Positions 1 through 64,000 of a stretch of DNA of 64,000 bases are shown piece by piece. The notes beneath the pieces were generated by a model that did no database searches, was not told the DNA's origin, and was given only the letters and a program-made list of their open reading frames with translations. The translations under genes were made by a program, and so were the position numbers. The DNA is from Plasmodiophora brassicae (lineage: Eukaryota). Numbering within the stretch: the first letter of the stretch is position 1; each line of letters starts with the position of its first letter. Location of the stretch: contig CP145413.1 in NCBI GenBank assembly GCA_036867785.1, forward strand, positions 992,001 through 1,056,000, given 5' to 3'.

Positions 1-311
1 ATGCCGCGTGCATCTCGCATACAATGGTTCTCGACAGCCAGTAGCACTTCCGCTCGTGAGGAACGGGACGGCATACGTATACATGCCATGATGCAGACGA
101 CGCCGATCCCCGGTTCGGGTGTGCAATACCATGTACGTAGGTATAGCCTGCCGCGTCAAGCAACCCGTCACTGGTGGCGGTCAACACAACCCTGTTCAGT
201 GTTCACGAACCCGACGAGCCGTCGGCCGAGCACACTGCTGCTGCTGCTAGTCTATAGACTGATAGTCGGCCCCGCGGCCTGAGCCCTGAGCCGGTGTACC
301 TGGCGCCAAGT
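1..311 (-). pseudogene. Copy 1 (partial) of a disabled host gene 'gene A'
   Basis: Closely similar direct copies at about 2246-2500 and 4057-4319. The minus-strand frame has an in-frame TGA, and the copy breaks just short of the ATG seen in copy 3. Confidence 0.6.
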
Positions 312-1069
312 AGGTAGATTTCCTTCACATACTCCACGTCCCATACGAGACATGTTGCTTGCGGATCTGCAGATCCCCAGCACGCGTATGCAAGAGGATG
401 TCTACTTGGATCTCGTGGGTGGCCTGTTCCACTGCTTCCTCGCTATCCGCCAGAATCAACTTGGTGTCTCCCGAGATGCATCCTGCATAACCTCTTGGCA
501 ATTGCCATGGTATCAGTGTTCTGTTAGCCCACTGTCTAGTATGGCTGGCCGCGGCTCATCCAGCGCTGATAGCGTGACATTGATCTGGTTGTTGGCGCCC
601 TGTGCATATCCAGCCTCTTAACTTGCAGATTTTGGAGTTCTCTGTGCTCGTGCGTCTATCTGCGTTTGCAGCTTACTCGCCCCTCACCTCTTGCATGCCA
701 GGTGTTGGGTGTTCGGCGGCTTCTTCTGCATCCCCAGCGCACTCGCGACTCCATTCCCCTCTGCCTTCCATTGAGTGTTCGCCCGTGCATGGCTCATTGC
801 CAACAGAGCCGGCATTCTTCTGGGATTTATTCGATCGCTTCGATTTCATCTTCTCGAAGGTTTTGTTCTTCTGTTCTTCAGTTGCCTTCGAGCAGTCTCT
901 CAGCGTGTGCGGACCGTTGCAGAACCAGCACTTGGGTTTGCGTTCGGCAATGTCCGACTTTTGCCTCTTGGGGTCGGCACGTTCTTCCGGACCTTCCGGG
1001 TTGGCACTGGCGTCGGTCTTCAGACGTCTCTTGCCTCCGCTCACCTTCTTGAGCGGCGTGACCGTCTCG
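312..1069 (-). mobile_element. Ty3/gypsy-like LTR retrotransposon fragment: gag C-terminus plus degenerate aspartic protease
   Basis: Zinc knuckle CWFCNGPHTLRDC (CX2CX3HX4C). Downstream on the minus strand is AILDSG (LDSG at 528-539), then a frameshifted ILLHTRAGDLQIRKQHV segment. Confidence 0.7.
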
Positions 1070-1682
1070 AGCAGGACGAGACAGTCGAACAAGGACGAGA
1101 CGGTCACGCCGCTCAAGAAGGTGAGCGGAGGCAAGAGACGTCTGAAGACCGACGCCAGTGCCGACCCGGAAGGTCCGGAAGAACGTGCCGACCCCAAGAG
1201 GCAAACGTCGGATATTGCCGAACGCAAACCCAAGTGCTGGTTCTGCAACGGTCCGCACACGCTGGGAGACTGCTCGAAGGCAACTGAAGAACAGAAGAAC
1301 AAAACCTTCGAGAAGATGAAATCGAAGCGACCAAATAAATCCCAGAAGAATGCCGGCTATGTTGACGGTGAGCCATGCACGGGCGAACACTCAATGGAGA
1401 GCAGAGGGAAATGGAGTCGCGAGTGCGCTGGGGATGTGCGCACCTCGATCGTGTACCCGCTGCCGAACCTGACGACATCCGCTCGTCAGCATTGCTGAAC
1501 GCCCTGGGGGCCGACTGCGCTCGACGACGTCGAGAAGCCGCCGAACACCCAACACCTGGCACGCAAGAGGTGAGGGGCGAGTAAGCTGCAAACGCAGATA
1601 GACGCAGAGCACAGAGATCTCCCAAGTCTGAAAGTTAAGACAACTTGCAGCAGACAATGAGGCTGGATATGCACAGGGCGCC
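594..1682. repeat. Long imperfect palindrome 1 (arms about 594-1069 and 1096-1682, 26-nt spacer)
   Basis: Arms are reverse complements (gagcggcgtgaccgtctcg ... cgagacggtcacgccgctc), giving mirror ORFs on both strands. The right arm carries about 95-nt and 18-nt segments missing from the left. Confidence 0.95.
1070..1682 (+). mobile_element. Inverted copy of the gypsy-like gag C-terminus
   Basis: KPKCWFCNGPHTLGDC in ORF 602..1498; reverse complement of 594-1069. Confidence 0.7.
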
Positions 1683-2500
1683 ATGGCCATAACGCGGACG
1701 AAGGCACGCTCAGTACCACCGGGTTCAAGTCGTCATCGATGCGGACCCGAACAACGCTAGCGTTCGTCACGATGTTAGTATAAAGTTGGGAGTACACTTT
1801 CAAAGAAATAGAAAAACGTTACCTGAGAGGCTGGTCCCGAAGAGACTGGCCTTCAAGTTTGCACATTACGCCCCATTCCTGGTCACTGCCACAGGGAACG
1901 AACGCGAACACGGTCCTATCTTCGTCAGGATAGATGCGGGCGTCGGTCCTGGCGATCAAGTCGAAAAGATCGGCCGGCGTGGTAGTCCCGGGTAAATTGG
2001 CTACCTCAGACATGTCAGCGATTAGCATATGACGACTCCAGGATGCGGTTTGGCAAACATATGACGCAAAGCCGGTTTCCGGGTACCAGCAGGGGGTCAT
2101 CGGCAACGGGGCGTTGTACCTGAACCCGGGAGGCGGCCTCGCTGTTAGTAACGACTGGTTCCTGAACAATACCATTCGCTTATCGAACTGCTCGCTCCCA
2201 TTGATGTGTCTTTGAGACAGAGACCCGCGTGTTGACTCATGTGAAATGTCGCGTGCATCTCGCATACAATGGTTCTCGACAGCCTGTAGCACTTCCGCTC
2301 GTGAGGAACGTGACGGCATACATGCCATCATGCAGACGACGCCGATCCCCGGTTCGGGTGTGCAGTACCATGTACCTAAGTATAGTCGACAGCGTCAAGC
2401 AATCCGTCACTGGTGGCGGTCAACGCGACCCTGTTCATTGTTCTCGAACCCGACGAACCGTCGGCCGAGCACGCTGCTGCTGCTGCTGCTAGTCTATAGA
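1677..2500 (-). pseudogene. Copy 2 of gene A, including an intron and part of the next exon
   Basis: Direct repeat of 1-258 and 3852-4270. Minus-strand intron gtaacg...ctaac...ctag at about 1821-1757. In-frame TAG and indels relative to the other copies. Confidence 0.6.
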
Positions 2501-2503
2501 TAA

Positions 2504-3270
2504 TCCGGACCTTCCGGGTTGGCACTGGCGTCGGTCTTCAGACGTCTCTTGCCTCCGCTCACCTTCTTGAGCGGCGTGACCTCTCGTCCTTCTTCGACTG
2601 TCTGGTCCTGCTCGCCTCCTTCGCGGCCACCATCTTCTGATAGTGCCGGACTTCGTCGAACATCACAGCCTTCTCCCCAACCAGTTTGAGCAGCTGGCGA
2701 GAGTCGGTTCTCAGCTCCTTCATGCTGGTCTCTGTGATTTCGGTGACGGTCTCCCTAAGCTCGTCTGGCGATATGCCGCGTAGCAGCAATTTGACCTTGA
2801 GCTTTTGGCCCTGTGCACCTTCGAACATGTGGTGGCAGGCGTGCTCTTTCACAAGTCTCGCGAACTGCGCGCCGTAGTCTGCTCCCCGTGCTGCCGCTTC
2901 TGGGATGCTTCTCTTCATCCGCATTTCTCTGAACGTGTCGACGAACTTTATACCGCTCTTCGGTGTTGTCGTTGTCATGCGACGTTCGAGCATTTCCAGC
3001 AACACGTCGTCCGGGATGTTGTCGGCCGTGTAGACTTCATCCACCCCGTCCAGCGTCATGAGGGAAGCGGCCAGAAGGTGCTCATCTGCCATCGTCCGCA
3101 CATCTGCCTCGACGTCGTTCAGCCCCGATTCGCTCATACTTTGCCGGTACAGCTTGTACTGTCGGAACCACTTGACCAGCGCGGCTTGCCCTGAAGACGT
3201 TAGGTTTGGCTTCCTGTTGTCCTCGTCCTTCTGCACGAGATTTCTCAGTTGGACCATCTTCGTCCTTGTC
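2504..3270 (-). mobile_element. Gypsy-like gag N-terminal two thirds (232-aa ORF, frameshifted before the zinc knuckle)
   Basis: ORF 2559..3257 runs into the same sequence as 986-1069. A 1-nt deletion (gagaggtc versus gagacggtc) separates it from the knuckle frame. Confidence 0.65.
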
Positions 3271-3855
3271 AGAAGATGGTGGCCGCGAAGGAGGCGAGCA
3301 ACAGGAAGCCAAAACTAACGTCTGCAGGGCAAGCCGCGCTCGTCAAGTGGTTCCGACAGTACAAGCTGTACCGGCAAGGTATGAGCGAATCGGGGCTGAA
3401 CGACGTCGAGGCAGAGGTGCGGACGATGGTAGATGAGCACCTGCTGGTTTCCCTCATGACGCTGGACGGGGTGGATGAAGTCTACACGGCCGACAACATC
3501 CCGGACGACGTGTTGCTGGAAATGCTCGAACGTCGCATGACAACGACAACACCGAAGAGCGGTGTGAAGTTTGTCGACACGTTCAGAGACATGCGGATGA
3601 AGAAGAGCATCCCAGAAGCGGCAGCACGGGTGGCAGACTACGGCGCGCAGTTCGCGAGACTTGCGAAAGAGCACGCCTGCCACCATATGTTCGAAGGTGT
3701 ACAGGGCCAAAAGCTCAAGGTCAAGTTGCTGCTACGCGGCATATGGCCAGACGAGCTTAGGGAGGCCGCCGCCGAAATCACAGAGACCAGCATGAAGGAG
3801 CTGAGAACCGACTCTCGCCAGCTGCTCAAACTGGTTGAGGAAGAAGGCGGTGATG
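2661..3855. repeat. Long imperfect palindrome 2 (arms about 2661-3219 and 3299-3855)
   Basis: Mirror ORFs 2559..3257(-) and 3249..3932(+) encode nearly the same protein. Confidence 0.95.
3269..3855 (+). mobile_element. Inverted copy of the gypsy-like gag N-terminal region
   Basis: KPKLTSAGQAALVKWFRQYKLYRQ...QLLKLV, reverse complement of 2661-3219. Confidence 0.65.
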
Positions 3856-4323
3856 CGGTTTGGCAAACATATTACGCAAAGCTGGTTCTGGGTACCAGCA
3901 GGGAGTCATCGGCAACGGGGCGCGGTACCTGAACCGGGGACGCGGCCTCGCTGTTAGTAACGACTGGTTCCTGTACACTACCATTCGCCTTATCGAACTG
4001 CTCGCTCCCATTGATGTGTCTTCGAGACAGAGACCCGCGTGTTGACTCATGTGAAATGTCGCGTGCATCTCGCACACAATGGTTCTCGACAGCCTGTAGC
4101 ACTTCCGCTCGTGAGGAACGGGACGGCATACGTATACATGCCATGATGCAGACGACGTCGATCCCCGGTTCGGGTGTGCAATACCATGTACATAGGTATA
4201 ATCGGCCGCGTCAAGCAACCCGTCACTGGTGGCGGTCAACACGAACCTGTTCAGTGTTCACGAACCCGACGAAGCAGCCCAGCGGCCTGAGCCCTGAGCC
4301 GGTGTACCTGGCGCCAAGTCCAT
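3852..4323 (-). pseudogene. Copy 3 of gene A with its putative start (ATG 4323, MDLAP then a GTACAC donor)
   Basis: Direct repeat of 2042-2455 and 1-311. It has an internal deletion and an in-frame TGA, and lies head-to-head with the gene at 4396. Confidence 0.55.
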
Positions 4324-4395
4324 TTTGGGTGGACCGGCGCCTCTGGCAGCGTGCACAGTGCGGGGGCGCCCCCACGTCGTGTGCGACTGGCGCCC

Positions 4396-5816
4396 ATGCA
4401 GTTGGGAAATTTTGGGCCGCTGACTGAGGCGATGGTCGACGACGGTGCGCCGCTGTCCATCAGTCATGCGGTGCTGGACGGGGTCGAACGTGGCGACAGC
4501 CATGCCGTCGCGCAGATGCGCACGCTAATCGTTCAGGCGCACGAGCAGATCGCGACGCTCGAGGTTCGTGCCGAGGCGCGCGCGATCGCATGCGGAGCGC
4601 TGATTAGTGGCAGAACCTGAATGCGCGGCTACGCGACAGAGTGAGTAAGCTCGTCGCAAAGGGGACTGAAATCGAGGTGACGTCCACTCGCCCTGACGCG
4701 GCATGAGTGTCTGATCTGAGTGGGGTAGAACAAATTGCTGGAGCTGAAGAGCGCTCCAAGTAAAGATCTCGATGCACTACAAGAGCAAATGCAACGACGA
4801 AAGGACCAGGTCGCTGCGATATGCTGCAGCGGCGACATGCCCTGAATTTGGTGTCTATGTAGATGGATCATACGCTGGCCGAGCTCGTTGAGCAGAACAG
4901 CAGGCTTCTGCTGGAGAAGAACGTTCTCGAAGGCATAGTCGAAGATAAAAACAGGAGACTAGTTGAGGTGCAAGCTGCCTATCTAATGATGATGGTCAGC
5001 CAGTTCAGTCGATTGATCATCCGCCAATATGACTCATATTGTGCTGACAGGATAAGATCGAAGCTCAGAAAATAGTTCTAGATCAGTCCCACGCGCGTTC
5101 TCAAACCATTAGTGACCAGCTCAAACAATACGAAAGCCAGCTTCGAAATGTCTCTGAAATTCAACTTGCTAACCAGGGACTGCTTGACCAGTACTCCAAA
5201 GACGGTACGACGCCACCGTGCAAGTTCCTGTCACCTCTTGACTGTATGTGCCCAGTCCAATGCGAACGTGAAGAATCTGCTACTTTGAGAAACGCGAATG
5301 ATGAGCTTCAATGTAAGGGGGCGTTTGTCGTGGTCAGGAATCACGCCTGAGTTCTGCTCCGCAGTGCAGATTGCCAGCCAAGCCGGCTACCTTACTCGAT
5401 CGCAGCAACGTATTTCAGAACTTGAAGCAGTCGTTTTCCGGAGGCAGAAAGAAGATGCTGGCGACGACCAGTTGCTGAAAGAGCTCAGGGACAGCGGCGC
5501 CCAGGTTGACCGCAGCATAGCCGAAGTCGGCGCCCGTGAAAAGAAACATGTCGACGACCTGTGCAGGTTCAGCTCATTTGCAGCACAGCTACTGCAAAGG
5601 ACGACACAAAACGCAGAGTGCCAGACGTTGGTGACGCCCGATCCGGTCCCAGAAGAGTGTCGAAAGCTCGCTATTGAGGCTCCCGTTCCCGTGCCCGAGG
5701 CACCAAGCATCACCGCATGCCCCACAATCTGTCCGACCGTCGAGGTAACGCCACCGGCTGATCCCGTTGCAGACGAACTGCCACAGCCGTCAGAAGAAGC
5801 CAGATCGGGAAGCTGA
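4396..5816 (+). CDS. Multi-exon coiled-coil protein of unknown function
   Basis: Several short GT-AG introns join heptad-rich exons (MDHTLAELVEQNSRLLLEKNVLEGIVEDKNRRLVE; QQRISELEAVV); Pro-rich tail. Confidence 0.6.
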
Positions 5817-7202
5817 GTATTATCATTCTCCTTCAACGGTCCTTTGCCAAATATGAGACCATCGTCTGCCAAATGTAATTTCCAAGGCGTGTATCTTCAA
5901 CAGTTGCCTTCCAGCTTTGGTGTGGTGCACGGTCGTCTCGTGCGGCAGTTGCAACCGGGGGTCGGCACGATTGTGTCGTTAAGGGGACACCGATAAGCCC
6001 CATGTAACCGATGGCACTAACCGTCGGTAAATACGTCAAATGGCGTAGGTTCACTCTAACCATCAGCAGCCATCCCTAATTCCTAGCCTGTGTCCTTCCC
6101 AGGGTTGTTGAATCGCTGAACAGCTCCCGTAACGGCACTTGCTTGGCATGCAGCCAGCGTCGATGGGGCACCAGACGAGCCATGGGTCAGGCTCGCGACG
6201 ACTGGTTAGACCCGTTCATGCATCGTTGGAACATGCCGGACGCTACGACCCGGCGTCCCACCAAGTGAGCGCGCAGGAAGATAACATGTCACCAGCGACG
6301 TCATCGAGGACATCGCCGGAGCTGACTTCACTTCGCTCCGTTGGCCGGATTGAGGCGCGTCCGCCGCGCCGGCACTCGTGGCTGAACGCGCCGTTTCCGC
6401 CCAAATAGCAGCAGGAGCTTCAGAGTGTTCCACCCACGTCGCACAGGCAGGAGAACTCCTGAATCGTCGACTGGAGCAGAAGAGTGCTGGGTAGATAACG
6501 TCTCTGGGCATTTACGTACAACTATTCAGTGGCTGAGCGGCCATTTTGAATTCTCCGTCGGGCGATGCCACAGAACGGGCGTCATCTGTTGATGGGCGTG
6601 CCAGTTTCAGGGGGTCCATGTCGGAGATACGAACGGCCGTCTGCCTGCGATCCACGTCGCGCAGGTTGACCTCTGTCGATGAGTTCGAATTCGTGTTCTG
6701 CCTGCGCGGTACTACCATGGCCACTCGGCCATGCAACGACGATGCGTTTGCTGTCCCCCTATGATTGTGGCCGGTCGGATCTCAGACATGGCTCCCCTGG
6801 TGCTGCTACACCTCGCTGAATGTGTATGGTTAATGTTGGTTATCAGCAGGAGGTATGACGTCTCTTGTATAGAATGAAATTGGATCAAGCAAGGCCGTAT
6901 CCATCGAAAGCAGCAATGTTGATTTGCAGTCGTGCGACGCCTGCCTCGTTGGGAGACTGCGCCCAACGCCACGATTGACGTCCAGCGCGCGGGGGAATAC
7001 CTAGCCAGCCGAATGCGCCGCGACCCGGCTACCGGCATCTGGGGCGGCGGATCGGATCCTGAGCGGGGCGCCACTCGGGGTCGAGGGTCGGCGTTCGGGC
7101 CCCAGTCGTTGGCTGGCTGGCGCTATTTCTGGCGGCCGCCCAGGTCGATTGCAGCTGCGCACTTCTCCACCGCGGTTCCCGTCGTCGCCAGCGCAGTCGG
7201 CG

Positions 7203-9174
7203 ATGTCGCCCCGTGATGCCAGCAGCCGACGCGGGCAGTGCTGCGGCAAGCGCACCATCGAGTTCCTGTTCTACCAGCACATCGGCGCTCTGGTAACGTG
7301 CGTCGTTGCTGCCGCTCGCACCTAATCTCATGACGACGATGTCCCCCAGGTCTGCACGACGACGCTCGCCATTGCGGTCTGGCTGGTGATCCGGCATGCG
7401 CACCTGGAGACGTGGGAGACCGCCCACGGGTGGGCGACCTCGTACCGGCAGATGATCATTCTGACGAAAATGTACCCCAAGATCCATCAGTACGCGCACG
7501 ATGGGTCGCTGAGCGCCGGCGATCGCCGCCTGCTGCTCGACGATATCCGGTTCGAATCCCGGAATTTCACATCCGAACACGACGAAGTCCACGCTCGCGA
7601 TCGCGAGAGATTCCGCCAGCTTACCAATGCCGACACCGACGCGATACAGGCGTGGATCACCGCCGTCGACGCGTTCATCAAGAAGGCGGAGACGCCACGC
7701 GTCTGGATGTCGGCTGTGAGGCCGCTGGCGGATGCGGCCATCTGCCCGTCCGTCGTCGACCCGTGCGAACAGGCGCTGGTGAAGGTCATGAACCTGTACA
7801 CGGAAGCCATGTACTCGATCGGCGAGATGCGATACGACCTGGCCGGGATGGTGTTCCTCGCCCTGCTGTGCGTCCTGAGCATCGGGCAGATGTTCCTCGT
7901 GCGCGCCGAGTACACGCAGCAGTTAGCGACGATTCAGCTCGCCGAAGAGCTCGCCAGCGTCATCCATGACGTGCGCACGCCCCAGCAAGTCATCGTGTCG
8001 GCGGTGGCGTTGCTGACGCAGCCGGGCACGGCGGACACCACTAACGCGCACGATATGGTCCAGATCATTGCCGATTCGTGCACGGCCACGCAGCGCCTGC
8101 TGGACACCGCCCTGCTGCGCATTCGCTCGCGAGCCGCACCCGAACCTGTCCCGCTGGCCGCGTTCTTCAAGGACATCTCCAGCGTCCAGAGCGCCGCCTG
8201 TCGCGACAAAGGCATCCTGTGGCGCTGTGATCTGGCGCCTTCCGCATGCGTCTCCGTCTTTGTCGACTCCGATGCTCTTCTTCAGATCGTGGTACGTCGT
8301 TCGCCTGCTGGTTTCGTTCTGTGTCCCGATCGCTAACGTGTCGCGCCGCCAGAGCAACCTGGTCTCGAACGCTATCCGGTACACGTCGAAAGGGCATGTC
8401 TCGCTGCAGGTCTCTGTTGATGCCCCCGAGCAACGCAACGTATCGTGGATGCAGCGGTTGCGGTCGTCGAAGCACCTGCACACGCTCGTGGTCAGCGTGT
8501 CCGACACCGGGTGCGGCATCCCGAAGCACGCCATGCCGCTCGTGTTCCGAAAGTTCCACCAGGTGAAGTCGGGGACCGGGTTCGGCATCGGCCTGTTCAC
8601 GGTCGCCCGCCTGACCAGCTCGCTGCGGGGCGGGATCGACCTCTGGAGCGAAGTCGGCAAAGGCACCCGGATCGTCGTCCGCGTCCCCGTCGTCCTCGTG
8701 CCGTCATCGGCGACGTCCGAGGGCGACGACAACGCGCTCATGGCTCCCGAGCCGAGCTCGCCAGACGACTACCCGCCCAGCCTGACGGCGAGGAGCATAA
8801 CGGCGCTGAACATCATCCTGCTCGACGACGACCCCGTCACGTTGAAACTATCGAAACGGATCCTGGCCAACGCCGGGCACTCGGTCCGCACGTTCTCCCA
8901 TGGGGAGACGCTTCTCGAGCAGTACGACGACGCGGACGTCATCGTCACCGACCTGAACATGTCCGGGTCGATGAGCGGGTTCCAGGTGGCCGATCGCCTG
9001 CGCGCCATCGGGTACCGGGGCGCCCTGATCGCGCACACGGGCGACCGATTCGCCTACAACGCCTGCCTCGAGCACGGGTTCGACGCCCTGCTACCGAAGC
9101 CGTCGAGCGCGTCCACGTACGTCGCCACCATCGAATCCGTCCACCAACACAAGTGCTCCTGCCCATCGTCCTAA
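7203..9174 (+). CDS. Membrane-bound hybrid histidine kinase (2 TM, HisKA, HATPase_c, receiver)
   Basis: H-box HDVRTP, N-box NLVSNAIRYT, G1 DTGCGIP, G2 GTGFGIGL. Receiver motifs LLDDD, DVIVTDLNM, HTG, KP. Introns about 7293-7349 and 8292-8352. Confidence 0.9.
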
Positions 9175-9298
9175 ACGTCATCCTTATAAACCCTCTAAGT
9201 GTATACTGCTACAGGAGGGGCATGAGTCACGTCGGGTTTGCAGCGGAACGTGACGTTAGCCATGCACGAAGCGCCACTCCCCAAAATCGGGCAGGGCA

Positions 9299-10678
9299 AT
9301 GTCGATGATGCCAACCGGGGACGGCGATGCCGGTCTGTCGAACGATCGCCAGCGACGACCTGCCACCACCTTCGTCATCGTGTTCGTCGCCGTCACCGTT
9401 GCCTCCTCGCTCCTGATCCGGTTCCTGGCCGACCGGTTCCCAGCCGAACCGTCGCTGTCGCCAGCGCCCCCTCCCACCCAGCAACAGATCATCGCCGATG
9501 CGAACGCGCTCGCGTTCGACGACGCCGGTCGTTTCAACCTGACCGGCACGGTCGAGTCGTCCGCGGTCTCCTACGTCGACGCGATCCGCGTCGAGTCGTT
9601 CGACGACGTCATCGTCCTGCAGGTCGTGCGCCCCGAGCGGGTCGTCGACGACGGCCGCGACCTGCGCCTCGTGGTCTCCAGCGCCGGCCGCTTCGTCGAG
9701 GCGCGCCCGCGGTCCATGACGACCGGGGCGGCGCTGCTCGTGCTGCGCCCCGCACTGCTGACGTCGCTGTGCGGGTCGGCGCCGTGCCGCGTGACGGTGA
9801 CCGTTCACACGGACCGGACTGCGCCGCTGCAGTCCCCCGCCGGGTACGTCCTGTCCGGCGTGCGCGCCCGCCTCATGAGGGCGGACAGGCCCGTGTCGCA
9901 GTTCCTTGCCGGCGACGGCCGGGCCGCCCTGCTGGCCGTCCAGACGCAGCGAGACGGCGCCGACGTCGTTGTCGATGGGGCCTGTGCGGCGCCGGTCTTC
10001 GTGGGCGCCATCGGCGAGACGGACCTGAAACGGGACCGCGGCACGCTGCTGGACATCGTGGATGGTCGGCCCGGGATCCAGGCCGACCATTACAGGTTGC
10101 GGGTTGGCCATGACCTGTTCGTCATTGCTGTGCGATCGAAGGCGCCATGCGTCGTCAAGGTCGACGTTCGCAGTGGGGCGATCGCTCGGCGTGACGAGGG
10201 AGACCTGCGCCCGACCTGGAGCTGGACGTTCTTCGGCAGGACGTTGATCCTGGCCGTCGTCGTGTTCTGCCTTGTGATGCCGACCGTCGTAATGCTGTTC
10301 GCGTTCAACAGGCCGGCGCCGGCGTCCCCAGCTGACATCGCCGCCGCTGTCGCCATGGAGGACCATCGTCGCCGAAGGAACCAGTCAGCGCTGGGGTCGT
10401 TCCCGGCGGTTCGCGTGCGGCCTGAAGATCGCCTGCGCCTGGCATTCGGCGAAGAGAACCGCTGCAGCATCTGCCTGGATGTGTACGCTGTCGGCGACAT
10501 GGTACGAGACCTGGCCTGTGCACATCGCTTCCACATGGACTGCTGTGACTCTTGGATCATTGACAAGGGGCAGTGCCCGCTATGCCTGCAGGACGTCGGC
10601 AGCGCTGTCGACTACCATCGTCGGCAGGGCAGGCGACAGCAAACGCCGACCCGCACGTGCTCATTGCCGATGTTTTGA
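9299..10678 (+). CDS. Transmembrane RING-H2 E3 ubiquitin ligase
   Basis: CSICLDVYAVGDMVRDLACAHRFHMDCCDSWIIDKGQCPLC; two hydrophobic segments; single 459-aa ORF. Confidence 0.9.
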   Translation: MSMMPTGDGDAGLSNDRQRRPATTFVIVFVAVTVASSLLIRFLADRFPAEPSLSPAPPPTQQQIIADANALAFDDAGRFNLTGTVESSAVSYVDAIRVESFDDVIVLQVVRPERVVDDGRDLRLVVSSAGRFVEARPRSMTTGAALLVLRPALLTSLCGSAPCRVTVTVHTDRTAPLQSPAGYVLSGVRARLMRADRPVSQFLAGDGRAALLAVQTQRDGADVVVDGACAAPVFVGAIGETDLKRDRGTLLDIVDGRPGIQADHYRLRVGHDLFVIAVRSKAPCVVKVDVRSGAIARRDEGDLRPTWSWTFFGRTLILAVVVFCLVMPTVVMLFAFNRPAPASPADIAAAVAMEDHRRRRNQSALGSFPAVRVRPEDRLRLAFGEENRCSICLDVYAVGDMVRDLACAHRFHMDCCDSWIIDKGQCPLCLQDVGSAVDYHRRQGRRQQTPTRTCSLPMF

Positions 10679-10831
10679 TACACATTCATTTCCGCCCGAC
10701 AATATCTGAGGGGTCTTGGTGCACGCGGCGCCGACCGATCGAATCTTCAACGTCGGGCCGTCGTATGGCGCGTTACCGGACGTGTGCCCGTCATTCGTCG
10801 AATCTAACCGTCGGTGACGACAGCGACGACG

Positions 10832-11280
10832 ATGAGCGGGGCGGCGCCCAAGAAGCAGAACAGCGCATGCCACTTCTGCGATCACGCTGCGCGCCGCTCG
10901 GGGCGGCACAAGGTGGCCGAGCAGGTGGCGTGCTCGTTGGAGAACTGTCGGAAGGTCCGGGACTGCACACCGCCCGCGCACTATATGACAGGTGCGCTAA
11001 TACTGTCCGCGTCGTTGCTGCCCAGGTGTTCTGCTCCAGACGGGCCTGCATGGCGAAACTGCGAGGGCCCGGCGCGCCGCAGACGATCGAGGAGTTCCGC
11101 CTTTGGAAGAGCGTGATCGAATCCGGCCAGGTGTTCTTTGTCTGCCCGCACTGCATCGACCAGGGCGAATGCCAAGGGCCGCAGTGCAAGAAACGCATCA
11201 AATCCAAGACGGGTGATGCGCACTCTGGTATGGCCAGAACGTCCGATGGCGGGTTGGCGTTGTCGTTGATCCATCGGTAG
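10832..11280 (+). CDS. Small Cys-rich zinc-finger protein (zf-4CXXC_R1/ADD-like)
   Basis: CHFC...CSLENCRK, intron about 10954-11025, then VFCSRRAC...CPHC...CQGPQC. Confidence 0.55.
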
Positions 11281-11675
11281 TCGATTCCTTCGATCGGAAA
11301 CGAAGCTACCTGTCTGTGGCGCCTTTCGCGGGCGCTCATGACTTGTCGGAGATGCCGCTGCAAGCGTTGGCCGTGGTTCCCGCGCACGTTGACGTTAGGG
11401 TGAATGACAGGTTCGAAGCGTACGAATTGAGTCTATGGACGGGGTCGTGATTGCCAACGCAGGTGTGAGCCCACTATCGTCAACGTGATGGGGTTGGCGC
11501 CATACGATCACCATAGCAAACGTAGAAAATCGGGCGACTTCGAGGTCATTGCGCCGATTCCGATTCGCCCAACGCCTCTGCACGGCCAGTTCGGCAACCT
11601 GAAGATTGCCTGACACCAACAAAGTCGCATCCTCGGCAATAAACACACACCATCCGCATACAACATAGCTGGCCT

Positions 11676-14595
11676 TTATTCGAACCATCGCTTTGAGATA
11701 GACCGCTCCCTCTCGTTGCCGAAGAACTTGGCCTTGTAGTCGCGTACCATGGCGTCGAACTTCGATTCATCATCAGTGGAGCGTGCCCGTTTCGCGCCCT
11801 GCTTGACCGATGAATTCCTCTTGGGTTTCTTCGCCGGGCGCGCCTCCTCCCTGTCCTCTTCACTGGCTAGTTCGTGACGCGTCACCATCTGTCGTTGAGG
11901 TTTAGGCGTTGACTCGGCCAGTGCCAGCTGAGTCGCCGGCTGCTGCTTCTGCGGTCTGGCCTTTGCCGGCTTGCGGGTGCGCTTCTGAGACTCTTGTACG
12001 GGTACATCTGCCGCTAGTTCGTTCTCGAGCTTCTTTGTCATGCCTTTCATCCTGTTCTTCTCCAGACGCCGCCGCCTCAACGCTAGCTTGCGAACGTCGT
12101 CAACGGCGAACATGACGATCGGTCGGTGGCCTTTCTTGCCGAACGCCATCGGGTTGTTGTTCAGGGCGCGCAGCGCGGCCAGAGCGTGGTCGTGCTCGGT
12201 GAACTCGACGAACCCGTAATGCTTCGACCGGGGTTTGCCATCGGCGTCCAATCGGGTCTTGTCGCGGACGATAATGCACTGCTTGATGATGGGCTTGGAA
12301 TCTGGACAATGCTGGCGAGCACCTTTCAGAAAGGCGGACCTAGACAAATGCATGTCAGCGACATAGCACCAATGAGGGCCACGACAAACGATACTTGAGG
12401 TCAGATTCTGTCAGACCATCAGCCAGGTTATGGATGGTCAAACGGAACTTCGACATGATGAAGTTCGGGTTCGCGATCTTCTTGCTCGCCTCCTTGTACA
12501 GTTTCGACCGCATGGTCAAGTCTTGCTTGGACAGCCCTTGGTTGACCAAACATCAGCCGTGCAACGCGAAGCATACCGCAAAGACCAACCTTCGGCCGCC
12601 GGCGACGATTCGTTGATGTGCCCCTCGCGAAGCAGGTACGCGCACTTGCGGTCGTCTTTCTTCACCTTGGAGCCAGACTCCTGGAGCCTGGCAGCCTGGG
12701 ACCGATCGACAGCGATGACGACATCGAGGGGACGGCCACCCAGCTGTAAGCCGTTTTCCGTCATTGTTCGACGAGGCCGCTTGCGACCGTTCCGCGACGA
12801 CCGTTCGTCGACATTGCGACCTTTCGATGCATACTCGACGGCAGCATTCGCCGACTCAGCCGACCCAAACTGGACAAAAGCAGTGCCCTTCGGCCGCTCC
12901 AGTTCCTGAGAGCGCGAACGACCGTCAGGAATCAAGAATCGCAAACGGGACCGTAACGGACTGCCTAACCTTGTCAGTTACAAGCATAGCATACTTGACG
13001 GTTCCGAAGCGAGAGAAGAGGTCGGACACCTGACCCTCGGTGACATCGAACGGCAGGTTGCGCACGAACACTGTCCGACCTTCTTGAACGTCACGAGACA
13101 CTTTCGGCGCCAGCATCCTGTCCACGTCATTACGATCCTCCTCATCAGTTACGTCTACCTCTTCGTCGTCATCATCGTCCATATGCTCTTCATCGTCCTC
13201 AGCATCGTCATCATCGTCCATATCAGATTCGCTTTCGACGTGCTCCGGGTCATCTAGATCAGAGTCATTAGCGGCGTCGTCTTCGCTGTCGTCGGATCCC
13301 TCTTCTCCCTTTGTGCCATCTGCACCATCAGCGGCGGCCTCGTAATTCTGGCCGTCATCAGACACATCGCCATCGGCAGCCTCATCTTCGTCAGCACCGC
13401 TTTGTTCTACGGCCCGCTGCTCGTAATGTGCTTTCGACAGCGCCCAATCGACGGCAATGTTCCGACCGCCTGACGGTCAATGTTAGAACATTTCGGAAAC
13501 GATCCAGAAACCCATGTTCATACCGATCTTCAAGCTTGCACCATTGGAGACCGCCTTCGTGGCATCGTCGATGTGCTCGAATTGGACGAAGGCGAACCCT
13601 TTGTTGTTCTTAGTCGTCGACCCTGACTCGTCAGCCTTCATCGGCAACGTAACCTCAGAAATCTGGTACACTGCAATCAGCAGTTGTGGCACAATACGCG
13701 TTCAAGCGACATCTCACCGGTCCAAACTGTTTCAGAACGGTGCGAACTCGTTTCGTTGTGCAATTAAACGGGAGGTTACGAACAATCACGCGAGCGCATT
13801 TCTGCACCGGGAACCCTGCTCGAATGACAGCGCCGTCGAGCACTTTCTTGTCCATCTTGCGAACCGCCTTCAGCGCTATGTCACCAGAAGAGAACGTGAT
13901 CCGTGCCGTCTGATATTGGGCGGATGATTCCGGGGACGGGAACTGGACCGACGCCACCGAGCCAAACTTTCTCATCCGCTTCAGGCTGAGTTGAAACACA
14001 TTGTCAGTGGCATGCAGTAAACATACCGAAGCGCCTTACAGGGATTTCTCGGTTGTAGACTCAGGAAGACCTTCCAGAACGATGACGGAACGGTCTACAG
14101 CAGATGGCGCCTTTCCAGAGAAGCGCCGGCGCGGAGCTGGGGCACGCTTCGCGGCTGTGGACCCTTCTTCCTTATCGTCCTGTGTTCCAGGACGCTTGGC
14201 GAGCTCAACTTTGATTTTGCGGCCTGACATCTCGGAAAGATGGAGCTGTGCCACGGCTGCTTCGGCATCAGCCGGATCGGAGAAGACAACGAACCCGAAC
14301 CTGAACACGACATACGATGTTGGAATTGAATTCACGACCGCTTATGCACAGAAACCAACCCCTTGGATCCTTGGGCGCCCTTGCCCGTGACGATAAACGC
14401 GCGTTTCACAGGGCCGACCTCCTCAAATTTCGCCTCGAACTGCTGATCCGTCATGTCGAACGGCAGATTACGCACAAACACCGTGCTCTTCGACGCATCA
14501 ATACCGCTGCTCGCCGCCGCCGCCACTGGCCCGTTGCCATTGCAGGTCGTACCGACCTTATCCACAACAAAGGGGCAGTCGTCCAGGTCAGCCAT
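11676..14595 (-). CDS. RBM28: RNA-binding protein 28 / Nop4 (four RRMs, acidic tract)
   Basis: TVFVRNLPF (twice), KGFAFVQF, PKGTAFVQF, NPNFIMSKFRLTIHNL, HYGFVEFTEHDHALAALRALNNNP, RPIVMFA; C-terminal KRWFE. Confidence 0.9.
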
Positions 14596-14854
14596 GATGA
14601 CGGGGAGGACCCTTGGCCAAGTCCGCGACGGACTCCGCGGACTCCGCCGCGTACGCTGTCTGCCGTGTAAACACATCCAGCTGCCTGACGACGCGTCCCT
14701 GTATTAGCGGACCCGCGTGTACGAATACGAAATATGGGGTACCTGCCCAACAGTTGGAGTTTGTACAGTCGCCGTATGCACATTCCCTTGCGAAGTGCGC
14801 ATACGATGGCGGGGATGGCCTGTCTGAGACAGGTTACGGCGTCAGGGGGCCCGG

Positions 14855-16426
14855 ATGGCGCCTCCGGGGTCTATTCTCGCCGTCCCGTCTGGGCCTATGA
14901 TGATGGAGAGTCATGCCAGCGATTCCATGTGGTTCGTCGTGTTCTCGTTCATGAACGTGCCCGACCTGGCAGCGGCGCACGCGGTATCGAAGCGGATGAG
15001 GGCGATGTCGGACGTGACGCTGACGCGCACGGGCCACTGGGCCCGCCTCGTACACCCGTCAGTGTGCCGCGGCACGTTCCTCACCGACCTCGGCTTTTTC
15101 GTCCATGGCGACCACCATTCCTGGTGTCGCCAGCAGGCGAGGATGTCCAGGGCCCAGCTGCGCCTATTCGATCGCCTGTTCCAGTGCAACCTGCCTGTCG
15201 ACAAGTTGCACCCGCTGCTGACCGGTCTCGTTCAACGCTGCGGGTTCCATGCTGGGTACGCTCTGGCCGTCGCCCTGCTCTGCGCCGTCGGCGCCTGTGG
15301 TCGCTCGCGAATGGGTCTGGCAGCGTTCCGCCATCTGATCAGTATCGGCGCCAGGTTCAACCACGTGTCTTCACGTGTCGTCGACAAGATGTGGAAACAA
15401 TGGTCCCACCCGCAGGAACGACGCTGGCGCGTCTCGGGCCAGGATCGCATCCAGCTGACCGAGACGGCATTCGACGTCATCGACAATGCCCTGGCCGACG
15501 ACCCAACCTCGTTGTCGATCATCGGGATGGCGCTGCGCCACGATCTGCGCTACGACCTGGACGAAGACGTCCTGCGGATGCTGGCGGAACATGGCGCGAA
15601 CATCAACGGCAGCGTCGAGTACAAGGGCAGGCCGGACCCGTGCGACGAGGAATGGACGTGCCTGTCGCGTGCCATCTACGAGAACGACGTCGAGCGCGCC
15701 CGCGTCTTCATCGACCTCGGCGCCGTCGTCGAATGCAGCCTGGACTTCCAGTACGGGCACGGCGAACGCGACCAGACGTGGCAGATCTCGGATGCGGTCG
15801 CCAACCTACGCGACCTGCACAAGGCCGACGCGTTCCTGAACCTGATGCTCGTCCTCGCCAGCAACCCGGTGCCGCTGGTCGCCACGTTCATGACGATCCC
15901 CGGGTGGGTCATCGATTCCAGCCGGCGCGCCATGATCGCCGACCTTCTTCGTCGTCGCTCCCCGTACAACGACGTGCCCGACGGGTTCGTCGGCCGATTC
16001 GTGCTGCGCTGCACGCTGAGCGGCCTGGGCGACATCACCGATGCGATCCTCCAGGCCGGGACCGACGTCCTGGCGACCGACGGCGGCGAGATGAGCGTGC
16101 TGCACTACGTGAACCCGACGCGGTCGTCGTACGAGGACGACGTACACCGGATCCTGTCCAAGTCGTCGCGCGAATCGATCCGCCGGGCGATGCGCCAGGT
16201 GAACCGGGCGACGGGGCTGAACGGCCTCACGTCGCTCGTCTGGATGACCGCCGACCTGCTCGACGTGTTCGTGGACCTGACGTCGCAGGCGGACGTGAAG
16301 AACGCCATCGCGCACGGGAACGACCCGTTCGCCCAGAACTGGCTCAACGTCTGCGTTGCCAAGGACGCCGACCTTGCCGACAGCGTTCGGGACATCATCC
16401 CGTTCGTCATCAGCGGCTATTACTAA
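14855..16426 (+). CDS. F-box plus degenerate ankyrin-repeat protein
   Basis: F-box-like DSMWFVVFSFMNVPDLAAAHAVSKRMRAMS; ankyrin-like LAEHGANING, TCLSRAI...FIDLGA and ILQAGTDV...SVLHY; intronless 523 aa. Confidence 0.65.
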   Translation: MAPPGSILAVPSGPMMMESHASDSMWFVVFSFMNVPDLAAAHAVSKRMRAMSDVTLTRTGHWARLVHPSVCRGTFLTDLGFFVHGDHHSWCRQQARMSRAQLRLFDRLFQCNLPVDKLHPLLTGLVQRCGFHAGYALAVALLCAVGACGRSRMGLAAFRHLISIGARFNHVSSRVVDKMWKQWSHPQERRWRVSGQDRIQLTETAFDVIDNALADDPTSLSIIGMALRHDLRYDLDEDVLRMLAEHGANINGSVEYKGRPDPCDEEWTCLSRAIYENDVERARVFIDLGAVVECSLDFQYGHGERDQTWQISDAVANLRDLHKADAFLNLMLVLASNPVPLVATFMTIPGWVIDSSRRAMIADLLRRRSPYNDVPDGFVGRFVLRCTLSGLGDITDAILQAGTDVLATDGGEMSVLHYVNPTRSSYEDDVHRILSKSSRESIRRAMRQVNRATGLNGLTSLVWMTADLLDVFVDLTSQADVKNAIAHGNDPFAQNWLNVCVAKDADLADSVRDIIPFVISGYY

Positions 16427-16498
16427 TCGTACGCGGGCGATGCGCCATCCATATCCAGACGGGGGTTGAAACGTCAGGCGCCGTATCGCAGGACGAGT

Positions 16499-18866
16499 TT
16501 ATTGTGGGCTGGGCCAGTAGTGCCGGCTGTTCGGTTCAGCGTACTGTAGGAAGTTGACACCGGTGGCAGCCGTGTAATGGGCGGGCGGGTACGTGTACGC
16601 GGCCGGCGACCCGGTGGCGGCGCGACGATCCCCGGCGGCACCCGGTGCCGACTCTGGCGCGCGCTGCTGCTGCTGCTGCTGTTGCTGCAGGAGCTGACGA
16701 TGCGTCACGTCCTGCTGCTGCCGCTGTTGCTGCTGCTGCCACTGCTCGTACGCGTACGCCGGTGTCGTCGGCGCCGGTGCAGGGGTCGCGTTCGTGGCCG
16801 CCGTGCCCGGGTCTGCTGCTCCAGCATCAGGCTTGGCAGCCGCGTCGACAGGTTGCGACGGGAACGGGACCGGCGTCGGGTCGATGTACTGCTCGAACGG
16901 CGGTCGTGGTGCAGCGCCTTGGTACCCCGAGTACCCGCCTTGCGACGTGGCCTGGTAGGGCGTGTAGTGAGCCTGCTGGCGGAAACCGGGCGGGCCGTAC
17001 GCCGCTGGCGAGCTATAGTACTGGGGCGCGTACGTCTGGTAGTACGGCTGGTTGTACGGGACCGGCATCGCCGAGCCATACGTCGCATGAGGGGGCACGC
17101 CATGGTATCCGCCACGAGGCCGGTCGCTGGGAGGGTATCGCGACTTGCTGCTGCCTCGGTTGGACGATGGCGGACGCTCGACCTGCGTCATCGTCGACGA
17201 TGACGCGTCAGCGGGCAGGGTGTCCTTGCCGACGTCGGTAGCCGATGACGGCTCCGACCTTGGGGCGGAACCTCGGGAATCACGACGGGGCTTGTTCGGC
17301 CCGTTGCGCTGTCCAGGGCCGTACGACGACTGCCTGGGCCTTGGGACGCGCTGCTGTGGCTGCCCATACCCGGAATGATCGTAGAACGAAGCGGGATCCG
17401 TCTCGTACGGCATGTACGGTTGCATGCCATACGGGGCCTGCGGGTACATACCGAACGGTGCCGGCTGATGTGGGAGCGGGTGCTCCTGTGCGACTCGACC
17501 GGAACGACTGGGCTCGACAGGAGGCGATACGGCGGGCGTAACGCGCTTGTCGGCCGGCGCTTGGAGATCGGACGGGACAGGCTGGTCCTCGTTCGTATCC
17601 ATGGACAGGCTGCCGAACTGGATCGTCGCCGTGTTCAACTTGGCAGACACCGAGTACGTAGCCGGCAGGATCACGTTGCCCGACGATGTGAACAGCGCCT
17701 CGATCGCGCGAGTGTTGTCGTCGACGACGGGCGCCGGTGCCTGCGTGACAACTGGCTCTGGCGTCGGCGCCGACGGTTCGACAGCAGCAGGAGCAGCGGA
17801 TTCAGCAACACTCGGCTCAGGTTGGGGAGTGACAGCAGCGGGCGCCGAAGACGCTTCCCTGGTAGCGACGTCTTCGTCTACGGCCCCGGACGATGGCTCG
17901 ATGGACGACCAGGTGCCAATGGTGTCTTCAACGGGGATTGACAGCTCGACAGGGGCAGGAGCGGGAGCAGGAGCGGGAGAAGCTGTCTTAACCGTTGTAG
18001 GTGTCGGTGCTGTCGGCTTTTCCAGACCACGTTGAATGATTCCAGCCCAGGTCGTCGTGCCGCCAACCGTCGCAGGAGTCGAACCAGGTTTACGAGCCTC
18101 CTCAGTGGCATGCTCAGTTGTGGACGGCCGCGAGGGTTCGGATCCCCAGCCACCATCCGCAGTCGACGGCGCCTGCGTCGTCGGTTCAGATCCCCAGCCA
18201 CCGGCCGATGCCACCTGCGTCTGCGCCGGTTCGGATCCCCATCCAAGATCAGCGGCGACCGGCTTTGCTGGTTCTGGAGTCTCCATGACAGGCTGAGTAT
18301 CACTCCAGGTCGCCGCTGGCTTCCACTTCAGGTCACGAGCCGGCTTCTCGCCTCCACGAGGACGACCATCCGCCGACGGCGGTCGACGTTGCCGACCACC
18401 GCGTTCGGGACGGCGCCCACCCCGCGAAGACTGTTGATGCTTAGACGCGTTGCCAGCAGGACCTGCCCCAGGCGTTGCGGATGCGGCAGGAGCGACCGCC
18501 TTCTTCGTTGCCTTCTTGGAGGTCTTAACACTCCACTGAGCGGCACTCTGGTCTTCGCTTGGACGGAGATCTACACCGGTGCGTTCAGGAGGTCGAATAC
18601 GCGAATGATACGAGCAATCACGTTTCACCTTCGAAGGCATTGATCAGACCCGTGTTGATCGTGGCGGGGTCGAAATTGCACTTCTGGCAGAACTGAACGA
18701 TCTCGTTGTTGGACCAATCCGGTTTGACCTCACAGACCGCCTCGACCTGCTTCCGCTGGGCGGCAGTCAGGTCCAGGTGGCGCTGGATCTCGGCGGCCCT
18801 CGTCAGGGACTGCTCGCTGGACGCCGGCGCGGACGCCGCCGCCTTTCGACCACCGCCCCTGCGCAT
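16499..18866 (-). CDS. UBAP2/Lingerer/GIP1-like protein (N-terminal UBA-like domain, low-complexity P/Q/Y tail)
   Basis: KQVEAVCEVKPDWSNNEIVQFCQKCNFDP, WSVKTSKK, RGG segment, IQFGSL motif; one intron about 18628-18590. Confidence 0.65.
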
Positions 18867-19194
18867 CGACCGCGTCTTCACTTGTTCCTGCGGCAGCGCC
18901 GTCGCGATGGATCCAATGATGGTCGACTCGGCGTGTTATTCCAATGCCGTGTTGCCGTTTGTGGTGCGGCGGAAGACCGCAGTTCGGACTTCCCCTCGGC
19001 CTTCCGCCAGATCAGACAGATGCCACGCACTTTCCTACGCATTTTTCAGGCACCCATAACCAGACGCGAGTCACGCGACACGCCGCGTATGCCGTCCCGA
19101 ATCCAACGTTGTACGTATGCCAGGTAGGTAGGTACAGAATGCGAGGTTATCGCGCATTGTCAATAGGTAAATTGATAAAGTTCCACTCTCGTCA

Positions 19195-20408
19195 TCATTC
19201 CGTTGACGATCGCTCTCCATTGATTGTGTTCAGGAGGGGCTCGGTTAGGTCGTCACTCCCGCGCCGACTGTCGCCGTGCGGGCTGGAGTCACTAGCGCTG
19301 GATGCTGGTGATGTCGGAGGGGATTCCGGTTCAGGAGCGGCACTGACGCCTTCCGATCCCGAGGAGAGTTTTCGTTGAGGTTCGCTCATGCGCCGCGCGC
19401 CAGGTTGACGAGGGGGCGCAGACGGCCTTCGTCCGGAGAGTGCAAGGCGAACGCGCCAGATGACGATCACGAGGACGAGCATCTGAGCGAACGTCAACAC
19501 CGACACTCCAATTACGAGGCATGGCCAGAAAAGGTTGAACGCAATCCATCTCAGGCCTACAGAGGAACCTTGAGACTGCTTACACCGCCTCCCAAACACG
19601 ACGATGTACCTGTCAATTGGACATTGAAGACTAGCTTCGCACTCGTTAAATGCAGTTCGCCCGTGTGGTCGTACGAAGTGATTAACGTGACGTTGAACTT
19701 CGATATCGGCAGATCAGCAGCTTCAACAAATCTCTGTGACCATTCAGACAAAGCGATATAGCCTGCTGTAATTCGCACGCGCCCAACCTCGAACATTCTC
19801 GTTGACAGCCTGGTGTCGAGTCTTTTGAAACCCAGGGCAATCGGAATAAAGAAAATAAACTGGTGAGCCATCCTCGATAGCTGATGCGTCTTCGCGATTT
19901 CAATAGGCCGCTTCGAGTGGGCGACATGTGCGGTCGGTACCACTGCCGACGACAATGCCGTTGCCTCAAGCACAAGCATACCAACATGATCATCGATGAC
20001 TCGATCGAACATAGAAAATTCGACGTCGATGTCATAGGCCAGGCCGGTCCTCAAGAATCCAGCTGGGGCCCCCGTTTCGGTTACCGCCGGCACATCCCAC
20101 TGCCTTGGACCTAACGACACCAACGCGACCGGAGACCGCATTGAGAAATCGAAATACACGGGTTTCTCTAGCCTGTGCGGTGGAATAACCCACCAGTACA
20201 CGAGCAGGTAAACGACCAGGGAGACGGCAACCTGCACCAGTACAACGCACAACGCCAGCCACAACTGCAGCACCAGCTTCGACGACGTAACGCCGAGCGA
20301 CGCCAACTGCGTCGTTGCGTTCTCGAACAGGTGCCATAGCGGCGCCCGGAAGAACTCGCCGAACGAGTCCGCCCAGACGTCGACGGCGTCCTCGGACGGG
20401 TCTGCCAT
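19195..20408 (-). CDS. BSCL2: Seipin
   Basis: TM followed by PVYFDF, FLRTGLAYDIDVEFSM, AKLVFNVQLTG, then LRWIAFNLFWPCLVIG and a second TM. Confidence 0.85.
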
Positions 20409-21007
20409 GACGACGGACCCGGCGCCTGAAGCACCGAATTGATTTTTGGCGGTCCCCGCACAAAACGTGCGACCAGTGCAGCTTGTCTGTACCGCGTGGC
20501 CGAATACCGCCGGTAGTCCACAGACGGGTCAGCAGGTATGTTGCTGAGAAATGTATCTACAGTAACGAGCGCCCGAACGCTGGATGTCCTACATCTTGTA
20601 GGGCTTGAACGCAGAGCGCGGGCGGGACGGGGTGATCACGCGGCCAGCTGATGCCGGTGACGTTGGCGCCTCAGACGGAGCGGCGTCGACGATGGCTTTG
20701 CTTGGGATCGGTTTTATAACGGTCGTAGGTTTCATGCTCCTGAGTCGTGTCGAACCGATATACGACGAGCGTGTCCTCAACTCTCGTCCACGTGTGAAGC
20801 GAACAGTGAGCCCCAAGCCTTCGATATTAGCAGTAGATGCGTGAATCACACTGGCGTGTACGATTCTGAATTTCTGCAACCAAGACGTTGACGTCACGAT
20901 CGTTGTGTACGCCAACAACAGTTTATTGGCGCGCCCTCGGTTTCTATATCTGGCGCTAGGTCGATGCAGCCACGGAGTCCGGCCGGTCGCGTCGCCAGAG
21001 CACGGTC

Positions 21008-23647
21008 ATGGCTGACGGTCTGTGTGCCCGCTTGCGTCTGCCGGCGCCTGTGGCATCCCGGGCGAACGCCTGGGTCGGTCGCGGCGTTGCCGTGCACTGC
21101 GCCGTACTCGAGGCGGTACACTGGGCGGATACCGATGACGTCCACGTGACGACGCTGGTGAAAGCGTGCGGTGTCCGCGTCGTCGACTTCTGCAAAGAGC
21201 TTCATGCGTTTGTCGACGAATTCGAAAGCGAACTGTCGAAGCCGTTTGTCGATGCTGCCAGACGGTTTCTCGTCCGCACGGTTCAGCTGTGGGTCCTGTA
21301 CTGTAAGTACCAGTCGATGTTCGCAATGACGTTCTCGTCTCCGTACTCTCAACGAACAGGTTAGATCCCGTCTACGTTTCACTGCTCCGTCTTGTTAAAG
21401 TGATTCCGCCCCAGCAACTCTTTTCGCATGTGGATGGTTGCTGTTCCTGGCGATTCGTGCGGAGCTTTTCCGAACAGAAACGCCTGCTGGCGATGACCTT
21501 TACCGGTTGTACACGCTGCTCAGCTGTGTTTTCGCGACTGTTTCGTCGCTTACCGGGGCAGATGCGGCTGATCAATCGACATCGTCGTCCGGTGCGGCTT
21601 CTGTTCCTGCTGCTGATGACGTGTCTGCCATCAGCGCAAGCCTGTACGACATGGTCGTCACGCGACTGTCAGAGCAAGGCGTTTGGCACGCTGATAACGT
21701 GAAGAAATCCGCAATTGACCTCGGACGGTACATCGATCGGCTGATGTGCTCCAGTTCTGATGAAAGTGAGTGAATGGCGCTGTGCGTCCTTCACGTGTCT
21801 GATTGTCCTCGAGTTGCAGAGATGTCGTGCTGGTTGCTGGATGGGCGAATCTGTTTCTCGCCTTCGACGGTCGAATCGGTTGGGAATGACTTGACCATTG
21901 AGTTGTCGCCGATTCTGCGATCGCCAGGTCGGCCGGCTCCGAAAACCCCTGTGACGCGGATGATGCTGTCGGTGGCATGGCTGATGAGAATAGCGGGTAT
22001 GAATGGAGGCCACAACTGTGAAGTATTGCAGACGACCCTCTCTGTTTGGCGGAACGCAGACGCGCCTGCACTGATTGAAAGCGTCCAAGAAGCTCACAGA
22101 AGAGTGGCTTTCACCTACGGATCGTACGACCCAGTAATGCATTACCTAAGTCTCCTCCGTGTATGGTTTACCTCTGACCTGGGCTGCCTAGGCTGTTGTA
22201 TCCTATCGCCGACGTATTGCGTTTCGCGTGTATCGGTATTTGCTGAACCGGATTGTCGGCATTGAACTGAGCCGGATGAGTCCTGGCTGTTTGGAATCTG
22301 CCGATTTCTCGTCGTGGCTCAACTCCATGTCGTTCCATTCGACATTGATGTTCTGTGCCGTCGCAATCGTGATCGGCGCGTACAAAATTGTGACCGAGCC
22401 GCTGGACAGTCTGATGGAGCAGTTTGACGTTCGTCCGCTGGAGCTCATCAGCGTCATGCGCGACATTGTTGTCGTTCCCGAGCGTGTGGAACCCGTTATC
22501 GACGATGTCAACGTGCACGCTCACATGATGTTATTGTTTCGGTTATGCGTTGTCCGATCGGCTTGGAGAGATAGCACCGTTAAGGACCCGGTGAATGACG
22601 CTGACGTTGACCATGTTTCTGCACTGGTTCGACAGCTTCATCGCGCTGGTCACCAGATTGTCCTTGATCTTCTACAACGTCTATCCCGATCGAAAGTTCT
22701 CGTATTGACGCCTCCTATGAGGTCGTGCGTCATTGACGTTATGGAGTACGTTATGAAGTACCTTCCCGGTGAGCAGTGTCAAGATGATGTCACCTGAATA
22801 TGTCCTCATTTTAAGGTTGTAGAATCGCTGCTTCGCAACTTTGATCTGTACTCGGTGACGGTTTGCGCCGTCTATGCTGTGTGCAAGCTCTCGCCGCGTC
22901 GAGACGGGGATTGTGTCCAGCTAATGACGCTCTACAGAGCCGCTCGGGATCTGATGCGCCCAAATTTCGGCGCTGTACAGGTGTGAGCTCGATTGCGTAA
23001 ACTTCGTAAATACTTAATGTCACGTGATCCAGAATTTGATTGCGTTCTATAACGAGAGGTTTATACCCAGTTTGAAAACCTTTCTGTTCTCAACGACGCG
23101 TCCATCGTTATCGTCCGCGCCAGCAGATGCAGGTGAGGAGGTTATGTCCACGCTCGGTTAACAGGTGTCTAAGGCTATCTACAGTTGCATCGTCATCTGA
23201 AACGGAGCCCGAGGTTGCGCCTCGAACCAATGGTGGTCAATTTGCTCCCCCACCGTCTCCGCTTTCTCTCCCACCTACCAAGTCGGTTTACGATGTTCAC
23301 GAGCGTTCTTGCTACACAACAAGGTGAACCTATACGATATCTTTATGGCGAGCCGAGTTTGCGTTTTAGTATCAAGAGCCGCTTAGTACTCGATGCCTTC
23401 GAACGGATTAGACATGGCAAATCGCTTGAACGATGCTGCGCTGGACGTGATGCAGGAGCTTGGCGATGCGGGCCTTGGGGTGATTGAGTACGATGCTAGG
23501 CTGCGGACGGAGACCTTGTTTGGTGTGCCAACGTCGGTAGCGGGTTCCTCAGGTATCGTTGGAAGTGTTCCTACGCGGCGCCGGGCGCGTACGTACCTCG
23601 CCACAGGAGGCAGGGACGCCAACGGCGTCTCAGTTCGTGGGCGATAA
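21008..23647 (+). CDS. RBR: Retinoblastoma-related pocket protein (divergent)
   Basis: N-domain TTLVKACGVRVVDFCKEL and GWLLFLAIR; pocket A TPVTRMMLSVAWL and FHSTLMFCAVAIV; pocket B VCAVYAVCK and LIAFYNERFIPSLK; multiple introns. Confidence 0.8.
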
Positions 23648-23933
23648 AAGAAGATCATGGTGTTTCCTGATGAACAAATAGGCTCGCGGCTTAGATGAGC
23701 TAAATGGGAATGGGGCCACGCAGTCGCCTGCTGCACTGACGACGGTCCCCGTGTTGACTCACGGCTCGTATAGGTCCACTCGCATGCGTTAACCACTTGA
23801 CACAATGGGACCTGAACTCACCAGTTGACTCGTACATGCGAGTCTAGGTCCACACAGCACCTCGGGTACCTGCCGGGCTAGAATTGCGCGGGTCGGGCAA
23901 CCCGCGCGCGTCTCTGAACGACAATGCAGAATC

Positions 23934-24503
23934 CTATAATTTACGAATACTAGGCTTTTGATCGTCTGGCCGGTTCGATAACCTGTAAGGGCACACTGCC
24001 ATGTGCCGCTTAAGGGAACTATTTGCCGTGTAGGCCGCCTTACAGTCGCCGAAGGTGCACAGGAAAGGGCGATCGCCAGTATGCACTCGCAGATGGTTCT
24101 GCAGATGCCGCTCGGAGACGAACGTCTTATGGCAGATGACACATGGGATCGGCTTCGATGTGGCATGCAGGAACTGGTGCGTCTTGAGCGAGAACGCGCG
24201 CGTGAACGACTTACTGCAAATCTGGCAGATGTAATCCCTGGACGTTTTTGACGACCCAGGCTTCGGAGGTGTCCGCGGAGTGGACGCCGGCGACTGCGGG
24301 AGCTGTTTGAGGGCCGGGGACGACGGCGCCGACAACGCTGGGGGTCGGAACACAGTGGCGGTTGGCACGATTGGTTTCGCCTCTCGCGGGGACTGCGACG
24401 GTCGTTGTCGAACACGCAGCGGTCGCGGGACCGGTTTGACGATGGACGTCGACAGCGGTCGTTTCATGAATGGGATGTTCTCGTCTGTCATCGTCGCCTC
24501 CAT
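23934..24503 (-). CDS. Three-finger C2H2 zinc-finger protein (paralog 1)
   Basis: CQICSKSFTRAFSLKTHQFLH, CVICHKTF...HLRVHTGDRPF; third finger is C2HC. Start codon uncertain. Confidence 0.9.
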   Translation of the reverse strand: MEATMTDENIPFMKRPLSTSIVKPVPRPLRVRQRPSQSPREAKPIVPTATVFRPPALSAPSSPALKQLPQSPASTPRTPPKPGSSKTSRDYICQICSKSFTRAFSLKTHQFLHATSKPIPCVICHKTFVSERHLQNHLRVHTGDRPFLCTFGDCKAAYTANSSLKRHMAVCPYRLSNRPDDQKPSIRKL

Positions 24504-25033
24504 CCGGGCCGTGCGACACATCAATAGATGAACATGCCCACTAGCGTCGTCGGGCGAGAATCACTCTGGCGCGGTCGGGCGACAAAACGTGAAGCGGGAT
24601 CCCACAGTCCACACGCCGTATAACAGTCGGAAATTATTGCGCGCAGACGGTGCGACTGTCCAGCTATTTCCGGTAACGCCACGCATCTGGCGACCGTCGC
24701 TGTGCGGCAAACCCGCCGACCGGTCACCTGAGGGCTGAGGACGTGGCGGTTGCGCCCCTCGGGCCCCGTACCATTCATATGCGCAGCTGAATGCCAGTTG
24801 GCATCCAGACCGATACGTCAGCGTTCGTGGGTGGCGAACCGGTTTGACCACCCGGCACCACCGATGAGCAGTCAGCCGCAACAGAAATCGCGATGCGTTA
24901 TGTAGCCCGAGATAGGTAATTTGTCTCGTAAGTCTCTCGTTATGGGTCGCCCCATGGAATTTTGAGCGCGATATGCCAGTGACATAAGGTTGGAACTTCA
25001 TTCACGTGCCGATGCCTCATTGTGTGCCAAGGT

Positions 25034-25540
25034 TCAGGAATGAGCCCGGTAGACGCACACGGCCATATGCCGTTTCAGTGAGCTGTTGGCCGTGTATGCC
25101 GCATCGCAACCAGCTGCCCCGCATCGGAACGGACGCTCGCCTGTGTGGACACGCTGATGATTCATCAGATGTCGCATTGTCACGAAAGTCTTGTCGCAGA
25201 CAGAGCACGGGATCGGTTTGGTCTGCTCGTGCAGATACATGTGTGACTTGAGCGAGAATGCGCGCGTGAACGTCTTGAGACAGACGTGGCAGGTCAGTCG
25301 GGACGCAGCGTCATCTGAGAGCTGGCAATTGAGCGCCACCGTCTGTTCAGGACTGGCATCGCTGTATGTCGGGGAAACCACCGGAACGGGCTGTACGGGC
25401 ACTTGCCTCGTCTGCACTGGTTTGAAGGCTGACGCAGTAGATACCAATGAAGCAGACGGAACATAGGTCAACGTCGCGAGTGGCCGGAATGGGATATGAC
25501 CAAAGAGGAAAGGATGTGGGCCTTGCGATGACAGCGACAT
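25034..25540 (-). CDS. Three-finger C2H2 zinc-finger protein (paralog 2)
   Basis: CHVCLKTFTRAFSLKSHMYLH, HQRVHTGERPF, AYTANSSLKRHMAVC. Confidence 0.9.
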   Translation of the reverse strand: MSLSSQGPHPFLFGHIPFRPLATLTYVPSASLVSTASAFKPVQTRQVPVQPVPVVSPTYSDASPEQTVALNCQLSDDAASRLTCHVCLKTFTRAFSLKSHMYLHEQTKPIPCSVCDKTFVTMRHLMNHQRVHTGERPFRCGAAGCDAAYTANSSLKRHMAVCVYRAHS

Positions 25541-25958
25541 CCGTCACAGCAACAGATATAAACAATATAAAATAGCAAGACTGCTTAATACGTTGCACAC
25601 AATTTCGAGAATGATTGCCACTGATACTGATCTGATACCCCGTAGTGGTACCTACAGCAGCGGCATTGACTCAACGCGCGCAACCGCTGAACCCCCGAAC
25701 GAACACGTGTCTGCTGCGGACAACCCCAGTGTGATTCACGCTTACGTACTTGATCCATACGTAACGACAGATGTGAACCACGGTTGACACAACGGCACCA
25801 AGGTACCCATGCGGCTGAGGTTGGCTGTCACGGTGTCACCCCTTGTCGTATCTATCGCCCGCCTGCGTTTTTTCCTTCTCGTAGACGCCGTTTTTTGGAG
25901 GCTCGTATAGCCCGGAGGGCTGTGGCAGTCAGTCGCGTTTCTGCTGCCGGTTGCTGCT

Positions 25959-26985
25959 ATGGCGACTCGGAACCTGACGGCCCGCTTCATTGCCGAGCGT
26001 GACCATTATCGGTCGTTCGGTGCCGGCATGGACGTTGGCGTTCGTAACGACGACGGCGATGACCAGGAAAGCCTGCTGGGCGGTAACGCGAGCGGTCCGG
26101 TGTCGAGTGCCCCGCCGATCTGGGTGGGCATCGTCGACGAAATCGAGGCACATTTGAAAGAGATCGCCTCCGGAATGGCGAATCTGGCTACGCTTCACGA
26201 TAAGCGGCTGAAGGTCAACTTTGACGATGACGACGAAGAGCAGGATAGGAAAATCGATGCACTCGCGTCAGACATCACCAGAGTAATTGATGCGACCTGT
26301 CCTTTGTCCACCGAACCTGACAATGCTTCGTAGCTGGTCAGGAAAGCCGAGGCCAAGCTGAAGAAGATCGCATCGGTGGGTAACACATCGGCGAATGCGC
26401 TGTCGCAGGAGGAGAGAACAACGCGGTTCAACGTCATGCGGTCGCTTGGCACCAAACTTTCGAATCAGTCGAAACAGTTCCGGCAGATGCAGAAGGACTT
26501 CCTCATGCGTGCGTTGCTGTTACTGTTTCGTCAGCAGCGTTGTGTTCACAAGGGATGTATTAATAGGCCTCCAACGGCGGAACGCCACAGCCAACAAGTT
26601 CTTCGACGACGAGGACGACAGCAAGCGCCGCTCTTTCGAGGAGGGGTTGGATACTGGGTTCACTGAATCGCAGCTCATGCAGCTGGAAGAGGCCAAGCAG
26701 AGCATGGACGAAAGAGAACGAGAGATCGCCCGGATCGCGCAGTCCATCAACGATTTGGCAATGGTGTTCCGAGAGCTCTCCGTGCTGGTCGTCGAGCAGG
26801 GATCCGTCCTGGACCGCATCGACTACAACATCGAGCAGTCCATGCACACGGTCAAGGCCGGCACGGCCGAACTCATCAAAGCCGAGGAGTACCAGAAACG
26901 CGGCAAGTCCCTGGTCTGCATCATCATCCTCATTGCCCTTATCATCATCTGCCTCCTCATTCTAATATTCCGGCGACGATCCTGA
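25959..26985 (+). CDS. STX16: Syntaxin-16 / SYP4 / Tlg2 Qa-SNARE
   Basis: N-peptide MATRNLTARF, PPIWV, SNARE motif VVEQGSVLDRIDYNIE, C-terminal TM; two introns. Confidence 0.92.
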
Positions 26986-27567
26986 TGTCTCTGGTGTAAT
27001 ATACAGTTGTAATATTCCGCTGTGTCGGTCGTGTGCGCCGCAGAACCAGTGTGCCAAGACTGCGAAGCTGCACCTCGTCACTTGCGAACTGCGCACTGCT
27101 ACTACATATCACATATGGTATCTGTGCAATGGCATTTGGGAGAAAGGGAGGTCGCAAGTTGGTTGGTATGGGAGAAAGGGAGGTCGTTGGTCACGTCGGC
27201 AACGATACGTCGTAGAGATCGGGCGGGTTCCGACCGCGTTATGTATCTTTTGGCAGTGGGCGTGGCGCGTCCTCCCGTCCGGACGGCGACTGGGGAATAT
27301 CGTTACGGCGGCGGTGTTTCGGTTACAAGCGGGAGCGGCCCGCTGGTGGGGTTGACTATGAGTCAGGAGCGGCGCCCTTTGATTGTCAGTCTGTGACTGA
27401 GGCACACAACGCGCGAACCACCAGGCGCAGGAGTCGCGGCGAGCCTGTGCTTGGACGGCTGTGTGCAGGAAGGCAGGGCAGACAGACGCGCGGCAAACTG
27501 TTCTGTGTACATACTCTGTGGGGTGCGTTCCTGCTGCGCTCGTGTCCCACTATTGCCCGTGCCCGTG

Positions 27568-28488
27568 ATGGATCCTTCCTCGGCCTGCCTGGGGCGCATG
27601 AATATGTTCGACCTGTCTAGGCCGGTCGCCTACGAAACGCCCGACTCCTGCCTGCCTGACTCATTATCGTTCGTCGACGGCCTAGGAGGGTTCCACTCGT
27701 CGTCGTTCGTACTACCCCGCGACAACGCCAACATGATGCTAAACCCGAACCCGCCTGCCTGGTCCGAGTTCTCCGCATCGTACAACTCGCTCGACTCGCC
27801 GTTCCTCGCTGTCGAAGTACCACTACGATCACTGAACGGCAACACAATGCCCAGCGGTCCGCACAACAGCCTGCTCATGCCGATTGGGGCACCACCCAAA
27901 CCGGCTCGGCGCCGAAACAGTGACACGGACGCAGGAGCAACAACAGCGCCCAACGGGAAGAAGATGTTCGCATGCATACAGGTATGCTTGGTGGTTACGA
28001 TAACCGCTAAGACTGTGTACTTATGTCGAGGTGTGTCTGGATCAGTGCTCCAAAGTGTTCAGCCGAGGGAACAACCTGCAAGCGCACATGAGGATCCACA
28101 CAGGAGAGATGCCGTATCTCTGTGAGCACTGCCCCAAGAGCTTCGCGCGTCGATCAGGCCTGTCACGGCACCAGCGAACACACACGGTAGATGACGCGCA
28201 TACGCGTGAACGTTCAATCGTTGCTGACTCTATTGTCACTCCCAGGGTGAAAAACCACTTCAGTGCCCGCAATGTGAAAAGAGCTTCGCTGACAGCTCGA
28301 ACCTATCACGGCACCTGCGCTTGCACAGCGGCGAACGACCCTTCTCCTGCGATATTTGCTTCAAGCGATTTTCTTGGGTAGGTGGCACCGCTGTACCCTG
28401 TCATAGGCCCGTCGCTGAGCATCGGTCACTGCTGTCTTAGAAATCGAGCCTTGAATGGCATCTACGGTCGCATAATAATGAAAATTGA
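27568..28488 (+). CDS. Four-finger C2H2 zinc-finger transcription factor
   Basis: [55 protein letters not shown]; three introns. Confidence 0.88.
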
Positions 28489-28679
28489 TCATATAGATGT
28501 GGTCCAACCCTGTTGGGAAGGAGCCGCTGTCCCGTGCCACCCTGTACTATATTACCCACGCCTGGAAATACACTAACCGTAGTTAACTAACCATAGCCCA
28601 TTCGCGCTTTGTGTCGGACAGCACACCAATTCGTATTTCGGTTGCCCTCGCGAATGCCGCTAACGTACGTAGAGTATAT

Positions 28680-29185
28680 TTATCGGTGTTCACTATCGGC
28701 ATCTCGTGCCTGCTCCGAGCCCAGCGTACTATCTTGTTTCATGATCCGTTTCAGCTTGCCTGACATGCGCTTCCTGTACATTGGCTTGGACAATTTGGAC
28801 GAAGACCGCACTTTCCCTTGTTTCGACGATCTCTTCTTGGTCGGACGCACAAACAGCCCTCCGTAGCACGATTCTTCAGGAGCTTCTGGCTGCCGGACGA
28901 CGATCTCTAATTGCAGGACACAGTCAGTTGAGCAAATGTACGCCGAAATTGCAGGGCACACCTACTCGTTAACTCTTTCGACGACTTGCCATCGCTCGCC
29001 ACCGATATTGACTTAATGGCCGCATTGTACATGTCATCCCAATGGTCCGCGGACGACGGTATACCAACACCGCGATTATCCTGCTTAACCTCCACAGTTA
29101 TAGACGTTGAATCACCTTGGGAATGCTTTCCGAGGCCCTGTCCGGGCTTCCAGCCCATCTTCTGCATCAGCTTCATGGCATCCAT
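28680..29185 (-). CDS. G-patch protein (GPATCH4/PINX1-like)
   Basis: AMKLMQKMGWKPGQGLGKHSQG...KQDNRGVG...DHWDDMYNAAIKSI. Confidence 0.8.
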
Positions 29186-29421
29186 GACGACGCACTCAGC
29201 CCGTTGGTCCGCCACGGTGTCCGCAGTCTCCGCAGGCCCGCCCGGCCCAGGCCATGAAACTTCAGCCACACTCGGTTCTGGCCTGGCATGTGATTCCAAC
29301 CTTGCCACTCCGCATGGCTCAATATTTACAGCCCAGACGCTGCAAGGTACGGTATGACGGTATCGGGCGCGCCCGGATCGCGCGGTACTAGGAAGGATTC
29401 CATATCGGTTAAGCGCTCCGT

Positions 29422-30305
29422 ATGGAACCAGCTCGCGTTGTCGAGGACGTCGACGTGCCGATCACGGCGCCGGTTGACGATCAGCACTTCTCGAAGGACG
29501 GGAAGGGGACGAAGGCCATTGAAGAGATTCCCATTATTGGGTTCCTGCAATCCGCCAAGCATGCACATGCCGGTGATACGGACAGAGCATTGCGGGCGGC
29601 CGCCAAGTGCTCCTCAGCAACCATCCACGCAGGGACAATGCTTGCCGCTGCGGTTGCTACGGGAGGCCTCAGTAACGCGACTTTGTCCTTCCTCGCGATC
29701 CTCTTTTAGATTCGGTGATAACCCTTACCTAGGTCTACCTGCAACATTAACGCTGGGTGCTGTTGCCGGTGGTGTTGGACTGGCATCCGAACTCGCGTTT
29801 AAGCAGCAGATCGAGGTATTTGTGTTCATGGAGCTTGCTGAGGTACGTCTGAGCCAGAACACTGGGGCAGGACCCGGAAGTCCAGGGCCACCTGTCGAAC
29901 CCAACCGGCACTGACCTCGGTATGTCGCTGGCTTTCGGGTCAGCGCTTGGCGTGGTTGGCGGGGCAGGCAGTACACTCGCCAAAGGCATGTTGAGGGAGG
30001 CCGGCGTGCAAGGCGCCAAAGCGCACGCCACTCGCTTCGTAACCGGCCAGTCCATGAACCAATTGCAAGTTGCTCCCGTCCGGCGCGAGATCAAGGCCGC
30101 GGTCAAGCAGGAGGTGACGTCACGCTCGAAAGAAGCGACGACCCGACCCGCGCGTCGCTCCGCTCGCCGCCGGTCCTCACACAAACGATCGAACGCCGAA
30201 ATGGCTGGCGGTTCGATCGCTGCAGGTGACAGAAGTCATCGGCCTCGGAAGGTCTCCAGACGCAACAGGGACAAGCACGTCCCTTACCAGCCTGACTTCA
30301 ACTGA
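29422..30305 (+). CDS. Hypothetical protein with Gly/Ala-rich hydrophobic helices
   Basis: Three exons can be joined in frame by GT-AG introns; TLGAVAGGVGLA and FGSALGVVGGAG segments; basic tail. Confidence 0.45.
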
Positions 30306-30672
30306 GAGGGACATGCCGCACATCACGCTCAGATGCAGAACAAACAGTATAGCGAGCGCTGCCTGTATGATAAAGGGTTCCTTAGCGATGTACGCGAGAG
30401 GTTCTCGACCACGAATCGTCGAAGGGCGCCCGGTGCTGGATCGCGCTGGTGCACGGGCGCCGGTTCGCAGCAGTACGCCGTCCAGCGGCCGGCCACTCCA
30501 ACATCGTCGCCGTTCGTCGTCGCGCTGGCCTGGTAACCGTGGCCGGCGCAGAATTCAGACCCTGGGCCTGGCTCCAGTCCGGGGCTGCAGCCTGGTTCCC
30601 CAGTCGCACCGACGCGCCACTGACCGAGATCGGGTTTGTGCCAGGCGCCGCAGGTTTCTGCACGTGACGCGG

Positions 30673-31422
30673 TCAGTCCGGTGCGATCTGCGCGTCGGCA
30701 TATACGATGGTTACCCGGCGCACAGTGCTGATTGTCGGATGCAACGACGTGTATGCCACCGTCGACGACGAAGCCGCACGTGAGCGGGGAATCGATGTGG
30801 GTGCACCTTCGAGGATCGGCTCCCCGCAGACGGCAATGACGGCGGTGTCTTTAATGGAGTGTGCGGGTTTTGGTGGCGGTGCAACGTTCGGGAAGGCATC
30901 TTTCGACCATTCGGCTGCGAGGTGTTGTTCGACGGCGTTGAAAGCGAGGCGCTGACGAAGGTGCTTGATCTCAGCCGTGTTGGCGATGATCTCTGCCTGA
31001 AATGCCTCGACAAGTTTACGAAGTCGGGTGACGGTGTCGGGATCGTTGGGGACAGGTTCGGCAGCGTCTACCGACCGCATGGGAGTCACGGTGACGTTCA
31101 TGATCGTCTGGGCATCTGCCTTGTGTTTCAAGCCGGAGTCATTAGACGACCGGATCAGGTCGCGCAAGTACTGGACGCGACGATCCGATTGGTGGCGACG
31201 CCATTCCGACTCCTGCAGGCGGCGTTGCATTTGCATGAGGTCCTTCGTCAGCTGACGCGCACGACGGCAAGACGCGTTGTTGTTGCACATCGGATGGCCT
31301 AACGGTTTCGTTGCCGATGGAAGTGAGCTTGACCCTGGAGGCGTTCCGGGCCGCGACCCCTTCGGGGACGACCATCCAACCGGTTCTGGAGATCGACACT
31401 CTGCTCTGCACCATTGCTGCAT
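30673..31422 (-). CDS. Hypothetical coiled-coil protein (ends uncertain)
   Basis: Long ORF with heptad segments RQLTKDLMQMQRRLQESE and LRKLVEAFQAEIIANTAEIKHLRQRL. Confidence 0.45.
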   Translation of the reverse strand: MQQWCRAECRSPEPVGWSSPKGSRPGTPPGSSSLPSATKPLGHPMCNNNASCRRARQLTKDLMQMQRRLQESEWRRHQSDRRVQYLRDLIRSSNDSGLKHKADAQTIMNVTVTPMRSVDAAEPVPNDPDTVTRLRKLVEAFQAEIIANTAEIKHLRQRLAFNAVEQHLAAEWSKDAFPNVAPPPKPAHSIKDTAVIAVCGEPILEGAPTSIPRSRAASSSTVAYTSLHPTISTVRRVTIVYADAQIAPD

Positions 31423-31741
31423 CGGCAAAGATACGATGAAGATTGTGTACCGCGACACGATCGGATTTCCCCCACTGATAAACGCCGGCCACAACCGGAC
31501 ATCAACCACGAGATTCTGCGTCCTAACTCCTAACCCAGAGGCGTATTCTCTCAGCGCCCATCTATGCTCTTACATCAACCACGTCCTCCCCGGCAACGTG
31601 CCTGTGTCTGAATCCCGTCTGCGGACTGAAGGGCCAAAGCATCCAACCACCTTCCTCCCGGTAACTTGGCAAGTATTCATGGCTGTTTTTACCTACAGGT
31701 TGAATTAAACTGGAGACAGTCCGCTAGTGGCTGACGTCGAC

Positions 31742-32957
31742 ATGGACGCGATCAGAAACATGTTAATGTCAGCGTACCATTTACCACCCGTGCTCCAAAT
31801 CGAAGGCTCAACGGAAAAGTGTATGTACAGAAAGTAGCGGCGCAGGCAGCGGACTCCGTGGCGGACTCCGCGGGATGTCGCTCGATCCGACAGCCGACCT
31901 AGAACAGCATCGCCCCAGGAAACGGTCACGATCATCTGGCGGGTCAGCCATTGTCCATTGGTCGCGATGTAACTGCCGACGTCTCGAATGGGTCATCTGA
32001 TATTACGCTGACGCAGTTTCCAGGGTTTCGAAGTACATTGCCTTTACTGTCCGCAACTAGCGCTGACGAATGTGATCGACGGACGAGTGATGGCCACGAT
32101 TCCGAGCAGTCGTGTGTACTTAACGCCGTTGGTACTCCATCTGGCGTTGGCGTCATCAGCTTGAAATACTGGCGGCAACGGCGTTTCCTATTCAGCAGGT
32201 CAAACCGAGGGGTTGGCTGTCTCTCAGGTATCTTTAACGTGGTACAGATTCGACGAAGGCGTACATCTGGACGCGGAATCGTTCTATTCAGTGACACCAG
32301 AAGCGATCGCAGACCATATTGCCGAACGGTGTGCTGCTGGAGTCGTCATTGATGCGTTCTGCGGCGCTGGGGGCAACGCCATAGCGGTCGGAATCGTTTC
32401 GTTAATGCCTGACTCCAGGTACTGACCAATTTCGTTTCCAGTTCGCCAAGGTCTGCAGCCTCGTCATTGCCATCGATGTACGTTCGAATTGCAGTCTGCG
32501 ACCCAATGCCTCTGACATTTCGCGCCAGATCGACCCGAACCGGATCGCCATTGCGCGACACAACGCGATGTTATATGGAGTTGCCGACCGCATCGAGTTC
32601 ATCGTTGGGGACTTCCTGCAACTATCGCGATCGTTATCCGGAGACGTTGTGTTCCTGTCGCCGCCATGGGGTGGGCCCAACTACTTGGAGGCGGAGACAT
32701 TCGACATCGCTAGGAATATGGACCCGGACGGCGTACGTGTCTTCGAGGCCGCACGGCGCTTGACGCCGAACGTTTGTTACTTCCTACCGCGCAATGTGGA
32801 CATGGCGCAGGTCGTGGCGCTGGCCGGGCCTGACGAAGTTGTCGAGATCGAAACCAACTACGTTCGCAACGCGGTCAAGTCTGTCACGGCGTACTATGCG
32901 GGACTCGCCGCGTCACCGATCTGTATCGAGACCCTGCCGCATGACGACGAGCAATAA
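31742..32957 (+). CDS. TGS1: Trimethylguanosine synthase
   Basis: [61 protein letters not shown]. Start codon uncertain. Confidence 0.92.
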
Positions 32958-33099
32958 CACAATACAATGTGCATTGCGCGGCCCAGCCGACCCGGAGGAC
33001 TGGATTGTTCCTGGTCCCGAACCGAAATTGCCGCTCCGATCCGTCCGCGGGCGAGTCGGGACGGCCGTGATCACTTTTTCGTTGGCGCTAGCTGTTGCC

Positions 33100-33576
33100 A
33101 TGGCCGTTCCACGCGCTCGAACGTGCTGCTGGGTGTTCTCTCTGTCGGCGGCGCTGAAGATCTTGTCGTTCGCGAGCTTTGTCTTTGGAGCCGTGTATCT
33201 GACGGTGGCTTTCGGGGCAGTGTCTCCGCGGGACCGGACGAGCCCATACCATAGGGTTGTTTACGATGACTCAAACTACAAGACAGCACAGGCCCTCGCG
33301 GGCGCTTCCTTCCTACTCGTCGGTATCGCGTTGCTCATTGCCGCCCTGACCAAAAGCCTGCTGTGGACCAAGGTGGCCCTTGCCGCCACTGTTATCGCGG
33401 TCATTAATGACCTCGCTTCCGTGTTCTTCTTCCAGTACTGGTACCGGATCATCGACCTCGCTGTCGTCGTCTACTGCAGCTACATCGTTTGGTCGTTCCA
33501 CGAGATGCTAAAAGAGGGGCACAAAGGCGTCCTTCCCAGTCCCGCAACAATCAGTCACTCGGGCTATCGGTTCTAA
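33100..33576 (+). CDS. Small 4-TM protein, family member 1 (LAPTM-like)
   Basis: RTCCWVFSL N-terminus, NYKT loop, YIVWSFHEMLKE, ends GYRF. Confidence 0.8.
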   Translation: MAVPRARTCCWVFSLSAALKILSFASFVFGAVYLTVAFGAVSPRDRTSPYHRVVYDDSNYKTAQALAGASFLLVGIALLIAALTKSLLWTKVALAATVIAVINDLASVFFFQYWYRIIDLAVVVYCSYIVWSFHEMLKEGHKGVLPSPATISHSGYRF

Positions 33577-34281
33577 ACCAACGAATGGACACATCGTTCG
33601 TCATATTGTCGCAATACATATGAACACCTCGTTCGCCATATATTGTCGCAGTGTCCTCCGCATTGTAGCTAATCTGCTCGAGCCAGTATCCCAATATCGT
33701 TTATCATCTCCATCCCATCCTCCATCATTGACGTCAGCCACGCCACGTCATCGCCGAGGCAGATCGCATTCTCGTTTCAGCGCTTTCTCAAACTCCCTTC
33801 GGGTGATCTTGGAGTTCCGTGATAACTGTTTGGTGTTCCAACGCTTTTTTCTCTGTTGGTTCAAGGTCGTTTGCACTATAAATGTTTGCAAAGGTTGTTG
33901 CTATCTCTTCCGCTTCGAGAGCGGCTCTTTTCGTTTTGAGCGTTCGTGATGTGCGTTTACGGATTCCGCCTGGATGGATGCGACGATGACCCGGTATGAA
34001 CGTCCCGTCAGATCGGCGTGGACGTCACCAGGGTCCAGGCAGATCTCCGCGTTCTACATGGCAGAAACGCCAAAACCGCTTGCGGCGACAGCGGCGCGCC
34101 GGTGGCGACGTGACACTGGGCTATTATTAGTGGATGTGACTGCATGTCCCGCGTTGACGGGCAACGGGATCATGGGGACGGACGGAGGGTCTATTGCGGG
34201 CACCCCTGGCTGTTCACCGTTGCGGGATTCCGGACGCCGGACGCCGGTTCTCATTCTCGTTCTCGGTGGGTTGGTGTTGCC

Positions 34282-34767
34282 ATGGGAATCCAGCGCGCTC
34301 GGTCATGCTGCTGCGGGTGCTCGCTGCCAACGGCGATGAAGATCTTCGCGGCGCTCCACATCCTGGCGGGCATCTTCTTTATCTGGTGTGCTGCGATACC
34401 GCTGCCCCCGCGCATTGAGATGACGCAAGACCAACGGGACTTCTTCGACCAGCACCCGAACTACAAGACTGTGCTGTATATCGGGAGCGCTGTCAGCCTG
34501 GCCGTCGGTGCCGTGTTCCTGGCCGCCGTCTCCTCAAGGAGTTTGGGGTTCGCCGGGATTGCTGTTTTGGCGAATGCCCTCGCGATCGTTTCGACCGTAG
34601 CCAACATGGTCTATGCCTTCAACGGGGCCCAGGTCGTCGTGCTGGCAATCAACGTGTACTTCTGCTACGTCGTGTGGTCGTTCTATGAGATGCTCAAGGA
34701 AGAGCGGATGGGCACCCTGCCCACGCCTGCCGCCGTCACCTTCACAGCTGGGTACCCGCGCCAGTAA
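34282..34767 (+). CDS. Small 4-TM protein, family member 2
   Basis: RSCCCGCSLPTAM, PNYKT, YFCYVVWSFYEMLKEE, ends GYPRQ. Confidence 0.82.
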   Translation: MGIQRARSCCCGCSLPTAMKIFAALHILAGIFFIWCAAIPLPPRIEMTQDQRDFFDQHPNYKTVLYIGSAVSLAVGAVFLAAVSSRSLGFAGIAVLANALAIVSTVANMVYAFNGAQVVVLAINVYFCYVVWSFYEMLKEERMGTLPTPAAVTFTAGYPRQ

Positions 34768-35474
34768 GGTCTTCACCGATCAATACACCATCCTCGTCGC
34801 CAGGCGAGGCCATTTGCCGTTCAGAAAACGTACCCAGTACCGCTAGACTATGATGCGCCAGCTACGGGCGATTTCGTCGTTACCGCCATGGTCGGTAGAA
34901 CAGGATGGCCATCCAAGTCAAGAAGGCTGCAGCGGATGTTACGACGAAGGCACTAAGCAAGGCGGCGTGCGAGAAGCCTCTCAAGTCGATCGGCCAGCTG
35001 CGAGAAGTTGAGGAAGAGTGCCAGACACCGGTGTCTGCTGGCAAACTCTCTCAGCCGTCGGACGGTACTTCCGTGTCAGCGAACGCTCTTTGGAACGATG
35101 CATCGTTCTATATTTGGTGCGGGTATGCTGCTGATGCACCGTTCACCACAGCGCTTGCCCGGTCGAACTCGGTGGTCAACGCATCCCAATCCGTTCCGGC
35201 ATGGAACGCAACAATCGCAATGACTTTGCCGGCAAGGGAGTACTGGCGTCCGACCCATGAATGCATTGTGCGACATGCAACAGGCACCGCAGACCGATCA
35301 CACTGCCCGCAGTCACCGCCCAATACGATGGTAAATTCCCATAACAATGGCGTAAGGAACCCCCTTCTGGCACACACTATTGCGGATTGTGAGTGTCAAG
35401 ATGATACTGCCGTCTGGCGCTGAGTCGGCCTGCCGCCTCACGAAGGCCTTACCGTTTCCGGCGGTGCTGCTGTC

Positions 35475-35775
35475 ATGGCCATTCAGCGTGTGCACGCCTA
35501 CAGCTGCGAGTACTCGCTGCCGACGGTGGTGAAAGTCATTGCTGGCGTTAATGTCGCATCGGCGATCCAATCGTGCGTGCCCTCACACAGATGCACGAAC
35601 TTGACCAAAACATGATGAAGAGACCAACTGGAGTGGTTGAAAGGACTCCCGAAGAGTATGGTGACATGGTGCATCAGTGCTTCCTTCTACCTGACCGTCA
35701 GCATGACCGCCGTATTGGAAACAGCCGACTCCTCGCAAAGCTCGCCTTGTTGCTGCCCCCTGTTTTAGTTTGATA
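35475..35775 (+). pseudogene. Degenerate copy of the 4-TM family
   Basis: tgctgtcATG then MAIQRVHAYSCEYSLPTVVKVIAG aligns with members 2 and 3; the frame then decays. Confidence 0.55.
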
Positions 35776-35978
35776 ACGCAATTGAGACCTTCGGCTGTCA
35801 ATACTGCTGTTAGTTCGAGACGCCCGCATTCTGCTCCAGCTCTGCTGTGTGCCGGTTTTAGAAACGGCGACAAGGGAGCATGGGCCCGTCAGTTGGGCCT
35901 CGCTATTTCTGGGCTGAGGCCGACTGTGGCACGATTGCCTCATGAGGGCATTTCTCATCAACGTGCGCGGCTGTTGTC

Positions 35979-36455
35979 ATGGCGATTCAGCGATCTAACA
36001 CATGCTGCTGCGGGTGCTCGCTGCCAACTGCGATGGTGATCTTTGGGGTCGTCACCATCCTTGTCGGCCTATTGGAGGTGTTTCTTGTTGCGTCGCCGCA
36101 TCTGCTGCCGGCCGATCGCCTGTCGAAAGAGCAGCGGGAGCGGTTGGACAACATTCCGAACTACAACACAGCGCTGCTAATCAGGGCAGCTATCCACCTG
36201 GCTGTCGGTATCGTGTACCTGGTCGCTGTACTCAACAAGTCTATGGTCTTTGCCAAGATAGCTATTGCCGCCGACGTCATCTCGATTGTGTTTGAGTTGG
36301 CCACCAAGTACATGTGGATGCACCTGTACGTCAACATCCTCACCATGGCCATCAAGGTCTACTTCTGCTACATCGTATGGTCGTACCACGAGATGCTGAA
36401 GGAGCAGCAGCAGTGTTCCCTGCCAGCGCCTTCCGCCCCAGGTTACCGCTACTGA
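35979..36455 (+). CDS. Small 4-TM protein, family member 3
   Basis: MAIQRSNTCCCGCSLPTAM, PNYNT, YFCYIVWSYHEMLKE, ends GYRY. Confidence 0.82.
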   Translation: MAIQRSNTCCCGCSLPTAMVIFGVVTILVGLLEVFLVASPHLLPADRLSKEQRERLDNIPNYNTALLIRAAIHLAVGIVYLVAVLNKSMVFAKIAIAADVISIVFELATKYMWMHLYVNILTMAIKVYFCYIVWSYHEMLKEQQQCSLPAPSAPGYRY

Positions 36456-36679
36456 GACCTGCACCGAGCAATACAACATCTGTGTGTTCCTACTGTACGG
36501 CAGCACTGCTGTTTATCCTTGCCCTGACAGCCTGAGGTGGCGGCGAGTCGTACAACTGCCGGGAGCCCGGGACAGAGCGGTTTTGAACGTTTGGTTCGTG
36601 TGCTGTGCTTCACAGGGCCGCATTCAACGTTCCCCAAGGCAAGCAGCGCGGTTCGGGTAGTTGGCACAGTCATCGAGAC

Positions 36680-37833
36680 ATGCTGTCCAGGGCGGGGGTT
36701 CGCGTTGCGTCCAGGCGGGCGCGCTTCAGCAAGTTGATCGGCGCGCAGTTCGATGAATCGGGCGGGTTCAGCAAGGAGGTCAGGCGGCAACGGCCCGAAT
36801 CCGGACGTCGACGGCGTACTGAACGTCTGTCAGTTCGGCGGGTTCAACGAGATCTTCGAAGGCAACCGACGCTGGATCGAAAGTCGCGACCCCTCGTTCT
36901 TCGCCATGCATGCAGAGAGCCAGGCCCCTCGGTACCTGTGGATCGGGTGCTCTGACAGCCGAGGTGACGAAGGGGTATCGTGTGCCCAGCGACCTTCTGA
37001 TATGCTCCGCCCACAGTTTCAGCTCAGAACATCACTGGCCTCACCACTGGGCAGGTGTTCGTCCACCGCAACATCGCCAACACGGTCATCGTCACCGATA
37101 CCAGCATGCTCTCCGGTAATGCAGTGTAGGAGGGGGGTCGCCTTGCGACCTTGGCTGATGCCCTGTTTCGTCACAGTGCTGGAGTACGCCGTATGCGCTC
37201 TCAAGGTCCCCCACATCATCGGTGAGTCCAGCGGTCCTGTCTACGCCTGCGCGTCTTCTGATCACAATGATCGGCGTCAGTTTGCGGTCACTATGGCTGC
37301 GGAGGCGTGCAGGCCGCTTTGGAGAAGGCAGGCGCTGACCCGGCGTCGAACTGGCTGCTCGTCGCTGACCGAATCCCATTGGCAGCATGACGAGGGGACC
37401 CTAAGCAACTGGCTGTGCAATATTCGAGATGTGCATCGCGTCCATCGCAAGGAGATCGAGGCGATCGGCGATGATCGAGGTAACGCTTGCTGGACTCGAT
37501 GGGAGCAGCAGGCTCACAGAGGGATCGTCCAGAATTGCAGGTGCGACGCCTGGTCGAACTCAACGTCAAAGAGCAATGCATCAACCTGTAGGCCACCTGT
37601 CCGCTGAGCGCCGACCTCGAAACGGTTCAGGAACGGATGCCTACCCATGTAGGTTGAAAACGGCGACCGTCCAGCGAAGCCTGCGGGAGACGGGCATGCC
37701 GCACGTGCACGGCATGGTGTACGACATCCAGGACGGCGTCCTCAAGGAATTGCAGATCGATTTCCGGTCGATCATGGGGAACCTCGCCGACGTCTACTCC
37801 CTCTATGCGCACATGCACGAGACCAACGAATGA
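36680..37833 (+). CDS. Beta-class carbonic anhydrase with a mitochondrial-type presequence
   Basis: QAPRYLWIGCSDSR, VFVHRNIAN, VLEYAV, CGHYGCGGV, VHGMVYDIQDGVLKEL; many introns; Arg/Ser-rich N-terminus. Confidence 0.92.
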
Positions 37834-37929
37834 CGGGACATGTTCCCTGTACGCCAGTGTTTCCCCTATTGAATGTAAATCGGGCACTCATCCCATTGCG
37901 ACGCGTGTCTGTGTGTTCGAAAGGGAGAT

Positions 37930-40708
<2,779 letters not shown>

Positions 40709-41175
40709 GGTCGTTTGGGCGGGCAGGTCCTGCCTGTCCGCCACGGCGTCCGCAGCTGCAACGCACACACTGCTGGCGGAGTGTATTTTTAGTCGGCGGG
40801 GCGCCCTCCCTGACCTGTTTGGACTTTGGCCACTGAGTCCCTGGTTGGCGGCTGGCCTGCCTGAGAGAACGACCCACGCCTGTGCCGGTTCCATCTCTGC
40901 ACCGGCTCCAGCACTGCTGCGTGCAATGAAGAGCGGGCTGTGGGGTGCTCCTGGTTCGGCTGCCCCTGTTGCATTCAGTGCAACCCCCCGGGGCACCTTT
41001 GTCGCCTCGATGAAGTCGGACTCGGAGGCGGCGATTCTAAATTGGGGACGGGCCGGTCCCGTAATGGTGGTGGTACGCGATGGATGCCAGCCGCAGGCTT
41101 CATAGTACAATCATCTTGCCATATCTATAATGACAGCTTCAGCAGCAGAGCCCAAGCGGTAGGCCTGCACAGGCA

Positions 41176-41736
41176 TTGATGCTGCATGTTCGCGGCTGAC
41201 GACGGTCGCTGGACAGGTTGAACCCGGCATCGTTTCCGCAACTGAATGCCATGCTCAAGGCAGGACCGCGACCCGTTCCGCGTCGACATACACTGCATGA
41301 ACGTGCTCCGGCATTGCCAGTAGACGCGATGCTGGCCCGCCCCGCGATCTCCAGCCAAAGGAGACGCGCGCCGACAGTCGAACATCTAGCCGCCAGGCAC
41401 GCTGCTGCAAGGGCGGGCCATGAACCGCACCTTCCGACCATAGTCGACGATGACAAACCTGATCGTTCCAGCGCGGGGAAGGCGCCGCCAACGTCAGCCC
41501 CAGCCTCGCCAGCAGAACGCGATGCAATTGAACAAGACATTGGAGTCGCGGGCGACCGTGATGACGGCCATGTTAGTGCAAAGGTATCGTCGACGTCGAC
41601 AATTGGTCGCGACGCGACTGCTGAAGGACGAGGCGAAGTCGCGTGCAATCGTGCTGAAATCGTGCCGGTATTGCCGATCGTCGCCCTTGTTCGCCAGTTG
41701 CTGGACGTGTTCCGGCAGTACTTTCTATGGCACTGA
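41176..41736 (+). CDS. Hypothetical low-complexity protein
   Basis: Open frame of more than 170 aa filling the gap between ProRS and CCZ1; no recognised motif. Confidence 0.3.
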
Positions 41737-42101
41737 ATTGGGCATGTGTCGAGCGCATGCCCAACGTAATACATTGCCAACGGCAGACGGGAGCTCGGAA
41801 CAGGATCGCGTCAGGCGACGGTCGCTCCGTTCCTGGGCAGGACTGCAGCTATGTGCATAGCCCTCCTGCAGGGTGCACACTGACAATCACCTGATACGCC
41901 AGACGTGACTGCGCAGGCGACGATCAAGACCGTCGCGTAAAAGGCTGACAAATGCTGGTCCCTGCGTAGCGATGGCGCCGGGAGCCAGCGGCCGACAAGC
42001 CGGATGCGCTGTCATGTGGGCGACACGTACGACGGACGCGGTCCGGACGACGACAACGACGAAGGTGGCCGCGGCGGCGTTTTGTGTCGGTCTGTCGAGT
42101 G

Positions 42102-43851
42102 ATGCCGACGGCGACCATCGTCGGCCTGTTCCTCGCCTGCCCGCGTCTGTCGCGCAGCGAGGACGACGAGGTCGCCAAGATCGTCGCGTTCCACCCGGCG
42201 GCGACGCCGGCCGCCGAGCAGTGCCGGCTGCAGGGGCTCGTCGAGGCCACGCAGCACTTCGCCAGGTTCGTTCGTCGGGCGAAGAAGGGGGCGGCGTCGG
42301 CGCCGGTCTGATTGCGGAACCAGGGAGTTTCACGCGCACGTCCCGTGCGATTCGATCGAGTATCGCGATCACAAGTTCGCGGTAGTCGACGCGGCCGATG
42401 GCCTGCACCTGGCGCTGGTCGTCCAGCATGGGCACGATTGCCTCGCCGACATGCACGTCGTGCTGAGGCATTGCCTCGGCCTCATGCAGGTTGCAACAGG
42501 AAACTCGCTCCCATCATCGCCACGATCTCACGTACGGTGTGGGGTGCCCAGATGCTGCATGGGCCCATCAACCAAGCGCTCGATGACGAATGTGGAGTCG
42601 ATGACCTCAGGCGGGGTGCACAGCGGTTTCTCGACTGTTACGGCGCCTGCATCGACTTCGGTTCACCGGCCATCAACGTTAGCGGAGAAGGTATTGGCCG
42701 GTCCGGCCATGCCCACTGGTCACGTGACGTCCCTGTGATCGTTGGCCGCCATTGTAGGGCTGTCGTACATGTCTGTGGATCGCCTGATCTACTGCGCCCT
42801 ACAGTGCATGATCAATCGCGTCGAGTGCGGTGACGATAATAAGTGTACGTATGGGGAACCTGCGATGCGTTGTCAGTCCCCGCGTCGCATGCTGACCGCC
42901 CGTAACACAGCTGGCGAGTTCCTGTGCGTGTTGTACGCAGGACGATTGCTCTGGAGTGCCCTGCCTGATCCGACTTGCAACCTTCTACTGTGCGGTCTGG
43001 AGCAGAAGCAGTACTCTGCCATTCGTGACGAGTACTGCAAGGCTCTGCCATCGGGGTCGTACGTTGTATGCTAGTGCCGGCATGCGACGTTTAACAGCCC
43101 ACGACAGGTCCGACTCGAAGAAACAGTTCTGGGTCTTCTCGGCGGCACTGCCTTCCTCAGATGGATCTGAGCGATACCAACGTCGCCAAGTCGTTGTCGT
43201 ACGGGTTGGTGTCGTTCGGCAAACAGATCTGCTTCTCCGTTATATTGTCTTATAACTAGTACGCGTCGTGCAGCATAATCAGCTCTGTATATATTTTCGC
43301 GCCGATAGCCACGACGTCGAAGTGGCGCGTCGTGTCCTGACCGACCTTGACCTGCTGCCGCTGTGTTCACAGTTGATGAATTATGCTAAGCGCCGGTACC
43401 TCCACTCGCGTCAACCGTGTCAGGCTGTTCCTGACCGCAGCGGCATGTTGCAGGTCGGTTTCAGAAGCGGTTCGATTCATATACTATAATGGCGTCAACC
43501 TGGCGATTAAGAGCAGCGTCCACGCGGGCACGCTGGACCCTAAATGGTCTCCGCAGTGCTTCGTTGTCATACGAGCCATGCAACGTGCGTTCAGCAGTCG
43601 AAACGCTCCGGTCGAGATCACCCTGCAGAGTCAGTGCTCCCGCTGGGTCATCGGGAAACGCTTCCCCGTCACCGACCGCACCTATTTCATCATCGTCAAC
43701 GACCCCACCAACGACATCGACCAAATCGAACGTCAGTACTCCAGGTCCGCATGTCGCACGCCGGCCCACCCCCTCTCACACGTTGTGTGCACCATCAGGC
43801 GAAGTCAACAAACTGGAGCACACGACGCTCTCCAGCATATGTCTAATATGA
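42102..43851 (+). CDS. CCZ1: CCZ1 vacuolar fusion protein (longin domains, Rab7 GEF subunit)
   Basis: KIVAFHP...EQCRLQGLVEATQHF, RFIYYNGVNLAIKSS, EITLQ...WVIGKR...YFIIVN...EVNKL. Confidence 0.75.
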
Positions 43852-44032
43852 ACAATGTACATAGCCGGTATATATGCGATTGACGGCAGGTGTGATGTGT
43901 GGCACGGTAATTGCATGTGAGCAAGGTACCCACCGGCCGAAGTACCTATTATAGTGCGACTGCGAGCCAGTGCGGAGTTGGGAACGCGCGGTGGGGCCAT
44001 ACTGCCAAATTGGGGCGTCTCGCGTTGTGACC

Positions 44033-44610
44033 ATGGGCGACGTCACCGCCGACGAGTTCGACAACAGGAACGTGGCGTTCCTGAACGGCAAAGGCTTCTG
44101 GGTCTTCTACATCGCGACGATCCTCGTGTTCCGGTACCTGCTGTTCGCCATCCCGATCCTGCATTGGCGGCACTGCGCGTGGACCGTCGTCCATCAGATC
44201 CATACCGCGGTGCGTTTGGAGTGAAACCCATTATGCAGCCGGTTCGTGTGGATGATGCGTGCACAGGTGACGTTCCTGTTGTTCCACTGGAACAAGGGGT
44301 CGCCTGTGGCGGAAGACCAGGGCGTGTACGACGAGGAGACGTTCTGGGAGCAGATCGATCGGGGTACGCAGTACACGACGAACAGGAAATTCTTGACCAT
44401 CCTGCCCGTCATCGTGTACGTACCCTCGTGCGTTACGAACCGTGCTTGGTCCTTATTCGTCCATGTCGTTGCAGATTTCTGCTCGCATCGTACGAGAGCG
44501 GGTGGAATGTCGACCTGGTCGTGGCCAACACGATCTCGCTGGCCATCATCCTGATCGCCAAGAGCCCGTACATGCACCGCGTTCGAATACTGGGAATCAA
44601 CAAAGACTAG
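44033..44610 (+). CDS. ORMDL: ORM1-like sphingolipid regulator
   Basis: FHWNKGSP, TFWEQIDRGTQYTTNRKFLTILPVI, AKSPYMHRVRILGINK; two introns. Confidence 0.93.
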
Positions 44611-44671
44611 AGGGGCAGTCACTGTTCTTTGTGAGGTACGAACGTGAACGATGTATAGAATACGTAAGGTG

Positions 44672-45160
44672 TCAGGGGCGGTACCCAGCCATGCCGACGC
44701 TGGTAGCGGGCATTGCAGACGCCGGCATTGTAATCTTGTCCTCTTCCTTCAGCAGCTCATGGAACGACCAGGCGATGTAGCAGAAGTACGCGTTGATGAC
44801 GAGCATGATCCCGCGGCCCCAGTAGAAGCGGACAATGATGAGGGCCAGGTCCATGATGATCGAAAGGGATACCGCGAATATTGCGACCTTGGCGAAGAAT
44901 GCGCTCTTTGACAGTGCAGCGGTCAGGAACACGATGCCGACAACCAGGTGGACGGCGCCGCCGACCGACATCATCGTCTTGTAGTCCGGGTTGTTACTGA
45001 AGAAGTCCTTGTGCTCTTTCGACATCCAGTCCTGCGGCATCGGAAACGCCGCCGTCGACAGCATGACGATGCCCATGATCAGGTTCAGGGCCGCAAACAG
45101 GCTCATCCCCGTCGACAGCGTGTATCCGCATCCGCACGACTGCGCGCGCTTGCTCGGCAT
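44672..45160 (-). CDS. Small 4-TM protein, family member 4 (dispersed, inverted)
   Basis: RAQSCGCGYTLSTGM, PDYKT, YFCYIAWSFHELLKEE, ends GYRP. Confidence 0.82.
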   Translation of the reverse strand: MPSKRAQSCGCGYTLSTGMSLFAALNLIMGIVMLSTAAFPMPQDWMSKEHKDFFSNNPDYKTMMSVGGAVHLVVGIVFLTAALSKSAFFAKVAIFAVSLSIIMDLALIIVRFYWGRGIMLVINAYFCYIAWSFHELLKEEDKITMPASAMPATSVGMAGYRP

Positions 45161-45678
45161 AACAACAACCATCCTGGCAGCCGACGTCCACGAAAAAAGT
45201 GGGCCCCGCACCCGTTGTTGAGGCCTTGAGGGCAGCACGGCTCGGCTTCAGCCGGATCGGGTCCAGGAACAATCCACTTGAGGTTCCCGTGGCCATTTTG
45301 TCCGTGAGGCACACGGGGGGTCGGGTCGGTGCAAACCCGCCCCCGATCCGATAAACCCCGCACTGGTGGCGGTGGTGATGTTGCAGCATCCGTCCCGATA
45401 GCCCTTCCCCGGCCGTGTTGACTGCAGGCGCCCATATAATGTTCTGCCTGAACGCGAACGACCCGGTTTCACAGGTCGGAACGGGTGAATGCGACGAAAA
45501 CTGTCGCGGTCGTTCTCGTATTTTTAGCGACGTGGACACGGGCGATGCAGTGCTAGTCGTCGCCGTCGCCGTTGTTGCTGTCAGCTGCTCCAGATCGGCA
45601 GGTGTCAGGGGGCGTGGGTCGCGTCTGTCACTGACTCACTGCTTCCTGTATCGAAAGGTCGGGCGTCGGCTCGTTGCG

Positions 45679-46891
45679 ATGCTGGACGACGACGCATCGG
45701 GGTCCTGGCCGCAGCCGCTGCTCGGCGTCGGCACCGAATCGCACGGCGCGCACGCGTCGCGCGCCTCAGGGCCGAAATACCGCCTATCGTCGTCCGGGCG
45801 CCTGTTCCTCGCCGTCGTTGTCGCCGAAAGCGTGCTCGTCGCCGCGGAACGCCTGTTCACCGACGTCGTCTGGAAGCTGCCGACCGCTGCGTCCCACGGG
45901 CGCCTTGACTCCAGCGGCAACTGGTGGTTCTTCCTCTGCTTCTTGTGCGCGCGTCCCCCCTGAATGAACGATTCGTGGTGAGATCTGATTCTCGGGGCAG
46001 GATAAGCGCGTTGTACAACGTCCTGTTCGCGTTTGATGCTGTGCTGAACGAATCGAGACACGCGCTGTTCGCCTGCCTGGCGTCGTCGGCGCTGTTATCC
46101 GCTCGCGCCGTTGTCGAGTTCGCCTACAAGGAGTCGGCGTGTGCCAGCGCGGACATCAACTGGATCTGCATACCGGGCCTCATTGAGATCATCGCGTACC
46201 AGGTGTTCCTGATCAGCCTGGGCCTGGGCAGCGTCATCAGCCAGATGGGGTTCCGCTTCTACCGCATCGTCGGCGCCGACCTGGCTCTTCGCGAGATCTA
46301 CGAGCGATACGCGCAGTTCGTCACATTGTTCAGGTTGAATCAGGTCAGGTCGCTGCTGCTGTTAGACCTGAATGTTACCCTGACGGGTGTGCCCAACAGC
46401 AACTGACGTTGCTGGCGTTCTGCACCGCGTTGTTCTTTGCGACATCCGCGTTCCAGGTCGTCATGGCCGTGTTGTTCCTGGCGGTCGAGTGCGCCTGGGA
46501 GTTTACCGTTGTCGTTGCCGTTCACAACGAGGACGCTATGCTGACTAGGGTGTCATCGTTTGCGTCGCTCGCTGTCCCCGTCTACCTGGTATCCCTATTG
46601 GTGGTCCTATCTGGGGAACCGTTCTTCTACGACGGCCTGATGCTGTTCAAGATCTTCGCATTCGTTGTGCTCAGCATCTGCGCCCGCGCCGTTGTCGTGT
46701 ACTGCGCCAACCGCCTACAGTCGACGTATGGGCAAGGTTTCCGGTCGCGTATCCTTCCGAAACTGAACCTGCTGGCGCTGGCACTGCCCATTCGGACGCC
46801 AAGTATCGGCCTGAACGGGTTCGTTGCGCTCCATAATGAAGACAGTCAGCAGGAGCAACATTCGCAACAGCCTCCGCCTGGCGATCTATAA
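45679..46891 (+). CDS. Multi-pass membrane protein of unknown function
   Basis: Three exons with about 8-9 hydrophobic helices; GT-AG introns near 45950-46000 and 46343-46399. Confidence 0.6.
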
Positions 46892-46971
46892 GGTTACAAT
46901 GACCAGGATGCTGTCCGATAAACCTAGCTCGACGAATCATATTATTTCAAACGCATGGGTCCTTTGCGTTT

Positions 46972-48830
46972 TTACTTTACGACTTGCATGCTCGCCCGGT
47001 TAATGCGGATCTTCTGTGGAGCATGCTGTTCGTCCTCCTCGTCACCGAAGTCACTCGGGATCGTGTCGAACGGGCCGACCGCCTCTCGCGGGCCGTATGG
47101 CGCATAGATGGTGACCAACTGTCGCACGCGACTGAACAGCGGCTCCGACTTGGGCGGATCACCCTGTATCGCTTCGGGAGGCCACGACAGGGACTGATTA
47201 TCGAACATCTCAGACCTATGCGAAGAGGCCGTCAGACACATTCAATGGACATTCAACGGCGCCCCCTGACCATTGCCCAATGCCTTCAATCCCGACACCA
47301 AGCAGAAGACTGTGGTCGCATGCCGGAGACCACCAGCTGGGGAGATTACTGGCAGAAGGTGGCGGTTCTCGCATGATGAGCGATTCCAGGTCGGGGTTGA
47401 CCAGAACCCGTGTGCGAAGTTGGTTCATGAGCGACAGCCGTTTCCTGAACTTCTTGGCGACGACATGGGTCATGGGTTCCTCGGTGGACGATGGGCGACA
47501 GGGCGGTGGCGGGGGTCCTGGAACAGGGAGGACCCCAGGAGCCATCCGCGCTGATTCTTCGCAGAACGACTGGAACACCTTGATCAGCGTCGAGTTACGC
47601 TTGTGGCGAAGGCCGTCTCGCCGTCGAACGTTCGACCAGTCCATCTGTCCAGTTACGGGATCACGGCAAACGCCATAGATCATCAGCGCGCGCATGAAAT
47701 CGATTCGCTGACGTTTCGTGAACAATTGTGCACGATCCTCCACAAGGCGCCGTTTCTCGGGCCTCTTCAGCGTCCCCAGCGCCGACCCATTCGTTATCGG
47801 GACCCGGCCGGGTCCGTCTCCCGATGCTCCTTCGTTCAAGAGGCGATCCAGACGAGCCATGATGACATCGTCGCTTGGCGGCCATTCCAACTCCTTCGAA
47901 AACGGCAAACTCTCGTCGGATTTGATGGCGCTGATCTGTGTCCACCCATGACGGTGGGCACCAAGCACCAGTGCTCGGTCATCGTCGGGGGCCCATCCGG
48001 GCACCAGCGGCGGCAAGTCGCTTTCAAGCAGCACATCGTATCCGACCTGGTCGCGAAGAAACACCACCTCTTGCAGCAGATGCAGCGCACGAATTCGTCT
48101 GGCCCACTGGCCGGCCTGCTTTCGAAGTAGGCGCCATCCGGAAATCGCTTCGGGAACTTTCGCGGACGATGGTGCAACGGACTCCAGGTACCTTCGCAGG
48201 GCACCTGGCGGACAGTGCTGATGCAACGCGCTCACGAACGCGCCGGTAAACTCCACGATTTCCTCCACCGTTCGTCTAACCAGTTCCGCACGTTCGCGTA
48301 TGGCAACAGGTCGCATGTGCCCGACGTCCAAGAGTGCCCGTTGGAATCGATCGCGCTCCTGGACCGACCACGGCGACGACAGGACATGCAACCCGCCCTG
48401 CACCCGTCCCCGATCAGCGCTGGACCGCGCCAGCAGAAAATACATCTCGTGAGCGGGAGCGCATCCCGATGTGCACGGCACCTGGATCAGGTCGCCCGAT
48501 TCCAACGGGACTGGTGCACAGCCGACAGCGAAGATCAGCCCGTTGACGATGACGCCCGTTTTGCCCACGGCCGACAACTCGAACCGCCTCAACCCGAAGT
48601 TGAACTGGACGATGGCGTGAATCCGCGCGATATCGCCGCAATCGCCCAAGTGCAAATCTGGACACCGCCGGCGATCAGCCTGTCGTTACCGGTGCGCTGG
48701 GACGATTCCGCGTACCGACGCCGCGTTTGTCGCCCTTGCCGAGCGACACCGACAGCTTTCGCACCGGATACGCCGGGCGGTCGCCGGCGATCGGCTGCAG
48801 GATCGCGAACGCCGGCGCCTGGGCCGCCAT
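46972..48830 (-). CDS. FHA-domain protein fused to CHD6-9-type SANT/SLIDE-like modules
   Basis: FHA: SLGK...HLGDCGDIARIHAIVQFN...GKTGVIVNG...LESGDLIQV. CHD-like: WSVQERDRFQRALLDVG, WAPDDDRALVLGAHRHGW, FTKRQRIDFMRALMIYGV, LPSWWSPACDHSLLLGV. 3' end uncertain. Confidence 0.7.
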
Positions 48831-49185
48831 CGTATGCGGACACCGCAACGCGCACACCACCACAGAGAGCGCCCGCCCACAGACAGTCGGCCGAGGGCGG
48901 CGCCGCGCGTGCCGTAGGCGATACCGAATCGGCCGCATGGCGGCAGTAACGCTCATCGACCCGGAATACGCCAATGCATTTTTGGACCGCCGACCCGATC
49001 GTCCACTGTGTGCCGCCCCGGCCCCGCCCATCCCAAAACCCGCTCGTCTGCACAGCCGATGTTCGTTTCGTCCGCTGGGGTGGCCTTTTCCGGAGCCCCC
49101 ACCGTTTCGCCGGGCCAGATATGACCAGGCCACCAGGCAGAAGATACGGTGGCGCACGATTCATCATATCCTCGGTTCGTGTGAC

Positions 49186-50028
49186 ATGGGCAGCGTCGAC
49201 GCTCCCGCCAAAGTCGTGGATGGGGGCCCGCAGTCGCCGAGGAAGGTGCAGGTCCCGACGCCGTCGGCGATGGCGCTGACGGCCGAGCGGAAAGGGCTGC
49301 CGTACTGCAGCGCGTGCAAGACGCTGATTAGGGGCGTGGCTAGCAAGGCGCTGTATGCGCACTCGGGGTGGTTGTCCAGGAAGAAGTCTATGCTGCATCC
49401 AAAGACGCGTCGATGGGTTATTGTCATGAGTGGCCATGTCCTGTACTATGAGGACCCGAAGGACGTCGGCGCCTCGTTGCCGAATGGGGTCGTTCACCTG
49501 AAGGACGGGTCGCTCGAAGCGTGCGATGAGCCGCTCATGTTCCAACTCACCGACGACAATAACTCGAAGCTCGTCAAGCTGGAAGCGATTAGTGAGACGG
49601 AGAAGCGCCAATGGATGGCGGTGATCAGGAAGCAGATCCCACCATCACCGGTTCCGCGCCTGACCAGCCGTATTACTTCCCCGACCCAGTTCTGCAGCGA
49701 CTGTCAGGCGACCATCGCCCTGGAGGAATTCACGCTCGCCCAACATGTCGGATGGATAACGAAACGCGGTGGTGACGTCAAGACCTGGAAACGACGATGG
49801 GCCGTGGTGGCCAACTCACACCTCTGCTACTACGAGAACCCGGAAGACGTATCGGTCTTCAAGCCTCTCGGCATGCTCCACCTGTCCAAGGGCGCGGCTA
49901 AACCCAGTACTGCGCTCGGCAAGGAGTACATGTTCGAAGTTGAATGCACCGGGCGAACGTACTTCTTCGTGGTGGACACGCAGCAGGACCTGGACGGATG
50001 GCTAACCACTTTGGGATATTCAGGCTGA
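49186..50028 (+). CDS. Tandem PH-domain protein
   Basis: HSGWLSRK...RRWVIV...LYYE and HVGWITKRGGDVKTWKRRWAVV...DLDGWLTTL; each PH domain is preceded by CxxC. Confidence 0.88.
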   Translation: MGSVDAPAKVVDGGPQSPRKVQVPTPSAMALTAERKGLPYCSACKTLIRGVASKALYAHSGWLSRKKSMLHPKTRRWVIVMSGHVLYYEDPKDVGASLPNGVVHLKDGSLEACDEPLMFQLTDDNNSKLVKLEAISETEKRQWMAVIRKQIPPSPVPRLTSRITSPTQFCSDCQATIALEEFTLAQHVGWITKRGGDVKTWKRRWAVVANSHLCYYENPEDVSVFKPLGMLHLSKGAAKPSTALGKEYMFEVECTGRTYFFVVDTQQDLDGWLTTLGYSG

Positions 50029-50062
50029 TGCTGGTGCTTGGGCCGCATATTTATTACATTAA

Positions 50063-51111
50063 TCACCGTTCGATGAACGGCTGCCTAAACGCCTCGTAAA
50101 TTCGCGTTGCCTTCAGTGTCCCTATTCCCGGGCACTGGCTCAGCTCGTCAACGGATGCATTGATAACCTATAGCGATTTGAGCACAGGCTGGCTGCGACG
50201 CACGCGCGTACCAGCAGCCCACATTAGCTAGGGAGCCAAACGTCTGCGCCAGCGTTACGACGTCGGTCTTGTTGACAGACTTGATGAGTGTAAGCACCGA
50301 GGAGAACACGGCCGCGTGATCCCGTTCGATGCGCTCCTTGATGGCATCGGGCGGCGCATTCTCCATCGACTTGAAGGATTCGATGTACTGTGCCGCTTCC
50401 GGTATACTAAAACTACAGATGATCGTCCACTTATTGATGAACGACAAGCGAGTCAGGTCCTCAATAGGCCCTGCGCTGTCTTCGACGTCGACCAGGAGAA
50501 GCAGGATTCGCACACGATAAGACTGCCGCAGGGCACTCATTCGTGAATGGATATACTCTGGGGTTAGTACATGATACCTGGATTCCAGCAAGTCAGAGCA
50601 ACGATACCAATTGAAGTTCGACCGGCAACCTAGCTGAGAGGAAGAGGATGCATGCGCTCTGACCAACCTGGTAGTCGCAGAGAATATGATCGACAAACTG
50701 CCAACGAATATTCCTCATATGATGCAACACAGGGTTCTTCTCCTGCTTCCGACTAACAAGGATCACATTTGGGTCCACTTGCACAGGGGTTGGGTTCGCT
50801 CGTTGCACAGGCGCACTTTGGACAGGAGCGACTGGTGCAACTGGCCGTGGAGGATCATGTGGAGGCGATGGAGCGCAGCGAGGGGGTGCTGGGGCCGGTT
50901 CCACAGCACGAGACGCGAACAGATCCGGAACAGCCGTCGACACTGCTTGAGGCCTCGACGGGATTCGGAACCGGAACGATGCGGCCGTCGGTGCAGTCGT
51001 ACCGTTCGTGTCTGTCCGCTGAACCAGAACAGACCTGTTGGAAGGTGGATCGGCGCCACTCATCGTCTCAGTGGTGGTAGGAGTAGTTTGCAACGCAGTC
51101 CGTGCGGACAT
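50063..51111 (-). CDS. ERCC1: DNA excision repair protein ERCC1/Rad10
   Basis: ILVSRKQEKNPVL, DYQVG...ILFLS, RYHVLTPEYIHSR, SVNKTDVVTLAQTFGSL, CPGIG; start may be 51063. Confidence 0.93.
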
Positions 51112-51254
51112 GTATAATTATAGCTCTCGCTCTTTCGACTTGCAGCTGCAGCCTATGCTAATCGTTACAATAATCGCACTGAGGAAAACTCTGTTCGTGA
51201 GGTATTCGTCTTATGATAGGAATACGCATGTGTAGTACATAAAGTCGTAACGCG

Positions 51255-52048
51255 TTATGCATTTCTGTCCTTCCAGGTCGACTTCCGAAGCTTGATGGGA
51301 CGATTGCCGACGTACTTGCCTGTCGCAATAACAGTCAGACGTGATATCCATGGGATGCAAATAGGGAAACTGCACACCGTTCATGTCCTTGAACGCGGCA
51401 ATGAAGTCGTTGACATCGAGGAAACTGACGAAGCCGTACCCCTTGGTCTTCATCGTTCGCTTGGTTCGGACAACTTTCGCCTTCGCAAACGACGGATACT
51501 TGGAGAAAACGTTCGCCAGCATCTCATCGTTGACCTCATTGCCAAGATCGCCACAGAACAACCTGTAATCATCTGAATCGCCAGTAATTAGCCAAGGGCC
51601 TTATCGGATGATAATGCGCATGCCTACTTTCAGGCCATTCAATCAATGTAGGGTCTTCCCAGACGTCCCCGGCTGCTTTCCGAGTGACCGAACCGACTCG
51701 AGGAGCACGACCGTACCCAGATGCAGCCTGCTGCGCTTCGGTGCGGAACTGTTGCGCCTTCGCCTGCGCTTCATTATACTTATTTTTCATATCGGTCTCG
51801 TACGCTGTACTGTACGTATGCGTCCGCGGTGGCTCAGCGACGGTCGCCATCGTTGCCGACCGCGACGGCGCTGGCCCGCCAGATAGCACAGATGTCGACA
51901 TCCGCATTTGCGGCGGCTGCCGGACCGGCACACCTTTAGCTGGAGCTCCTGTCGGCCCCGAAGCCGCTGGTGGCGGCGCTGCCAGCTGCGTCAGTTCGGC
52001 CTCGAAGTCGGCCAAAGCCGCCGACAGATTGGCAGGCGCCTCCGACAT
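51255..52048 (-). CDS. RBM42: RNA-binding protein 42
   Basis: AAGDVWEDPTLIEWP, DYRLFCGDLGNEVND, KTKGYGFVSF, GKYVGNRPIKLRKSTWKDR. Confidence 0.92.
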
Positions 52049-52146
52049 CGTCAACGAACGTCGACCTGTCACGGAGTAATCGTGCGGACCTGTCAGCTGC
52101 GGCAGGTTAAACAGCAAGGCAAGACAGCCGTGTATTAATCGCGTTT

Positions 52147-53726
52147 TCAGACAGTGTCCTTGTTCCCTGACCGTAGAGCCAGCCAGGAGTTGTGCGTCTC
52201 TTCGATGATCGACACCGCATAATCCTGTCCCAATCGTGTGTCAGCAGTACCGAGCAAAGCGACCAGTGAACACGCAGCGGACCTTGGGCATGAACTCTTC
52301 GTCCAGGGCGAACGAGTTCTCGGGTTTGCCTTCTAGAGTCTTGTAGACGCGCAGGTACTCACGGATGGCGTGAACGGCGCCAGGAACCTTTTGCTGCACG
52401 TCGTCGATATCGTTTAGTTCACCGGCAAGCGGGTCATTGATCTAAAACCGCAATTCATAAGGGATACCAACGACGAGCCCGTCGAGGATACCTGAATTGC
52501 TAGAACCTTCCAATCCGTTTCATTGTCGTCGATCAACGCGAGAATGCCGAGGACCTTGACAGGCGCAACCTCGCCGGTCTGCATTTGCTTCGTGCCGATC
52601 TCGATGACATCAATCGGGTCATTGTCGCCAGACTTTTGAGTGTCAGGATGAACCAATTTCGGGTCTTCCCACGTCTGCGGAAACGCTCCATAATTGAACA
52701 TCATGTCGCCCCACTTGTAGAAACGCAGCTGGCCGTTCTTGACATCCTGCTTGATCGGGTTGAACAATTCCCCCGTTGCAATTTCGTATTTCGCTCTTGT
52801 CCACTTTGGGATTTCACATATGAACTAAACAGACGTAAGACCGTGCGAAACGAACACATACCAGCAAGTTACGTTAAAGATCTTGGCGTGTTGTCCAGTC
52901 CCCAGGTTGAACAGCGGAATGTCATGCCAAGGCGAGATCTGCTTGAGGACGTTGTTCTTTTGTTTGTAGTAGAATTTCACCCTGAAGCGCCTGGATCCCG
53001 GCTGCCCAACCTGTTGCGTCTGGATCTTGGTAATATCAAACCCGCTTGAGTCTTCCAGCTTGGCTCGGAGCAATTTGAACCTTTGCCGGTAGTTGTCCGC
53101 ATTGTCAAAATCCTTATGTTTATTCTCCCACCATTCTCTGAGAACGTCACTTCAGAATAAACGGACAGAAAGCAACAGGAACAAAACGACCTGAATTGCC
53201 TGAACGTCACCATTCCTGTTCGCGCGGGATCTAGGATTGCCATCGCCTGAGCCGCCTCCTCATCCGTCAGAGGTTCGCCCAGCTTGCTGTGAACTAGCGA
53301 TATATCTTGGATGGTCAGAGCGCCGCTTCCGGTGGCGTCGAAGCACTTTAGGCATACAGTCAGAATTGCAGGTACTAATGGACATGTAACGTCATACATC
53401 GAATACAGCCTTCAAAGTCTCAATCTCAGCAATGGTAAGCGTCGACTTCGACGTCTCGTCGAAGCTGCCGTTTCTTTCGGGCAACGTCTTTTGCAGACGT
53501 TCATTAGCTTCCCGTAAATGTCTGCATTCTCTTCTGACGCGCTCCAGTTCACGTTCTGCCAGCCAAATTTTTCAGATAAAAGAACCGTTGCTGATAAATG
53601 AGGGTACACACCAAACAATGATCGCGAATTTCTCGATCGGCTCACCAACAGCGCGGTGACGGCGGCGGCAGCGGCCGCCGATCCACAGCAGGCCAGGATC
53701 AGGCCGGACCTGTCACCCTGCGTCAT
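52147..53726 (-). CDS. Soluble inorganic pyrophosphatase with N-terminal EF-hands (VSP1/acidocalcisomal type)
   Basis: ISPWHDIPL, ICEIPKWTRAKYEIATGELFNPIKQD, NYGAFPQTWE, GDNDPIDVIEIG, DNETDWK. EF-hands FDATGSGALTIQD and LDPARTGMVTFRQF; hydrophobic N-terminus. Confidence 0.88.
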
Positions 53727-54266
53727 CCGATCAACGCGACTGCCAGCTCTGTGCCTCGATGCAAAGCGCAACCACCCGGTCCCTGCGACAGCAGCAGCTG
53801 CAGCCTGCACCACACACAGCACAATGCCGCCCGCAGACGACTCAGCCCGTCAAGCCGTCAAGCCGTCAAGGCGCTAAGAATAGGTGGCCCCTGCGACGAG
53901 AAACGGCGGCCTGCGCGTAGCATCCCGCGACACGTGCCAGGCTCTGTTATTTAATTTTTAGACATGACCAGTGTCCTTTTCATTTCGAGAATGGATGAAA
54001 GACTACTTGGTGATCAGGTCTTCAGCATAGCTTCGAGAATCCGACTGTCTTAATAGACCTGTGAAACAGAGTCCCGGTGCGTGGGCCACGGACAGTGTTA
54101 ACTGATACCCCCTTTTTGTTCGGGTCGATATGTGTGTCATATTCTACCAAGTAAGTCGTCACGTGCGAAGCACGTTTCTCGTCGCAATCTGTATGGCAGC
54201 AAGCGGCTGGGTCGAAAATAACCATCCGGACGCAGAGCCGTCGTTGTCAGCGTCGGAGTTTGGTTG

Positions 54267-55864
54267 ATGGCTGGCCCAGGGCAGGGCAGGACGATCCGCC
54301 TGATCAACGTGCGCATCGTCCGTCATGGGCGGATCGTGGAGGGTCCGGGGACAGAGCTCTGGGTCCAGAACGGGAAGGTCTCCCCGCCTTCGACGTGGAT
54401 GCGTTCCTCGCTGAGTATACGACCTGCAGATCATTGACCATTACAAGCGATGGTGGTCCAGCAAGGACAACAGCGAGTATGCCGCCGACATCGTCATCGA
54501 TGGCCAGAACGCAATAGTTGCACCAGGCTTCATCGATGTACAGATCAATGGCGCTTATGGTATTCGTCGATGTTCACCTGCAATCTCACCTGAGTGTCCA
54601 ACTTCGTTCTCTAGGCGTCAGCTTCAGTGAGCCCAGTGTTTCAGCGGACGACGTCCATCATGTCGGCCGCTGTCTTCTTCGTCACGGCGTAACGAGTTTC
54701 GTGCCAACTGTCGTGTCCAGCATACCCGATGTCTATGCTGCCGTGCTGCCCAAACTTCGGCCATACTCTGGGTCGCCATCGGCAGGTGCCACTCTTCTCG
54801 GTGTACATCTCGAAGGTTCTTCGCCGTTCAGCGCAATGCTCCATCCGCCTAATTGTTTTCATCAGGGCCGTTCATTAACACGGCTCAGCATGGAGCACAT
54901 GATCCGGCTATCCTGCGTAATCCAACAAATGGAATGGCGAGGTATACTTGGCGTTGTCGGCAATGAAACGTCGTCGTATCCTCAATGTGGGGTTTTCAGT
55001 TTGATGGAAGTCTACGGTCGCGATCTTAGCGACATCGCGATTATGACGATGGCCATCGAGCTGCCTGGTGCAATCGAGGCCATGGCGGAGACGCGAAAGG
55101 CGTTCCCTAATATTGCGTTCTCTATCGGCCATAGTGTGGCGACCATCGAGGACTGTCGGTTGGCCATCGAGGCTGGCGCTGTACGCGCATTGGCTTGAAG
55201 TTTACATGGATGATTTGTTGAATCGTGTTTCTGCAGACTTGTGTGACTCACCTGTTTAACGCCATGCAAAACTTTCATCATCGCAACCCGTGCATCATTG
55301 GAACGCTGGCACCGGGAGAGCATCGCATCCCGTTCTACGGTAGACCGGGCGGTTCGTGTTATCGACGATTTCCGGACTAATCGCTCGCTAGGTCTGATAT
55401 GTGATGGTGTGCATACGCATGCGTCTGCAGTAGCGATGGCGTACAAGACCCACCCGACAGGGGCGATCCTCGTGACAGATGCGATATCGGCAATGGGGAT
55501 GGCAGCGAGCACGGCGTCCTCACCTACCAGGCTGGGAACCAAGCCCTTGGAAGTTTCGACGTCGCAAGTGGTGATCGCTGGCACCAATTGCCTGGCTGGT
55601 TCCGTTGGGACGTTCGACGGCGGCCTTCGGCGCTTCAAGAAGTACACCGCTTGCACCACCGTGGAGGCCATCGACTGCGCCACACTTCACCCTGCACAAC
55701 TGCTCGGCATCTCGAATCGGAAAGGCGTCCTTGATGTCGGCTGCGACGCTGACTTCGTCCTGTTGGATGACGACCTGAATGTCCTGGAGACCTATATCGC
55801 CGGCGAACTGGCCTGGTCTTCAACCCAGCTCCCCGTCGTGAACGGTGTCTGCCAAAGGAAATGA
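54267..55864 (+). CDS. nagA: N-acetylglucosamine-6-phosphate deacetylase
   Basis: APGFIDVQINGAYG, HGVTSFVPT, LGVHLEG/PF, SIGHS, THLFNAM, LVTDA, LAGS, ATLHPA, DADFVLLD. Confidence 0.93.
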
Positions 55865-56123
55865 ACCATCTGGCAACCTTGACCTTTGTGCTTCTGACTT
55901 CTCGAACGCTAGCTTGAAGAGAGAGGCTGCTCGCTACTTCGTAGCTGGTCAGGAACCGTCAATCTACATATGTCTGAACGTAGGCGAGGCGTATGCAACC
56001 CAGCCAATCGCCTCTGGGCTGGATTTCCCTTTCTAAACGGGCGTTATCAATGCCGAGATCAATGTCGGAATCGATCACTGGGGCTACCCGGCATCAGGTG
56101 GGTGTTCACGGTATCAGTGTAAT

Positions 56124-56459
56124 ATGCTGGTGGCGGTGGTCACCAGCATGCTGGTCTTGTTATCATGTCCAGGGTCCTGCAGTCGGGCCACCCGCGGGCG
56201 GCCTGCTTTGATGCGGGGCGCGTCGATTTCGGTACAGGGCGACAACACTTCGACCTGGATCTCGTCAGCGTGCGTCGGCGTCATCGTCGCCTGCACCGCT
56301 CTCTATACCGCTGTTGCCATCTGGAACAGCAGCCAGCTGTCCCGCGGCGTCCCTCTACGATTGTCCTTGCACGACGGTTTCGAATCCGAGACCATCGTCA
56401 CGTTCGGCGCCAACGCCACCACGCGGGTCATGCAGCCACCGGATGAAGATGTGCGATAG
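56124..56459 (+). CDS. Small hypothetical membrane protein
   Basis: 111-aa ORF with signal-like N-terminus and one TM segment. Confidence 0.35.
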   Translation: MLVAVVTSMLVLLSCPGSCSRATRGRPALMRGASISVQGDNTSTWISSACVGVIVACTALYTAVAIWNSSQLSRGVPLRLSLHDGFESETIVTFGANATTRVMQPPDEDVR

Positions 56460-56630
56460 CAGATGAGCGCGACAACATTGCACCAACTTAATATAAGTAT
56501 ACTGTACACAATATTCTGCCTGCGTCCGTGAGAAACATGTGTAGGTAGAAGAGGGCAGCGTTAGTGGACCGTTTTGGGGGGTTTGCTCATGAAGCAAGCC
56601 CTTCGTCGATGCCATTTTGATTTGTGCGTC

Positions 56631-56885
56631 ATGGGCATGACGTCGCGTACAGCGTGGCCGCGTGTCTTGGGTGGGTGGGCCCTGGCGGCGGGCGTCGTGG
56701 CGGCTTGGTGCTGGGCGGACGGTACATTCAGGACGACCAAGGTCGAGACCATGTCGGATACGGAGATCGCCGACTGGAACGCGCGAATCAAGGCCAAATA
56801 TCCGCAGGCCAATGTCAAAGGTAGTACTGCTGCGCCCGTACCATTCATTACACTTCAGCGTTGTCTGAACCTGCTTACTATGTAG
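56631..56885 (+). CDS. Small single-TM hypothetical protein
   Basis: WALAAGVVAAWCW helix followed by MSDTEIADWNARIK; likely a terminal intron. Confidence 0.45.
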   Translation: MGMTSRTAWPRVLGGWALAAGVVAAWCWADGTFRTTKVETMSDTEIADWNARIKAKYPQANVKGSTAAPVPFITLQRCLNLLTM

Positions 56886-56991
56886 TGCAATAAAGTATAT
56901 CGAAATGCATTAACAAGTCTGGGTCATAGAAGTCAACCCAGGACAGGGTCCCCAAGCTGTTTACTGAACGGGCACGGATGCAAAGATTCCG

Positions 56992-57900
56992 CTACATCAA
57001 GTATGCACTCTCGTGAAGCACGCCGATGAATTTCAATGTTCGGTACGCCTCGTTGAAGTCCATACCATATCCGACGACGAACTCATCCGGGCATTCCCAT
57101 CCGACGTAGTCAATCGGCACATGGGTCTTGCGTTTCACCTAACATGGACGTGTCAGGCATCACCAATGTAGTCGCAAAGGAGACTCGGCCTTAACCGTTT
57201 TGTCAAGAAGGCAGGCGATCTTGATGGACTTCGCGCCACAGTCGGAGAGGTGTGATCTGACCCATTGCAAGGTCGTTCCCGTGTCGATAAGGTCCTCCAG
57301 CAACAGGACGTGACGGTCGCGAAGCGTGACCTCGGCAGCTTTCACAAGTCTCACCTAGCGTACAGTCAGGACACGATTCCATTTCTACGTTGTCGCAACG
57401 TACATTTCCAGTACTATTTGTGCCATGATACGAGGAAACACGAATGAAGTCAATCTCGTTCGCAACCGTTAGCGAACGCGCCAGATCGGCCGTGAACATA
57501 ACTGCACCATTCATCAAACCGATCACGACGATCCGTTCGTCGCCTTCAAGAACACGCCCATAATCTACAGAGACATACCACTTATCAGCCTCTAGAAGTC
57601 GGAACGATTCCATGATAAAGTGTCGATAATCGACCTTCGCTGATCTCATGTGCCATTTCTGCGATGCGGTTCTTAATGACATCGTCCGTCCACAGCACCT
57701 TTTTGATATTCCGCCCCCATTGCTGTGGGCATTGATTGACCCTGCCGGACGGTCATAAAGCTGGCTGTATTCCCGAAAAACAAATCCACATACAATGCCG
57801 GGCGCGATTCCTCGGTGGATCCGTCACGATCAGCAGAACGGCTGACCATCGCCAGCACTGCTGTAATAACAAACGCAGCCGTCCACAGGCGGGTGATCAT
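56992..57900 (-). CDS. HPRT: Hypoxanthine-guanine phosphoribosyltransferase
   Basis: [63 protein letters not shown]. Confidence 0.93.
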
Positions 57901-58269
57901 CCGTTGCGACGAGGAGTCGACGAAGGGGCCCTGTCCAACAAGTGCGGAACTGCGCAAGGTCGCCAAAGGTCAATGGGGGCCCTGTATGCGGCTCTAACTC
58001 TGGTGCCAGAGCCCAGATGTGCAGAACCGCCGTACAACAAGCGCCCGCGGCCCGCGCGCGATTAAAGGAAACATGACAGCCGCGCCTGAATTTTAGGCGT
58101 AGCGCGGCGGAAAGCATACGAGTTCCGCAACGAGCTTTGTACCAGCATTTTTTCTTCTGCCTGACGCGTCGAGGCTTTCGTACATGAACACGTTTTGGTC
58201 CACGGCGAGGTTTAGTACTCGTCCAGTAGCCATGATATATAGCCGGCCCATTTCACAGCTACACGAAAC

Positions 58270-58416
58270 AAAACGTCATGTCTTGTGGCGCGCGCGTGCA
58301 CAGTGGACGGATGCACGGTTACCATTCGTTTCCATGACTTGTTGACTCGTTCAGAAGAGGTACTAAACCGCGACGAGGAATTTTTGGTTGTGGCATATTA
58401 GGGCACATGCCGTAGA
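58270..58416 (+). ncRNA. Candidate Sm-class small RNA (unassigned)
   Basis: TATA-like atatata at 58235; hairpins at 58275-58338 and 58346-58377; AATTTTTGG at 58379-58387; terminal stem at 58389-58414. Confidence 0.3.
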
Positions 58417-59135
58417 GCAAGGCTGGCTCGCAGGCTCGGACTTCAGGACGCCGTGAGCTGTGGTCGAGGGTGCCGTAATTTCCGCCCTAACGTTACGGCG
58501 GAGTCCCCATACAACTGCGTGGCAAAATCAGTGACGCAGTTTGGCTCACGATCACAGCGACAGCAGCGTCCCGATGTGTCCGCGTGGAACTGAAAGGCAC
58601 GCGGGTAGGAGCGATCCGCAGCTCAGCCCGCAGGCGCGGTAGGCGATCTTGCGGCAGCGGCACCACTCTGCAGAGCTGCACTGCCCCCAACGGGGTCCGC
58701 CACGGGGTCCATACTGAGGGCAACATGTAGCTGGCCGTGGCACACTCGTTAGCAGCCCGTTTTAAATGAAAGTTTCATTGTTGAATCGCCCGTCGTGCAC
58801 TCCAATGCACTGTCCGACTCCCACCGTACGGAATCGTTCAACGATTACCATCTGCTGGGCTCGAATCCGCACGACAACGGCAGAAGTCGTGCGTAAATCC
58901 TGTGATCATCCTCATATGCAGAGCATTCGCGCATCACTGGTCAAGGCAGCCAACCTCATCGCTTTGATCCGTGAATACAATACTCGCCCCGATAAGATCC
59001 GGTTCTCTCGAGCCATTCACCGACGTACTGTGGGGCACAACCAGCAAGCGCTTGTCGTCTGTTCGTGGGACGTCGGTGAATGGCGCGAGCCCTGACAACA
59101 ACGGGTTTTATAAGGACGCGTACTGTATTGACTGC

Positions 59136-60424
59136 TCAAGCGATGCGGTTAGCGCCCTTTTCAAGCCATCCGGCTATCGAACATGCGGTCGTCAATCGTG
59201 TCCCGGCTTGGGACGACGCCCAGTCGATGAGCCCCGTTTCCGCGGCCACCGACATCCTCTGGACTGTCTCCAGCCATGCGAGAATGTCTTCGGTGCCGCG
59301 GTTCGGGCGCGGCGGTACTGGTTCCCCGATGACCTCACGCATCAGGTCGAACAGGCGACAAGCCCGTGCCCTGTTGCGGCTTGCACGCTTGCGTAGCTGC
59401 TGCGGGACAGAGTCTCGCAGCTTCCCATGGAGTAGCCCCGTTGTGCAGCACGCGACAAACAGGTTTCGCAACGAAACGTTGGCGAACGTTTCTGCGTATT
59501 CCATTGGAAACACGTTCGTCCACGGCTGCAGGACGTGCGCGGTCGTTGTGGTTGGCCGAATCGTGGTGGTAAGATACCCCGTTGTCGGCTGCCCGGCATC
59601 TGCTAGCTGACGATTGCCGTTGAGGCCCTCGGCAATCAGAGCTCCCAACCGTTGCTCCATCCCGGCCAGATGTCGACACCGAACATCAATGGCATCCAGT
59701 CTGGCCAGGATGGACTGGGCCGACGTGGACAGGGTGTCGACGTCATTGACGGAAGTGCCAGCTGACGACTGCAGCGTTGGCGGCGGTGCGCTTGTTAGCA
59801 GACTTGCGTCCACTGATTCGACCTGAACACTGGTTGAGCGTACTCGTTCAAAGATAACCGCGGGCTGGTGAATACCTGTGAAGCGACCCACATCGCGCGC
59901 AAGTAGTCGCTGATTCCCCCGATCACTTGACCCGACTGGACACGCGCCTTCGTCACGTCGCTGACCAGCCGGCTGGCGTTACGCGACCACTCGTGCGGCG
60001 ACAACCAGCCGCAGTCCGCCATGATGTCCCGGCAGCGGTAGACCATGTCCACGTGAATCTGGGACAGGTACTGGGTGAGTGTTCCGGGCCGGACGGGAAT
60101 GCCGGTCCGGCACCACGCCAGGAATCGCTCGAACAGATAGCGACCGCGTTGGCCTTTAACGTCCGCGTCGCACATCGACACGTACGTTTCTGGCGCCTCC
60201 CGTCCTGCTCCGCTTTGATTATTGCATGCGCTGGGACACCGGCACATAATAGGTCCCGTACCTTCTGTGCGCTCTCGCACCAGGAAGCGATCGAAATGGT
60301 TCCTGGCCGTCTCGAACGTGTCCTGGCCGTCGGGGCGCGATGGCCAGAGTTGGCCAGGCGCAGGGGGTGCTTGTGGTTGCCAGGAAGCCTCGGCGTCAGA
60401 TGTGGCCTTGCGTTTCCGCGACAT
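59136..60424 (-). CDS. Spliced gene resembling Crypton (tyrosine-recombinase transposon) N- and C-terminal regions, without the catalytic core
   Basis: TFETARNHFDRFL...LFERFLAW...PGTLTQYLSQIH resembles an integrase core-binding domain; phase-0 intron joins VASQ to VESV; NLS-like MSRKRK. Confidence 0.45.
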
Positions 60425-60614
60425 CTCTTTTCCGTATGGAAGCCGGAGTTGCTCCTCTGTGACTTCGAGCGTGGTGGTGGTGGTGCCCGCGTGCGTGAAC
60501 GGCTTGCTGCAGTGCTCGGTCCCGGTGTGACGGGCAAGGAAGGAGCCGCCGCACGAAGAAGAAAGTAGCCTTGCCTGCAGGAAGACCGCCGCAACCAAGA
60601 GTGACGTGCAGCAA

Positions 60615-60662
60615 GAAGCCCCACCAGAAGCCCCACCGGAAGCCCCACCGGAAGCCCCACCG
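60615..60662. repeat. 12-bp tandem repeat x4 (GAAGCCCCACCR)
   Basis: Read directly from the sequence. Confidence 0.95.
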
Positions 60663-60919
60663 AGCGCCCTTTTCCTGATAAAACCGGTACCGAGGGGTTT
60701 AGCGCGTGTTCGTGGGAGTTGATGGAAGTTCGTACCTAGAGAAATTTATGCCGAAGTTCGTAAGCTCGGGCGAACGTTTTTCTTTTCGTGTGTACTTACC
60801 GGCGGGTCGTCAGTCGTGGTCAACTCTGTAGGTGATCATTGGAAAATTGCCGTGCCGAACCCCGTCACAGGTGGGCGGTAAGGCGACACGAGGCCCACTG
60901 CGCGATCGGGCGTGGCGTC

Positions 60920-62189
60920 ATGGGTCAGGTCGTGTCGACGCAGGAATTCCGGTGTGTGTGCATGCGCGTTTGGGGCAATCTGGGATACGCTGATGGTGTT
61001 GCCGGTACAGGCGTGTTGGAGAAGATGAACCGCATCGCTCACGTTCGTCACAGGTTTGGGCTCGTTGAATTCGCGCTTGCTGATCTCGTTCAACAGGTCG
61101 TCGTGAAATCCTCAAGAAATATCCAGAGATCAGGAATTTATTTGGACCTGACATTCGTGTTTTCTATGCCGTTCTCGTTCTGGTCGTTATGCAGATCGCG
61201 ATTGCAACGCAAGCGGCCAACATGCCGACCTGGGCATTCCTTCTTCTAGCGTACGTCGTCGGGGGCACCGTCAATCATTCGTTAAGCCTGGCAAACCATG
61301 AACTCTCCCACAACCTGGCGTTCCATACGCCCATCTTCAATGAGCTCCTATCGATTGTCAGGTACGTTTGGTTTTGTGACCCGCTCCCTGTAGTATCTCA
61401 TGGATTCGCGTTTGTAGCAATCTCGCTCATGGGCTACCATCTGGGATCACGTTCAAACGATACCATCTGGAGCACCATTATTATCAGGGCACCGATGGTG
61501 TCGACACTGACATCCCGTCCGAGCTGGAAGGGCGCATCTTCAACACGACCTTCCGCAAGCTGATCTGGGTGCTTCTCCAGCCCCTCTTCTATGCATTACG
61601 TCCGGTGTTCACGAAACCGTTGACGCCGATCGCACTCGAGGTCGTCAATTTCGCAGTCGTCCTGCTGTTTGATTACGCCATGTGGGTGAACTTCACGGGC
61701 TGGTCAGTTGCCTACCTGGTCGTATCCACACTCCTCGGTATGGGCGTGCACCCGGTTGCAGGGCACTTCATCGCCGAGCACTATCAGTTTATCCAGGGGC
61801 AGGAGGTCTGGTCCCCGATGTTCGTTTGTTCGGTCTTCGTTTCTGATTCGTATTGCAGACGTACTCTTATTACGGTCCACTGAACTATCTGGTCCGTTCA
61901 TCACCGCTGCCGTCCGTCTGGCTAACCTCTGAGTCTGTCGGTTTGTCAGTGCTTCAATGTTGGGTACCACAACGAGCATCACGATTTCCCGAAGATCTCG
62001 GGGTTCCGTCTGCCGTTGGTGAGTAAGATCGCCCCAGAGTTCTACGACTCGCGCTGGAAGAACTGGGACGGCGAGGGTCTCGTCATTCACGATTCCTGGA
62101 CCCGCGTGATCTACGACTACATCACTATGCCGAACATGGGCCCGTTCTCCCGCATCAAACGCACCTGCGAAACCAAGAAGGCCGCCTGA
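60920..62189 (+). CDS. DEGS1: Sphingolipid delta-4 desaturase (DES1)
   Basis: MGQ start, EPHRSR/RREILKKYPEI; His boxes HELSHN, YHLEHH and HNEHHDFP; HPVAGHFIAEHY. Confidence 0.95.
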
Positions 62190-62280
62190 TATCCAATGCA
62201 CACATTGTGCCGTACTAGTCCCACTCGCTGGTACTTCGATCTAATAACGGCAATAGGGTGTGCATCATGATCAGGATTCG

Positions 62281-63038
62281 TTAGTCGTCTGCCGAGAATG
62301 ATGCTGGGGCCACTTTGGATACCTTCTTCTTCAGCTCGCTGTGCAGATCGGCTAGTTCCTTGCTAGGGCGTTTCGGCATGACGACTGCCAGTGTGTGCTC
62401 CTGGCCTCGGCTCTCCACAGTCTTCTTCAGCTCATCGAGGAGTTTCTTCGGTGGCGTTGGGTGGTCGGGTTCCAGGCGCGCCACTTTCGCCGGTGACCCG
62501 TGCGACTGATCGTCCGCCTTGCGTTTGTTCTGCTTGAGCTCCAGGTGGATCTGCTTCATCTGTGGCGTCGGCTTGTGCAGCTGCGGGGGCGGTGACCTGC
62601 TCGCCACTGCCTGTTTCAGCTCAACAGCGATCGGTGCCGGCAGCGTATGACGCTGTGGACTCCCTGCCGCTCCCGCGTTCTTCTGTGGAGTGCCTGGCGA
62701 AGCGGCCGCCTTCTTCGGGCTGGCGGCAGGCTTCTTCGAGGGGCTTCTGGGCGGGTTCGCTGGAGCCGCCTTCTTCGGGCTGGCGGCATGTTTCTTCGCG
62801 GGGCTTCTGGGTGGGCTCATTGCCGCCTTCTTCGGGCTCGAGCTGGTCGCCGCGTCACCGACCTTCAGCAGCTCTTTGACGATGTCGGCCGTCTGCAGAT
62901 ACAGGTCTCGGTTAGGGCAGGGAGTGACAGGCCGGCACCATCGCGTACCTTTTGGTTCGCTTTGATATCGTGCTTCTTGGCGAGATCCTGCAGATCCCGT
63001 CGCGCCATACCCTCCAGGGCTTCTTTCGTGTACCCCAT
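62281..63038 (-). CDS. SAP/NuSAP-like N-terminus plus SPKK-repeat basic protein
   Basis: EALEGMARRDLQDLAKKHDIKANQK, intron, TADIVKELL; repeated SPKKAA and PPRSP. Confidence 0.65.
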
Positions 63039-63253
63039 CGAGCGCTTGACAAGTGTTTGGCCGGCCAGCCCGCGTGTTCGTAGTCCAGCAGGCAGGCAGA
63101 CAGTCGTTTCGCACTGGCACTGTCGCAAGGCGCAGCCCACGCTGCCAGTGACAGGAGGCTCGGCTAGCCGAGCAACGTTACGATGCGTCGAAGCGGCGGT
63201 TACTTGCACAGAAAGCCAACGGTGATCCCCATGTATTGATGAACAAGTCAAAT

Positions 63254-64000
63254 TCACGTTGCCGGTTGCGCGGCGACGGGTTCGTTCTTGGCCTTGGCGT
63301 GCCGGGGCGCGATGTTGTCGTTCAGGGCCGGCGCTTGCGTGCTGAGTATAAACGCGATCAGCATGCACATGATGACGACAGCGACGATAATGATGGCTAG
63401 GTAGCTCAAACTGCCGGAGCTAACGTTGGGAGTGTCAGTGCAGGCATCGTGGGAAGTCGGCGCAAGTAACGACCTCGTGAACCCCATCGTCCAGCCCTGC
63501 AGCGCTATCATCGTCGTTGAAAGCGTCTGCGTTCCAGGGATGGCCATACCGCAGACAGTGGCGATGCCACACAGAACGCTGTCGATCAGCGCCAAACCCG
63601 CCATCAATCAAATCGTACCAGTCGCACTGAGCTCAGGACCCGTTTCCCCTTCGATTTCCCGACCCGACCCGATCCGGCTCGGTATCCTGGAAAACCCGAT
63701 GCGCGCCGAACTCGCAATAGCGACCGGTGTCCAGATGGCCCTTGTAATATTATTATACGTCATGTTCGATAGGTGCTTGAGTGCGGGGATCATTGTGACA
63801 GGACAGGAACAGATAACGCCAGTTGTCGCTCCAGGCTTATACGCTCGTTGTTCCAGGAAGTCCATGTTTCATACAGGTCGGATGCGGAGCTCAGGCGGTC
63901 CAATCTGGATGGCATCGAATCAGGACCCGGTTCGGATGTAACTACCTAACAGCAACAGACGTTTCAGAAACGTCGCGGTTCACGACTGGCACGTCTCGCC
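63254..64000 (-). CDS. Partial type-I membrane protein (5' end probably outside the window)
   Basis: C-terminal TM YLAIIIVAVVIMCMLIAFIL; the in-frame TGA at 63608 lies inside a gtacg...ctgatcgacag intron. Confidence 0.5.

Follow-up and report, generated by a model that had tools for sequence, protein, structure and literature searches.

The stretch of DNA analysed here, referred to as the window, comprises 64 kb of Plasmodiophora brassicae contig CP145413.1 (GCA_036867785.1, positions 992,001-1,056,000), and all coordinates are relative to the window. Positions 1-4323 contain two fold-backs of retroelement gag sequence, IR1 and IR2, which alternate with three minus-strand front-end copies of a small gene (gene A). 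A previous reading of this region, made from the letters only, had proposed the order A1, IR1, A2, IR2 and A3 with the gene A copies pointing leftwards, and both the order and the orientation were borne out, with A1 at 1-311, A2 at ∼1686-2500 and A3 at 3852-4319. To the right of A3 follow a unique spacer of 76 nt (4320-4395), which lies outside the duplicated unit, and exon 1 of gene B (4396-4561, plus strand), an expressed and spliced gene running towards a hybrid histidine-kinase region. Five inverted repeats of at least 60 nt were found in the whole window, every one within the IR1/IR2 locus, and a BLAST search with positions 1-4500 returned 18 non-self matches, all confined to 1-4319.

IR1 (593-1683) consists of a left arm (593-1082) carrying a C-terminal portion of gag in the sense orientation on the minus strand, and a right arm (1083-1683) carrying the same segment in the sense orientation on the plus strand, with the loop at 1070-1095. 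The arms are identical at 462 of 485 aligned positions (95.3%). A stretch of 92 nt in the right arm (1437-1532) has no counterpart in the left arm, and on the other side a minus-strand stretch (312-592) continues the gag reading direction beyond the left arm without a partner in the right arm. IR2 (2661-3855) contains an N-terminal, capsid-like portion of gag; its left arm (2661-3231, minus strand) lies inside an open frame of 232 codons (2559-3257) and its right arm (3287-3855, plus strand) inside one of 227 codons (3249-3932), with 549 of 575 positions identical (95.5%). The arms are separated by a 55-nt centre (3232-3286), and the segment 3248-3300 resembles inverted 2609-2661 at 83%. On its outer side the IR2 left arm is extended (2504-2660, minus strand) by gag running into the part also found at the centre of IR1, as BLAST aligns 2504-2614 with 1179-1068 at 96% and 2504-2586 with 986-1069 at 99%.

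Gene A belongs to the PBTT_03701 family (E 3e-27, 87% identity over exon 2). A2 (1686-2500) is a whole pseudogene copy on the minus strand, comprising an upstream region (2202-2500), exon 1 (2201-2059), an intron (2058-2001), exon 2 (2000-1823), a second intron (1822-1757) and exon 3 (1756 to ∼1686). Using PBTT_03701 as a tblastn query, residues 9-48 matched A2 at 92.5% (exon 1) and residues 48-123 at 68%, and both GT..AG introns are retained at the positions found in PBTT_03701. A3 is truncated to 17 nt of intron 1 (3852-3868), a frameshifted exon 1 (3869-4001; 88% by tblastn) and the upstream sequence (4002-4319), which has a 50-nt deletion relative to A1; the exon boundary at 3869 agrees with spliced RNA contigs of a paralogue. 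A1 is represented by a 5′ upstream region (95.4% identity to 4056-4272, 97.7% to 4277-4319), and its coding part lies to the left of the window edge, such that the array may continue leftwards. The proposal that all copies are disabled is borne out for A2, which has a frameshift after codon 7 and no longer has its stop codon, and for A3 (frameshift, ending 17 nt into intron 1); of A1 only the upstream 311 nt are within the window. Because the gag pieces are joined to duplicated 5′ portions of gene A, each fold-back follows immediately downstream of the upstream region of one gene A copy and directly adjoins the next.

Palindromes belong to the known errors of long-read assembly, and the window starts inside the array with its left side out of view. 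Both points would be compatible with false palindromes generated by chimeric long reads. However, the arms are not identical, differing by 23 (IR1) and 26 (IR2) arm-specific substitutions plus several indels. Moreover, an independent DNA run from a different strain (X20; 0-6 differences per 242-344 nt among the gene B contigs listed) contains a contig in which 3232 is joined to 3299 on the opposite strand, which is the IR2 fold-back junction, and across the outer junction of the left arm of IR2 its contigs agree exactly with the window. The presence of the junction in a second strain argues that the locus is not an assembly artefact, and we consider that explanation highly improbable. The cluster is a real, fairly old rearrangement shared between strains of P. 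brassicae, and it documents a route of origin, namely fold-back inversion together with duplication of the front end of a neighbouring gene.

The folded-back sequence is a low-copy gag of the LTR-retroelement type, with the capsid-like part in IR2 and the knuckle part in IR1. A phmmer search of 1.84 billion representative proteins gave 19 matches at E <= 1e-3, the best at 3e-10 with 27% identity; the library matches cover query residues 15-209 and are ∼300 aa long, and tblastn placed gag homologues on both IR2 arms. An Atlas lead pointed to Retrotrans_gag and Ty3_capsid clusters (scores 0.87-0.90). Both IR1 arms encode a CX2CX3HX4C motif (CWFCNGPHTLxDC) that aligns with the knuckle of the 296-aa homologue P0003 (E 7e-5 and 1e-4). 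This CCHC-type knuckle has one residue fewer between its second and third ligands than the classical CX2CX4HX4C pattern, and a CX2CX3-4HX4C knuckle was present in four of the five full-length homologues retrieved. The suggestion that the two fold-backs jointly span gag was largely substantiated, as residues 8-192 of P0003 fall on the IR2 arms and residues 258-289 (the zinc knuckle) on the IR1 arms (tblastn). Pfam gag models (Retrotrans_gag and relatives) had no match in the four arm reading frames even at E <= 1, and no Pfam gag family was found at E <= 0.01 in the 18 of 19 homologues scanned (the 40-aa P0008 was left out).

The sequence-only reading had assigned the element to gypsy and part of IR1 to a protease; both labels are tentative. 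A gypsy element is defined by the pol order PR-RT-RH-INT and by flanking LTRs. The locus holds neither pol nor LTR sequences, and there is no other copy of the element in the window. Translations of 312-592 and 1437-1683 contain no clear D-S/T-G protease motif, 312-592 had no tblastn match at E <= 1e-3, and the protease parts of P0010 and P0019 had no tblastn match in the locus; one of the retrieved gag homologues showed a sub-threshold aspartic protease match. Full-length elements, for which a search had been proposed on the basis of the hairpins, were not found in cognate form among the 1.84 billion representative proteins or in a metagenome scan. A close full-length gag was likewise missing from the library, where matches longer than 40 aa are all at most 32% identical and the closest by identity is a 40-aa fragment at 72%. 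The X20 run contains a gag variant (record 5) with 12 differences in 195 nt that matches neither arm (one of six listed differences has the left-arm state), which suggests that near-identical targets may exist.

Gene B, with its ATG at 4396, had been described as apparently intact, and it is real: spliced contigs were present in all three RNA runs placed on 3232-5400 at a 90% threshold (X1, X2 and X8; IR1 lies outside that range). They define exons at 4398-4561, 4612-4674, 4727-4807 and onward, separated by GT..AG introns of 50-56 nt, and they start at 4360 (X8) and ∼4394 (X2). A gene A paralogue was expressed in the same proportion of runs (3/3), indicating that the family promoter is active somewhere. 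The sequence-only reading had placed the gene A start codon at 4323 on the minus strand, 72 nt from that of gene B, and had taken this spacing as a sign of a shared promoter. Homology with PBTT_03701 puts the A3 start codon at 4001 (minus strand) and makes 4002-4319 upstream sequence; because the start codon had been misplaced, the shared-promoter argument loses that footing. Between 3232 and 3868 no RNA contig was placed in the three runs, a region to which a left-arm contig would also map at 90%; such holes prove nothing.

A single RNA contig covers the A3 upstream region (4034-4398, in one of three runs, X1), and it is continuous with spliced plus-strand exons of gene B. An upstream start of gene B therefore explains it no less well than leftward transcription would. 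The same contig hints at initiation on the plus strand within the A unit, and it raises the possibility that transcription of the hairpins runs rightward (plus strand), starting in or next to the upstream regions of A1 and A2 and continuing into IR1 and IR2. The arrangement agrees with this, as the fold-backs are placed with respect to A1 and A2 just as gene B is with respect to A3, whose upstream region stands back to back with gene B. A strand-sensitive comparison of mismatches also weakly favours the plus strand over the minus strand for IR2: read on the plus strand, the arms show 13 G:U versus 4 A:C mismatches (two-sided binomial p ∼0.05, with no correction for the two tests made), and folding is predicted to be 36 kcal/mol more stable for the plus strand. 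However, IR1 shows no strand bias (7 versus 7), the strand cannot be read from the RNA contigs themselves, and the usual start of gene B (4360, ∼4394) lies in the 76-nt spacer outside the duplicated unit. We regard rightward transcription of the hairpins as unlikely.

Whatever the direction of reading, transcripts of the fold-backs would be expected to form long duplexes. Predicted stems are ∼445 and ∼545 bp from either strand; minimum free energies are -1008 to -1193 kcal/mol, long-range pairs number 443-548, and helices run for 93-141 bp without interruption. The small RNAs of P. brassicae are 90.3% 21 nt in length and phased with a 2-nt offset, and its Drosha-like nuclease PbDRL cuts long dsRNA into 21-mers in vitro (PMC13547706, 2026). 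For isolate PbJS the same report lists 435 phased loci, and its Figure 2G legend refers to a palindromic region generating small RNAs (PMC13547706). It describes P. brassicae as having no RdRP (RNA-dependent RNA polymerase) and the source of its dsRNA as unknown, leaving open the origin of the precursors for 78,890 annotated siRNAs (PMC13547706).

In this setting, the fold-backs could plausibly supply double-stranded RNA to the silencing machinery. RNA polymerase II read-through of either fold-back, in either direction, would yield a nearly perfect stem of ∼450-550 bp, the kind of long dsRNA that PbDRL would cut into 21-nt RNAs for PbAGO1 and PbAGO2. A genome-encoded hairpin would then provide siRNAs directed at copies of the element that carry gag, and in an organism without RdRP it would be their most economical source. 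Our main reading, that this is a real gag fold-back cluster whose transcripts would form stems feeding the 21-nt siRNA pathway, is given a probability of roughly 45%. The proposal of a Mu killer-like hairpin locus thus keeps its anatomical part, inverted retroelement duplications that each lie leftward-downstream of a promoter-bearing gene A 5′ copy, and loses the support of the 72-nt spacing. In a weak check against published miRNAs, none was recognised by eye in the arms among the 225 rows of Table S8 seen, and three that were pattern-searched gave no match.

Several of these observations would also be expected of an inert scar, in which fold-back inversions and segmental duplications, grouped around a fragment of a dead retroelement and a small gene present in duplicate, drift neutrally and any small RNAs are incidental and targetless. 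The divergence between arms looks neutral (with 8.5 synonymous against 17.5 non-synonymous changes, dN/dS is 0.61 and cannot be told from 1), and it is alike, at 4.5-4.7%, for both fold-backs and the A1/A3 pair, as from one burst of rearrangement. The pseudogene state of A2 and A3, the even G:U count of IR1, the lack of an intact cognate element in protein libraries or metagenomes and, for what such a hole is worth, the lack of an RNA contig on the IR2 arm point in the same direction. Against this, a second strain retains the structure and each hairpin adjoins a copy of a promoter-bearing gene fragment. Furthermore, given active AGO and PbDRL and the phased 21-nt RNAs reported from palindromes (PMC13547706), a transcribed stem of 500 bp could hardly escape processing, and the X20 gag variant leaves room for near-identical targets. 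We consider the inert scar a credible account that falls somewhat short of an even chance; if nothing is transcribed, the locus is a well-preserved rearrangement scar.

Should the siRNA reading be true, genome-encoded fold-backs of transposon genes would answer where the dsRNA for transposon-directed siRNAs comes from. The locus provides a clean test case, since its 23 + 26 arm-specific positions allow public small-RNA libraries to reveal both the strand and the arm of origin. Looking further, it is conceivable, albeit doubtful, that P. brassicae, which is without Dicer or RdRP, hard-wires its retroelement defence as "promoter-capture" modules, stacked arrays in which a gag fold-back is coupled to a duplicated, promoter-bearing front end of an expressed host gene, with such loci as its source of dsRNA.

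A close precedent in design is maize Mu killer (Muk), a partial inverted duplication of an autonomous transposon gene beside a host gene, for which read-through from the flanking gene was proposed to give a long hairpin serving as siRNA substrate (PMC3440606). The P. brassicae locus shares the inverted duplication of part of a transposable-element gene, here as two gag-like fold-backs. Muk derives from a DNA transposon (mudrA and TIR), forms one hairpin of ∼4 kb and is backed by genetic proof of dominant trans-silencing (PMC3440606), whereas the P. brassicae locus, known from its sequence, has two separate retroelement gag hairpins of ∼0.5 kb, each with its own duplicated gene fragment. The hosts also differ, as P. 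brassicae is without the plant-type Dicer and RdRP pathways.

To our knowledge, Trypanosoma brucei, another parasitic protist, also lacks RdRP. Its AGO-bound endogenous siRNAs arise from retroposons, large inverted repeats, pseudogenes and convergent transcription units; it uses two Dicer-like enzymes where P. brassicae has a Drosha-like enzyme, and the abstract of that study does not describe the inverted repeats as gag fold-backs coupled to duplicated gene 5′ regions (PMC3447711). Drosophila hpRNA loci are likewise long inverted repeats; they originated when their targets were duplicated, and they produce endo-siRNAs against selfish genes without an RdRP; unlike the putative function considered here, theirs is genetically proven, depends on Dicer-2 processing and is directed at meiotic-drive genes rather than transposon gag (PMC10317233, PMC10292708). 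Also close are the palindromic small-RNA loci of PbJS, fold-backs in the same organism that feed the 21-nt pathway (PMC13547706); relative to what is described of them, only in the IR1/IR2 locus do fold-backs alternate with three front-end copies of a host gene.

The sequence-only reading had claimed two large palindromes at this locus of Plasmodiophora brassicae, and a repeat search and self-BLAST both recovered them, far beyond chance. The first, IR1, occupies 593-1683 and has a loop of 26 nt (1070-1095). When aligned globally, its arms are identical at 462 of 485 aligned positions (95.3%), with 121 gap columns, chiefly a 92-nt stretch (1437-1532) found only in the right arm. The second, IR2, spans 2661-3855 with a 55-nt centre (3232-3286), and its arms are identical at 549 of 575 positions (95.5%). 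The left arm of IR2 extends outward to 2504, and its last 110 nt there are 96-99% identical to the inner ends of IR1. A 78-nt stretch of the IR1 left arm (986-1063) is 100% identical to part of this extension (2504-2581), while the surrounding arms are ∼95% identical, which may stem from gene conversion or from copying at a later time. A second unit alternates with the palindromes and is present in three direct copies (1-311, 2042-2500 and 3852-4319; 89.7-95.4% identity). All 18 non-self BLAST matches of 1-4500 lie inside 1-4319, and every inverted repeat of at least 60 nt in the entire 64-kb window (5/5) falls in the array locus. The analysis drew on the 64-kb window, public protein libraries, contigs of public sequencing runs and published papers.

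Palindromes of this kind could be produced by the assembly itself, an explanation that we consider highly improbable here. The arms differ by 23 (IR1) and 26 (IR2) substitutions plus indels. Moreover, the structure reappears in the public run X20, taken as DNA because introns and spacers are covered without spliced joints, and as another strain because 0-6 letters differ per 242-344 nt in the listed contigs of gene B, the plus-strand gene with its ATG at 4396. One X20 contig connects 3232 on one strand to 3299 on the other, as expected of a contig that passes out of the loop into the opposite arm; contigs were aligned at a threshold of 90% likeness, where joints below 95% can stem from repeats, and the shorter side of this joint comprises 39 letters. 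In addition, extra letters in X20 contigs reproduce the outer sequence of the window's left arm exactly (2579-2608 and 2644-2674).

The arms were identified through the 232-codon open frame of the IR2 left arm; a search of 1.84 billion representative proteins with this frame gave 19 matches at E <= 1e-3 (best match E 3e-10 with 27% identity, none reaching 1e-10). Most of these proteins are ∼300 aa long, and four of the five full-length matches inspected contain a CX2CX3-4HX4C knuckle close to where the gag part ends. Two matches, P0010 and P0016, continue for at least 200 residues further, and another, P0019, has a sub-threshold aspartic protease match (21 bits vs a cut-off of 24.3). By tblastn, residues 8-192 of the matching protein P0003 align to both arms of IR2, and its knuckle (residues 258-289) aligns to both arms of IR1, which read CWFCNGPHTLxDC. 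The proposal that the two hairpins together span almost all of gag is therefore correct. Pfam gag models found no match in the arm ORFs, nor in the 18 homologues scanned, and a language-model Atlas offered no more than a lead (0.95-0.97 for oomycete hypothetical clusters, 0.90 for Retrotrans_gag clusters). Taken together, these comparisons support the assignment of the arms to gag of LTR-retroelement type. For the protease, there was no clear D-S/T-G motif in the translations and no tblastn match to the locus. As to a putative target of the hairpins, protein libraries contained no close full-length gag, the one closer match being a 40-aa fragment at 72%, and a metagenome scan with a single gag protein returned 90 pattern matches with 0 confirmed. 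X20 carries a gag variant that agrees with neither arm.

The units between the palindromes belong to minus-strand copies of gene A (A1, A2 and A3). A protein-library search with the gene A ORF gave a single match in 40 candidates (E 3e-27), to PBTT_03701 from Plasmodiophora brassicae, a 127-aa protein listed at NCBI as 'Uncharacterized protein'. Pfam gave no match on PBTT_03701 and nothing relevant on the gene A ORFs; the Atlas gave a lead only, with RRM-like clusters scoring 0.90. A2 retains the complete gene structure on the minus strand: exon 1 (2201-2059), a 58-nt GT..AG intron, exon 2 (2000-1823), an intron of 66 nt and, from 1756 to about 1686, exon 3; the stop codon is lost, and a frameshift follows straight after codon 7. 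A3 consists of 318 nt of upstream sequence, a frameshifted exon 1 (4001-3869) and 17 nt of intron, followed by IR2. Because A3 retains upstream and intron sequence, genomic DNA was duplicated, rather than a retro-copy inserted. The start of gene A had been placed at 4323, but homology of A3 exon 1 to PBTT_03701 puts it at 4001, so the promoter argument built on a start near gene B needs revision. Of A1, the window contains just the upstream part; the coding part is to the left, and further array possibly lies beyond that edge.

Spliced contigs from all three public RNA runs (X1, X2 and X8) match A3 exon 1 (3869-3997) at ∼93%, with a following exon 2 reading as PBTT_03701, and one of them extends about 760 nt past exon 1; therefore an intact gene A paralogue is expressed. 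This paralogue is possibly A1 itself, just left of the window. In X20, an additional base at 3990 opens the reading frame of one gene A copy (MGASQFDKANG...), and the copy adjoining gene B retains a CTG-repeat segment (4273-4301) that is deleted in the A3 of the window, so the integrity of gene A copies varies between strains. A plus-strand ORF of 85-138 codons (MxRASRxQWFSTA...), which may be coding or due to chance, is open in all three gene A upstream units (1-282, 2246-2503 and 4011-4427).

Read on the minus strand, each module comprises, in order, the gene A front end, an antisense gag segment and a longer sense gag segment. The two sense pieces overlap by ∼110 nt and look as if they had been cut from one element. 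Because a short unique spacer sits at each centre and each outer end is joined to foreign sequence, we infer fold-back inversion: a break would have been followed by inversion, twice, and then by rejoining into copies of the neighbouring gene. The two fold-backs show similar divergence (4.5-4.7%) to A1 vs A3 (4.6%). A2 has diverged by 8-10% and is older than the fold-backs and the A1/A3 pair.

To the right of the array, spliced contigs of X1, X2 and X8 (three studies) define gene B exons from 4398 onward with introns of 50-56 nt; contigs start at about 4394 in X2 and 4360 in X8, and one RNA contig is 5336 nt long. ORFs downstream of the start encode HATPase_c and Response_reg domains (8272-9174) and a RING finger (9299-10678), and gene B (in the region 4396-10700) may encode a hybrid histidine kinase, the RING finger possibly belonging to a separate gene that follows it. 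Exon 1 of gene B carries two insertions in X20, one of 8 nt directly after 4396 and one of 3 nt after 4447, which jointly would shift the frame unless the start codon of that strain differs.

RNA contigs were aligned to 3232-5400, a stretch free of long internal repeats that takes in the IR2 centre and right arm, A3 and the first part of gene B. Among public runs, 20 listed entries matched part of the stretch searched, at shares of 0.09-0.28; the shares of X1, X2 and X8 are larger than their aligned contigs account for, and some sequence of 1-3231 may therefore occur in these runs too, though this does not count as evidence. The only RNA evidence touching the array is an X1 gene B contig that reaches upstream to 4034 with 0 differences, crossing the spacer and then 286 nt of the upstream region of A3. 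This extension is compatible with an upstream plus-strand start of gene B or with a leftward transcript overlapping the gene B start; contigs give no strand, so it does not separate the two directions. No contigs of the three RNA runs were found on 3232-3868, a gap in contig cover that carries no weight against transcription.

The sequence of either strand is predicted to fold into a long stem, with 443-548 long-range pairs and uninterrupted helices of 93-141 bp. Selection on a hairpin would be expected to make arm differences favour G:U over A:C on one strand. The IR1 mismatches are balanced (7 vs 7), and those of IR2 favour the plus strand (13 vs 4; two-sided p ∼0.05 without adjustment for testing twice), a weak bias that speaks against the leftward model. 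Both IR2 arms contain open frames, and their dN/dS of 0.61, based on 26 changes over 181 codons, cannot be told apart from neutral drift following in-place duplication. Both the G:U asymmetry and the dN/dS are too weak to settle strand or selection. That the array is an inert scar of rearrangement is a credible alternative, which we hold at somewhat under even odds.

A 2026 paper on RNAi in P. brassicae (PMC13547706) describes a pathway that could use such a stem. There, 90.3% of small RNAs are 21 nt, phased and with a 2-nt offset; long dsRNA is cut into 21-mers in vitro by the Drosha-like nuclease PbDRL; and PbAGO1 and PbAGO2 silence. The organism is described as having neither Dicer nor RdRP, the dsRNA source for its siRNAs is reported as unknown, and small RNAs arise from a palindromic region. 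Knock-down of PbDRL or the AGOs with dsRNA has already been carried out there. Its Table S5 lists Gypsy-type elements as the largest repeat class (983 elements), and its Tables S6 (435 PHAS21 loci) and S7 (49 repeat loci) place their entries only by coordinates of the PbJS assembly. Many phased loci in its Table S6 are closely paired, 50-700 nt apart (e.g. PHAS21-343/344, 373/374 and 382/383). Such pairing is what fold-back arms with a silent loop would give, and provides a lead for inverted repeats as a dsRNA source.

Given this machinery, a stem of ∼500 bp, if transcribed, would almost certainly be diced in P. brassicae. The structure is real, and its functional reading is reasonable but putative: we assign a probability of about 0.45 to the array being a hairpin siRNA source, direction open, with leftward and rightward transcription about equally likely within that reading. 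None of the miRNAs in 225 rows of Table S8 was recognised in the arms in a non-rigorous comparison by eye, and a pattern search allowing up to 3 mismatches gave 0 matches for miR223, miR103 and miR104, the latter two chosen because they come from paired phased loci whose geometry is similar. Judged by titles and abstract openings, a literature search on P. brassicae retrotransposons and inverted repeats found no work on hairpin loci of the parasite. Small-RNA libraries of five life stages and RNA-seq libraries are public (SRA reference number 1080080 in PMC13547706).

If functional, the array would act like maize Mu killer (PMC3440606), Drosophila hpRNAs (PMC10317233, PMC10292708) and the siRNA loci with inverted repeats in Trypanosoma brucei (PMC3447711). 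It shares the inverted duplication with the Mu killer kind; a read-through transcript, siRNAs and trans-silencing are putative for this locus. Distinctive of the P. brassicae locus is the array, in which each hairpin is preceded by a duplicated front end of a host gene.
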